Source: Chara braunii (taxonomy: Eukaryota > Plantae > Charophyceae). From it: a stretch of DNA of 60,402 nt. The stretch is taken from the NCBI GenBank assembly GCA_003427395.1, contig BFEA01000046.1, positions 1,773,465 through 1,833,866 on the forward strand. The letters run 5' to 3'. A program made the position numbers and the translations under genes. Position 1 is the first letter of the stretch. The number at the start of each line of letters is the position of its first letter. Below are positions 1 through 60,402 of this stretch, in pieces. Under the pieces are notes generated by a model. The model was not told where the DNA came from and made no database searches. It saw only the letters and a list, made by a program, of their open reading frames with translations.

Positions 1-138
1 AAAAAAAAAAAAAAAAAAAAAGGAAAAAAGATGATCAATAGACCCACCTTCATCTGCCATCTTCACACGATTCGCAGCCTTCGTTCACAACGTCCTTCTC
101 CTCTCCTTCGCCACACTCCTTTGTCGTCACGACTTCTC

Positions 139-139
<1 letters not shown>

Positions 140-179
<40 letters not shown>
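140..179. repeat. (CT)n microsatellite, left target site of the Penelope-like element
   Basis: Pure CT run that merges directly into the 5'-truncated element copy (ctctcggggctttggc vs internal ctctctgggctttggc at 5700). Confidence 0.95.
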
Positions 180-181
<2 letters not shown>

Positions 182-1513
182 GGCTTTGGCAAGATTTGCC
201 ACATTGTCCGGGAGTCAGTGGAGAGCTCCGCTCTCTAATCTGTACCCCGGACTGGGTCGGTTTCTGAGTTTTGAATAGGTGAGACAGTAGATATGCCCGT
301 CATACCTGGACGGGTTCGTTTCTCTATTCGTTTCCTTTATTTCGTTTTCTTTCTTCGTCCCTTTTCTTTTTTCTTTTTTCTTTTTTCCTTTTTCTTTTTC
401 CTTTATCTTTTTATTTTCTTTTTTCTTTTTTTTTTTTTCTTTTTTTCTTTTTTCGTTTTATTTTCGTTTCCCTTTAATTTAGCATGTACTTTAGCTCGGC
501 TCTCCGGCCCTACGTATTTCTCTCTTTTCTTCTCTTATTTTCCTCTTCCTTTTCGGTTTTTCCCCTTTTTTCATTTTTTCATTTTTCTCTCTTTTCCTCC
601 TTTTTCATTTCCCTTCCATTAGTACGGACGTTTGTGACCCCTGTTTGCCCATATAAACGCAGGACGGTTCAACCACAAAAAAGAGGGGACCTGGTACCGT
701 CTCCGGGAGAGCATGGGTAACCGTGTACCGTTTATCGGACTTGTAGAAGAGGCGGATGAGCAAACCGACCGGGAAGTTGATATTGATCGAAGGTAAGCGC
801 AGATTCTGCGTTTTTGGCTTGCTTTTTTTGGTAACAGGAGACACGACTCTGCCGAAGTGCGCTAACTTCGCGCCTCTGCAGACGATGCGAGAAATCAGGT
901 TCCAATTTGGCAAAGAAGAGGAAGGGGATGGCGATGAGGGAAGAGAGAAAAATGGGAGAGGAAGGAGCAGAGACCGGGTATGGAGGGAGGGGTAGGGACA
1001 GAGACGAACAAGGGAAGAATGGTTAGTGTGTGCGCCAGAGTGTTTTGGACGAGGAACTGGTTAGGCGGATAGTGAAGAAGGTAGCCGAGGTAGGATAGGT
1101 AGGCAGAGCTTCTCACTGATAACCTCGGGTTTTCGAGACTAAGATCCAGACTGAAGAATAGTATTTAAAGATGAGAGGGAGAGAAGGATCTATCTCTCCG
1201 CTGCATGATAGATGCANACCTCGGGTTTTCGAGACTAAGATCCAGACTGAAGAATAGTATTTAAAGATGAGAGGGAGAGAAGGATCTATCTCTCCGCTGC
1301 ATGATAGATGCAGGTTCCTAGCCCCCTGATGAGACTGTTGAGACACGCCGACAACGAAACTCGTCGGGGCAGTGCATGCCAGAAGGAGTGAGTTTTTTCG
1401 AGTTGAACATGATGAGTATGAGCGGAGTTTTCTGACTCGTGTTTGTACTAAGGTGTGCTATGGACTATGGGTGCAAGCAAGTTGATTTGTGCACTCTATC
1501 TTAACACTCCTCT
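170..1513 (+). repeat. Upstream pseudo-LTR (5'-truncated tandem copy of the element 3' end)
   Basis: Aligns by eye with 5695-7035; starts inside the RT C-terminal coding sequence and ends at ...tatcttaacactcctct; no TG..CA LTR termini. Confidence 0.92.
1321..1370 (+). ncRNA. Type I hammerhead ribozyme (copy 1, partly decayed)
   Basis: GCCCC-CTGATGA-G-ACTGTTG(agacacgc)CGACAAC-GAAAC-TC-GTC-GGGGC. Stem I GCCCC/GGGGC, conserved core, GUC cleavage triplet ending at 1365. Confidence 0.85.
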
Positions 1514-1840
1514 TTCTTGAATCTCCTATAGCGTGGTAACCGGCGTATTGGATACGTGATCGGTGGCTATGGAGGGTACTCGGAAGTTGTACTCGGAAGG
1601 TTTACGATCCATCACCAACGAAGTTTTTGCGACTTCAAGAGATTATCGACCGGCTTCGTTCTTTTCGGCGTTCGGCCCGAAGTGGTCGGGTCGGCTTGCA
1701 CGTGCGATGCACGGGACTAAGTCGACGACGAGCCCAGGTGGCAAGGTAGGAACGAACCATGAAGTAGACGATGAGCGGGGTCACTGTTGAGCATCCAGAT
1801 GAGATACGCTGACAACGGCGTGATTGTCCGTAGTACTGGG

Positions 1841-2002
1841 ATGAAAGCATTCTGGAAGGTCTTGAGAAAGGTCGGATATATCACGATCGGGTGTGTGGGT
1901 AGTTACTTGGTGATTCAAGGCGTAAAAGGTAGGATTAAGGGAACTCGTTGGATACTTAGTGTGCACATCTATGTTACGACGGTAGATTTGAGAAGCTACT
2001 AG
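1841..2002 (+). CDS. Small basic/hydrophobic ORF inside the PLE (53 aa, MKAFWKVLRKVGYITIGCVGSYLVIQG...)
   Basis: ATG lies 7 nt after a TAG and its stop is 11 nt before the next ATG; hydrophobic stretch; no recognised homology. Confidence 0.4.
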   Translation: MKAFWKVLRKVGYITIGCVGSYLVIQGVKGRIKGTRWILSVHIYVTTVDLRSY

Positions 2003-2013
2003 CCTAAGGAGGG

Positions 2014-2250
2014 ATGTCTACGAGAAACTTTAGGGATTTAGAATTCGAGAGACAGTTTTTAGAGTTTCAAAAGATTATTGAAGAAACGTTAGTACCGTCC
2101 TTTTTTGTAGCATTGCACTTCCAGGATTCTGATTCGAGGGAGGAAGTCATTGATCTTTTCGAAGTCGTACTAGGGCGCTTGCATAGTGTGGGTTGTTTGG
2201 TTAGGGATAGAAGGTTAAGAAGGAGGAGGCAGGGAAGGAGGAGGCGATAG
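2014..2250 (+). CDS. Small ORF inside the PLE (78 aa, helical, Arg-rich C-terminus)
   Basis: Clean ATG..TAG ORF with protein-like composition, packed between neighbours (gaps 11 nt and 3 nt). Confidence 0.55.
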   Translation: MSTRNFRDLEFERQFLEFQKIIEETLVPSFFVALHFQDSDSREEVIDLFEVVLGRLHSVGCLVRDRRLRRRRQGRRRR

Positions 2251-2253
2251 GAA

Positions 2254-3156
2254 ATGGCAGGACAACAGCAACAATTTGGGGGACCTCCCTTGACGTACGC
2301 TAGCGGCGCTCAGCAAACCATAGCGGGAGGAGGTCAGCATAGCGCAGTTATGTGCTACATATGCGGTAAACAAGGGCACTACGCGAGGAACTGCTGGGCT
2401 GCCGGCAACGGGCGACCAACGCAGCAGTTCCAACAACAATCCATCCAACAGCCGGTGGATGATGAGACTGCGAAGATGAAAGCATACTTCAGGAAAAAGA
2501 TTCAGAAGCAGAAGGTTGAAGAAGAAAGGAGAGAAAGGATAGAGGAGGGAAAGCGGAGGGAGGAAGAGGATAGGAGAGAAGCAGATAGGCTTAGGGAAGC
2601 GGAGGCAAGGGAAGCGAAGTTAGAAGCGAAGCTGATCAGATTGATGAATCAGCATAATAAATCGGTAAGTGCGGCACGATCTTCAGTGGTGAAGAAGAAG
2701 TCCCCGCGGACTAAAGCATGGATGCTGAGGGAGATGAGGAGCTATTTTGACGAATCCGAAGACGACAGCGAGGAGGTAAGAGAGGAAGCCGAACGATTGG
2801 TTAACGCTATAGAGAATCGGAAAGGCAAGAGGAGGATGAACGAAGTAGAAGGCAGAGTCTCTGCGGCCAGAATGAGGTCAACCAGGAATGCTCCGATTGA
2901 CGTGGATGATCTACCAGACGAGGAGAAAACACCTGTACGGAAGAGAGGTGAAGCTACCGGAGGAGACTTCCTTGAGTTAGCCCTAGAAATGCATGAGAAG
3001 CTTTCTGCGAAGAAAGTTACAGAACTGAGGAAAATCTGCAATGAAGAAGGTGTCGAATGGACCAGAAAGGAGGTTGCTATGAATGAGCTTGTGAGGTGTA
3101 GGACGTGCCTGGCCTACGGAGAGGGAATGAGGACATCGTCTCTATCCGGGAGGTAG
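2254..3156 (+). CDS. PLE accessory gag-like protein: CCHC zinc knuckle, coiled coil, C-terminal SAP-like motif
   Basis: Intact 300 aa ORF; CYICGKQGHYARNC = CX2CX4HX4C; E/R/K-rich helix; LSAKKVTELRKICNEEGV..KEVAMNEL resembles a SAP/HeH motif. Confidence 0.8.
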   Translation: MAGQQQQFGGPPLTYASGAQQTIAGGGQHSAVMCYICGKQGHYARNCWAAGNGRPTQQFQQQSIQQPVDDETAKMKAYFRKKIQKQKVEEERRERIEEGKRREEEDRREADRLREAEAREAKLEAKLIRLMNQHNKSVSAARSSVVKKKSPRTKAWMLREMRSYFDESEDDSEEVREEAERLVNAIENRKGKRRMNEVEGRVSAARMRSTRNAPIDVDDLPDEEKTPVRKRGEATGGDFLELALEMHEKLSAKKVTELRKICNEEGVEWTRKEVAMNELVRCRTCLAYGEGMRTSSLSGR

Positions 3157-3167
3157 AGATTTCCGGA

Positions 3168-5803
3168 ATGGAGGAACTCGAGGAATTCGCTAGGCTGATG
3201 GCTGATGAGGATAGAGGCAGAGGCCCACATCAGAATGCTTTGAACGATGCATATGAAGATTGGTTAGCCAGGCAGTTCTTACTAGCCGTGATTAGAGGGT
3301 GCTGCCCATGGGCAAGGAAGTGGGTTGGAGTGTGCACATTGGATATAGAGGATTTGTCGACCCGAGATTCCGGAGTGTGTGTTTTGGTTAGCCCCTGGTG
3401 TAGACATTTTTATATTGGATGTACTACTCGGAGCTTTCTTTTGAGGTGGTCGGAGCACGTCAAGTTTGCTGTTTCAGGGAAGCTTGGAAACTCTCCCAAG
3501 CTACATTCATGGCTGAAGCTATTTGGGTGGAAGAGATACTTAATTATGCCGCTCGTATCAAGGGCTGGTGAACCAACATCTGTGGAGAAAGCGTTGATTA
3601 GAGGAAAGGACGGAGGGAAAGAGGTAAGCGAAAAGCATATGAATGGCAGGGAAAGGTAATTTTATTCAACGGGGCGGCTTCGCTGATAAACCTGTTCAGA
3701 CAGCAACCGAAACCGCGACTTATTGTTTCGAATGGAGGATTGATTTGGGCCGACAAGTGGAGGAATATCAAGGGAAAAGTAGGTGAGTGCATCGTACGGG
3801 TTAATGGGAGGAATAGACTCTTCAGGGACTGCAGAAGAGAGTTGGAAGATGAAGGAAGATTTAAGGTCGTTAGGGTCAGGATAGTATCCTCCAATGTCGA
3901 ACGACGGAAGAATGTACCCAAGGATCTACTGAATCAGCCATAGGATAATGAGAGCAGTAAGGAAGGTGTTCGGAGCGGAGATACGGAGGCGACCGATTGT
4001 CAAGATTCCCTTTTCGACAAAGATAGACAGGAGGAGAGTGAGGGAGGTCGTAGCGTTGACAATAGGGCAGGTCATTACTGATCCGCCAATGAGAAGGTAT
4101 GTAGCTCAGCGAATTCGGGTCGTTTTTAAGAAAAGCTTGACAGTGGGACAAATAGTACACAGTCAGAGGCTATGTGCCGGAGCTGACAAGGTTTTTTGCA
4201 CATGCTCGGATTTGCCATGGCCCAGGGCACAAGGACATATCAAGGCGAGACTGGACGAACTTCCTGCAGTTCCGGACTTTGTCAAAAACTCGCGGGACGT
4301 CACGAGTGGGGAAGAAGTTACCCTTCGAGTACTGAGGAAGAGCATTACGGATGCAGTAAGTCCGTGGAGTAAGCGGAAGCAGATTCTACAGCAGGATCAG
4401 GTGCTGCAGAACTGCTACACTCACCAGCCATGGAGACAATGTCGTGCGATGGGAGGGAATCAGGTAAGGGAATGGGCGCAAACACTGGTGGGCTTGGTAG
4501 CGGTTGCGATTGATCGGAACCCGGGGGGCACCTTAGTTCTGTGTCCAGTTCTATACCTACATGCGTGTAAAATGACGTTTAACTGGAACGATAGCTTCGT
4601 ACTGGAACCTAGGACCGAGGTACATATCATCGAAGATATGAAGAGAAGTTATGACCGTGCCGGTCTGGGGAGGATAGCGATGTGGGGAAAAGGAGGAAGG
4701 ATTGGACAGGCCTATGTGTTACCAAAGGACAAAGATATTGGAAGGTGGAGACTGATATCCCCCTCAAGCAACGATCCAGCTAGATTGACAGGGTCAAGAT
4801 TAGGAAGGGCGCTGCGATTCCAGAGCGGTGGATATGCTGAGGGAGAAGTGCGGAGAATTCGAGAGAGATCTTTCAGAATGTGAATTCGCGTATGCCAGGA
4901 GCTACGACGTAAAGGATATGTTTGCTAGGCTGTCTCATGATGCGGTGTTGAACTCTGTTCTATGGATGATTGAATTGTATCGAAGGAGGAATCTGGTAGG
5001 GGTTAGGGCAAGTCGGAGAGGAAGGGTATGCATGATGGCGAGGAACCGAAGGAGTGAAGATTTTGTGCTGTTAGACTTCGAACTCATGACAAGAGCCATA
5101 CAGTTTGAGCTGAACAATGCTTTCGTTACAAGCGCCGGTGAGACGCTGAGGCAGGTCTTCAGAATCCCGGTGGAGGAGCTCCAGCCCCGCGCTCGCATGT
5201 TTGGTATGTGCTAGATCGGAGGCAATTTTTGTGGAGTCCCTTGGATGAGACAGGAGATGGGTCAGAGGGATGAGGATGATCGATGATGTCGCTATTATTG
5301 TTGGACTTCCGGATCGAGAGGAGGAGACAGAATGGACGACCACAGAGATTTTGGGGAAGTTCGAATCGTGCTATGATGAGACCCTCTGTCTGGTGAGAAA
5401 GGATGAAGGAGGGAACGCCATGGATTTCCTAGAAGCACGGGTTGTCGTTGAAGTAGCGCCAGTGCACATTCATGTCTTCCCGAGGACAAGGAATCAGCCG
5501 TCATTAACCGAGACCGGTCGGGCACGGATCCACTCAATGCAAGACTTTGATTCATTCTCCAAAAAAGCGACGAAGAGAGCTACATTGGTTGCTAGCATGA
5601 TACGCGCTCACAGGCTCTCGACATCGGATGAAGCAACGCTGACAACCATTTCGGCGATAATGTTTGAAGCACGCCTTCGGGGGTACCCAACGGAGGTCTC
5701 TCTCTGGGCTTTGGCAAGATTTGCCAAATTGTCCGGGAGTCAGTGGAGAGCTCCGCTCTCTAATCTGTACCCCGGACTGGGTCGGTTTCTGAGTTTTGAA
5801 TAG
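3168..5803 (+). pseudogene. GIY-YIG endonuclease-reverse transcriptase polyprotein of the PLE, disrupted by frameshifts, stops and deletions
   Basis: SGVCVLVSPWCRHFYIGCTTRSFLLRWSEH (GIY-YIG); CTC linker motif; YVLPKDKD..WRLIS (RT 1-2); SYDVKDMFARL (motif A); RQVF.IP then frameshifted SSSPALACL (motif B); RMIDDV (motif C); MDFLE (motif E). Confidence 0.9.
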
Positions 5804-7028
5804 GCGAGACAGTAGATATGCCCGTCATACCTGGACGGGTTCGTTTCTCTACTCGTTTCCTTTATTCCGTTCTCTTTCTTCCTCACTTTTCTTTTATCTT
5901 TTATCTTTTTTCCTTTTCCTTTTTCCTTTATCCTTTTATTTTCTTTTCTCTTTTTTCTTTTTTCTTTTTCCTTTTATTTTCGTTTCCCTTTAATTTAGCA
6001 TGTACTTTAGCTCGGCTCTTCGGCCCTACGTATTTCTCTCTTTTCTTCTCGTATTTTCCTCTTCCTTTTCGGGTTTTCCCCTTTTTTCATTTTTTCATTT
6101 TTCTCTCTTTTCCTCCTTTTTCATTTCCCTTCCATTAGTACGGACGTTTGTGACCCCTGTTTGTCCATATAAACGCAGGACGGTTCGACCACAAAAAAGA
6201 GGGGACCAGGTGCCGTCTTCGGGAGAGCATGGGTAACCGTGTACCGTTTATCGGACTTGTAGAAGAGGCGGATGAGCAGACCGACCGGGAAGTTGATATT
6301 GATCAAAGGTAAGCTCAGATTCCGCGTTTTTGGCTTGCTTTCTTTGGTAACAGGAGACACGACTCTGCCGAAGAGCGCTAACTTCGCGCCTCTGCAGACG
6401 ACCCGAGAAATCAGGTTACAATTTGGCAAAGAAGAGGAAGGGGATGGCGATGAGGGAAGAGAGAAAAATGGGAGAGGAAGGAGCAGAGACCGGGTATGGA
6501 GGGAGAGGTAGGGACAGAGACGAACAAGGGAAGAATGGTAAGTGAGTGCACCAGAGTGTTTTGGACAAGGAACTGGTTAGGCGGGTAGTGAAGAAGGTAG
6601 CCGGGGTAGGATAGGTAGGCAGAGCTTCTCACTGATAACCTCGGGTTTTCGAGACTAAGATCCAGACTGAAGAATAGTATTTAAAGATGAGAGGGAGAGA
6701 AGGATCTATCTCTCCGCTGCATGATAGATGCANACCTCGGGTTTTCGAGACTAAGATCCAGACTGAAGAATAGTATTTAAAGATGAGAGGGAGAGAAGGA
6801 TCTATCTCTCCGCTGCATGATAGATGCATTCCTGGTTTCCTAGCCCCCTGATGAGACTGTTGAGACACGCCGACAGTGAAACGCGTCGGGGCAGTGCGTG
6901 CCAGAAGGAGTGAGTTCTTTTGAGTTGAACATGATGAGTATGAGCGAAGTTTTCTGACTCGTGTTTGTTCTAAGGTGTGCTATGGACTATGGGTGCAAGC
7001 GAGTTGATTTGTGCACTCTATCTTAACA

Positions 7029-7035
<7 letters not shown>
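5695..7035 (+). repeat. Downstream pseudo-LTR / element 3' end
   Basis: Second copy of 170-1513 with scattered substitutions; runs into (CT)n at ~7032. Confidence 0.92.
6843..6892 (+). ncRNA. Type I minimal hammerhead ribozyme (copy 2)
   Basis: GCCCC-CTGATGA-G-ACTGTTG(agacacgc)CGACAGT-GAAAC-GC-GTC-GGGGC. Stem II ACTGTTG/CGACAGT, palindromic minimal stem III ACGCGT, predicted cleavage after 6887. Confidence 0.9.
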
Positions 7036-7109
<74 letters not shown>

Positions 7110-7368
7110 NNNNNNNNNNNNNNNNNNNNNNNNNNNNNNNNNNNNNNNNNNNNNNNNNNNNNNNNNNNNNNNNNNNNNNNNNNNNNNNNNNNNNNNNNNN
7201 NNNNNNNNNNNNNNNNNNNNNNNNNNNNNNNNNNNNNNNNNNNNNNNNNNNNNNNNNNNNNNNNNNNNNNNNNNNNNNNNNNNNNNNNNNNNNNNNNNNN
7301 NNNNNNNNNNNNNNNNNNNNNNNNNNNNNNNNNNNNNNNNNNNNNNNNNNNNNNNNNNNNNNNNNNNN

Positions 7369-7448
<80 letters not shown>

Positions 7449-7450
7449 CT
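7032..7450. repeat. (CT)n/(GT)n microsatellite spanning an assembly gap
   Basis: Seen directly; N run at 7110-7368. Confidence 0.95.
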
Positions 7451-7768
7451 CGCGAGTGAAGCGAACGTCGATCATCAGCGAGCGAAGCGCCGAGGTGGCC
7501 GAACGGAATGAGCGGGCTGCCAACCCGACGGCCAAAGCAAATGAGCGGCCCGATAGAGTTCTCGGGAATCCGGCCGTCAGATTCCCGAATGTTCTATCGG
7601 GCCGGACGACTGGCCTGCCCTGAACGACTGGGAGGATCCTCGTTGGGCCCGCGGCTAACTGTCCCGCGACGTTTCCCAACACTGGATGCGGGTTCTCGCG
7701 GGAGTGTTACGCGAGACCCGCTATCAACTTTTGCCTCAGGGTCACATCGAAATTCCTTGCCAATACAA

Positions 7769-7873
7769 TGACGAGTCGGTGAAACTCCAACGAAACAGTT
7801 TGTCACAGCCCCTCGTTTGTTGTCCTCTTCTCTCTCTCTGCCTACGGTTTACCGGGCAGTTCTATTTGTGAAG
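7769..7873 (+). mobile_element. 5'-truncated copy of a second hammerhead-core-bearing (probable PLE) family
   Basis: TGACGA-GTCGG(tgaaact)CCAAC-GAAACAGTTTGTC..., near identical to 57385-57489; ends at (AT)n. Confidence 0.7.
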
Positions 7874-10741
7874 ATATATATAATTTTAAAACTTTTGAAT
7901 TTTGATTTGTTTTGGCCCGGCCGGGCAAGTGGTCCCTGGCCACTCTGTAGCCTCGTTTTTTTTGAAGTTAAGATAAATGCCAAAATGCCCCTAGAAGATG
8001 TGGGTAGAGCGACACGCACCCCGCGTCCAGGTGGGTAATGGTCCCAGTACTTCTATCTGGGAAGACTGTGAGGGCCCGGGTCCAATCTGTAATAAAGAAT
8101 GGATCATATTGTTTTTTCAAATTGTTTTTTAATTAGAGGGGATGAGAGTCAGAAATGGGTGCTCTCAACGTTTTGTGGCCCTTCCCTGGCACGGTGCACC
8201 TCCTGTAGGCCCAACCTCACCACAGCCTCGGTTAACCGGCATGGTGCCATCGATAGCTGGGCAGGGTACTGATGGTTTCAAGTTCAAACCACCAATACAG
8301 TGGACTCTACATTGTCCAGCCGAAATTTTTTCCGACCGTGGCCTCCCTGCAGTGCCATCGCTCCGGTCTGGTTGGCCGATCCTTTCAGTGGAAGTGTCAG
8401 CTGAGGGCTTTCATAGTAATTTCATACTGGTGGTTTAATGCACCAGTACACCCAGGGCCAAGGTGGTTCCATGCCAAGCTTTTTCGAACCGTGGGGCACT
8501 TTTTCCTTTTTTGGCTGGCACTGCCAGCCATTGTGGTCTGGTAGGCGCGGGGTGCAATATTTTCAGAGTGGGTGACAAGTATATCTCCACAAGGCTGGGG
8601 GCGTGTACTGGCGGTTTAAGGAAGAAGTTCAGAAGTTGGGGTCAGATCCTGAAACATTGCCTTGCTAAGATGGAGAGGTAGTTTGAGCCTTTGAGGTACT
8701 AATCAGGGGGTTCTTGCCCAGACACAGTACGTGCAGTAATGCGGAAAGTACAGCAGCAAACATCGAATTCTCAATGTAGGTTGTTTTTTGCTTTCAAGGG
8801 CAAACAGCAGGGTAGCAACTCAGCACAAGGGAAGTAGCAGAGTGGTAAGGCAACCAAGCAAGCATCCACAGTGCAAGCAAGCGGGCAAGGATGTGATGAT
8901 CTAGGGAGAGTGTGATTTTTGCACCCTTTTTTTTTTTTTGTTTTTTTTTCAGGGGCACCCCTTCGTTTTCTTTGTCGTAATCAGGGTTTGTGTACTTCTG
9001 CAGTTTTGGGGCTCCCATTCTGATGCATTTTGTCAGCTTTGTTGTCTTTTTTGGGGACCATTTCTTGATTTATGCGTGTGATCCTTGTGCAGTGGCCACA
9101 CTAATCTCTGTGTCGTTCCGATTTTGAGGGATGTCCCAAAGGGCGTCAGAAATAATTTCGAGTTCTCTTTTTCAGAGTTGTTTTGGATTTTTATTTTTTT
9201 CATGCCTTAGCAAGGACACTTCCATTTTTGAATGGTCGCCACGTGGTAGGATTGGAAGGAGCATGATCTTTTCCTTGTTGCTTTGTGTGACGTTTTCCAT
9301 CACCGGTTCCTTCCATCGTTTGGCCTTCACTGGTCCTCCAATAGTAGATATTCAATGATGATCCAATCACACGCTGATATGAAGTGATATTCATCGTTTG
9401 GCCCCGCCACACACCTCATCATCATCTCAATCTCCATGGTTTTTCTCAAACTTCTAACAAAGTGCCTTACAAGGAATGTTGCATGAAGCAGTTAACAGGA
9501 GTTGGGAGTTACAAGGAGAGGACATATTGGGGAGTGTGTCAGCTGATGGGAACTAAGTGTGTTACTGACAACCGAGCTCAAAGTAAGTGACCGATCGAGA
9601 CTTTGAAAGGATATGAAGACTCTGGTTGGAGGTTTGCAATTGTGGATGGAAGGAAGCACAACTGAAAGGGATCTTTGAGATTGGAATGATGACGGCGTAA
9701 TATTCATGGGAGGTAAGTGGTTTGCAGATTTTAAATAGGCATATGCAAAATAGATAGACATACAAGACTGTATGTTGCTTTCGATCGCACTAGCATCATC
9801 TTTGTGGGGTTCAAAGGAGAAAAAAATCCAGCTTGAAGCGCAAAGGTAAACCAGTGTAGGCAAGCATATCAAAGTTGTGTATTGAGGCTGTGAGCGATGG
9901 AAGAACCAAAATGACCACTGGCCAGTTAAAATATTGATGTATTGAGTGAGTACAGGGTGAATACGTCATAAGTCTTGAAAAGATGGTGAGAAATGAAAGT
10001 GATAAGAGATTTGTGAATTTTATGCATCATTAAGTAGTCATGAGGGAGTCGACAGAGATGGGAGAAGGAATAAGGCTAAGGTTTGATGACATTAATTTCT
10101 TTGAATGTAGGGTACGATTGGGGTATACAAAGGCCGATTGGCAAGCTGAACAATGGTTGATAAATCTAAAAGGGTCCTCTGCAGAGAGGGGCTCATTTCC
10201 TAGAAATGGGGCTTTAACTAGTGGTGGATTTCAGTTCAGTGGGGACTAACTTAAGAAGGGGTCCTTATGTTGAGGAAGTTGTAGAAACCATTACTCAAGT
10301 GGAAATGCTTTTAAACCACTAGAACCGTCACTCGAGTGGAAATGCTTTTAAACCACTAATACTTCCGAGGCACTTATTTTGGGGTCTGGAAACGCCCTCC
10401 ACCACCCTTTCCCTCTGGAGGCTGAGCCCTGAAAGTTGCAGTGGCATGCTGGCCGCCACTGGTGGGTTCAAACTTGAAAAGGGAATAGGAAAACAGTCAA
10501 TGGAAATTGGTGTTTATAAAGAATAGAGCGGCCATAACTGTAGGATGGGGAGGGGTTCAAGAAGGTACACACAAAGGTTGGGGATTGGAAATATTTGAGT
10601 TGACGACCCGAGGAACTTGGAAGGTCATAGGAACGGCGAAAATTGCAACTTTGCCAGTGGGTGTTGCAGGGGAGCGCAGCGATGCGTATGCGAAGAGAAG
10701 ACTGACCAGAAAACTCTAATAGGAATTTAAGTGATATATTT

Positions 10742-10799
10742 AGAGTAATTTCATATTTTTTAGTTGTATACATACAACTAAAAAATATGAAATTACTCT
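10742..10799. repeat. Perfect inverted repeat, 28-bp arms with 2-nt spacer
   Basis: agagtaatttcatattttttagttgtat-ac-atacaactaaaaaatatgaaattactct. Confidence 0.95.
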
Positions 10800-11684
10800 T
10801 TTATAGTGTACTCTTTGTATTTCTTATATGAGTTTCTGTTTGGGTTTGGGGTATCCGAAAGTAAAAGCATTGAGAATGAAAACCAGAAACTGGTGAGGAG
10901 TGAAATCAGACGCGTTATCTTCTCCACTTCGCATGGATGTAAACAGCTGGCAAATCTCACTGGCGCTGGGCGCCCACACAACTCAGATACAAATTTGCTT
11001 TAGATTGGCTATGGCGACTGAGTGCCTTCACTCCATACATGAACTTAGTATTTACATCAACTGTTCACACGCACTTAACCCCACACACTTCCTCGGTACT
11101 TTACACACGCTTACATACACATTCACAGCTATCTCTAACCTAGGGCGGCTATGGCCGCTGTCTACTACTAACTATGGACTCTCTCTTTCTTCTTCACAGC
11201 CCACTTCGACTTCGGGCCTCTGCAGACCACCTCGCAGAAGACGCCTGGGCAGCGCTTCCGCATGGCTCAGACAGGAATGGATGAATGGCTGGACGCTGCC
11301 TCATTATTTATACTTCTGTTGGTCGCTGGTCTGCCCTCTTTCCACTGGGCCCTTGGTGCACACAGTCCCACATGGTACTTGCTGACTGGACTAAGTGAGA
11401 CTGGGACGGGGTACCACTGACTAAGCAAGGTTGGACTTACCATTTGCCCACTTGCCTCTGGTCTGCTGTGAACAACATTCGAAAGGCCACTTCCCAACCT
11501 TCCGGAAGCCTGCGGACTTGACCTTTCGGAACTGTAGCAGCTACGACCTTGACCTTTCAGGACTGTAGCAGGCTACGACCTTGACCTTTCAGAATTACTA
11601 CAGCTACGGCCTCTACACAACTATGACCCCTACTCGACAGACCTATGGTTCAAGACTCGACAGCTACATCAACCTACGACATAC

Positions 11685-11809
11685 AACAACTGACTCCTAA
11701 AACGCAGGTCACCGGTTCAAACACACGGGTACTGTACATGGGTGAGTTGAGGTCTATGGATTGAGCCCTGGGATCTGCATCTGCTACTGCAAAGGTGAAA
11801 ACCGTATCA
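11685..11809 (-). repeat. 3' terminal repeat (LTR portion) of the gypsy element
   Basis: Matches 18255-18381 at roughly 85-87% by eye; follows a short G-rich tract (gtgggag, minus strand) after the pol end. Confidence 0.75.
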
Positions 11810-11829
11810 CTCCCACGAGCCTAAATTTG

Positions 11830-14800
11830 AGGTCCTCCGATAATACTTTAGTCCAAGGTAGGACCTTTCCCTTGGAGCTCTGTCCGTGTAAACCAGGGTT
11901 CGTCTTCTAGTTCTTGAAAAAAGAATCTGACTCTCTCGTAGGCTCGAACTATATCGGAGCGGTCTCTAGAAGCTCTGTCCGTGTAAACCAGGGTTCGTCT
12001 TCTAGTTCTTGGAAAAAGAATCTGACTTTATACTTGTTTTTGTGGACGACCTTTACCTCCTGTTCTGGACACATCCTCATCAACTACACGATCAATTTCG
12101 TGCCTTCCGTCCATGTCTGGAGGAATCATCGACCTTCTCGACGGAAACTGCTGACTTGTCCTGCAAGGTAACAACTTCAATGCGTGAAAAACTGGATATG
12201 TATGGAGGTGTGCTGGAATCTCAATTGTGTAGGATGGTCCATCCTCTCCGTCCTTGACTTCTAGGACTGGCCACGGTCCTCAATATGCAGGCAATAGCTT
12301 CTGCGATATGTTCTCCGCAGGAGCAAACTCTTTAGACTTGATCCAGACTAAGTCGCCTACTTGGAACTGTGATGGGCGACTGTGTTTGTTAGCTTGCTCG
12401 ATCATCCTGTGTTAGGCCTTCCTGAGGTTCTTCGTGACGGTAGCAATCTCTTTCTCATACTGTAGTGCAAACTCCCTAGTACCAGGCGGTAGCCTAAATC
12501 TGATCCCGGCTCAGTCCATCAAATGTTCTACGTGGTCTAAAGGACTTATGCAACTCATTGGGAGTGAGACAGGTTGCTAAGTGCACGCTGTTGTTGTATG
12601 CGGTGGCTACCTTGGGAAGCATCTCATCCAGTTGACTTGATTGGTTCTAATATACATTCTGAGAACTTGCTGCAGGATTTTGTTCATCTGGTCAGTCTAT
12701 CCGTTAGTCTCTTGATGAAGGCCAAACGACATCAACAACTTAAGAGTCATAAACTCTCATCAGCCCCTGCCAGTTCTGACTAGTGAACCTGGTATCTCTG
12801 TCACTAACTATCGACAGTGGGAGACCATGTTCACTGACCCAATGATCAAAGAAACTAAATTTGTACGTGCCTCTGCGGGCATAGGAACAAACATTGCATA
12901 CGTACTAAATTTGTCAACCATAACCATGACTTGGCTCTTGCCATGCGTACTCCCGACCCCAATATCCATAAAGTCAATAGACACAGAATCTCCGGGTCCT
13001 GCGGGAATAGGCAGTGGTATGAGAAGACCAAGAGGGGCTCGCGTAGTGGTTTTATTCCGTTGGCACACCTAGCAACTGCGTAGATACTCTATGCAAGTCG
13101 GCCTTCATACGAGGCCGCGTATACCCGTGAATAAGGTTAGCTAACGTCTTCTACCAACCAAAATGTCCCTATGTGTCATGGCATTCCCCTAAGATCAGAC
13201 TACAGATCTGTTCAGTGTTGGGAACGCATAAACGATCGGCTACACTAGTCTTCCCAAATAACAACCCGTCTGAAGTGCGGTAATCTGGTTCGGTCTCTAG
13301 AGCCTCTTTAACTCTTTTGAGGAGATCGCTACAGATAGGGTCCTGCGCATACGCTTCCTTGACTTTCTGTTGCAGGTCTCTCCCCATATCCAAATAGGGA
13401 ACTATAGCTCCAAAGTAATCAGTTTTCCTACTTAGAGCGTTCGCGACTACATTATACTTCCTTTTAATTGGCTTGAGCTCAAAGTCAAACTGGCCTATCT
13501 CTGCGGCCCAGCTCGTAAGCTTAGGTGTCATCTTGGCCTGCGTTTTAAACCAACTCAACGTCTCGAGGTCTGAATACACTTTAAAGTGTCTCCCAAGCAA
13601 GTAGTGCTTCCAGTGGTCTAGCGCATGCATGAGAGCGTGGAGTTCCTTTTCATAGGTGGATGTCGCTACCTTCTCTGAAGGCATTCTAGCAGACATGAAC
13701 TCTACGGGTCTATACCCATTACCACCATCTTGCTGTAAGACAAAACCTATACCATACTGACTCGCATCAGTGGTGACAACGAAAGGTGATGATAAATCGG
13801 CTCCCTTGAGGACTCGATACTCTATCAAAACCTGTTTAACTTCTTCAGGCCCGACGTACAATGTTTATCCCACTCCCAGTTGCGAAGGGGTGCGACGATA
13901 GTGGAAAGGTTTCTGACGAGATTTCTGTAGTAATTGGTCCTAGAAACGACCGCAACTCTATGAATGTGAGGGGCGTCAACCAATCTCTAATCACTGCTAT
14001 CTTACTGTCCTCAGGTTTGATGCCATCTTCATCTAAGACATAGCTCAAGTACAAAACTTGTGTCTTGGCCCACTTGCACTTCTTCGCGTTGATTTTGAAG
14101 TTAGTTTCTCTTAGCTTCTCCAAGATCTTCTTCAAATGGCCGTCATGCTCCTGGAGGGTCTCACTAAGAACTAGAATGTCATCTAGGTATACTACTACAA
14201 ACCTATCAAACATGACCTAAACAAATCGTTCATTCAGCGTTGAAACGTCTCTGGCGCCTTGGTTAGTCCAAAGGGCATCACTATAAACTCATAGTGCCCA
14301 TATCTGGTCTTAAATGTTGTCTTATACTGGACGTCCCGGTGGACCTCTATCTGATGATAACCAAACTTCAAATCTATCTTTCAGAAATACTTGCAACCCT
14401 GCACCCGATGTAACAGATCATCTATATGGGGCAGTGGTTCGACATTCTTCAGAGTGACGGCATTCAGACCCCTGTAGTCAATACACATTTTACCTAGGTT
14501 GTTGGATCGGACGTCCGGGACCCCCCTGACCGTTCGGGATGTCGGACCGAACAAGGGTTATTCAAACTAGCGCAAAAAAAAAAAAAAAAAAAAAACAACC
14601 GTTCTCAGAAAAATCTGAAAACAATATATGTTATGTAACATGACAATACAAGCAACATTTGCCTTGGAGTCATGTTCGAATTCGCAACCAATCATGAGTT
14701 AAAAATCGAAAACCGAAAAACAAATTTGTTTTTTTTACGAAAAATAAAACTTTTTTTCCCGGACGATAGGGGTACCGGACGTATGGGGGAGACGTCCGGG

Positions 14801-17757
14801 GGAGATGTCCGGCCCCCGGACCATTGGTAACCTAGAATTTTACGCTCTCCCTCCTTCTTGGGGACAAAAAGAACAGGCGCTCGAAACGAGACGAGATGGG
14901 TCTTATCCAACCTTTTTTTAGGAGTTCATCTAACTGCTTGCGTAGTTTCTCTAACTCCCTTGGGAACATTTTATACAGGACCCCTTTCAGAGTTCTACTG
15001 CCATGCTCTATTTCTTAGGCTCAGTAACAGGTCTAACATAGGCTACACAAACCTGCTAAGTTGTTTTTTTTCACTAATTGCGCGAACACGGAAACACTGA
15101 GACAACAATGTGCCAGAGAGTTGTCTACTCCTGACACATGAAATAGGTGAGCAACCTTAACTTTGTTTGATGGATTAGGGAGCCTACGCTCGTGCTCTCT
15201 CAAGTGAAGTGTGGCCCCTGATGCCTCTCCCTTGTCCTTTCCTAGGACTATATCAAATGGAAGGTTGTTTTCTACGAGGAGAGTCGGGGAATGGAGAACT
15301 TTCTTTACCTTCCCATCCTTTTCTAGGTGAAAGTACGCCTGGACTCCCTCTACATAATCCTCGACTCGCATGGTGCGGTTGTCTGCGAGGATATTGACTA
15401 TAGGGTCTTCTGCAACGCTTTCCTACTAATATAGTTGCAGGTGGTCCCATAGTGTGTAAGGGTCCCTACTCTGCCTCTAAAGACTTTTGCATCTAATAAA
15501 ACTAGTCCTTTGCTATACTTCTTCATCTTGGCCCAGGCTGATATTCTCTCTTTCAGTTCCTCTGCCAGACGTGAGAGGGAAGCGCCTAGAGTGACTCTAA
15601 CACAAGCAGTTTCTGGAAAGCTATCTAGTCACCGACTAACAACCCCTGCCATAGAATTATGTGGGTTGGGAGTTTCTATGTGGTGCGCGCACTCTTCTCC
15701 ACATGGTTTAGAGGTAAGGGCAGTTGCAACCTCTACCGGTGGTTGCCTTTTGCTACTTGGGCAGCATATCAGGCATCTTTGTATTTGGGGCAGTATTTGA
15801 TAACGTGCCCTTGATCACCACAATAGATGTACTGATCCTGGTCTATCCTTTCTTACCATACTGATTGCTTGAGGCCCAAATCTTCCTTGGGTCTGCCTTG
15901 CGGAAAGCTAGGGTGCCATCCACTCCTCCTGGGAGGTGGCCGATTGAAACGAGAGCGGTTTTGCGGGGGACCTTGACCCTTGCTTCCCTCTTGGCGGTTT
16001 CCTTTGCCACCAGCCCCCTGATCGCCTTGTCCTCGACCACCAGGCTTGGCCCCCTTGGCCCCAACCTCCGCCTCTTCCTTGAGGCCTCCCTTCAGCCTTG
16101 TCCTTAACCATCAGGTCTGGCCCCGTTGGCCCCAACCTTCTTCTCTTCCTTGCAGCCTCCTTGCAGCCTCGATAGCAGCGTAAGTTCTCCCTGACTAACG
16201 CTACTATCCGCCTCTTCCAGTCCCCACTCTATCAGGTTGTAGGGGACCTGTTTCATACCACCTTTGTCTAAAGTAAGGATCAAGTGATACTTGGCCTAAG
16301 ATGGTATGTCCTTTCCATTGTTGACCCTTATCAAGGTCCTTATGCCAGAAAGTGGAAGCTGGCATGAACTGAGCCTAAAAAACTACCACCTCCCTACTCA
16401 ATGTATCGTAGGTGATAGCAGACTTTTTACTCTTTTCGAAAAAGTGTCCTCGTAAGGATTCAGACATCGCATGGTAGAATAATTGGACCAATTGGACCTC
16501 AGTGAGCCCATGTTCTTGGATGCCGGCTGACTCATCTACGACTCATTTGAGTGTGCTCGCACTCCTCCACTGACATGAGTAAGTAGTGTATGGCTTATCG
16601 AAGACTTTAATCCCCCAAGTGACTTCTGCGAATCGCTCGCGGAGAAACCTGAAGAATTCGCTTAGGGGGGTGATTATGGAGTATGCCACAATATCGTGTC
16701 ACACTTGGTGGCCCAGACAAGCGATCAAGCGAAGCTAGAGGCTTCGTTCTTAAGAGCATGGAAAGCGATGAGGACTTGTTCCTCAGGGAGGATCTTCTGG
16801 AGGTGAACATAGGAGTTAACGTTCGTCTCCCAATTATAAAAGTGTTCTTCCTTCTTCCCACTATAAGAACCAGGAAATTTAACGTTGGCTGGTTCGCTAT
16901 GTGGGCGAGTTTCCTTCTCTTTGGGAGTTGCTAATTTGACATCCTCTATCGCGCTTTTGTAAAATTTGTCCATATTGCGTAGTTGGGCTTGCATCTTTAT
17001 GCCCATGCGCATCATCATGTCATTTTCGAAATCTCTAAAACCTGTGCGAATTGATTGTAGGGCTATATCGTGGCTCTTCAAAAACTTCATTTACTCCTGT
17101 TGGGCACGAATCATCACTTCTATGCTTTTATGCATGATCTCCATTTTATTTTAGAGATCTGTTTGCTCAGCCAAGCGTGCATGTTGCTCCCCTGCGGCCG
17201 CTTACTCTTTCTCTAACGCCATTGTCACCTCTATGCGCCTTCTCCTCTATCTTCTTAGGCTCAACTTTCACTCCATCCTATTTTCCTCCTCCAATGCCTG
17301 ACGCTCCAAAGGATCCTGTACTGGCTGGATTTTTGCTATTGCCGCGGCTTTCTCGTCTGGACGAATATACACCATGGCCTCTTCGTTTTTTCCCAGGGAT
17401 AAATTCGCTACCCACTCATTCACCATCATCTTCAATTTCTTCTCCTCTTCTGTCGTGCCACTCGACTTCCTTTTCTTCGCCCTCCTGTCACTTATCTGTA
17501 GGGAAATTTATTCTTCTTCTGCTTTTGCTTCTTCTTCTTCTTCTTCTTCTTTTTCTATGGCCTTCAACTTTTCTTCCTCCTATATTCTCCTCCTCCAACT
17601 TCTTCTTCTTTGTTGCCTGCTCCTCTAACAAGGTTTGCTTCTTCGCCTGTTTTAATATCTTTTTTTTCTCCTTTCTCTCTCTCGGCATGAGGGCGGCTTG
17701 CTCTTACTGCTCTTTTGTGAAAGGGGTAATACTCTTTCCACTACGCGTGTCAACCAT
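11830..17757 (-). pseudogene. Ty3/gypsy gag-pol, multiply disabled
   Basis: Starts MVDTRSGKSITPF; PFDIVLG (protease end); [38 protein letters not shown] (RT); VVTTDASQYGIG (RNase H); H..GH..CQRNK and SIDFMD..VDKFS (integrase); HEIDRVVDE..WFTRTELLETAPDIVRAYE (chromodomain-like). Confidence 0.92.
14494..14835. mobile_element. hAT-type MITE inserted in the gypsy RT
   Basis: Termini CTAGGTT...AACCTAG; 8-bp TSD cattttac/aattttac; removing it plus one TSD restores KKEGERKMCIDYRGLN; subterminal gacgtccgg repeats. Confidence 0.88.
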
Positions 17758-18254
17758 AGTGACATGTGCACAACTGAGTGACAGTTCCACTCCTCATCAC
17801 TTAGACCTCCACCCACTGACTCATTGACTAACTGACTTTCTAAGGATCACATAATCCTTTTGGGACCCTGTCTTTATGGTCTCTAGTCTGTATCTACTTT
17901 TAAGCTATAGGACTTTAATGCTGATCAGGAGGCATTGAAGGAAATCCCTCATTACTCATGAATTTTTTAACGTCGTAAACTGGACGACGCAATCAGCAAG
18001 TCCTCTCAAGACTTAAACAACTGGTTGTGCAACCCACAACTCGGATTTTCGTCCTACCATGCCACACTGAGCAGCCCGTCGGTCTGTACCAGTCCTTGGG
18101 AGGGTTTGTCCCTCGAGTCAGTCAGTCGTTAGACATGGACTTAAGCCCTACTCAGTTCGTGTGGGTTTGGTAAACATAGCTCTATGACCTCATACACAGA
18201 GTTCCTATCACCTGGACAGAAGAGACTCGATGCAGAAAGAAGAGACAGACAGAT

Positions 18255-18381
18255 AACAACTGACTCTTAAAACGCAGGTCACGAGTTCAAACACACTGGG
18301 GTATTATACACGGGTGAGGCGAGGTCTAGGGATGGAGCCTTGGGATCTGCATCTGCTACTGTAAAGGTGAAAATCGTTTCA
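18255..18381 (-). repeat. 5' terminal repeat (LTR portion) of the gypsy element
   Basis: Second copy of 11685-11809, about 500 bp upstream of the gag ATG. Confidence 0.75.
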
Positions 18382-18731
18382 GGAGTTGAGAATTCTTATA
18401 AAATCTGTTTGTAAGGGTTGGGGTTAGAAGGTTCGGGTAGGGGGTATTACGAGGCCCAAAAACACTGGAAATGCAAACCTTGTTTTACTCGAGAAAGACA
18501 AAATTGTAAGAGTTATCAAATCTAGAGAGAGAAAGTTAGGTTGCCTTGGTCGATACTGGTAATAAAGTATTAGAAGATAGGGAAAACGATATGATCATAT
18601 CTCCGGCGCAAGTGTGCGGTGTGCTATGTGGTGCGGTGCGGTGGTCACTAGTGCGCGGAAAGAAAAAGAAAAAAAAGAAAAAAAAAAAAAAACAAAAGGT
18701 AGTGGCATGGGAGAACATGCGCGCGCGCGCA

Positions 18732-18765
<34 letters not shown>

Positions 18766-19639
18766 CAAACAAATAGGTCCTTTATATTCATAAGAAAACC
18801 CCTGCGGGTTATCGAAGAGGCCCCTGTAGATAATTAGCAAGGGCTTCCTCACCATGAACGAGTTAAATGCTCATAGTCATGCTAGGGTCATGGCACGCCA
18901 AGTATATATGTTGTTGATTCACATTAAGGTCCGTGTTTCAGAAGTTATGGAACCATTGAGCATGCGAGTTTCTGAGGAGTAGCAGGCCAACTCACCACAT
19001 GCTTTTCAGGGCGTCCTTCCACTCCTCACCAAATGTGTGAAACTTAAATGAATCTTCTGCTAGAACATGGAACGCCGCTATATGTTTTGCCTTTTGTGCA
19101 AGTGGTGACGAGTGGAGGAAGGTCATTAGAGCCATTGCTCGTAGGAAAATAAAACAAAAGAAAGAGGAATGAATATTCTGCTAGAACGTGGAACTACATA
19201 CGCTACCATATGTTTTGTCTTTTTTGCAAGTAGGGACGAGTGGAGCAAGGCCCTTAGGGCCACTGCTGGTAGGAAAACGACAAGAAAGAAAGAGAGAGCT
19301 ACGAGAACCCATGACTGTCGGAAAATAGACCCGGCTTCCGATCCAGAACTGCTGGTATGCTCCCCTCTCACACGAAATTTGTTGAACGTCTTTTGAGATG
19401 TTGGGACCCTTGCTGGGGTCTGTCGAGAAGAAGACTGTTCGACAAGGAATTCGTGGCCCCAAATTTGTTTTTCGGTGCCCTTTGATTTTTTAGAAGGGAG
19501 GGGCACCATTGGCCTCTCAATTTATTTTTTTAAGTGTATTTATTGGGGTGCGCCACGTCATGTGTGCGTGCATGCTTGCGCTTGCACTGTGCGGCGCATG
19601 CACGGAGCTCGCGCGCACGTGATGCGCCGCAGGTATAGG

Positions 19640-21520
19640 TATGATTGATTGAAAGGGAGGAACTTAGGTGAATGGAGAATTGAATAAAACAAATCAAAAG
19701 AAAAATAAACATTGAAAAAGAGACCAACTGAGATAATGTGCATCAATGCAAAGCAAACCGAGGTGGTATTGAATTACATGATAAACATCAAAAGTAAAAT
19801 AAATAAAAAGAGCATAACAAAGAAGGGAACGTCCTAGAAATTTTGGCTTTGAAATAAAAGTAATTTCTTATGTCAATGTTTTTGAAAATATGAATCATAA
19901 AGAGGGAAAATAGATTAACTGAGGCAATGCGCATTAATGCAAAGCAAGCAGTGTTCTAGTAGAAGGAGACAGTGTTGAAGTACAGGATAAACATCGGAAG
20001 TATAAAATTAAAAAAAACGTAAGAAAGAAAGTAAAACATCCTTAATGGATATTGGTATAAAAGCTACGTAGCAAAACCGGATACCCGGCACACGTATTTT
20101 ATTCAGAATTTTGAATCCGGATGAAATTTCTGGATTGATTTCGGATATGGGAAATTCGGATTTGTGAAAAGTAAGGGGGTTTCCCTTAAAAACATTAAGA
20201 AAAAAAAAATGTTAAAGATATAAACAATATATTGAATATATATATTTTTTGGCTTGATATCATTTTTAATATCCTGTCAAAAATAAACACGAAACTAAAA
20301 TAAATTAATTGAACAATATTGATATAAAATAAATTGAGGAACTCCCTTCTAAACGCCTTCATTTCTTATCTACACCCCCTCTTAACCTTTTGCTGACCAA
20401 TCAGGTTTTTTTATGAACGAAGAGCATAATTTTGTTGTATTTAATATTTGCAATATCATTTTATTTTATTTTTTTTATTATTATTATTTTGTTTTTACTT
20501 TTGATTTTTTTTTTGTGTTTTTTTTTTAATTATTTGAATTTGGGGATAATCCCACCTCCAAATAATCTGGCCAGATAATCGGACCAGATTATCCGGCCAG
20601 ATTATCTGTGCTGATTAGTATAAAAGATAGTGGAAATGATATGATTGATTGAGAGTGAGGAATTTCGATGAAAGGGCAATTGAAAAAACAAAATTCGATA
20701 GAATGATAAAGAGGGAAAAATAGACCAACTGAGGCAATGTGCATCAGTGCAAAGCAAGCAGTGTTCTAGTACAAGGAGAGGGTGTTGAATTACATGATAA
20801 ATATCAAAAGTGAGAAAGGAAAAGTGAACGTTCTTGGTGGATAATGGTCTAAATTAAAATGAGAATGTTACAACTGACTGCGTGAAAGGATCTTAGATTA
20901 AATGACAATTAAGGAAAACAAATCAAACAATGATAAAGAGCGAGAAATAGACATACTGAGGTGTTGTGCATAGACCATGTTCTAGTATAAGGACACGGTG
21001 TTGATTACATGGAAAACATTAAAAGGCGACCCCATCAAAAAAAAAACATAATAAAGAAAGTGAAAGCGGTAGATGTGGATGTAAATGATGGTAAAAATTA
21101 AATGATTGATTGAGAAAGAGCAACTGAAATGAAAGGACAATTCAAAAGAAAAATTCAAAAGAATTATAAGAAGTAAAATATAAGATCAATTGAGGAAATG
21201 TTCATGAATGCAAAGAAAGCAATGTTGAATCATTTTTGAATTACATCATAAATATCAAAAACGAACAATACCTCAGTAGATCTATTGTTCACTCTTTTTA
21301 ATTATTTTGATAGTTTTTTTTCAATTGTCCTTTCATATGCTTTCCTGTTTCTTATTCAATCATATAAATTTCACCATTTTTCATATCTGTATCCACTGCG
21401 TTTTCCGCTTTTGATATTTTATCATGTAATCAACACCTTTTTTTAGTACCAGAACATTATTTGCTTTGCATTGATGCACATTGCCTCGATATATATTTTT
21501 ACTTTTTATCAATATTTTGA
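19640..21520. repeat. Degenerate AT-rich ~200-250 bp repeat array with one inverted unit
   Basis: The motif aactgag..aatgtgcatcaatgcaaagcaa recurs near 19725, 19917, 20726, 20955 and 21188, and as reverse complement near 21460-21487. Confidence 0.7.
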
Positions 21521-21521
21521 T

Positions 21522-21865
21522 CTGTGTAGCACACCGAACGTGTTCGGAGCTTTTCCGAGCGTCCAAACATGTTCGGGTGTTCGGCCGAACGCCCCTTGAA
21601 TGTGTTCGGCCAAACATATTAAAAAAAAAAAAAAAAACTTTTGTTTTTGATTTTTGATTTTTCACTCGAGTTTGGTTACGAAGTTGAGCATACGCCCAAG
21701 GCAAAAGTTGTTTGTTTTATTTAATATTTTTTTATATTCGCGTTCGGGGGGGGTTTACCGAACACGAACGTTCGGGTTCCGTCACCGAACGCGAACATTG
21801 GGGTTCAGTCGGTTAAACGCGAACGTTTGGGTTCAGTCACTGAACGAGAACACGATGCTACACAA
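21522..21865. mobile_element. hAT-type MITE (CTGTGTAGCA termini)
   Basis: ctgtgtagca...tgctacacaa; TSD attttgat/cttttgat; subterminal cgaac/gttcg repeats. Confidence 0.8.
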
Positions 21866-22696
21866 CTTTTGATTTGTTTTTTTCTGTTGTCTTTTCTTTC
21901 AGTCATTCACGTCATTTTCACTTAAAACAAAAAAATGGCTTTGAAATTGAAGTAATGTAGGAATCTTTTTTTTTTTTTTTTTTTTTTTTGAGAAAATTTT
22001 GGTTGAGGTCAACACTTAAGGTGGAAAGAGCACCCTGCTACAATTAGAGTCTATGTGGAGGCTCAATATATTGGTAAGGAGCCACACCTAATGGAAAATG
22101 GGTCCAACATCCCAAATAGAACATTCAATACCAATAATGATACAACGATTTTCTATTGCTTCAAAGATTAGGTATAAACCCCTTACTGCTTGGGGTAAGT
22201 ATGTGTAGATCTCATGTTTGTACCATTATTGTGCTTTACCATTTCTCCTTGGGACATGGTATAGGGACAAGTATGGACTTCAAGTTGACCTGACGTAGGG
22301 ATGCATTCACAGTTGTATTTAAAACTTGATTGTGACATTTGTACTAGCAAAAGTAATCGTAAATCTTAGTAACTGATGAACACGAGGGTTGTGCGATCAA
22401 GGCACCCAAAGCAAAGAAAGCTTAAAGGATTACAACTGTCAATTTTACATATTTGCTATGTAGCATCGTGTTCTGGTTCGGTGACCGAACCCCAATGTTC
22501 GAGATCGAACGCGAACGAGCGTCAAAACCTTCCGTACGGGAACATAAAAATATTAAGAAGAAAAAAATAACTCAGAAAAATTTGAGAAAAAAAAATGTTA
22601 ATAATAATACAACCTGCGTAGCATCCCGTTCGTGTTCGCTTGCGAACGCGAACACGTTCGCCCGAATACGAACGGGCTTCGAAAATTAGCGAACGC

Positions 22697-22772
22697 GTTT
22701 GTCACAGCCCCTCGTTTGTTGTTCTCTTCTCTCTCTCTGCCTACGATTTACCAAGCAGTTCTATTTGTGACG
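22697..22772 (+). mobile_element. Shortest 5'-truncated copy of the second PLE-like family
   Basis: gtttgtcacagcccctcg...ttgtgacg followed by (AT)n; matches 7798-7873 and 57414-57489. Confidence 0.7.
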
Positions 22773-23099
22773 ATATATATATATATGACATATGACAATA
22801 TATATATATAGGGCAGGGGGGGCATGGGTGGTGTCCCCGAACCCCTACTCCTCTCCACGGTGTCTGCGAAGGGGGGACTCTCATTACACCTCCCCGCCCC
22901 CCGGCCCCCTTCCCGTACCAGTCGCACACATGTGACAGACTTCCCGTCACAGTCAGTCTTTTGGGCAGCACGCACAGACTGTGACAGACAGTCTGTTGGT
23001 TAGTTGCAACACAGAAACTGGTGGGGGCCAGCCTCTGTTACAGTTTGTGTTTGCTGCCCACCAGATCGTGACAGACGGTCTGTCACCATTTGACACAAG

Positions 23100-23571
23100 C
23101 TGTGACAGAGTCTGTCACACAGGAACACACACACCTAGGCTTGCTGCAGTAACACACACACACATATATAAACTTGTTGCACTCACACACACACACGCAC
23201 AAACACACATACATACAGTCGTTGCACTCACACAGTCACACACTCACAGTCTGGTGGGCAGCATGTCACACACGCACTCACACACACACACACACACACT
23301 CACACTCTCGCACACTCACACACCATGTCACTCACTCGGACACTCACACACTCACACACTCACACTCACACACTCACACACTCACACAGTCACACTATCG
23401 CACTCACAGTCTGTCACAGTCTCACACTCACACACTCACAGTCACACACTCACACTCACAGTCTGTCACAATCTGTCACACAATCTGTCACACACTCAGA
23501 CACTCACACACTCGCACACACACACTCACACTATCGCACACACAGTCTGTCACAGTCTCTCTCTCTCTCTG

Positions 23572-23640
<69 letters not shown>
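23100..23640. repeat. Degenerate (CA)n / CACACT low-complexity tract
   Basis: Seen directly. Confidence 0.9.
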
Positions 23641-24025
23641 GGGGAAGGTTGGGGGCGGGGGTTATGGCTGCGAGCTCACCTGGTGCGCTGAACGTCCAGC
23701 CGGGGGGAACGCGCGTCGGAATTCGATTTCGAATTCGAAATTGACTCCCACCAGCCCCCCGCCTACAGACCGCGGGCCACCCCTGCCCTCCCCAAGCCCC
23801 AAACCCCCGCCCCCGACAATCGCCGGCGACCGGTACCGGCCCCTGTGAACCGTGTTTGCGGCCTCCACAAACGTGTTCTCACGAACGTGTTCGTGACCCA
23901 TTCGCGCACACGTGCGAACGTGTTCGCACGGATGGGGAACACCGCGAACACGTTCACCGTGCTACGCAAAATACAACAAACTTTTGTCTAGGAGGTATGC
24001 TGAAATTCGTAACCAAACTCGAGTG

Positions 24026-24060
<35 letters not shown>

Positions 24061-24479
24061 AACATCCGAACATGTTCGGACGTTCGAAAAAACTCCGAAC
24101 ATATTTGGTGTGCTATACAGCGTATGTGTTTAAAACATAAGTTGTTTTGAAACTACTGAAGAATCGATTTATGTTGATAACTTTTTGAATGAAGAAGATG
24201 ATGAAGATTATAAGACACCAAGTTCCTATAAGTGGAACTTATGACCCGAGGAAAGAGACAGTTGGGAAGAATGTGGTATGTTAGAATCAATGTAACAGCT
24301 GTTGTTGTTAATGAACCGAGATAAAATTCTTTCAAAGGATGAAGAGGAAGTTGAAAAGAAAGAAGAAATTTCATTTATTTTTTAGCAGTATGAAAAAACC
24401 TACCAAGAGATTGGAAAAGTGATGAAAATAAAAAACAATAAAGAAATAATACTTCAAGAATTTAAGACAAAAATTCAGA

Positions 24480-25610
24480 CGAAACAGAGGTCACTTCTTT
24501 GTAGGCGTCAATGGAGAATTACCTAAACTAAGAGTTGTGTGCTGAAAAGAGACACAGTTATAAATATTTGTTGCTCTACATGAAAGGGTTGTAGTAGGTC
24601 ACAGAGCCACTGAAACAACCTACTCTAAAACAACTAAGCTTTACTTCTAGCTTGACATAAGAGAGACGATTTACAAATTTTGTAAATCATGTGTATTATA
24701 TCAGAAGAGATGTACAACAACAATAATTGAACTCTTATTTCCTACTATCCTGGTAGAGATAGGCATTCGAGTTCATCTAGATCTCATCACCATGCCTCTA
24801 GGCAAGAGAGGGATGAGATATAATCTGTTCTGATTATGTTGAAACAAAAACTGTAAAGAGGAAGATAACTGAACATGTGCGTAATTGGATAAAGAAAATT
24901 TATCTAAGCTATCTCTTCATTATAGAGTTTGTTTCAGAAAGAGGGTTTGAATTCATAAATGAGATTGTATGAAGGACCACTTTCTGATCGGGTGTCAGAA
25001 TCAGATATTTAACTACTTATCATCCTCAACAAAATGCACCAGTCGAGAGAGGTCACAAAACTTTGAAAGATTCATTGGCTAAATTGTGTGATGATAATCT
25101 CAACAACTGGCCAAGGATACTAAGAGCTACGGTCTATGCTGATAACATCACTGTTAAGAGGACCACTGATTATGCTCCATTCACTTTGTGGTATGGTCGG
25201 TATGCTACTTTACCTATTGACAGCATAATTAAGATATGGTCAAGTTAGAAAAGTGACAAGGAATATTCTCTCTTAGAATTTTTTCATATCAGAATCAGAC
25301 AGAGGTTGATCAGGTAATGGTTGATGCCGCAGAGAGAATGACAACCATCAAATTATATAATCAAGACAGATGGAAAATAAGAAATACATAAGAAAAGAAA
25401 AACAAAAGATTGGTGACCTTGTCCTTTTCTTTGAAAATTCTCTTGAGACTCAGTCGACTGCGCGCTCTGAGCCAGATGACTCGTCCCTTACAGAATCACA
25501 CGTGAAGGAGTGGGTAACGCATATGAGATATTTGAGATGGATGACTCAAGAGTTCATGATGTGGTATGGTCGGGACTCCATAAGTTCATCTTCAGAGACC
25601 CTGATCTAAT
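24480..25610 (+). pseudogene. Heavily decayed Ty3/gypsy-type integrase
   Basis: LH....GHRATETTY (zinc-binding His pair), FCKSC, TTYHPQQNAPVERGHKTLKDSLAKLC..W..ILRATVYADN..VKRTT.YAPFTL.YG (rve core); many stops. Confidence 0.85.
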
Positions 25611-27734
25611 TCCTACGATGATCACAAAGAGAGAAAATAAAACTTAATCATCAAGCAAAAGAGCAGTTTCTGAAAATTGAGGAGTACCGTGAGACAGTAA
25701 GGCACTGCAAGGCAGACGTTTCAGCGAACTCTGACGATTTTTCCATTGTTAATTAAGTATGTCAATTTGATGTATTTTAGTCTTGACACGAGAGACTAAG
25801 AGAGAACCTTTAAACAATTTATATTATTTTCTGCATCTGAATTCATTTTCATATTTTTGCAAGCAACAAGAACTAAAGAGATTAAAGTATCCTCGATGCA
25901 GAGTCACTGTTGATCCACGAGTAACAGATCCCTAAGAGTGAGGAATAACTGTGAGGTGTAGTTGCGGTAGGAGAGGATAAGATATCACTTTCCAAAGTAT
26001 TGACGCAGTGTCAGGATCAGAAAAACTCGTGATTGTGGCACTTCAAGGAGTGATGACTATTATTTCGATAACGAAGAGAATTTTACGGGCATAAAAAAAA
26101 TCATTTTGCTTGACCAAAAAGTTGTCAGTAAAAGGACTTCACGTTTTTTTTTTTAAGTTGTCGATCTTCGGTCTCAGATAAGAGAAGAAACCTCTCTGGA
26201 ACCAGTATCTCGATACTTCCTTAAGGCTGACTGGAGGGTTCTTAAGGTGTTCTAAGATGAGGGAAAGGACCTCTCTGGGACGAGTCTTTCTATGTTTCTT
26301 TGAGGCTGACGACATGTCTCTTGGAAAATTCTAAGGTGAGGGAAGAGACCTCTCTGGAATCACCACTGCATTCTCTTGAGGTTGAAGGAAAGTCTCTTGG
26401 GAGTACATTGCTGACTATTATTTGATGTTGTTTCGTGCCTTTTAAGGCTGAAGAGACGTCTCTTGAGAAATGTTTGTTCTGGTACGTGGAGCTTTGACAA
26501 TCTGCTTGTGGGTTTTCACATGTTTGTTTAATTCTCCGTACCTGAATTTTTCTTATCTAACCTAAGATGTCTTCGATTGTCGGGGTTAAACATTGCCTTA
26601 CCGCAGTAGGTTGCAATCTAGTAGGGTCAGCGGACCCCCGACTCGAGTATCGAATTTTGTAGTTGATTGAGACTAAGACTCCGAGACTTTGGTCTATGAG
26701 GTCAAAACGGGTCGGCTGGAATCCTACCACAGTTAGAGGTTGCAATCCAGTGGGTTCGCCGGAGTTTGAATCGTAGTTAGAATTGGTCCTACGTTAAAAA
26801 TTTGGGCGGGGCAGCTTGCGCATCGGTCCCACGGGGGACCCTCCCCGCTGCGTCACGCAGGATTCATGCAGGAGTTTTTGTCGTGATGCAGTGAAGCTTC
26901 GTCGCCGATCCAGCCGAGTGCGCCTAGAGCCACGTGAGATATAACTTACCTCCAACCAAGGGGCTGTCACCACCCTTGAACTGACATATTCCCGCCGAGC
27001 TACCGAACCACGTGGGAAAGCTAATCAGTTGCAATCATAGAGGTGGCCCAGTCGAGGGTGTTTCTCCTACGCTGTGGCATAGGAGGTACTTGTTGTCGAT
27101 CGGGCGATAGGTTTTGTTGCTACGTCAATCGATCACTGTATCTCGCCCTGTGTCTATGATCCACGAGAGGGTTGCTCTGGGCTCTTGTAACCTGTAGAGA
27201 TGCCCTGTCTCTCTCGACAACAAACAAGGTAGTTTTATAAGCATGGACGAGCAAATCATGAAACTCGCGGACAGGTCGCGGGAAGGAACAAAATAAACCT
27301 TTTACTCAATCCAAAACAATAGGGTCTGACGCGCTGCATTCGGTCCCATAAACAGGTTCAATGTCCATGTCCAGAAAATCGGTTCGAGCCCCAAAGGACC
27401 GCACACACAACCTACGAGGTATTCTCTTTCCTATCAGATGCCGCCGGTATCGGGGCCGTTGATCCCATGGCACCGTGCTGGAGCTCTCTGGGGCTGAGGT
27501 CGGCTCGCGGGCCCATTGAGGCTAAAACTCGAGGTCGAGCTTTACCATGGCCCCACACCCGATCACTGTCCTCCTTGATTGGTCAAAACTCGGGTTTAGT
27601 GGAACCTGTGAAATGTATCCTCGCCAATCCCCATATCAGAAAGTTCCTTGTCGCTCCTCGACTGAAATTCTGGTCAATCGTGGCCTCGGGTCAAGTATCT
27701 GCACCGAGTCTCGTTTAACTCTCAACTAGTAAGG

Positions 27735-28170
27735 TCCCGACCCGTGTCTCCTTCAAAGTCCCGTAGTCCTGGTTAAAATCCCGTAGAACCGGCCGATAGA
27801 GAGACCCATGCGTCCCAAACAAATCCCCGGACCCGTGTTTCGATCCAATTCCCGTACGTCCCCTTGTCAAAGTCCGTAATCCCGGTCAAAGCCTTGCAGT
27901 CCCGACCAAAGCCTCGTAGTCCCGACCGATAAAGTCCCTGCCAAAGTCCGGATCAAGGACGCGGAACGTGTCCTGGTCAAAGTCCTGCAGCCTATCCCGT
28001 GGTCCCTTATCAATAAGTCTCAACTGGTGTCTCGTAGTCCTTGGCCAATAAAATCCCAGCTCGTCTCCCGAACACGGCTCACGAACGTGCCCGGAACGAG
28101 TCCAACCACATGCCCGCCCAGAGTCATGTCCCGCTGAAGTACAGTGGCCCCGACCAACTCCTGTCAAAGT
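27735..28170. repeat. Degenerate short repeats (gtcccgtagtcc / gtcaaagtcc)
   Basis: Recurring motifs seen directly. Confidence 0.6.
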
Positions 28171-28394
28171 CGGTCTGTCCCAGGGGTCCTGTTGCCCCGG
28201 CGAATGTCACTACCCGCCGAGCCGTGGTCCCTGTCCACATCCCAATGTCTCTGTCTATTCGTTGGGTCGCGAGTGTGTGGGCACCCGCTGTGTGGGGCCG
28301 CACCCTCTGACAAGGCACAAAGCCGCTCATTCCTTTGCTCCCTCGCGCGAGCGCTGATGCGCGTCAGTGCGCGAGTCGCTGGCTGTGCTGTGAT

Positions 28395-28810
28395 GAGTGC
28401 CCGTGCACGTGGCCGCTTAGGACGGGGGCTGTGCGCGATTGCGTGCCCGTGTGTGCGGCCATGTAGGCTATGCGGGGGGGCTGCGCGTGGGTGTGCGCCT
28501 GTGCGTGGGGACTGCGCCCGTGAGAGTGGCCACGTAGGCTGTGGGGGGGGCTGTGCGAGGGTGTGTTCTCGTGTGAGCGACCACATAGGCTGTGCGAGGG
28601 GGCTGTGCGTGGGTGTGCGCCTGTGCGCGTGACCACATAGGTTGTGTGCGGGGGCTGCGTGCAGTTATGCGCAAGTGCGCGCGGCCACATAGGTTGTGCG
28701 AGGGGAGCTCTCGTGCATGTGGCCACGTAGGCTGTCCGTGGGGCCTGCACGTGGTTGAGTGCCCGTGCGTGCGCCCACGTAGGCTGTGCACGGGGGTGCA
28801 CCCTTGGCGT
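28395..28810. repeat. GC-rich degenerate tandem array (~40-65 bp, core ccacRtaggctgtgcg)
   Basis: Core recurs about 7-8 times and accounts for the many spurious ORFs here. Confidence 0.85.
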
Positions 28811-30807
28811 GCACGTGCGTGCAAGAATCCTGACCGCGCGCTTGGCTATGGCACGCACGTGCGTCCTGCTGTTGCCCCTGGTACCCGTACGCCCTATCCC
28901 CTTTACCTCTTGCCTCCCTTGTGCGCCTCCTTCGTCGCGAGCTGCCTCCTGGCTCCTCTACGCCTTCCTTCCAAGCTCCTGTAGTGCGTCTGCAAGTACG
29001 AAAGTGGGAAGTGTCTCGATCCCGGGCCCGGTTGGGTTTATATAGTTTGTCGGACCCATCTTGGAGGGGCCTCAGCACTCGCATGCCTCGAGGTTGCTGA
29101 CAAGTTTGAAGCGCCCTATTACCAGGGCTATTTCCGAGCCTAGGCACAGACCTATCTGGGGAGCCCGAAAGGTTTCCCGCCGAGGGGGCCTTTTTGTTGT
29201 GTACCGGTGTCGAAGGGTGCGGTGTCCCGATCCTCCGCTGTATGCCAGGCGTCCGCTCACTTGGCTCCGCTGTGTACCAGGCGTCCTCTCATTTTCCTCC
29301 GCTGAGTACGAAGTGCTTGCTCATGAACCTCTGCTGTCTATTGGGTAAAACATTCCACGGTGCTCTGCCCGGGATGTTCTCTGCTGAGGGACTGGTCCGG
29401 TTGATGCTCGCAGGCTAGTGGTGCGCCATTGGGTTTTGCCTAGCGGTCTTTTCACTTCTCATCTGCACACCAAGTCCCTATAGTTAGATCATGGGACGAG
29501 AGTCTAAAGAAAAGAAAAGGTGGGGGTGAAAAGAAAAGAAAAATGAAAGAGAAAAGGAAAGCAAAAAGGGAGGAAGAATTGGGGAAGAAATACCGAGATC
29601 CAGATCTGCATTTGTACCTAAGCCTTGACTGGAGGCGAGCGATGTGACAGTCCCTAGTGGTAGTACTTTTTGTTTCCCCTTCCACTTTTCTCTTAAATTC
29701 TTTAGTCGGTCGCCCTATCATTTCACGGGGGGGGGATAACGATTTGTCTTTGAACCATGATAGCGAAGTGGCGGCCCAGGCTGAACGACCTTTCGTGTTT
29801 TACTGTGGTACAGAAGCGACCTGCCGAGCGCTGCTCTGGTAGAGCCCCAAAAGGGAGCACCCGCGGCCGCTTCGGTAGGGGACCTATCACCTTCCGAGAA
29901 AGGTCATAAGCCCCCTCCTTACCATCAGACACGGGTACCCATGAGGGGTAGATCAGCGACTTCCTTTGAAAGAGGGACGCGCCCACCCGTATTCCATTAT
30001 GGGACCACAATAACGAGCCTGCGGTCATTTCATACTAAAAATGAAAGGACTAGTGATTGACCACTAAGTGAGCCGCTTGTGCTATCACCGTTAAGGTTCA
30101 ACTTCTCGTTCTCCCTCTTACTTTATATCTTATTTTATTATTTTCTTAATTTACAGATTGCTAGGATAGGGATTGCATCTTGCGGCGATCATATAAAGAG
30201 AGGGAAGCGAGCCTTTGGCAGATTAGGCATGAGCAGCCTCATTACGCTTGGTATTGACGAGCGGAGGAGAAAGGGCTAAGAGTAGTGGTGAGTGTGAGGC
30301 AGTCCATTTGAGTGTGCATGTACTGGGTGCTAAGGCCGGGCTATTCTGGAATCGGCGACCTGGTAACATATACGGTCCGTCCAAGCTCACCATGGTGCGC
30401 AGCAATGGGCGGTACGACTACAGGCCAAAGTACCTACTGTTTCTCTACAGGTGGGAGCGAATATCGGGGGATGGCCCTGTCCTGACGGCCATCTTGGACT
30501 ACAGTCGCTGCAACCAGGAGGCAAGGCTGACGGTAAATGTAGAGGGGGGGAAACAAGAGGAAATGAGAGCGGACCAGGGGATGCAGTTGGCCATCACGAA
30601 GGCCAAAGACCGTACCGAGAGAAGGTGCAAGAGGAAGAACGGGAGCAACAACATTTGGACCGGGACACTAACGCCGAGAGCGAAGCCAGTGACCTATTTG
30701 CGGAGATTCAGTCTTGGCCCGGGCTGGACCATTGGCGGAAGGACCACCCGTCGGCCGAGCCTATAGAGAACGTTCCAGAGGTCAATTCTAAACGATGACG
30801 GCAAGAC

Positions 30808-32115
30808 TGAAAGCAAGGCGCAGTCACAGTTATGGGGACAGTGACGTGCGTGACGATTACACTCAAGAGTGGGAGGAGAGAGACTAAGAAGTCAACGAAT
30901 TTCTAGATGGTTCATGTCGGACAATGCCCTCCCAACGGAGAGAGTGTGAGAACACGTGTTGGTGTACGGAGTAGCTATGGTTGATGTCACTCACTTGGGT
31001 TTTCGACCGTACGCTCGGGGGATCTTTATCTCGCCTCTCGGGCCTTTACTGAAGCGGGAACATGTCATCGCTCCTCTGGATTCGTGTCCAACAATATAGA
31101 GTTTTGCAGGCATGCGCGTTTGGGTGTGGGAGAAAGAGCGCGTGTGAGTTTGCAGTCTCGATTGACATCAATCGCTCTCGCTTATACACATCTAGATGTG
31201 TATAAGAGACCTCGGGGGATCTTTATCTCGCCTCTCGGGCCTTTACTGAAGCGGGAACACGTCATCGCTTCTCTGGATTCGTGTCCAACAATATAGAGTT
31301 TTGCAGGCATGCGCGTTTGGGTGTGGGAGAAAGAGCGCGTGTGAGTTTGCAGTCTCGATTGACATCAATCGCTCTCGCGAGAGTCTAACTTACTACGATG
31401 GACATAGTAAGAAGTCAAAAGGCATGGGAGAAAAGAGAACAACGAGAGCAACGAGAGCTGAGGTCTTGAAGTGATTACGAGTGGGCAGTTTGAGTGATGA
31501 TACGAGTCAGTGCATACGCGAGAAGCGGTGCACATGGTGGGGAGGTCAACACTTGAAGAAAACTGAAAGCAAGGCACAGTCACAGTTACGGGGACATTGA
31601 CGTGCGTGACGATTACGCTCAAGAGTGGGAGGAGAGAGACTCAGAGGTCAACGAATTTCTGGATGGTTTGTGGCGGACAATGCCCTCCCAACGGAGAGAG
31701 CGTGAGAACACGTGATGGTGTACGGAGTAGCTATGGTTGACGTCACTCACCTGGGTTTTCGACCGTACGCTCGGGGGATCTTTATCTCGCCTCTCGGGCC
31801 TTTACTGAAGCGGGAACACGTCATCGCTTCTCTGGATTCGTGTCCAACAATATAGAGTTTTGCAGGCATGCGCGTTTGGGTGTGGGAGAAAGAGCGCGTG
31901 TGAGTTTGCAGTCTCGATTGACATCAATCGCTCTCGCGAGAGTCTGACTTACTACGATGGACATAGTAAGAAGAGGCATGGGAGAAAAGAGAACAACGAG
32001 AGCAACGAGAGCTAAGGTCTTGAAGTGATTACGAGTGGGCAGTTTGAGTGATGATACGAGTTGATGCATACTCGAGAAGCGGTGCGCATGGTGGGGAGGT
32101 GAACACTTGAAGAAG
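30808..32115. repeat. Tandem duplication (~750 bp offset), partly artefactual
   Basis: 30808-31180 matches 31562-31937; 31211-31560 matches 31770-32115; a library adapter sits inside. Confidence 0.8.
31181..31210. other. Nextera mate-pair junction adapter (Tn5 mosaic ends) contamination
   Basis: CTTATACACATCT-AGATGTGTATAAGAGAC is an exact sub-sequence of CTGTCTCTTATACACATCTAGATGTGTATAAGAGACAG. Confidence 0.97.
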
Positions 32116-35100
32116 AAGGGGAATTGAATAATGCTTACGACGGAAACACTCGCAAGTGGTCACTCACGTCAACGGTATCTAGATGGGTCAAGCTCACGAC
32201 GGTGGGATTGAGGGGCGAGTCTCAAAGCGATCACGGGTGTGTGTGCAGTAACGAGAGGGGAACGGGGTACAACTTACGTGTGCCTATAAGGTCGCCTATC
32301 AGATTGAAGGTGGGCATGAACACTTCGGTTGATCTTACGGCCCGACTAGACTAGCTTGTTACGAGAGGAAGACTGACCACTAGATGATGTCGAGCTATAG
32401 ACAGACGTCACAGTCATACGAGACAGGAACGAGAGCAGATGACATACGAGGAAGCGTGTATGCTGGCCTGCGAAGAGGTTCTATGTGAAGATCTCACGAA
32501 ACTAATGTGCGCTCTATATAGAGTACGCCTCTGATTCCTTGGGAGAGCTGGCTGGAAGCAGGCTCGTCCTTCCACAGAGACGAAGGGTGACGAACATTTT
32601 AGACTCCCTCTTCTTTTCGTGATAAAGTGATGTCGTTGCCGTCTCTGTGAATGACCTTCTTCACTTCTTATCGCAAGAAAGAAGAAGCCTAGTACGAATG
32701 AGTGGGACTGCATACAGGCTGAGAACGAGGATTTTGGAAGTCGAAGCTGTGAAAGAGCCGCGCCAAAGCTCGTTGTGGATAACACTTTGTTTCGCCCTTC
32801 TAGTCGACTCATGCGCTGACAATCCGTAGGCTATAAGATAAAACCAATTATGAGCTCCTAAGTGAGAAGAGACTTGACGACACCTACATGCTTATTGTGT
32901 GTTTGACGAGAATGAAATGGGCCACCGAGGTCAGCAGCCTGCTCGTGGGTATGGTCCCCATTTTAGTGCAGCGGAAGTTGTCATGAAGAGTTTAGGTCAT
33001 GTTGAGAAAGTTGTTCGTGAAGGAGCAATTAACTGGGGACTGATAGATATCAATCTCGAGATGTTAGGGGTATAGACAGAAGGAGCCAACCTTATCATCC
33101 GAAGGTACGCAAGAACAGCAAGATTGTTGACATCATCCAACCCTTCAAGTGGGTTATGGTGAATTATTTCGTGCTTTACTCCTATGGTAAAGAAAAGGAA
33201 AGTTTATGTACTAAGCAAGGGATTCAATCATATACTTCAATGCCTGGGACGGTTTGATGACGAAAATGATGTCTGATGTTCTTGAGGAAAGCATGTTTGT
33301 CCTTCGTGAGCAGTAACGTTTGCTGCACTATTTGTTTGAGTCCTCAGGGAGTGATCATACTCTTTGATAACCAATACTTCATCCTATCTTTATTGTCATT
33401 GCCTTTTTCTTCCTCGTTCAATTTAATCCCTAACGGTTCGATGACCAATTGTAACTGGCCCTCATGTGATACGAAATAGCTAGAACTATCAATTAGCCTC
33501 GACTTGAAAGTGGGTACGTTGTGTCCAACCGAATGATCACTGTACATTCCGAAGTAAGCAACCATACAGAGTTATTGTAGTGACCTCGTATGTGTCATGG
33601 ACTTGGACAATATGAAATGGTTAGCAGCGAACGAAGTGAGAAGTAACATGAACGAATGAGTGACGGTTGGTCTTAGTGACATCTTTGGCCTTGGTGGCAG
33701 GAAGAGTAAATGAGTGAGGTATGAATTGACAAGGAGTGCAGAGCTCGCTTGATATATCTGATGATGACCTTAAACCAAAGTTACTTGATTTTTTTGTTTT
33801 ATGCCTGTTGCAAAGAAGACACTTAAACGTTGGGCGAGAGGCCTTGATGTTTCGATCGAGTCAGTCAAATAGGGAAAGGTTGTTCTCACGTCTTATTCAA
33901 CTTGAATTCCCCAAGTAATCATTTTGCCGTCTTTGCTTACCTACTTCAGAAGATAGCACGAAAGTGTAACTCTTTGATAAATTGTGATACAAACTGAAAC
34001 CGACACGCCATAAGAAAAATGTTTTATTCATTGTGATCGTTCATTGTGCTTCAACTCGACGATCAGGGAAAGAAGTTTAGTTGAGCCCGTAACTTAAGCA
34101 CGCCGATTAATGGGCAAGAAACAATGAATGTTAACGAAGGTTGATTACTTGTTGGCCGAATTTCACCCGGAAAAGGATTGACTAGCACTTACTACTTTAT
34201 TTTTTCATACTGCATCTAAGACTTGAAGTACAAATCTATGAGAGATAAAAAGGAAGGATGAGAAGAAGAGGTGTGTCGAGATATGGAATCACATAGGAAA
34301 GCTCAACCTAAACATGCGGTTCGGATGGTAAAAGGGGAAACATATATCGAATATGTATACTATTTTTATGGTCACGAAGGTAAACTACACAGTATTCGCT
34401 CGTTGCTAAAGACAGTGGAACACGCCAAAACAAGGTTCGGGTGAGCACAAAGGTGTTAAACTTTTCTTCCTAAAAACCCCGATAGCATATCAAGTTAGCA
34501 ACTGTCGCGCAGACACTAAGTGACCAGTACTTGGTGATTCGTTATCGAACTTGTATTCAGTCAGCGTTTAACCAGTGTTCAGTCATCATTCAGTCGTTCG
34601 AGTTACTCAAAAGTTTTAGTCAAGGTCAATGAGCGCTCAACCCTTCTTATTTGCGCCAGAGATCGGTATCAATCAGTAATCAATCATTACTAGAAGACAC
34701 AGGGATCGGTTTCAACATTCGACTCAACTCATGAGTACAGTTCGGTCATTCTCGGTCGAGGGGTCAATGTTGACCAGACTTAACAAGATTGCTTCCAATG
34801 ATGTTTTCCGATACCAATACATCAGTGCAGTTGATTTCAGACAGAGAGACCTATCCATTTTTATGGTTCTCAATAAATTTGCACACGGTACCATCCATGA
34901 CATGAGACTCTATGTGAAGAAAGGCAAAGAGACGCATGAGCACTTTGATTCAGTTTGGATTTCGGCTGCCAAGTAGCTTGAGGACAAATAAAAAAAGTTT
35001 AACGAGAGTGGGACAAAGTTGATCTACAGCTTCGGACCCAAGCTCTATACAGACTACCTCAAACCTCTTATTCCCTTCACTCTTACAGACGACTCCTGCT

Positions 35101-36019
35101 GGAGTGACTTGGTGGATCTAACCAAGAGGTACATTTCTCCTGCAGAGATTGACTATAAGGCAGTGACCGAACCATTCGAGTTTCGATATTTTAGACGAGG
35201 GATCTTCTCTCAACCATATTTTTATACTCTATGGGAGAATTTTTGTCCTATGGTTGACTTTCGTATCATGGGACGCGGTTGGAAGTGTTCGGAGCTTTCA
35301 GGCTTCAAGTGACTTTACATTTAGAAGTTTCAGTCTCGGGAAGTACACAGGCATAGCCCAAGGCACAAGAGGCACACAACCAAAATGAGAGGTCAATTTT
35401 GAGACTTTAGAGGGATAAGTGAGGGTTTTTTACTAGTGTTGGCCGTGTCTATTCATCTTTACTTCCTTGAGATTATTGTGAGTTCTCTCATTCTTCCCTC
35501 ATTTACCTTTGTCTTCGCTCGAGTCAGTTGGTCCTGCTTCATTTGCATGGACTCTGCTTGATGATTGTGTTCTCTAATAATCTTGTTAGAGTTCTCAAAA
35601 TTAGCAAATTGGCAAAATCGGTAGTTGCATGACACGTCGGAAATACCGTTTGGGCAACTTTGCACAATAGTGGCAATACCCAGGCCCATAGGTATGGCAG
35701 TTTGCCTCCGTGATTCAAACTTTCGAAGTCATTCGAAGTGTCTGCCCCTGCCTCACTCTGTGTTAGGCAGCTTCTCCTTGGTAAGTTTGCCCATCTCCAA
35801 CTCCTCCCCCACAATTCCTCCAAGTTCTCCTCTTTTGCCATCTCGGACATCCTCCTGCGGGCAACCCCTTCAAACTCCAACTCTCTCTCTCTCTCTCTCA
35901 GCGCAACTGCTAAAATGACAGTGCCTTCGCCCCAAACTAGACAGAAAGTTGCTCCAAAAAATTACAGCCATAATGGCATTGCCTTCTCTTCAACGTGCGT
36001 TTTTTCTGGAGGCAACAGC

Positions 36020-36300
36020 CAGGGGGCAAAATGCAAAGTTGACCTGGGCCGGCAGGGGTAAAACGAAAATTATTAGGGCAAGTACCAGGAGATTTTGCAA
36101 AGATTGATAACAGTACCCGGCAGGGGTATTTTGCACATAATGACCTTCCCCGGTAGGGGTATTTTCCAAAGATGGTGGTGCAACCCACGGCAGGGGCATT
36201 TAGCAAAAGATATTTTCTGTCAGAGGGGTATTCCACTATACGCACAGCTTTTAGGGGCATTTTGACATATATCTCAACATATAGGGGTATTTTGCAACTT
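36020..36300. repeat. Subterminal-type repeats (aggggYattttgca), probable end of a Mutator-like or other DNA transposon
   Basis: Motif recurs about 6 times; 36232-36278 resembles the reverse complement of 7967-8010. Confidence 0.45.
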
Positions 36301-37449
36301 TTTATGATATTTTTTACAAGAAAAGAAAAACAAGAAAAAGAACAAAAAAGATAGACCGTCGTTATAGCAAGAAAAGGAAAAAGATGGACTGTCGTAGGTA
36401 TGGATATGGTCAGACATAGTCCTTATCGAGGCCACACGGTGACCGACAAACGCCAATGTCGAACGGCGAAGGCCGCTACGGCTTGCTGTGATTCACCGGG
36501 TGTGCGGAGAGATAATCTCTGCGGAGTTCATTCTGAAGCCTGAAGCTGGGAGTGTAGGTGCGTGTGCGTGGGGATATCACCGCTGCGGAGTCCATCAGAA
36601 GCCTGAAGCTGGGGGAGTAGAGTAGGTGCTTGTGTCCCCTCTGCGGAGTCCGTCTGAAGCCCGATCCTGCTTGCTTCTGGTTATTATGTTCCAAAGGGCA
36701 CTGCGTGTGCGTGGTGCAGTGAGTTACTGTGGAGTCTTGGAGCTGGGAGAGCTGGTGCTTACTTCTGGTTGTCTTCCGAAGGCCACCGCAACCCGTGCGC
36801 AAGGAGTGGGTGTTTTCTTGCTCTTGTTGCGGCTTGCGGAGATTACAGCGCGCAAGAGACGTCGTCATCGGTCGCGGTACTGTGTAAGTAATCGAGCGGC
36901 GAACCACTGAGGACCTGGTCGTCTTATCTGTCCCGTGATTGGTGGATCCAAGTCGTTTGTCTCCACCCTACCTCCTTATTCCGGTGTTTCTACGTCGCTG
37001 TGGTTCCCCCCCGCTTCCCCATAATCTGGCTCTTGCGTCGTCTATTCCTACCAGTAGGTTGAATCGATCTGTCTGATGTCGTCTCGCCCTCGTTTCCATC
37101 TGATTCCATCCGGATTTGAACTCATGATCTGTTTGAGAGCAGTTCCCAACCCCAACATCAAACAGCATCTACGTGTGTACCATTCAGCCATATTTGCTGG
37201 GTTCTCGCCCTCGCTCTATTCTATCTCTATTGCATCTTTCTCGCCTTCTTGACCTTGCTGCGCTGCTTTCTCGATCTCGACTCGGGTTCTCTTCGTCTTT
37301 GTCTCCCTCGTCTCTTTTAATCTTTGTCCCGAGCTTCTTGATCGTTCTTCTTTGGAATTAGGGGTAGGATGCCGCGTGGTGGATGGGAATGGCGGAAGAC
37401 CAAGCTCAGTGGGGTGTAATGGTAATTGGACCTGAGGAGCGGGGTCGGC

Positions 37450-37465
37450 TGTGTGCGTGTGCGCG

Positions 37466-37503
<38 letters not shown>

Positions 37504-38196
37504 CGTGNNNNNNNNNNNNNNNNNNNNNNNNNNNNNNNNNNNNNNNNNNNNNNNNNNNNNNNNNNNNNNNNNNNNNNNNNNNNNNNNNNNNNNNNNNNNN
37601 NNNNNNNNNNNNNNNNNNNNNNNNNNNNNNNNNNNNNNNNNNNNNNNNNNNNNNNNNNNNNNNNNNNNNNNNNNNNNNNNNNNNNNNNNNNNNNNNNNNN
37701 NNNNNNNNNNNNNNNNNNNNNNNNNNNNNNNNNNNNNNNNNNNNNNNNNNNNNNNNNNNNNNNNNNNNNNNNNNNNNNNNNNNNNNNNNNNNNNNNNNNN
37801 NNNNNNNNNNNNNNNNNNNNNNNNNNNNNNNNNNNNNNNNNNNNNNNNNNNNNNNNNNNNNNNNNNNNNNNNNNNNNNNNNNNNNNNNNNNNNNNNNNNN
37901 NNNNNNNNNNNNNNNNNNNNNNNNNNNNNNNNNNNNNNNNNNNNNNNNNNNNNNNNNNNNNNNNNNNNNNNNNNNNNNNNNNNNNNNNNNNNNNNNNNNN
38001 NNNNNNNNNNNNNNNNNNNNNNNNNNNNNNNNNNNNNNNNNNNNNNNNNNNNNNNNNNNNNNNNNNNNNNNNNNNNNNNNNNNNNNNNNNNNNNNNNNNN
38101 NNNNNNNNNNNNNNNNNNNNNNNNNNNNNNNNNNNNNNNNNNNNNNNNNNNNNNNNNNNNNNNNNNNNNNNNNNNNNNNNNNNNNNNNNNNNNNNN

Positions 38197-38263
<67 letters not shown>
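37450..38263. repeat. (GT)n / gap / (GA)n
   Basis: Seen directly; N run at 37508-38196. Confidence 0.95.
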
Positions 38264-38270
<7 letters not shown>

Positions 38271-40130
38271 GGTTGCAATTTTGGGAAGATAGTGACGTGA
38301 AGAAATGTGGTCATGATGGTACATTGTTTGTTTGGGTTCAAGTACTGGTGGCAGAAATATCCATTATTCCCATTTATCTGATTTCGAAAACCGGATCGCT
38401 CGCTTGTCAGAAACTGTTTTCTCATGATCGCCCTTTGTTCTTACGTTGAACGTCAACCGAACATGAAACAAACAGCCACTGTCGTCCCCCTGAACCCGAC
38501 GCTTCCCAAACTCATCATAGCATTATCAGACTTTGATAAGATACAGATCATTATCATACATTTATGATGGGGTTGCGTTGTGTTCAGGAAAGTCGGTAGG
38601 TCACCTGCCGTCTAGGAATACGGGGAGACCTAATGAGGCCGTATCTGCGTTTGAAAGATAGCTCGTATACAGTCGCTATCAGGATGCGTTGTGTTCAGCG
38701 GAAGACGGTTGTGTGAGCACGACCGTAAATCATGTGGCTGTTGACGACCGCCGACGGAGGGAGTAGCCGTCCGCTCCTTTTTTTTTTCTTTTCGGGCCTC
38801 AAATTTTCATGGTAGTAGCTCTGCGACAGATCGACAACAGGCAATGAAGTAATTCTGTTTTTTATTTATTTATTTTTTTTATTTTTTTTTAGAGAGAGAG
38901 AGAGAGAGACCCTTCTATTCTCGGAGGTCACCAGTGCGGTTGCTTATCCCCGGCAAGCATAAGAAGAAATACAAGGATTGTGGACAAATAGAACAAGATT
39001 ATCCAAGGCCGCCAGCGGGCAATTCGTTCCTAGTTCTGGCCAGAAACACCGCGAACTTCAGATATTTGAGGTGACACCCTGTCTGTCCTTTCCCACCACA
39101 GGGTTTTTGGCTCCTACCTGTGAACTGAACAGGAAATAGGACCTCGCTCCGCTACACAGCACTCTACATGCATTTGAACGGTTTCTGGATTCTGTACATT
39201 GAAAATGTTGGACTCGTCCGAATGCACCTGGTCCAGAAAGCGTCCAAGTGCATGTAATGTTGTGAAGCGGAGCAAGGTCAATAAATTGTACTCTGTGTCG
39301 TCGAAGTTGCCGCCGGTCTGTCCTTTACAATTGGTTCTTACCTGTGAACCGAACAGGAAAACTAATTGCTCACTGCCATCAAGGTCGCCGAAGGTCTGTC
39401 CTTTCCCCTGCAGGATTTCGTGGCTACCTATGGCCAACTTCTGTTTTTCCGTCGCCGAGTTCTCCTTCCTCAGAAATAGAAGGTTGCGTCTCTTTAATTC
39501 GGCAGTGTTGTTTTTTTTTTTCCGTTTTTTTAAAAGAAGGTTGCATCTCTTCACTACGCAGTTTGTAGATGGCAGGTCGTTTTTCTTGTTGTTGTTTTTC
39601 TGATATGGGTTTACGTCCTTTTCTTTTTTGTTGTTGTTTTTCCTGATATGGGAAGGTCGAGGTGAATCGTCCTTCCCAAAATTGGAAGCTTACACCTCTC
39701 TCTTCTTGATGCGAGAGCGTTTTATGGTGATTGGCTTCTCTCCGCTATCGGGAAATTCGCGGTGACTACCGGCTTACCCCGAACACAACGTGCCCTGCTT
39801 ATGGATGTATACACAAGCTTTTCCCGGTCGGATACGGTCGCAATGAAGGTGCGTTGTGTTCGGGGAAAGACGGTGCCGTTCGTCCAGTCATCGGAGGCTG
39901 CTGTGATCGATTCCCTGGAGTTCCCTGATGTGAACGGCGGGACGGCTATATCGTACTTTTCCCTCTGGGCCTCGCTCCACTACTCACCAAATGTACATCC
40001 TGAGAATGAATCTTCCGCTAGGACATGGCAAGATACACCGCCATATTTTTTGTCTTTTGTGCATCTGGTGAGTAGTGAAGCGGAGGCCCTTTCTCTGCAA
40101 TGGTGAGGCGATTGTTGTGTCCCCTTGTTC

Positions 40131-40203
40131 TGGAAAATAGCTCAGTTGGTTAGAGTGCCTGTCTGTCACGCCCGAAGTCGCGGGTTCAAATCCCGTTTTT
40201 CGA
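40131..40203 (+). tRNA. trnD: tRNA-Asp(GTC) pseudogene, bacterial/mitochondrial type
   Basis: Acceptor tggaaaa/tttttcg; D arm GCTC-agttggtta-GAGT; loop CT-GTC-AC; T arm gcggg-TTCAAAT-cccgt. The anticodon stem has two mismatches. Confidence 0.75.
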
Positions 40204-40434
40204 ATAGCTATGCGATTAGTTCTTTCATCGCCTTCCTTTTAAGGTATGCATTTATGATGCATTGGTTGATGGTGCTTTACGATCCGTAGGCTTTTTGGCT
40301 GAGCTGACTAGTCGTTCTTGCAGAGATTGAATGTTGACACGAGTGGTTGCGTATTGTCTCCTCTCTGTGCACTGTCGCTGCGACTAGTGTTTCAAAGAAC
40401 TTGATTATTACTCGTCGACTATTCATTGATCATC

Positions 40435-40855
40435 CAATGATTATGCTTTCTTTATGCATTGATCACTCGTTTATCTTTTGATCATGCATTGATTATGTTT
40501 CGGTTACGTATTTGATTATATATTGATTATGCATTTGATTATGTATTGATTATGTATTGATTATGTATTGATTATGTATTGATTATGGGTTGGTTGATGG
40601 CACTTAATCCATGCGCTGTTTCAGTTACGNNNNNNNNNNNNNNNNNNNNNNNNNNNNNNTTATGTATTGATTATGGGTTGGTTGATGGCACAGTTACGTA
40701 TTGATTATATATTGATTATGCATTGGATTATGCATTGATTATGTATTGATTATGGGTTGGTTGATGGCACTTAATCCATGCGTTGAACGTTAAGGGGAGG
40801 CGTTCGCTTATTGGTTATTAGCTGATTATTCGTTGATTATGCATTGGTTATGCAT
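40435..40855. repeat. 11-bp minisatellite (ttgattatgYa)
   Basis: Many tandem and degenerate copies around a short gap. Confidence 0.9.
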
Positions 40856-40868
40856 TGCTAGGAAAGCA

Positions 40869-41125
40869 TCCACAAGTCCATCGCGAGAATCTAACCCGCG
40901 ACTTTCCACTTGGGAGGCAAAAAGTCATTCAAACGGCTAAGCGGACGGGGGTTAAAGTGAAGCCCCAAGATGAGTACGTCACCCTTAGTCAGCATGGATA
41001 TCTCCACAAGTCGATCACGAGAATCGAACCCGCGACCTTCCACTTGGGAGGCAAACACTCGTTCAAACGGCTAAGTGGACCGGGGTTAAAGTGACGCTCC
41101 CCCAAGATGAGCGCGTCACCTCTAC
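40869..41125 (-). repeat. Two tandem 134-bp units, each containing a tRNA-like cloverleaf (CCC loop); SINE-like
   Basis: On the minus strand, 40875-40946 and 41009-41080 have TAGCC.. A-box-like starts, a CT-CCC-AA loop, a gcggg-TTCGATT-ctcg T arm and a partial acceptor stem. Confidence 0.7.
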
Positions 41126-41967
41126 TCCGCACGGATTTCTCCGGACATTTCGGTTGAGCTTATCAGTCTTTGGCGACAGTGAACGTGGAGGTGAGGGGTC
41201 GCTTGTTGTCCGTGGTGGTGACGCGATTAGTTTGTTCTTTCTTTCAACGTTATTGACCGATTGTGTATTTCAGTGTGGTTGATGGATTTCGATGGGTCGG
41301 TTTTCTAATCCAGAGGTTTTGGTTGAGCTCATCAGTTCTTTTGCCGGGACAGAACGTTGATATGGGGGTCGGTTGAATGTCAAATTTGTCGAACGTTTCT
41401 CCAAGGTTCCTGGCCACGTTGAGCTGATTTTCTCCGCACTGGAGACGTGATAAGGGGCACGGACTTCTCGTCAGATTTTCCTGCGTGGTTGGTTTTTGCC
41501 GGGAACACGTGGATGTCTATTGTTTATTGAATGACCAGCTAGGGAGCGGACTTCTCATCTTGGGGTCGGTAATAGTTGTAATCGAGCTCGAGTATTTCTC
41601 AGTGACTGGAACAGTCTTCACCCGAGTAGAATTCACGGTCATTATGGCAGTGTTAAGCCACCAGTCCCAGTACACGGGCCCATCCTTGCAGAAAATGAAC
41701 TCGTCCCCACCACCGAATCTTTCGGAATCGGGAGCCCGTTGATAAATTTCATCAGCGGCCTTTTTTGCGGCGTTTCCGCCCTCCGAATCGTCGTGATGAG
41801 AGGCTCGCGGCCGATGTATATCCGTATACTGCCAGCTTTCACGTGTAGATACAGCCATTGGGCCTCCACAATGACCTTGCGTTCTATTGGGGGAGTTGGC
41901 ACGGAGCTGGGGATCGATCATCGTTGTGTTCTGTCTTCAGCTGAAGAGAGCGCATTGTCATTTGGGC

Positions 41968-42055
41968 CAGCTTCCAGTCTTGATACGGCCAATTTTCAGT
42001 CTTGATACAGCCAGCTTTCAGTCTTGATACAGCCAATTTTCAGTCTTGATGCAGC
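41968..42055. repeat. ~21-bp tandem repeat (ttcagtcttgatacagcca) x4
   Basis: Seen directly. Confidence 0.85.
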
Positions 42056-42569
42056 CTTAATGACCGTGCGTTCTCTTCGGATGAAGGCGGCAGTGTGGTT
42101 TCGTATTGGGCTATGGGTTGTTCCAGTGTTTCAGGTCGGTCGCTGGCTTTTCTCTGATCCGTAGGGGAAAGTTCTATTTTCCTTTTTGAAATAAAATTTC
42201 GGACCATTCCTCGAGTTATCCGTGTCAAAACTTTGCGCAGGTGCCATGCTAATCTTCAGTGTACCGTTCCAAAAAATCCGTTAAAATTGGAACGATAGTT
42301 GCCTTGAGAGCCGAGAGTGTAAATTGTCGAGATTGTTATGAATTTTCGGGCTGCAGAGTTGTCGATGATCATGTCTATAGCACTGGATGTCGTTGCGTCG
42401 CGCGTGTGATCAGGAGAGGAGTTCGAAGCAGGCTCGAGCTTTGGAAGTGTGAGCGAACTACAAATAACGGACGTGGCCCAGAGAGCAGGCCAGGTTCTTC
42501 CAACGTATGAGACAATCTAGCAAGCGATGCTTTGATGGGTCCGATGCCGACGCGGATGAAAAGACTGTC

Positions 42570-43060
42570 TTGGTAATCACCAACCGCTTGTACATGGCCG
42601 TCATCATTCTTCTTGTTGTTACTTCGATCGAGGTCTCCACGTTGCTCGTGCGCAGCGCTCTTCAGGAGTGTCGCTGCACTGGGCACTGCTGCTCGGCGAC
42701 TTAAGACTGCGTAATCACCAACCGCTTGTACATGGCCGTGATCATTCTTCTTCTTGTTACTTCCATCGAGGTCTCCACGTTCCACGTGCACAGCGCTCTA
42801 CAGGATTAATGCTGCATTGGGCACTGCTGCGCAGTGAGGTGTATGTAATCGATTAACGCAGTAATTTTCTCGTCGAACAACTTGGAGCTGGGAATGTGGT
42901 TGATGTGGGGTGATGACTCGTTTTTGTTACGAGATCATGGGCATGATCAATCTTGTTGTTATTACTCGATCGAGGTTTCCACGTTGCATGTGCACAGCGC
43001 TCTAATAGGAGTGCCGCTGCACGGGCCACTGCTGTTCAGTGAGTGTTTGTAGTCGATTAA
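42570..43060. repeat. Three degenerate ~100-140 bp repeats (atcgaggtYtccacgtt...cagcgctct)
   Basis: Core at ~42627, 42765 and 42969. Confidence 0.75.
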
Positions 43061-43818
43061 CGGAGGCGTTTTGTATTTTGCTGGTAGACCCAGGAAAAAA
43101 TAACACAGTGCATTGAAACTGAAGCTGGGTGTAGAACTGGGGAGAGGCGTCTGTGGTTGGCTGGTAGACCTAGGAGGAATAAAAGAAAACAACAGGAAAC
43201 TATTGCGAGCACTCTCTTTATCGTCTGGACTATTGGTGCTCTGTGCTTTGCTGGCAGGCCTAGGAAAAAGAAGAACAGGTCGGGGAAACTGGAGCTGCAT
43301 GTGGAACTGGGGGAGAGGCGTCGGTAGTGCTCTGAGCTAGCGCATGAAGGTGAACTCCAATGCGCAGTGAAAATGGTGGACCTTCTGAAAGCATCCGATC
43401 TTATAGGATGTGCGAAGAGTGCACTCAATCACACGTGCCAGCATAATCGAGGATGAAAGCAGCAAATGCTTATTTTCTTAGGGCAGGATGGGCTGTGGCT
43501 TTGATCCTTGTACGTGATCCTGTATGGTTCACTTTTTTTTTTTTTTTTTTTGGTTAAAGGCTTGCTTTATTTCCAAATATAGATAAACGAGGCCGGGAAA
43601 ACCTTGACAATCAACCCGGAGGAAAAACTGGGGCCATTACCCAGCTTAGGCTCAGCTGGAAACCGGGTCCAGCGTCCCCTAAAGCTAAACCTTCTTAAAC
43701 AAATATAAATATTCAACTGGACAACAAAATGAGGAAAGAAAACAAAGGAGTGAAAATTCTACTTCTCTTAATGAAATTGAGACGTTTCTCATCTTAGCAG
43801 CGGGAAACACTACCTTCT

Positions 43819-46800
43819 TCAGGACTGTTTCAACCACTCTGCTAACTGCATATTTCCTTCGGGACTGATCGAGGCCCCAAAGCCCTTGTGGGCCCAAGTC
43901 TTAGCGAACCACAAAAGGCCTTTGGACCGCCAATCAGAAATGATTGTGATTCGAAGCTCAGAGATAATTCTGTTCTGGATGTGCTTGAGGCAATGGTTAT
44001 CCCCTTTGAATAGTAGATCGTTCCTGCTCCACCAGATGGCTGACAGAATGATTCCTCTGCAGACATTGGCTATGTAGTTTGGGCCCTTTGTGATGGGTCC
44101 CATATTCTCCCATTTGCCTTGTAGGATGAATATGTCAGACCATTCCTCAGTTCGCATGCTCTGTTGTCTCCACCTCTCCCTCCACCATTCCCAGACTCTT
44201 GCGGAGAAAGGGCATTGGAGCCAAAGGTGAGAGTCCGATTCCCAGGCCCAGTTGCACCTGGTGCATTTGTCCGATATGTCCATTCCTTTGGACCTTAGCC
44301 ATACTGCCGAGGCTGTGACCTGTAGCGATTGGAGCCAGAGGATGGCTGGTGCTTTCTGTGAAGGAAGTTTCCTGATTGCTCTCCACAACTTGAACATGTC
44401 TGTCTCCTTGAGTTGCTGGCCATACTGGTTTTGGAGTCTCTTCCATGCTGTCAGAATCGGTTTTTTCTTTATCTTTGACCTCTGCATCCTGACTCGTACC
44501 CTTGGTTTGTAGCCTATGAGTGGCGTTGCACCTTTCTCCTTAATAGTATGGGGCGTCGAGACCGAGCCAGCCCAGCCAAACAGCAACGGATCTACGTTGA
44601 GTGATTCGGCGAGTGGTGGGAACAGTTTGCGAACTTGCTTTTTGTTGAGTTCTGATTCCCACACTCGAACTTCTTCCCAATCCTCAGATGCTAGGATTGA
44701 AGCTTCCTCACAAAATTTCAGACTTTTCTCCTTACTGAGCCCCCGTCGTATGGACCACTTTTGGGCTTTGGTCTCTTGGCTCGGGTCTGGGCTCTGGACT
44801 TTCCATATGATTCCCTGGTCCACTGGGTCTGCCAGCCAGGTACCTTGCGCCCATATGGACCCCGGGCGTAGTTTGGCTACCCAGTGGGGCGGGATGGCCT
44901 GTTTGACTTTGTCGAAGTTCAGTAGCACATTGTGTACTCTGGGAAGCCTGGCCCTGAGTTCTTGTTCAGCTATCCAATCACCTGCATCAGTGTCCCAGAC
45001 GTCCTTTATCTGGATGATCCGCTTTTCGATCCATGTTCTCCCGAAAGCACCCGGACTGGAGCCTGCACCCAGAGTAGAGCTCTTCTGGGTTTTTATCCAG
45101 GAGTTTTCGAATATCACTTGGTTCAAGATCTGGGTTTTTGAGATCGGTTCAGATATGGGACCTGGTCTGTTTTTATTCCAGGCTGCAAGAACATTCTTCC
45201 ACACTCTAGATTTGAGGTTTCTGTTGCAGAAGGACCCAATGAAAAAACAGAGCCAGACATGGGAGAGGGGTGGGAGAGGCCCCATTCCTCCATGAGGATG
45301 TATTCTGCAAAGGCTTTCCAGATTTTGATTTCCGGATCCGTCATGGGCAACGTAGGCCATTTAGCCAGTAGGGCGAGGTTTTGCTGAGCAGGGTCCAGGA
45401 TCCCCAGGCCTCCTTGGTCCCTTGGGAAACATACTGAATCCCAAGCCACTTTGCTGATGTATCCCTATGGGTCTGCGGCCGACGGTTTCCACAGGTACCT
45501 GGCCGCTATATACTTTATCCTGTGGTAGGCCTCATCACCTAACCTGTGAACTGTGAGCGGGAACCAGAGAATAGAGAAAGCCGCAGACGAGACCACCGGT
45601 GCCCTCCCAAAGAGGGACAGTTTAAAATTCCGAGCCCATCCCATAATTCTAGCGGTTACTTTCTCCACCAGAATAGCGTCCTGTGCCTCAGCGCAGTCTG
45701 TCAGTGCTATCTGAACCCCTAGGAACCTATCGGAGCTGTTTGATGGGATCTTCTTTAGGCCCCAGTCTACACAGATCACGAAGGGTTCCAGGAGGACGAA
45801 GACAGATTTCTCCCAATCGATTGAGGCTTCCGACAGGGAGCAATAATCATCCAGAACTTTTCTTAAGGCTCCAAGCGATGGGGTAGAGTTAGGGCATGCT
45901 ATTGTTAGATCATCCGCTAGTGCCCCCCCTTTCCAGTGAATTGAGTGCGGGATACTCAGGCCTCTAATTTCGTCATTTTTTCTAATGTTGTTTAGTAGGA
46001 CTTCCAGTTGAATGACGAAGAGAAGGGGGGCAAGGGGGCAACCTTGTCTCAGTGAGCGGGTGAGCGAAAATGAAGGGGAGGTTTGGCCATTCACCATTAC
46101 TACCGAAAAAACATTTGTGTACATGGCTTTGACCCATGTGCAAAACCCGGGGCCAAACCCCATCTTGGCCAAAGTGGTGAACATGAAAGCCCATCTTACT
46201 TTGTCGTAGGCTTTCTCCATGTCTAGTAGAACGATGGCCACGTCCAGATTTTTCTCTGCTAGGATTTCCAGGGCCTGCATAGCGGACAATATGTTGTCAA
46301 AAATTGTCAAAAATTGGGCGTCCTTTAATGAAGGCTCCTTGTTCCATCCCCACTGTGCTTGGAAGGACATCCGCTAGTCTAATGGCTAAGGCCTTCGCCA
46401 AAATTTTATACACCACATTTAGACTGAAATGGGCCTGTAGTTCCTCACTTCTTTCTCGTCTCCCTTTTTGTATAGGAGAGCGATGATTCCCTTGAGCCAC
46501 CCTTTAGGCAAGGATCTCGAACTAAGCGTGCTGTTGAATATCTGAGTAAGTAACGGGGCGAAAGCCTCCCAAGCACTAAGGAACAGTTCTACGGGTAGAC
46601 CATCGGCCCCTGGGCATTTACCTATGGCCATTTTCTTGGCAGCCTGGTGCAGTTCTACAGCTGAAAGTGGAGCATCCAGTCTATCCCTCGTGGAGTGAAT
46701 GATAGAGCCAGGGATGTCTACCCAAAAATCTGAAACCAAGCCGAGATCAGTTTCTGGTCTATCTTGTGGTCTCCTAGAGGAGACTATGTCCAAAAAGTAA

Positions 46801-48072
46801 TCCATAGCGTACTTGCACATGTCTTCCGTGTTTGACACTAGGGGTAGGTCTGGGTTGAAGGGGTGGGACAACTCACGTATTATAGGCTTGGTTTGGCGAA
46901 GGATGAGTAACCTAAAGGTGTCCTTGGTCATTTTATCATAGCCAACCAAGCCTCTGATCTTTAGCCATTGGAGCCAATCCTCTTGTTTTTTTATCTCTAT
47001 TGATTCTAGTAGGGTAACGCTCTCCATTCTTTTTTTTTACCAACAGAAATCAGAGAAAGGGTTTAACCCCATGTTACTTTCTGCTTCTTTTATAGCCCTG
47101 CGTGCACAGGTCTCCGCCCATGATCTGTTGGCGGCTTTCATCCTCGAGAAAACTTTTACCGCAACAGTTATTATTCCTATCCCTGTTTCCGCACACTTAT
47201 GTTCGTGGGGGAATAAGTCTTTAGCATTGGCCCATAATGTCATGTGGTTTTTGATCCAGGCCGGGATCCCTGGGTCCTTGAGAACATTGGTGTTCAATCT
47301 GAAGGGAGGACAAACTTTATCAAACTGTTCCTTTGCTAGAATTTCCATGCAGACCGGGTAGTGATTAGAAAGCGTTTGAAGGAGTATGTCACACCACGAA
47401 CATCTGTCCCAAGTGACACCTCTGGCTAGTATAAAGTTCAGCCTACGACTGGGCTGAATAGCAAAGGGAGCCGGTTTGGGACCGTACCATGTGTGGCCCG
47501 GGATTTTTGGGTTTAGGATTCTGAAAACATCCACGAGGCATTGGGCCTCCATAAATGCTGATAATATCCGGGCGTCCTGACGAATGAGAGTCGGCTGGGG
47601 TGAGTCTAGGCCTGGGTTGAGTGTAGTGTTCCAATCGCCCGCAATGATGAGGTTTTCTACATCTGGGAGGGCAGTCGGCAGGGAAGCGAAGAAATTAATT
47701 CTTTCAGCATACTCCACTGGGGCATAAACTGACATCACAGCCCAGTCTTCGTGCCCCACAGCCAGCTTCACCCAGATCCACCTACCATTGGGGTCTTTGT
47801 ATGTGTCCAAAACATCCACTTCTAGGTCCTTACGGAGTAGTATGGCCACCTCCCCTTTAGTGCCTTCGGCCGGGGCCCAGAACTGTGGGCCTGTCCACCA
47901 AGCCAATCGGTTAGATATTTTCCCTTAGTTTTGTTTCTTGAACACAAACAATATGTGGATTATCCTTACTAACCCATTATCTGAATCTGGGACGCTTAGT
48001 CAGGTTGGAGGTATCCCCCAACCCTCTTAGATTCCAGGATACCACTTTAATCTTGTTTGGCAGGACCATCAT
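43819..48072 (-). pseudogene. LINE ORF2 (AP endonuclease, RT, C-terminal zinc finger) with frameshifts
   Basis: KVVSWNLRGL, VCVQETK, SVYAP, IAGDWN, LSNHYP (APE); KCPGADG, NYRPIS, LDMEKAYD, RQGCPLAPLLF, LADDL, RFLG (RT); QGGLGI; CTRC..ESDSHLWLQC (zf-RVT). Confidence 0.93.
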
Positions 48073-50585
48073 TATGGTCACTGCCGCTATGATCTTGGAT
48101 GTGGACTGGCTCCACAGAGACATGCTGGATATCCCATGTCAGGAGGTGGCTCGAGAGCTGATCGGCGTCTAGCGATTCTTGGATTTTAGAGTGGGCTATC
48201 CAGTCAGCGATGTGGCTTGCCGGGATGTCAGATTCAATTTTGGCCACAGCAAGTGCTGTGGAGGATGCCGCTAGAAGGGGGGACAGACCAGTCCATTGCA
48301 ACTGGTAAGTATTTTCCGTGCCTGTCTGTCCCGACCAGTCGCTCAGTTTCAAGATGGCTATATGCAGCAGTATCGTTGAGTTGGGACTGTCTGCTACTGT
48401 GTGTCGACCCATCTTGAAATGTGGGAAGCCCTCCGTTTTGCCTGCCGATTTCAGGATCTGGGTGTCAGTCAGGTCTACCGCTAGGGAATCTGTCGGTTGA
48501 GCCTGGACAAATATAGAAGGTATGATCATCGACTCTTCCTTCCCTTGTGCTGTGAGGAAGCCAATACTTGAGTCACTATTGCACACAATGAGTGGGACCA
48601 GAAACTGAGCGATACCTTTTTTATCCTTGCGAGATAGGGTTCTTATTGGCTTGGCGAAACTTAGAGCTTTTTTTGTCTGCTTCTGTTGCGAGGTGCCTTT
48701 CCTCCGGACCTCAATTCTCGCCACATCCCTGCCCTCCTGCTGTGACAAGTGGCGAGGGATGGCAGAGGTATCATTTGCTTTCATTTTTTTCCGAGGGCCA
48801 GGAAACTCAGACATGGGGAATAAGAAATCCTTATTTCCCTTCGTCTGTTTCCCTATTTTTTCCTGTCTTTTCTTTCTTTTAGCCGCACCCCTCTGGTTTG
48901 TAGCCTTGGCTTTGAAAACGAGGTTGCTTCTTTCTCCACCCCCTCCCATCTCCTCTGCCTGATTTTCAGCCACTTCCACCTTTTCCTCCACTGTGTCCAC
49001 TTCATCAGCGGGGGAGGGAAGCACTAGCTTATCAGGCAAGATGTCATTGGGACCCGGGGGACGGAGGAAGATCCGTGGCCAGGTCCCGGGGGGGGAGGAA
49101 GATCCGTGGCAGACACTCATCGGGCGTATTCCCCAACTGCTCTTTCGACTCTACATGAGATGTTCTTGGGAGGGAAGAGGAGGGCTGGGGGGAAGGCTGG
49201 AGTGGAGAAGGAACAGGCGCAGGGAAAGGGGAAGAAGAGGATATGTTCATGTCCATAGTTCCTTTGCTCCCCTGAGTGGAATCCATGTTGTCCCCCTGTC
49301 CAATCTCCTTGTCTACCACCACCCCTGCTTCACCCCCTGTGCTCCTCGGGCCCTTCCATTCCTTTGTCTTTGAGGAATCCACAGTCGAGGTTTGTATCTC
49401 CTCTATATGCTCCTTGCCCTTGCTTATCTGTTTTTTGGCACGCCAGGAGAGAGGTTTCCTTTCTTTCTCTTTTCTGGGGCGACGGATTTTTAATTTTGTT
49501 CCCAGCTCGCCTGGGGTTGCGACAGATCCGTCTTTCGGATTAGGGGATGGGCCTATCAGGTGATCTGTGGGATCTTCCTTCCCATTGCTGTCTTCCACCT
49601 CCGGTCTATCCCTGTGCTTTGCCTTGTCCTTGGGGACAATGTTCTCTTTCATTTTCGTTGCCTCTCGTCCCTCCGTATTGGTTTTGGGAAAGGCATCCTT
49701 GTTCCCTGACGAGTCTTCTGTTACAGCCTCCTTGAAGGACTTTCTACGTGCATTTGTCCGCATATTGATGGGGCAGCTTTCGTCCTCGTCAGAGTGAAAA
49801 TATCGTCGACATTTTTTGCACCAAAGAGAGTCAGAGCATGCAATGTTGAGATCTACCCAACCGTCTTGCTCCAGATCTATTATCAAGTGCTGCTTATACC
49901 ACACGCGCGCAGCTAATTCCATGTCAAATCGAACATTCCAAAGATCTGGGGAGATTGGGTCCACAAAAGCCTCGTGAGCTTTTATGATTTTGCCAAAGGC
50001 TTTTTGAATAGCCCCTCTCAGGTGAGGTAATATAGAGATTGGCACCTGTATTGCTTTCACCCAAAAGTAGCGGAACTTTTGTGCTTCATTCCATTCAAAA
50101 ATCTCATTCTCATTCATCCATCTGAGGAATCTAACTGAGTAGTTTTTCCCATCCAATTCTATTTTGTCCGAGCCTTTCTTGATCATCCACGACGCTATTT
50201 CCTTGGCACTGGTTACGTAAGTGACCAGGTTTTTCCCATCACACCTGAAGACTCCACGTCTGGGAGCAGCGTTCAAGTGTGAATCTTGAGCCCAGCCATC
50301 TTCGTAGATTCGAATAATCCTGTTTTTGATTGATGGTGGGAGTGATGTTGAATCGTTCTCGAAGTGGACCGAAACGGCATGCTCTGCCAGCCATTCGGCT
50401 TGGATGTCATAGAATTCCTTGTGGACAACCACTCTTGCATATTCTTGACCACTATCAGCTATCCTGGGTGCGAATTCCTCAGGAAGGATACCATTAGCAT
50501 TGCAGTCAATGACTCCTCTGATCCTCATTTTTTCTGCTTCTGTCATGGCAGGCGAGCTAGCCATGGTGATGGTAAGGACCGACAC
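48047..50585 (-). pseudogene. LINE ORF1, probably one ~840 aa ORF split by a frameshift near 49050-49120
   Basis: 513 aa and 357 aa overlapping ORFs; FWVKAIQVP (ORF1-type W.....P motif) and CKKCRRYFH.....SC knuckle; the junction has a G-run and a short direct repeat ggaagatccgtggc. Confidence 0.75.
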
Positions 50586-53500
50586 CGCCAGGTGGCGAAG
50601 TGTGATTCTTTACGATTGGTGTAAGCATTGGGCGGTTGTCCGGGACTAAGCTCCACGTGTCCTCTCCTGGTCTGTAGCTGGCCTGGGCAGCCTATACTCA
50701 AAGATCGCTACTATGCGGACCAAAAATCTGATAGTCTCCTCCTAGTGAGTGATTTGTGCCGGCCTGCGTGTGGCGCCAGTATAATTGCCCACTCTCTTGT
50801 ATCTCTCTGGCATATGTGAAAAGCCGAAATCCCGGACGCGTCAACCCTCTACCTTGTGCGGATTTGCAGACACTCAGCCTCACCTGCTTCGTGAGGAAGA
50901 AATGACAAAGACTGGGAGAGGACCTATGAGGAAATAACTTAATCTTTTTGTCTTTCCTACAGCAAGGATCAGACCCGAAAAGGCCTGGGTAGTGAATTCC
51001 AGCGTAGGGCTCCTATCCCTCTTGGTCTGAAATCGCTCCAGGAGGTAGAGTGTTGCTATCCTACTGGTCATTGGGGCAGTCGGCCAAGACTGGGATATGT
51101 TTACCTCTGTTTGTCTTCATCACCTCGCTGGTGCGATGCTTTCACTCTCCGTGTTTGGGTGAAAATCTCCACTCCGGAGAACCGTTGTCTTCTTGGTCTT
51201 CCTTTGGGGCCTAGCCCTCCCTGGTTGATGTGGTGCCTGTATCCCTGGTCCGCGGCTATGGAAACGACCAGCCACGTATCATCGTTGCCTGCCCTCTTGG
51301 TCACACACCGCCAGCATACTGCATGGAACCCTAAATCACCGAGCTGTACTTTTTCCCCTGGAACGACAAGTTTCCGTTCCACGGTACTTTCCGTACCCGC
51401 GTTGGCTATGGAAGATTAGCGCTGCGGATCAGCGCTACGAATTAGCGCTACCGGCCCTTCTCCTCTACCGGCTTTCTTCGTCGCCCGCTGTTTTTTCTTG
51501 GGTTCACACTTTTGGATATTGCTCGTTTTGGAGTCTAGGGACCGTGGCTGGTTGTAACGTAGCGAGACTTCCAGGGGCACGGTTCCATTAGCGAGAATTT
51601 GGAACTTCAATGAAAAATAGTTCCCAATGAAAGATGTACTGGCCGCGGACATGGTTGCATCCCAGTACCACCAACCAACTCGGTCGGTAGCGAAAATGTT
51701 GGTCCTTCCCCTTGCATCACTGACATCATTTTGTTCGTTTGGAGCAGCACGTGCTGGGAACCGGGCCCAGCGTCCCAATATAACAGCATTGTTAGCAAAG
51801 GACCCCAGTTGTGAACCACAATCACCCTTACTCTAGTCTGCCTCTCCACTGAGCCCCTCAAAATTCCCCCGACATCCTATTCCACCAATTCGTGTGTTCT
51901 AGGCCAAGTGCTCACGGGAACGGAAAGTAGTAAATTTATAAAGTTTCTTCATGCTTTCTATCTGGCCTGACTCTCCTCTTCATGGTACAACACAGTCAGG
52001 CTGGGTCAGTGAGACGGGATACCATGCGCTCAACTTGGGATTTCAACATAGGAATGAGAGAGCACCTTCTCAAAAACGAAAATTGCGCGAAAGGAAGAAT
52101 GCGTACGACCGACGAAATAACGGGCTATCCAGTCTGTCGAAATCTTTGTACAGGGATTGCCACACAGGTGTCACTATGTGACGATTCTGTCAAATCCACC
52201 GGCTAGTGGAAATTGTGCCCCAGTAATATTTTGTCCATTCTTTTTTTCTTGAAAAGTGGAAATGTTTTTTTATTTGTCCATTTTTTTCCCTTGGGAAGTT
52301 GAAATGTTTGTCATTATGCCCTGCTAGTCATTATGCCCTGAAAGTTGAAATGGATCAACAGTTGTCATCATGCCCTGCTAGTCGAACTGAGCCGGCACCT
52401 GTAAAGTACCAGCCAATTGAACTCTCGGAATGAAAATGTCTCTTTGCGAAGAGAAAAATAGTTTCCACACCAAATACACAGCCACTCCCTTTGGCCTGGA
52501 GAAGGACAGTGCCGGTACCGGCCTTTAATTACCGGTACGCGGTAATTCCAAGTCCGTACTGGTAGTGGCCTTTCCCAGCCAATGGGGCTGCATGAGCATG
52601 TGATGTACCCGGCATGCACAATATGGTGTAACGTAGCGGGCGTTCCCAGCCAATGGGGCTGCATGAGCATTTGATGCACAATATCATGTAATGAACCCAA
52701 CTTCAGAAGCTTACAATCATATCTCACATGAGCACACACTGCTCAACTCATTGATAAGAAGCAAATACAGACAGTATAGAAATATAAGACTACGTGAAGA
52801 AGAAGGTGAAAAGCATGGAGTTGTCACAAGATTAATACAATGTTCAAACTGCTTCTCCTTCTTCTTTCACGGGAATCCTTCTCACCACCTCAATCCTCCA
52901 ATGGTGCATCTCTCAATTCCTTCACCACCAGTCTGGACACAATGTCACTTGCCAAGTCAACCTGTCTACAGGGCTGGCTATCCCAGGCTAGCACAATGAA
53001 GGTGGAACACGAAATGACAATGTCAATCTTTTGCGGTAGCATGGAGTCTTCTTCCTCCAAATCATTATCACATTGCCTCCCTGAAGCTATGGTTACCTTC
53101 TCTCTCATCCCCTGACCTCATTTGCACAATTGCCACACTCTCTGAATAGCCTAAGCACCAACAGGATGAAGTGCTGGATGATGAATGCTGGTCTCCCTCA
53201 TCTTGGAGTGTTCTTGCTCAAGTGGCTATGGCCGCCATTCAACAGGTAAGCTTCCCACCCCTTCTTGTCAACCCTTGTGCAATGGTTGCCTCCTCCTTCC
53301 TATCTACACCCCTGTCCCTCCTCTTTATGGTGGCAAACAAGCTCCAGTCCACAACACCACCTTTTGAGTCTTGAATGATAAATGTGTTGCACATGCAACC
53401 ATGGTCTTCTCTGCAGCGGCTTTGGCTGAACACTCCGAGTTGACACACTCGCCAGATAAGCCTCCTCTTCCCCCCAAACCCAGACCTCCCTTTTCCTCTC

Positions 53501-55948
53501 TCTCTTGTAGTTATGGTGGACCAGACTGCTGCAGTGCAGGCGATGGCTACCACTCTCTCTCACTCTTGCCGTGGCAGCCTCCTACCTCTCTGTCTGCGTT
53601 CTCTTGCACTCACTGTAGCGCCTGCACTGCAGCAGTGGATAATGAATACACGACCTGGGGCAGACCACTCTTTTACATTGTTTGCTTGGCCTGGCCTGCC
53701 TCCATTTGCCTCCTCGAAGGGCTGAGATTTCTGGATCTGTGTGGCCCAGATTGCTCGCCAGTGGGCCTTGGAAACTTCTGGAAATTGCTCTGAGCCTTTG
53801 GACTGCGTGAGCCTTTGATTGCTGTCTCTGGGTAGGGATTGATGTCTGGAGGTGTGGGGTGCCTCTTTTCTTTGTTGGAGGGTGCCTCATTTTGACCCTT
53901 GACCCAGTATTTATTCAGCAAGGGACATCCAGGCAGAAGAACGGCAAAATTGGGGACATGCATGCAAAGAAGGGTCAAACAGTATATAGAGTCCAAATAT
54001 GTTCAGAACAGAGTATGCCGGCCAGCTGAAGTAGGTATGCACTTATGATTATGTGACAGTGCTTTTATTCGTAGACAAACTTATGAGTGCAGGGTCAATC
54101 AGTCATGACGGAGACATACAGAACTGCACTTTTCGAGAAGAAACACCAGAGACACCAGAGACTTCAGGGATATAACTCTGCATATAAAGGTGAGTCCGAA
54201 GGGTGAAAATGAAGATGACAAATGAAGAAGGAAGTGCAGGTGCGCTGAAAAGCGAACGTGGTAGACTCTTCACCAAAACTGCAAAACTGTGAAAGAAAGA
54301 AGAATGCAGTGAAAGAAAGAAGATGTTTGGGTCACTTTTTTTGTTTTTTCTCCTTCTGCCTATCGGTTTTCCTTTTATGCTCCTCTCTTCCTTGTGTTTA
54401 ACACCTCTTCCTTCACTCTGCCTCTTTCCCATTGCGTGGGCTGTTATGGCATACGGGGATGGGGGCAGCTCGCGCTCAACTTCATCAACGTGGCGAGCCT
54501 TGTACGTTAGAGGCATACTGGAGGAGGCGTTAAGAAGACTGAGAAACTGAATGATTTCAATGCGTCTTTGTTTTTTATTTTTATCCTTGGATTCAGTGTA
54601 ATTTTTTTTTGTAAAACACTGAAAGAAATAATAATACTGTGAAACAAGGAATAAGAGGACACTGTTTTGTGTCATTCTGGTTTGTCCGTCTCTTTGCCTG
54701 TCTGTCCTTTCATTTTTCTTTTCTTCGCTCATCTTATTTCTTCTTCTACTTCACGTGCTTACGCTCTTAGTCAATAGTTTTGTGACAATATATAGGTATG
54801 TGTGGGTAGGCTACAAAGGGTTTGTGTATGGGGAAAGGGGGGCAGTGTATGGGGAAGGAAGGACAGCAATAAGAAGGGGAAGCGGGGGTTAGGGGTGGGG
54901 CCAATCTCTGGGTACCTAAACCAGATTGTCTTACATTAAAGTCAACGGTCTGACGATTGCAGCAGACAGAGGAACACAACTTCAATCAATTTTGCACTTG
55001 CACTCATCAGATATCGATTGGTACGAGATGTAGGTTTACCATATGCTTAGATTACGGGGTTGGAATGGGGTGCTTTTGCATTTTTTGGTTCTTTTTTCGG
55101 AATCTTTTTCTGTGGCGCAGATTCGTTTTTTGAAATTGTCGTCAATCTGAAATTGCGCAGTAGCTGAAATTTTTGGTTCTTTTTTCTTGACGTTCAAAAA
55201 TTCGCTGCTTGACAAATCCATTTTTTTTTTTGTTTTGGAATTCTTTTTTCACGTTAATTCGTTTTTTTATTAATTTTGAATCATGCATTAATTAGTAGCT
55301 GAAAATTTTGATTTGTAGTATTTTCTTGGAACTCTAATTTTTCCATTGCTATAATATTTCGAAGTTTTCCTTTTTCTCACAAAATCTCTCTTTGCAGTTG
55401 AGTTTTGGGATTCTTTATCCTGAAATTGAAATTTGTGCGCATACTCTCATCTGCATTATTTCGAATTTTTTTTCTTTCTAAATTCGGAATTCCTTGAACT
55501 TGCTTTTTTCTTTCCTTTTTTTGCAGTTCAATTATTCTTTTATCCGTTTCTGTGATTATGTGTAGTCTGAAATTCGTATATTTTAATTCTTTCAATTTCG
55601 GGATTTTTGGGGATTGGGAGACCTACCGAACTTGCCATTCTTTTATTTATCCTTATTGGGGCGATCAGTGGAAATGCTAGTACATCACATCTCCTCCTTT
55701 CCCCTCTCCCACCCACCCCATCTACGCTGCTATCTCTCTTTTCTACACCTCTCTCCTCCCACCTGTCTTCTGCTTCAGATTGCTGCAGCATTGGTGAGTT
55801 GCCACGTCAGTAGGGACACTTCAGCCCACAGTCGTGCCACGTCAGCAGCCGATCAACAGGGACAGGTCAGCTGAGAACCGTGCCAGTTGAGCAGCCGATC
55901 AGTACCACGCCAGCAACAGTTAGTGCCACGTCATCAGTTTCGCGGCAT

Positions 55949-56450
55949 ATGCCCGTGCTCACCCGATCACAAACAGGCGACATGGAGCAGAAGCAAGGGG
56001 AAACGACTAAGGCCTACGAGGCCTTGATGCTGACCTTGATGGCAAAAATCAAGCAGCAGGCAGACATGGTGACAGCTGCACGAAAGAAAGAAGAGGAGGC
56101 AGAGAAACATCGTCGTTTTGTGGAGGAACGTAGGAAGCAAGCCGAAGCAGCAGCGAAGGTTGCCAATGAGGAACGTATATATGGACGCGACAATATATTT
56201 AAGGAGGAAAGCGCACTTGCGCTGGCTGCGGAATGGTGGACGGAGGTAGAAGGCGGGGAAATCAGCAACAGCGAGATCAAACTCTTACTTTGCTTTCCCG
56301 CTTCACGGACTTTGGGCTACCTGCATTGCACACCAGGAGGACATCCACTGCCTCGACCACACGGTCCAAGATTACAAGCAGACATGCACACAATTGACCA
56401 GCCGCATATAGCTGCTGGAACAACGACCCACTGCCCCTTCAACCTCGCCC
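55949..56450 (+). pseudogene. Retrotransposon gag N-terminal relic
   Basis: MPVLTRSQT start followed by a long coiled coil, same style as the gag start at 17757; frameshifted near 56285; no pol follows. Confidence 0.6.
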
Positions 56451-57372
56451 TTCACGTCAACGTCTTGGAGGTTGCCGTAGGTACGCTCAAGGACGGTACT
56501 GTAGAGCGCATCGGTCGTGCAGAGGGACCCTCCAGGTTGCGTCACGTAGTATTTTGCAGCACTTCGTCGCAGAGCGTTGCCGCTTCGGTCGAGTGCGCCA
56601 TCCATATCTTTTGTGAACCCCTACGACAGGATAGGATCGTCGTTTGAGGCGTTGATCTCTTCGGCACGACCCTATGTCGGACGGTAAAATCTAACCACGT
56701 GATACATCTCACAAAAAATAAAAATCAGACTCTCGTATGTAAATCGCGCCTAGTCCCTTTTTCACGCCCAACCCATAATTTTTACTAGGCGGAATATACG
56801 AATATCGTGCGCGAGTTTAATAAAATATTGCGGCGGTACAGGTCTTAGTCATATCGACTAGCCATGCATGAATACGCAAGCAGTCACAGCGATGAAGAAC
56901 TATGTAGTACCCATAATCATGTGGACCTCAGTGATCTTGAGGGTCACTTTTGACACTCGTTTTGAGGGGTTAATCTCTCGACGTTAGACAATCGCTAAGG
57001 CGGTTGAGAACCACACCCTCTTCTGCACCTTGCATAGAGTGGGTGGTATACAGGCTCCGACCTGTTGTGGCAGTTTACCCTTATGGCCATGGAGACGAGC
57101 TCCAGTATTGGAGGTCTTGAAACAGGTCAAGGGATTTGACTTTGACGGCTGCCATGGATGTCAACGTTCAACTATAAAAAAAAATATCAAAAAAAGCAAA
57201 GCCAAACAAGGGATCTCTCTTTTCTCTTAAGCCAAATCCGCTCGATCCTTACACATGGTCACAGTGGATCGCGCGGATACTCATAATATATACATATAAA
57301 GGGTTAAGAGATACGAGACGATCACTTTTCACAATCACAATGTAGCTTTCTTTAAAGATATATATTATATAT

Positions 57373-57489
57373 GGTTCAGCCTCCTGATGAGTCGGTGAAA
57401 CTCCGACGAAACAGTTTGTCACAGCCCCTCGTTTGTTGTCCTCTTCTCTCTCTCTGCCTACGGTTTACCGGGCAGTTCTGTTTGTGACG
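57373..57489 (+). mobile_element. Longest copy of the second PLE-like family, with a complete hammerhead catalytic core
   Basis: CTGATGA-GTCGG(tgaaact)CCGAC-GAA-ACA(gtt)TGT-C at 57384-57420; flanked by atatat on both sides; stem I pairing not evident. Confidence 0.72.
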
Positions 57490-57544
57490 ATATATACTAC
57501 GACTTCGTTAGCTTCCTGCTACGCGAGGGCAGACTGCCAAACTC

Positions 57545-58140
57545 TCAAGAGTCCTAAAAATATAATAACTCCATCAGATTTTGGGAGATTTCGGCAACGC
57601 TTCTCGTAGGAAAAGTGCCTCTGCAAAATTTATATGAGACTAGATATGAAATATGAAAACGATTTTTAATTCTTACAAAGTTATATTTTGTCTAACTGTT
57701 TGAATTAGTAAAAGTTTGGGCAACATGTCCTTTAGAGAAGTAGGCTCCCCAGATTCATACCAGGTCGGATTTGAACTCAAAATAAATTTGAATTCTGGTA
57801 GGATAAAATTTAACTAACTCCTTAGATTTGTAGAAGTTTCAGCAGCGCTTCCCATAGGAAAAGTGTCTTTCCAAAATTTATATAAAGTTAAATACGAAAC
57901 CTAAACAGTAATTTGACTTCACAAAGCGAAATTCTGTCGAACTCTCTGAATTGGGAAAATTTTAAGCAACATCTCCCTTAGAGAAGTAGGCTGCTCAAAT
58001 TTATACCAAGTCATATATAAACTTAGATTTGTAAAAAGAGAAAGATTTGACTAACTCCTTAGATTTGTAAAACATTGGGCAGCGCTTCCCGTAGGAGAAG
58101 TGTCATTCGAAGATTTACACAAAGCCTGATATGAGAAAAT
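57545..58140. repeat. Degenerate ~240-250 bp tandem repeat (about 2.3 units)
   Basis: taactcc.tagattt...gcagcgcttccc.taggaaaagtgtc at ~57566, 57814 and 58052. Confidence 0.8.
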
Positions 58141-59389
58141 AAAAGTTTATCCCAGAAAATGCTGAAATTTGAACTAAGTAAAAATAAATTTAACTCAGAA
58201 AATGAAAGAATTGAACTAACTCCTACAACTCCAGCACATGGCGAGCACCTAAACAAGTACCTATCAAAGTCACGACTCGTAACAAGTTGAGCTCACACTC
58301 GACCACATGCAAGTCCATACTACAACGAGTAAGTACTCTCACAAAAATCCTAAGTTATTTCCATCGTAAATAGTTTATCATCTTTCAGTTAGATAAACCA
58401 CAATACCCTAACTGACATATGGCATAAGAAAGCTAAGCCAAACCGAAGCCACAAACCTTTGCCTTCGTACACACAAAATAGAGGGCACAACTAGTCTCTT
58501 CATTGGGCAATTAACTAGGCCAAAGCGAAGCCAGATTGTGTAGTTCTGCCAAGTGTTTAATATCCAAGTTTATAATAGCGCTTTGAACTCTTTGATCTTT
58601 TGAAGAATAAGACTGAGCCAAAATGAAGCTACGTTGGTAAGTCTGCCTTAAAATACCTTCGTTATATTTTTAGTTAAGTATTCTTTTTCCTTTTTGTGAT
58701 AGGCTGTAGTCAGACCAAACCAAAGCCACATTGTTTGAGTAGTTTCCCTGCACTTACTAAAATCGCTAATGTGAGACTTCTGGCATCCGGGCCGTCCGTG
58801 GACCGACCGGCCCGTCGACCCGGATTGCCCCGCGATCTTAAGATTTTAAGATCGCACCGCGATCTAGGTCGTTCGCGGTCTTACCGGCCCTACCGGCCTG
58901 CGATCTTAAGATTTTAAGATTGCACTGCGATCCAGGTCGTTCGCAGTTCTACCGATGTTAAAACTTTAAGACTGCGGGGGCAATCGAGGCTGTAGGTTCA
59001 GTACCAGTTGGCCAACGGTCGAGAAGTTTGCAGCCCAATTGAAGTTAGGGCTGCGAGGACCGAAGTGAAGGTTGCGGACGCGGGGAGAAACCGGTCCCAC
59101 CTTACGGCTGTAGGTGTGGGGAGAAACCGGTTCCAGTTGGGGCGGTCTCCTCTTGGGCTTAGAGGTTCGGCCAACCCGCATATCTTTGGCGGTGCACATC
59201 ACACATTCACACGAACGCCCGCCTGTCCCCTCGAACAAGCGCATGCACACACACTGCACGCACATGCACGCACACGCACACAAGCACAAGCACCAACACA
59301 TGCATGCATGCAAATGCATCACAGGTAGACTGTCGGGGTTCAACCTCCTGCTGAGTGGGTGAAAGTCCAATGAAACAGTCTGCCGCTCG

Positions 59390-59393
<4 letters not shown>

Positions 59394-59440
<47 letters not shown>

Positions 59441-59513
59441 AAGGACCCTACCATGACGACGTTGACTGGTGAAAACAAGGTTGACACCAACTGTGTGGGT
59501 GGGTGCGCACGTG

Positions 59514-59591
<78 letters not shown>
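59394..59591. repeat. Two (GA)n microsatellites
   Basis: Seen directly. Confidence 0.9.
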
Positions 59592-59594
<3 letters not shown>

Positions 59595-60131
59595 GAGGAC
59601 CCTACCATGATGACTTTGACTGATGAAAAGGCGGTTGAAGACGCTGATGCAGATGAAAGATAAGGAGTAAGGAGCACTATTTGCAAGGACAAGGGGAGAT
59701 GATAATGGCGTGGGGAAAGGGGGCCGATGAAACATGTTATGGTGGTTTTTTTTTTTGTTTTTTATTCGCTATGATCCCAAAAGGGAGATGAAGCGGCATG
59801 AAGGGGAGGACAAGAAAGAGGCAGAGGAACACGAGGAGGAGAAAAAGGAATGTGAAAGCCTAAGAGGGAGGAAGCGTAGAGAGGCAGAAAGAGATGGAGC
59901 TGGAGGAGGAGAAGAGGGAGGAGGAGGACAAAGGAGAAGTACGAGAAGAGGGGAAAGTACAAAGGAGGGAAAGGAGGGAAAATTTAGAAGAGGAAAAGTT
60001 AGGAGAAAGGGTTGCGGGGGGAAAGCTAGGTGTAAGTCGCCAAAAGGGGGTTGGAGGTTCAAGGTGCGAAATCGCACTTGTGGTTAGGATACGAGGCGCT
60101 AAATCGTGCCTTCAGTTTTCTTTTCATTTTA

Positions 60132-60164
<33 letters not shown>

Positions 60165-60312
60165 GCGAAGGGGAAGGGGAGAGGGCAAGGGGGAAGTCCG
60201 GGTGGTGTTTGGTGGGTTGGAGGCGCAATTTCGGTTCTTGTATCCTTCGTTTTTTAGGTTTGTGTTTGTTTTTTCTGTTTATGTGTTTGTCTGTGTGACT
60301 GTGTGTGTGTGT

Positions 60313-60344
<32 letters not shown>

Positions 60345-60349
60345 GAGAN

Positions 60350-60397
<48 letters not shown>

Positions 60398-60402
60398 GTT
60401 AA

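What the first reader, a model, noticed from the sequence alone, without database searches (positions are those of the whole stretch)
1560..5803. Apparently polycistronic Penelope-like element: chain of stop-start-coupled ORFs before the EN-RT gene
Seen: all ORFs are on one strand and tightly packed. TAG1767-3nt-ATG1771 (mini ORF with one internal TGA, possibly CpG decay of CGA); TAG1833-7nt-ATG1841 (53 aa); TAG2002-11nt-ATG2014 (78 aa); TAG2250-3nt-ATG2254 (300 aa); TAG3156-11nt-ATG3168 (GIY-YIG-RT). Known: classical PLEs encode one RT/EN ORF. Inference: five consecutive 3-11 nt gaps suggest termination-reinitiation translation of a virus-like multi-gene cassette, possibly from a ribozyme-cleaved (uncapped or circular) RNA. 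This is my best candidate for an undescribed system in the window.
Basis: partly seen in the sequence, partly recalled or inferred. Interest (0 to 1): 0.85.

Follow-up and report, generated by a model that had tools for sequence, protein, structure and literature searches.

The report
Four-gene Penelope-like retrotransposon in Chara
A known family of jumping genes in the stonewort alga Chara braunii turns out to carry two overlooked, conserved small proteins ahead of its two known genes, all four packed nose to tail like a virus genome and probably made from one RNA.

Summary
The window holds one decayed copy of a Chara braunii Chlamys-type Penelope-like element (172-7039; 1.35-kb pLTRs, hammerhead ribozyme), matching the published Chlamys-2_cBra type (CCHC ORF1 + GIY-YIG/RT). 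All five reported gaps exist, but only the last three are conserved. Twelve paralogous copies show four cistrons: ORF-A (~50 aa, hydrophobic; omega 0.27), ORF-B (78 aa, helical hairpin with Arg-rich tail; omega 0.06), ORF1 and pol. I found no description of A or B and no homologue outside C. braunii. The 1771-1833 mini-ORF and TAG1767 are not conserved; that stretch holds a covarying RNA hairpin. Stop-start spacing is tight at B/ORF1 (10 of 11 copies within 15 nt, all three stop codons, shifting phase). A divergent subfamily has TAATG/TGATG at ORF1/pol. AUG is the most depleted triplet inside ORF-B, so ribosomes probably also scan through it. Best model: one RNA, leaky or resumed scanning plus reinitiation for A, B and ORF1, and stop-start reinitiation for pol. 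A conserved splice-donor-like site at the ORF1 stop keeps spliced RNAs as a live rival. No RNA data could be tested.

The parts
172..1517 (+). 5' pseudo-LTR (3' end of RT ORF + 3'UTR), joined to a (CT)n tract
   Evidence: 95.2% identical to 5697-7039. Starts at the same CT-rich RT codons in window, L002, L003, L006, L009.
1258..1264 (+). TATA-like box about 60 nt upstream of the ribozyme, probable promoter (a second copy at 1162 lies in a 96-nt duplication with an N, probably an assembly artefact)
   Evidence: TATA-like motif at a similar position in L001-L004, L006, L007. Promoter role inferred from Penelope/Chlamys-3.
1321..1370 (+). Type I hammerhead ribozyme, 5' copy; predicted cut after 1365; the palindromic helix III has one change in this copy
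   Evidence: Core conserved in 10 copies, covarying stems. Not detected by Rfam.
1533..1570 (+). Conserved stem (TGGTAACC paired with GGTGGCTA) at the start of the unique region, just past where new copies end
   Evidence: 16 invariant columns in 9 copies. 9-bp consensus stem, only 2 pairs covary.
1771..1833 (+).
   Evidence: Stops after 13 codons; no homologue or equivalent junction in other copies.
1815..1831 (+). Conserved RNA hairpin: variable stem, two-pair closure, UGAN tetraloop, 3' bulged U; 13-45 nt upstream of ORF-A; up to 3 copies per leader
   Evidence: 13 instances; 9 of 10 pairs with double changes; covariation 0.58 vs 0.25, 0/500 shuffles. Stems of 4 bp or more in leader vs elsewhere, p=6e-4.
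1841..2002 (+). ORF-A, 53 aa: basic N-terminus, one hydrophobic segment, short C-terminal alternating-hydrophobic motif; fast evolving
   Evidence: Present in 10 of 11 main-subfamily copies. Omega 0.27, p=7e-4. Leave-one-out HMM ranks the window ORF first, E=3e-5. Hydropathy.
2014..2250 (+). ORF-B, 78 aa: helical hairpin with Arg-rich tail; internally AUG-depleted
   Evidence: Open with a conserved ATG in 11 of 11 main-subfamily copies. Omega 0.061. AF2 pLDDT 87. AUG 9 observed vs 35.5 expected, rank 1 of 64.
2254..3156 (+). ORF1, 300 aa: Gag-like CCHC knuckle, long coiled coil, weak SAP-like C-terminus
   Evidence: 22 C. braunii homologues. zf-CCHC in 16 of 18, SAP weak in 2 of 18. Omega 0.041. 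Model.
3150..3158 (+). Splice-donor-like site overlapping the ORF1 stop (weak in this copy)
   Evidence: Stronger than every ORF1 window in 6 of 10 copies. Also present in L012.
3168..5803 (+). pol: N-terminal GIY-YIG endonuclease, CxC linker, RT; broken by frameshifts near 3600-3650, 3935, 4820 and 5180 and by stops
   Evidence: tblastn of P0026/P0028 gives five collinear pieces. Motifs. Source names GIY-YIG and RT.
5697..7039 (+). 3' pseudo-LTR, ending in (CT)n
6843..6892 (+). Hammerhead ribozyme, 3' copy (intact ACGCGT helix III); predicted cut after 6887

Best explanation
This is a Chlamys-2_cBra-type Penelope-like retrotransposon with four protein genes on one transcript: A (small membrane-associated peptide), B (helical hairpin with an Arg-rich RNA-binding or nuclear-targeting tail), ORF1 (CCHC RNA chaperone) and pol (EN-RT). 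SHOWN: all four are conserved coding ORFs with their own ATG, A to ORF1 with measured purifying selection; junction phase varies, so they are not fused; B avoids AUG; the B stop stays beside the ORF1 start. INFERRED: transcription starts in the 5' pLTR below a TATA-like box. Ribosomes enter near the 5' end (capped, or at the hammerhead-cut end). They reach A, B and ORF1 by a mix of leaky scanning and reinitiation after the short ORFs, and the AUG-free ORF-B lets 40S subunits that skip or finish A run on to the strong ORF1 start. Pol cannot be reached by scanning (about 20 AUGs per ORF1), so it is made at low level by termination-reinitiation at the ORF1 stop, as in SART1. This would give much ORF1, some A and B, and little pol. 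The UGAN hairpin is the likely binding site of B or ORF1 (feedback or packaging); this is not tested.
For: Coding. Gaps: A/B +11,+15,+13,+55,-20,+6,+3,+10,-29,+49; B/ORF1 +3,+3,read-through,+2,+1,-8,+4,+1,-11,-11,+2 with TAG, TGA and TAA all used; ORF1/pol +11,+8,+24,+9,+13,+10,+11,+28,+36,+2,+10. Divergent copies L009 and L011 overlap stop and start as TAATG and TGATG, the arrangement of SART1 and viral reinitiation sites (PMC10275272). AUG depletion in B: out-of-frame 6 vs 16.8 with amino acids held fixed (P=0.002); NAT codons avoided before G (p=0.003); none of this in ORF1. This is the signature used for leaky scanning in green algal bicistrons (PMC11291117). The divergent subfamily has a different conserved 114-aa basic ORF, ending 7 nt before ORF1 in L011, so the packing outlived the gene.
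Against: No RNA or ribosome data. Leaders hold 0-7 AUGs and ORF-A 0-6, only mildly depleted, which should reduce flow from a 5' cap. No TURBS-like UGGGA or other shared motif lies upstream of any restart. A/B gaps (-29 to +55) and some ORF1/pol gaps (28, 36) exceed the ~20-30 nt window of TURBS systems. A donor-like site at the ORF1 stop suggests splicing. Copies share ancestry, so P values are optimistic, although third positions are near saturation (0.37-0.38 identity).
Confidence: 0.5

Rival explanations
1. Same four genes, but separate RNAs: splicing or internal starts give ORF1 and/or pol their own mRNA (as in copia Gag or foamy-virus Pol, from my own knowledge). For example, the donor at the ORF1 stop could remove pol and join a U-rich acceptor in the 3'UTR. 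Tight packing would then reflect compaction only.
For: Donor-like AG|GTRAG at or beside the ORF1 stop, best in ORF1 in 6 of 10 copies and in L012. Pyrimidine tract plus AG in the 3'UTR of several copies and before the TGGTAACC stem. Penelope and Chlamys-3_cRei have 5'UTR introns and an alternative isoform.
Against: No acceptor signal before the B or ORF1 ATG (purine-rich). No conserved 5'UTR donor. The donor is absent in L009/L011, which have TAATG/TGATG. Arg/Lys-stop codons mimic a donor. The donor matrix was approximate and taken from memory. Splicing does not explain AUG avoidance in B.
Confidence: 0.25
2. Pure relay: every downstream ORF is made only by ribosomes that have just terminated on the previous one.
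For: B/ORF1 within 15 nt in 10 of 11 copies. TAATG/TGATG at ORF1/pol. The 114-aa ORF of the divergent subfamily has six internal AUGs yet ends 7 nt before ORF1.
Against: It does not predict AUG depletion in B. A/B gaps are loose. The first two junctions are not conserved. No TURBS. Serial efficiencies of 3-20% would leave the Gag-like ORF1 scarce.
Confidence: 0.15
3. The ORFs are joined into polyproteins by frameshifting or read-through.
For: In the window, B and ORF1 are in the same frame across TAG-GAA-ATG. L002 ORF-B reads past the junction.
Against: Phase at every junction takes all three values across copies. Each ORF keeps its own ATG and N-terminal motif.
Confidence: 0.03
4. The small ORFs are not genes, only open frames in a G-rich, structured 5'UTR.
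For: ORF-A is only about 20% identical between distant copies, is not recognisable in L007, and ranks poorly in 3 of 10 leave-one-out tests.
Against: B: omega 0.061, LRT 331; frame-blind alignment 100% in phase, with codon-position identity 0.57/0.72/0.38. A: omega 0.27 in frame vs 0.67 and 2.1 in shifted frames with stops. Chance of such an ORF per copy is 4-13%, yet seen in 8 of 10.
Confidence: 0.05

Closest known systems
Chlamys-2_cBra (Craig et al. 2021, PMC8557442)
   Same: C. braunii; N-terminal GIY-YIG, CxC linker, DK motif, RT; upstream zf-CCHC ORF; canonical 3' hammerhead; pLTRs; microsatellite insertion.
   Different: The paper's text names only the CCHC ORF and EN-RT. It does not mention ORF-A, ORF-B, the junction spacing, AUG depletion or the UGAN hairpin.
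SART1 non-LTR retrotransposon (UAAUG coupling; reviewed in PMC10275272)
   Same: Gag-like ORF1 stop beside or overlapping the pol start; TAATG/TGATG in L009/L011.
   Different: A different class of element with two ORFs. Here the main subfamily has gaps of 2-36 nt and two further upstream genes.
MDG1-group LTR retrotransposon sORF1/sORF2 and nackednavirus smORF1/smORF2 (PMC11952523)
   Same: Two small ORFs upstream of the gag/core gene on the unspliced RNA; one helical, one hydrophobic.
   Different: Order reversed. ORF-A is shorter (47-62 aa), has no MG myristoylation start and is basic on the N-terminal side. No sequence link was found, and the host has walled cells.
Green algal bicistronic genes translated by leaky scanning (PMC11291117)
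   Same: Short upstream ORF with AUG depletion before the downstream ORF.
   Different: Host genes, mostly two ORFs, not selected for stop-start adjacency.
Terminons (Athena-RT giant elements of bdelloid rotifers; PMC5537684)
   Same: PLE relatives with several co-oriented extra ORFs.
   Different: Telomeric, up to 40 kb, endonuclease optional and separate. This element is 5.5 kb and compact.

Membership tests
Chlamys PLE, Chlamys-2_cBra type | GIY-YIG endonuclease N-terminal to RT, with conserved R, H, E, N | tested here: met
   Motifs visible in alignments. Source names 'GIY-YIG domain-containing'. Pfam GIY_YIG_2 only weak, E=0.04.
Chlamys PLE, Chlamys-2_cBra type | CxC motif between EN and RT; DK motif | tested here: met
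   CTC in the window, CxC in L002/L006. PKDKD upstream of WR(P/L)IS.
Chlamys PLE, Chlamys-2_cBra type | RT core motifs | tested here: met
   Motifs A (SYDxKDMF), B (GIPMG..SP) and C (MIDD) in homologues and window pieces. No Pfam RVT hit.
Chlamys PLE, Chlamys-2_cBra type | Upstream ORF with zf-CCHC | tested here: met
Chlamys PLE, Chlamys-2_cBra type | Canonical hammerhead near the 3' end, pLTRs, microsatellite target | tested here: met
Chlamys PLE, Chlamys-2_cBra type | RT phylogeny inside Naiad/Chlamys, IFD present, identity to the published consensus | not testable with these tools
   No reference PLE sequences at hand; supplement not held.
TURBS-type termination-reinitiation | Stop and start within about 20-30 nt | tested here: met
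   B/ORF1 10 of 11; ORF1/pol all but one (36 nt) within 30 nt; A/B 8 of 10 within 30 nt.
TURBS-type termination-reinitiation | Conserved UGGGA complementary to 18S rRNA upstream of the restart | tested here: not met
   At most 2 of 10 copies, at inconsistent positions.
Leaky-scanning polycistron | AUG depletion upstream of the downstream ORF | tested here: met
   Strong in B, mild in A and leader, absent in ORF1.
Leaky-scanning polycistron | Weak start context upstream, strong downstream | tested here: inconclusive
   ORF1 mostly purine at -3 with GC at +4/+5; B has a purine at -3 but no G at +4; A variable. No Chara consensus available.
sORF2/FAST fusogen | Single hydrophobic segment | tested here: met
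   15-residue Kyte-Doolittle maximum 1.8-2.7 in all 10; the window copy is among the weakest.
sORF2/FAST fusogen | N-myristoylation motif, N-out ectodomain, polybasic patch after the membrane segment | tested here: not met
   No MG start; net charge +2 to +4 before the segment and +1 to +4 after.
Ribosomal protein uL11-like (for ORF-B) | Significant sequence or fold match | tested here: not met
   E 0.27-1.2 over residues 29-64. The model is a two-helix hairpin with no significant fold hit.

The most novel reading that the evidence does not exclude
A telomerase-related retroelement has evolved a virus-like accessory module: a membrane peptide (A) and an Arg-rich RNA-binding protein (B) that recognises the UGAN hairpin. 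They would be translated from a hammerhead-cut, possibly circular, unit-length RNA and would move the ORF1-coated RNP between cells of the alga, analogous to plant-virus movement gene pairs or insect sORF1/sORF2.
Probability: 0.12. Interest if true: 0.9.

Novelty: new variant of a known kind. Interest (0 to 1): 0.62.

Why it matters
Endonuclease-bearing PLEs are treated as one-ORF elements, with this Chara type as a two-ORF exception. Here it has four cistrons, two encoding proteins with no detectable homologue, plus a conserved RNA hairpin. That gives a compact nuclear RNA on which three downstream starts can be dissected with simple reporters in a streptophyte. It also repeats, in a third unrelated reverse-transcribing lineage, the layout of two small ORFs ahead of the Gag/core gene seen in MDG1 elements and nackednaviruses. 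The pairing of hammerheads with a structured leader also makes testable what PLE ribozymes are for (translation, circularisation, or neither).

Tried and rejected
Homologues of ORF-B: word search empty. HMMER over 1.8 billion representatives gave one real hit, a mis-spliced C. braunii gene model; two repeat-protein hits were judged spurious on inspection. Pfam, PDB sequence, PDB fold, viral fold and IMG/VR searches were negative. The uL11 resemblance was rejected as non-significant. ORF-A: no Pfam family. Other species: pol profile hits only C. braunii; JGI metagenomes negative; exact ORFs not in the protein collection, so no transcript contigs were found. Rfam found nothing real, including the hammerheads. 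A GUG start in the hairpin loop was rejected: in frame with ORF-A in only 3 of 7 copies. A palindromic kissing loop was rejected: the fourth loop base varies. TURBS was not found. The 114-aa ORF of the divergent subfamily is not detectably homologous to ORF-B. The ORF-A omega from ten distant copies (0.11) was not relied on because the alignment is weak; the L003/L012 pair was used instead. ORFs with internal stops (L001 and L003 ORF-A) were read with X or from the next codon. Nothing fetched looked human.
Full report
Identity. The 300-aa ORF at 2254-3156 is identical over 95% of its length to Chara braunii CBR_g40530, and has 21 further homologues, all C. braunii. The element spans 172-7039, with direct repeats at 172-1517 and 5697-7039 (95.2% identical), embedded in (CT)n. 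No second copy lies in the window. The gene from 3168 to 5803 is broken into five collinear pieces. It carries an N-terminal GIY-YIG domain with R/H/E/N residues, a CxC linker, the DK motif and RT motifs A-C. Each repeat holds a type I hammerhead with covarying stems and a palindromic helix III, the form thought to cleave as a dimer (PMC4209133). This is the anatomy that Craig et al. give for Chlamys-2_cBra: a canonical 3' hammerhead and an upstream zf-CCHC ORF (PMC8557442). The family and ORF1 are therefore known. The paper's text mentions no further ORFs, and its supplement was not available.

The observation. All five gaps are as reported. I fetched 12 paralogous loci, whose ORF1 proteins are mostly 39-60% identical to the window's. 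Ten belong with the window (L001-L008, L010, L012) and two (L009, L011) form a divergent subfamily. ORF-B (2014-2250) is open from a conserved ATG in all 11 main-subfamily copies. Its omega is 0.061 against 0.041 for ORF1. A frame-blind DNA alignment stays 100% in phase, with codon-position identities 0.57/0.72/0.38. B and ORF1 divergences correlate (rho 0.69), so they travel together. ORF-A (1841-2002) evolves fast, about 20% identity between distant copies. A 47-62-aa ORF with a basic start and a hydrophobic core is nevertheless present in 10 of 11 copies (one internal stop each in L001 and L003; not recognisable in L007). The alignable pair L003/L012 gives omega 0.27 (p=7e-4), while shifted frames give 0.67 and 2.1 with 4-6 stops. 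A leave-one-out profile ranks the window ORF first among 1245 segments (E=3e-5). In contrast, the mini-ORF and the junctions at 1767/1771 and 1833/1841 have no counterpart elsewhere. The chain has four genes, not six.

The proteins. ORF-B models as an antiparallel two-helix hairpin (pLDDT 87) ending in an Arg-rich tail. No significant sequence or fold relative was found outside this family. ORF1 has a CCHC knuckle, a 74-residue helix and a weak SAP-like C-terminus. ORF-A has one hydrophobic segment with positive charge on its N-terminal side and no myristoylation start. That fits a signal anchor or signal peptide better than a FAST fusogen. The divergent subfamily has instead a 114-aa basic ORF, conserved between L009 and L011 (46-55% identity, codon-position identities 0.56/0.71/0.32), which ends 7 nt before ORF1 in L011. 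It is not detectably related to B.

The junctions. B/ORF1 gaps are +3, +3, +2, +1, -8, +4, +1, -11, -11, +2 and one read-through, using all three stop codons. Ten of 11 lie within 15 nt, against 3.5 expected (P=6e-6). This null cannot separate coupling from compaction. ORF1/pol gaps are +2 to +36 in the main subfamily, and exact overlaps TAATG and TGATG in L009 and L011. These overlaps are the stop-start form of SART1 and of viral reinitiation (PMC10275272). A/B gaps are looser, -29 to +55. Phases take all three values at each junction, which excludes a fixed frameshift or read-through. No TURBS motif is shared.

Scanning signature. AUG is the most under-represented of 64 triplets inside ORF-B: 9 against 35.5 expected, and five of ten copies have none. 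Out-of-frame AUGs are 6 against 16.8 with the protein held fixed. NAT codons are favoured 67:20 before non-G bases but 5:9 before G (p=0.003). ORF1 shows none of this and carries about 20 AUGs per copy. Pure stop-start relay does not need this depletion; scanning through B does. It is the criterion used for leaky scanning in green algal bicistrons (PMC11291117). The best reading is therefore mixed: scanning and short-ORF reinitiation feed A, B and ORF1, and long-ORF reinitiation feeds pol. These steps are inferred, not shown.

The splicing rival. A donor-like site overlaps or abuts the ORF1 stop and is the best donor in ORF1 in 6 of 10 copies, plus L012. U-rich acceptor-like tracts lie in the 3'UTR. 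The matrix was approximate, and Arg/Lys-stop codons imitate donors. Related PLEs do splice, so separate RNAs remain possible.

RNA elements. Thirteen instances give 9 of 10 pairs with double changes and 0/500 shuffles reaching the score. In this copy an alternative fold is predicted, and the loop-closing changes could be CpG decay. A second conserved stem at 1533-1570 marks the start of the unique region. A TATA-like box precedes the hammerhead, so a transcript would begin just above the 5' ribozyme and could be cut to a 5.5-kb unit. New copies end about 150 nt beyond the cut site, and their 5' repeat starts at one fixed CT-rich spot in RT. A circular or multimeric template would explain this (proposed in PMC4209133). 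Self-cleavage can promote cap-independent translation in plant cells (PMC13725137). Against this, cleavage was not needed for insertion by an anole PLE in vitro (PMC11167929). The cleaved-RNA idea stays open.

Verdict. Real, and new as a variant of a known family: two conserved, homologue-free small genes, a conserved hairpin and a four-cistron layout in a PLE. The nearest functional analogies are MDG1 sORF1/2 and nackednavirus smORF1/2 (PMC11952523), but ORF-A fails the FAST hallmarks tested. Limits: one species, 13 copies chosen through annotated proteins, decayed copies, and no expression data.

Noticed in passing
window 172 and 5697; L002 4283, L003 4045, L006 3877, L009 5272: The 5' pLTR begins at the same CT-rich codons in the RT C-terminus in every copy where it could be mapped, matching the target repeat ((CT)n, or (CTT)n in L009/L011). 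5' ends look programmed by microhomology, not randomly truncated.
   Followed up: partly
window 1518-1570; L002 5356, L003 5397, L006 5310, L010 5120: The 3' ends of insertions map 3-16 nt upstream of the conserved TGGTAACC stem, which may position reverse-transcription start.
   Followed up: partly
L011 5637-5981; L009 5659-6000: A divergent subfamily carries a different conserved 114-aa, very basic ORF (27 K+R) just before ORF1, and TGATG/TAATG overlaps at ORF1/pol. L009 has a pLTR of about 0.2 kb alignable and no hammerhead was found by my pattern.
   Followed up: partly
window 1122-1313 and 6638-6829: A 96-nt exact duplication separated by a single N in both pLTRs; probably an assembly artefact.
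   Followed up: no
window 2254-6511 (CBR_g40530); also CBR_g24273, CBR_g49420, CBR_g3004: Public C. braunii gene models are chimeras spliced across these elements; one fuses ORF-B into a host-like xylanase-inhibitor-domain gene model.
   Followed up: partly
L008 4350-5500; L007 4950-5700; L006 5320-5590: Leaders range from 97 to 1179 nt. The long ones are pyrimidine-rich repeats or carry up to three copies of the UGAN hairpin.
   Followed up: partly
window 43819-50585, minus strand: Fragmented L1-like non-LTR retrotransposon (ORF1, APE-like and RT pieces), judged by eye from the translations.
   Followed up: no
window 13169-13861, minus strand: Ty3/gypsy-like RNase H/integrase fragment, judged by eye.
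   Followed up: no
ORF-B residues 45-64 (window about 2146-2205): Non-significant resemblance to the C-terminal helix of eukaryotic ribosomal protein uL11 (E 0.27-1.2); not supported by the fold search.
   Followed up: yes
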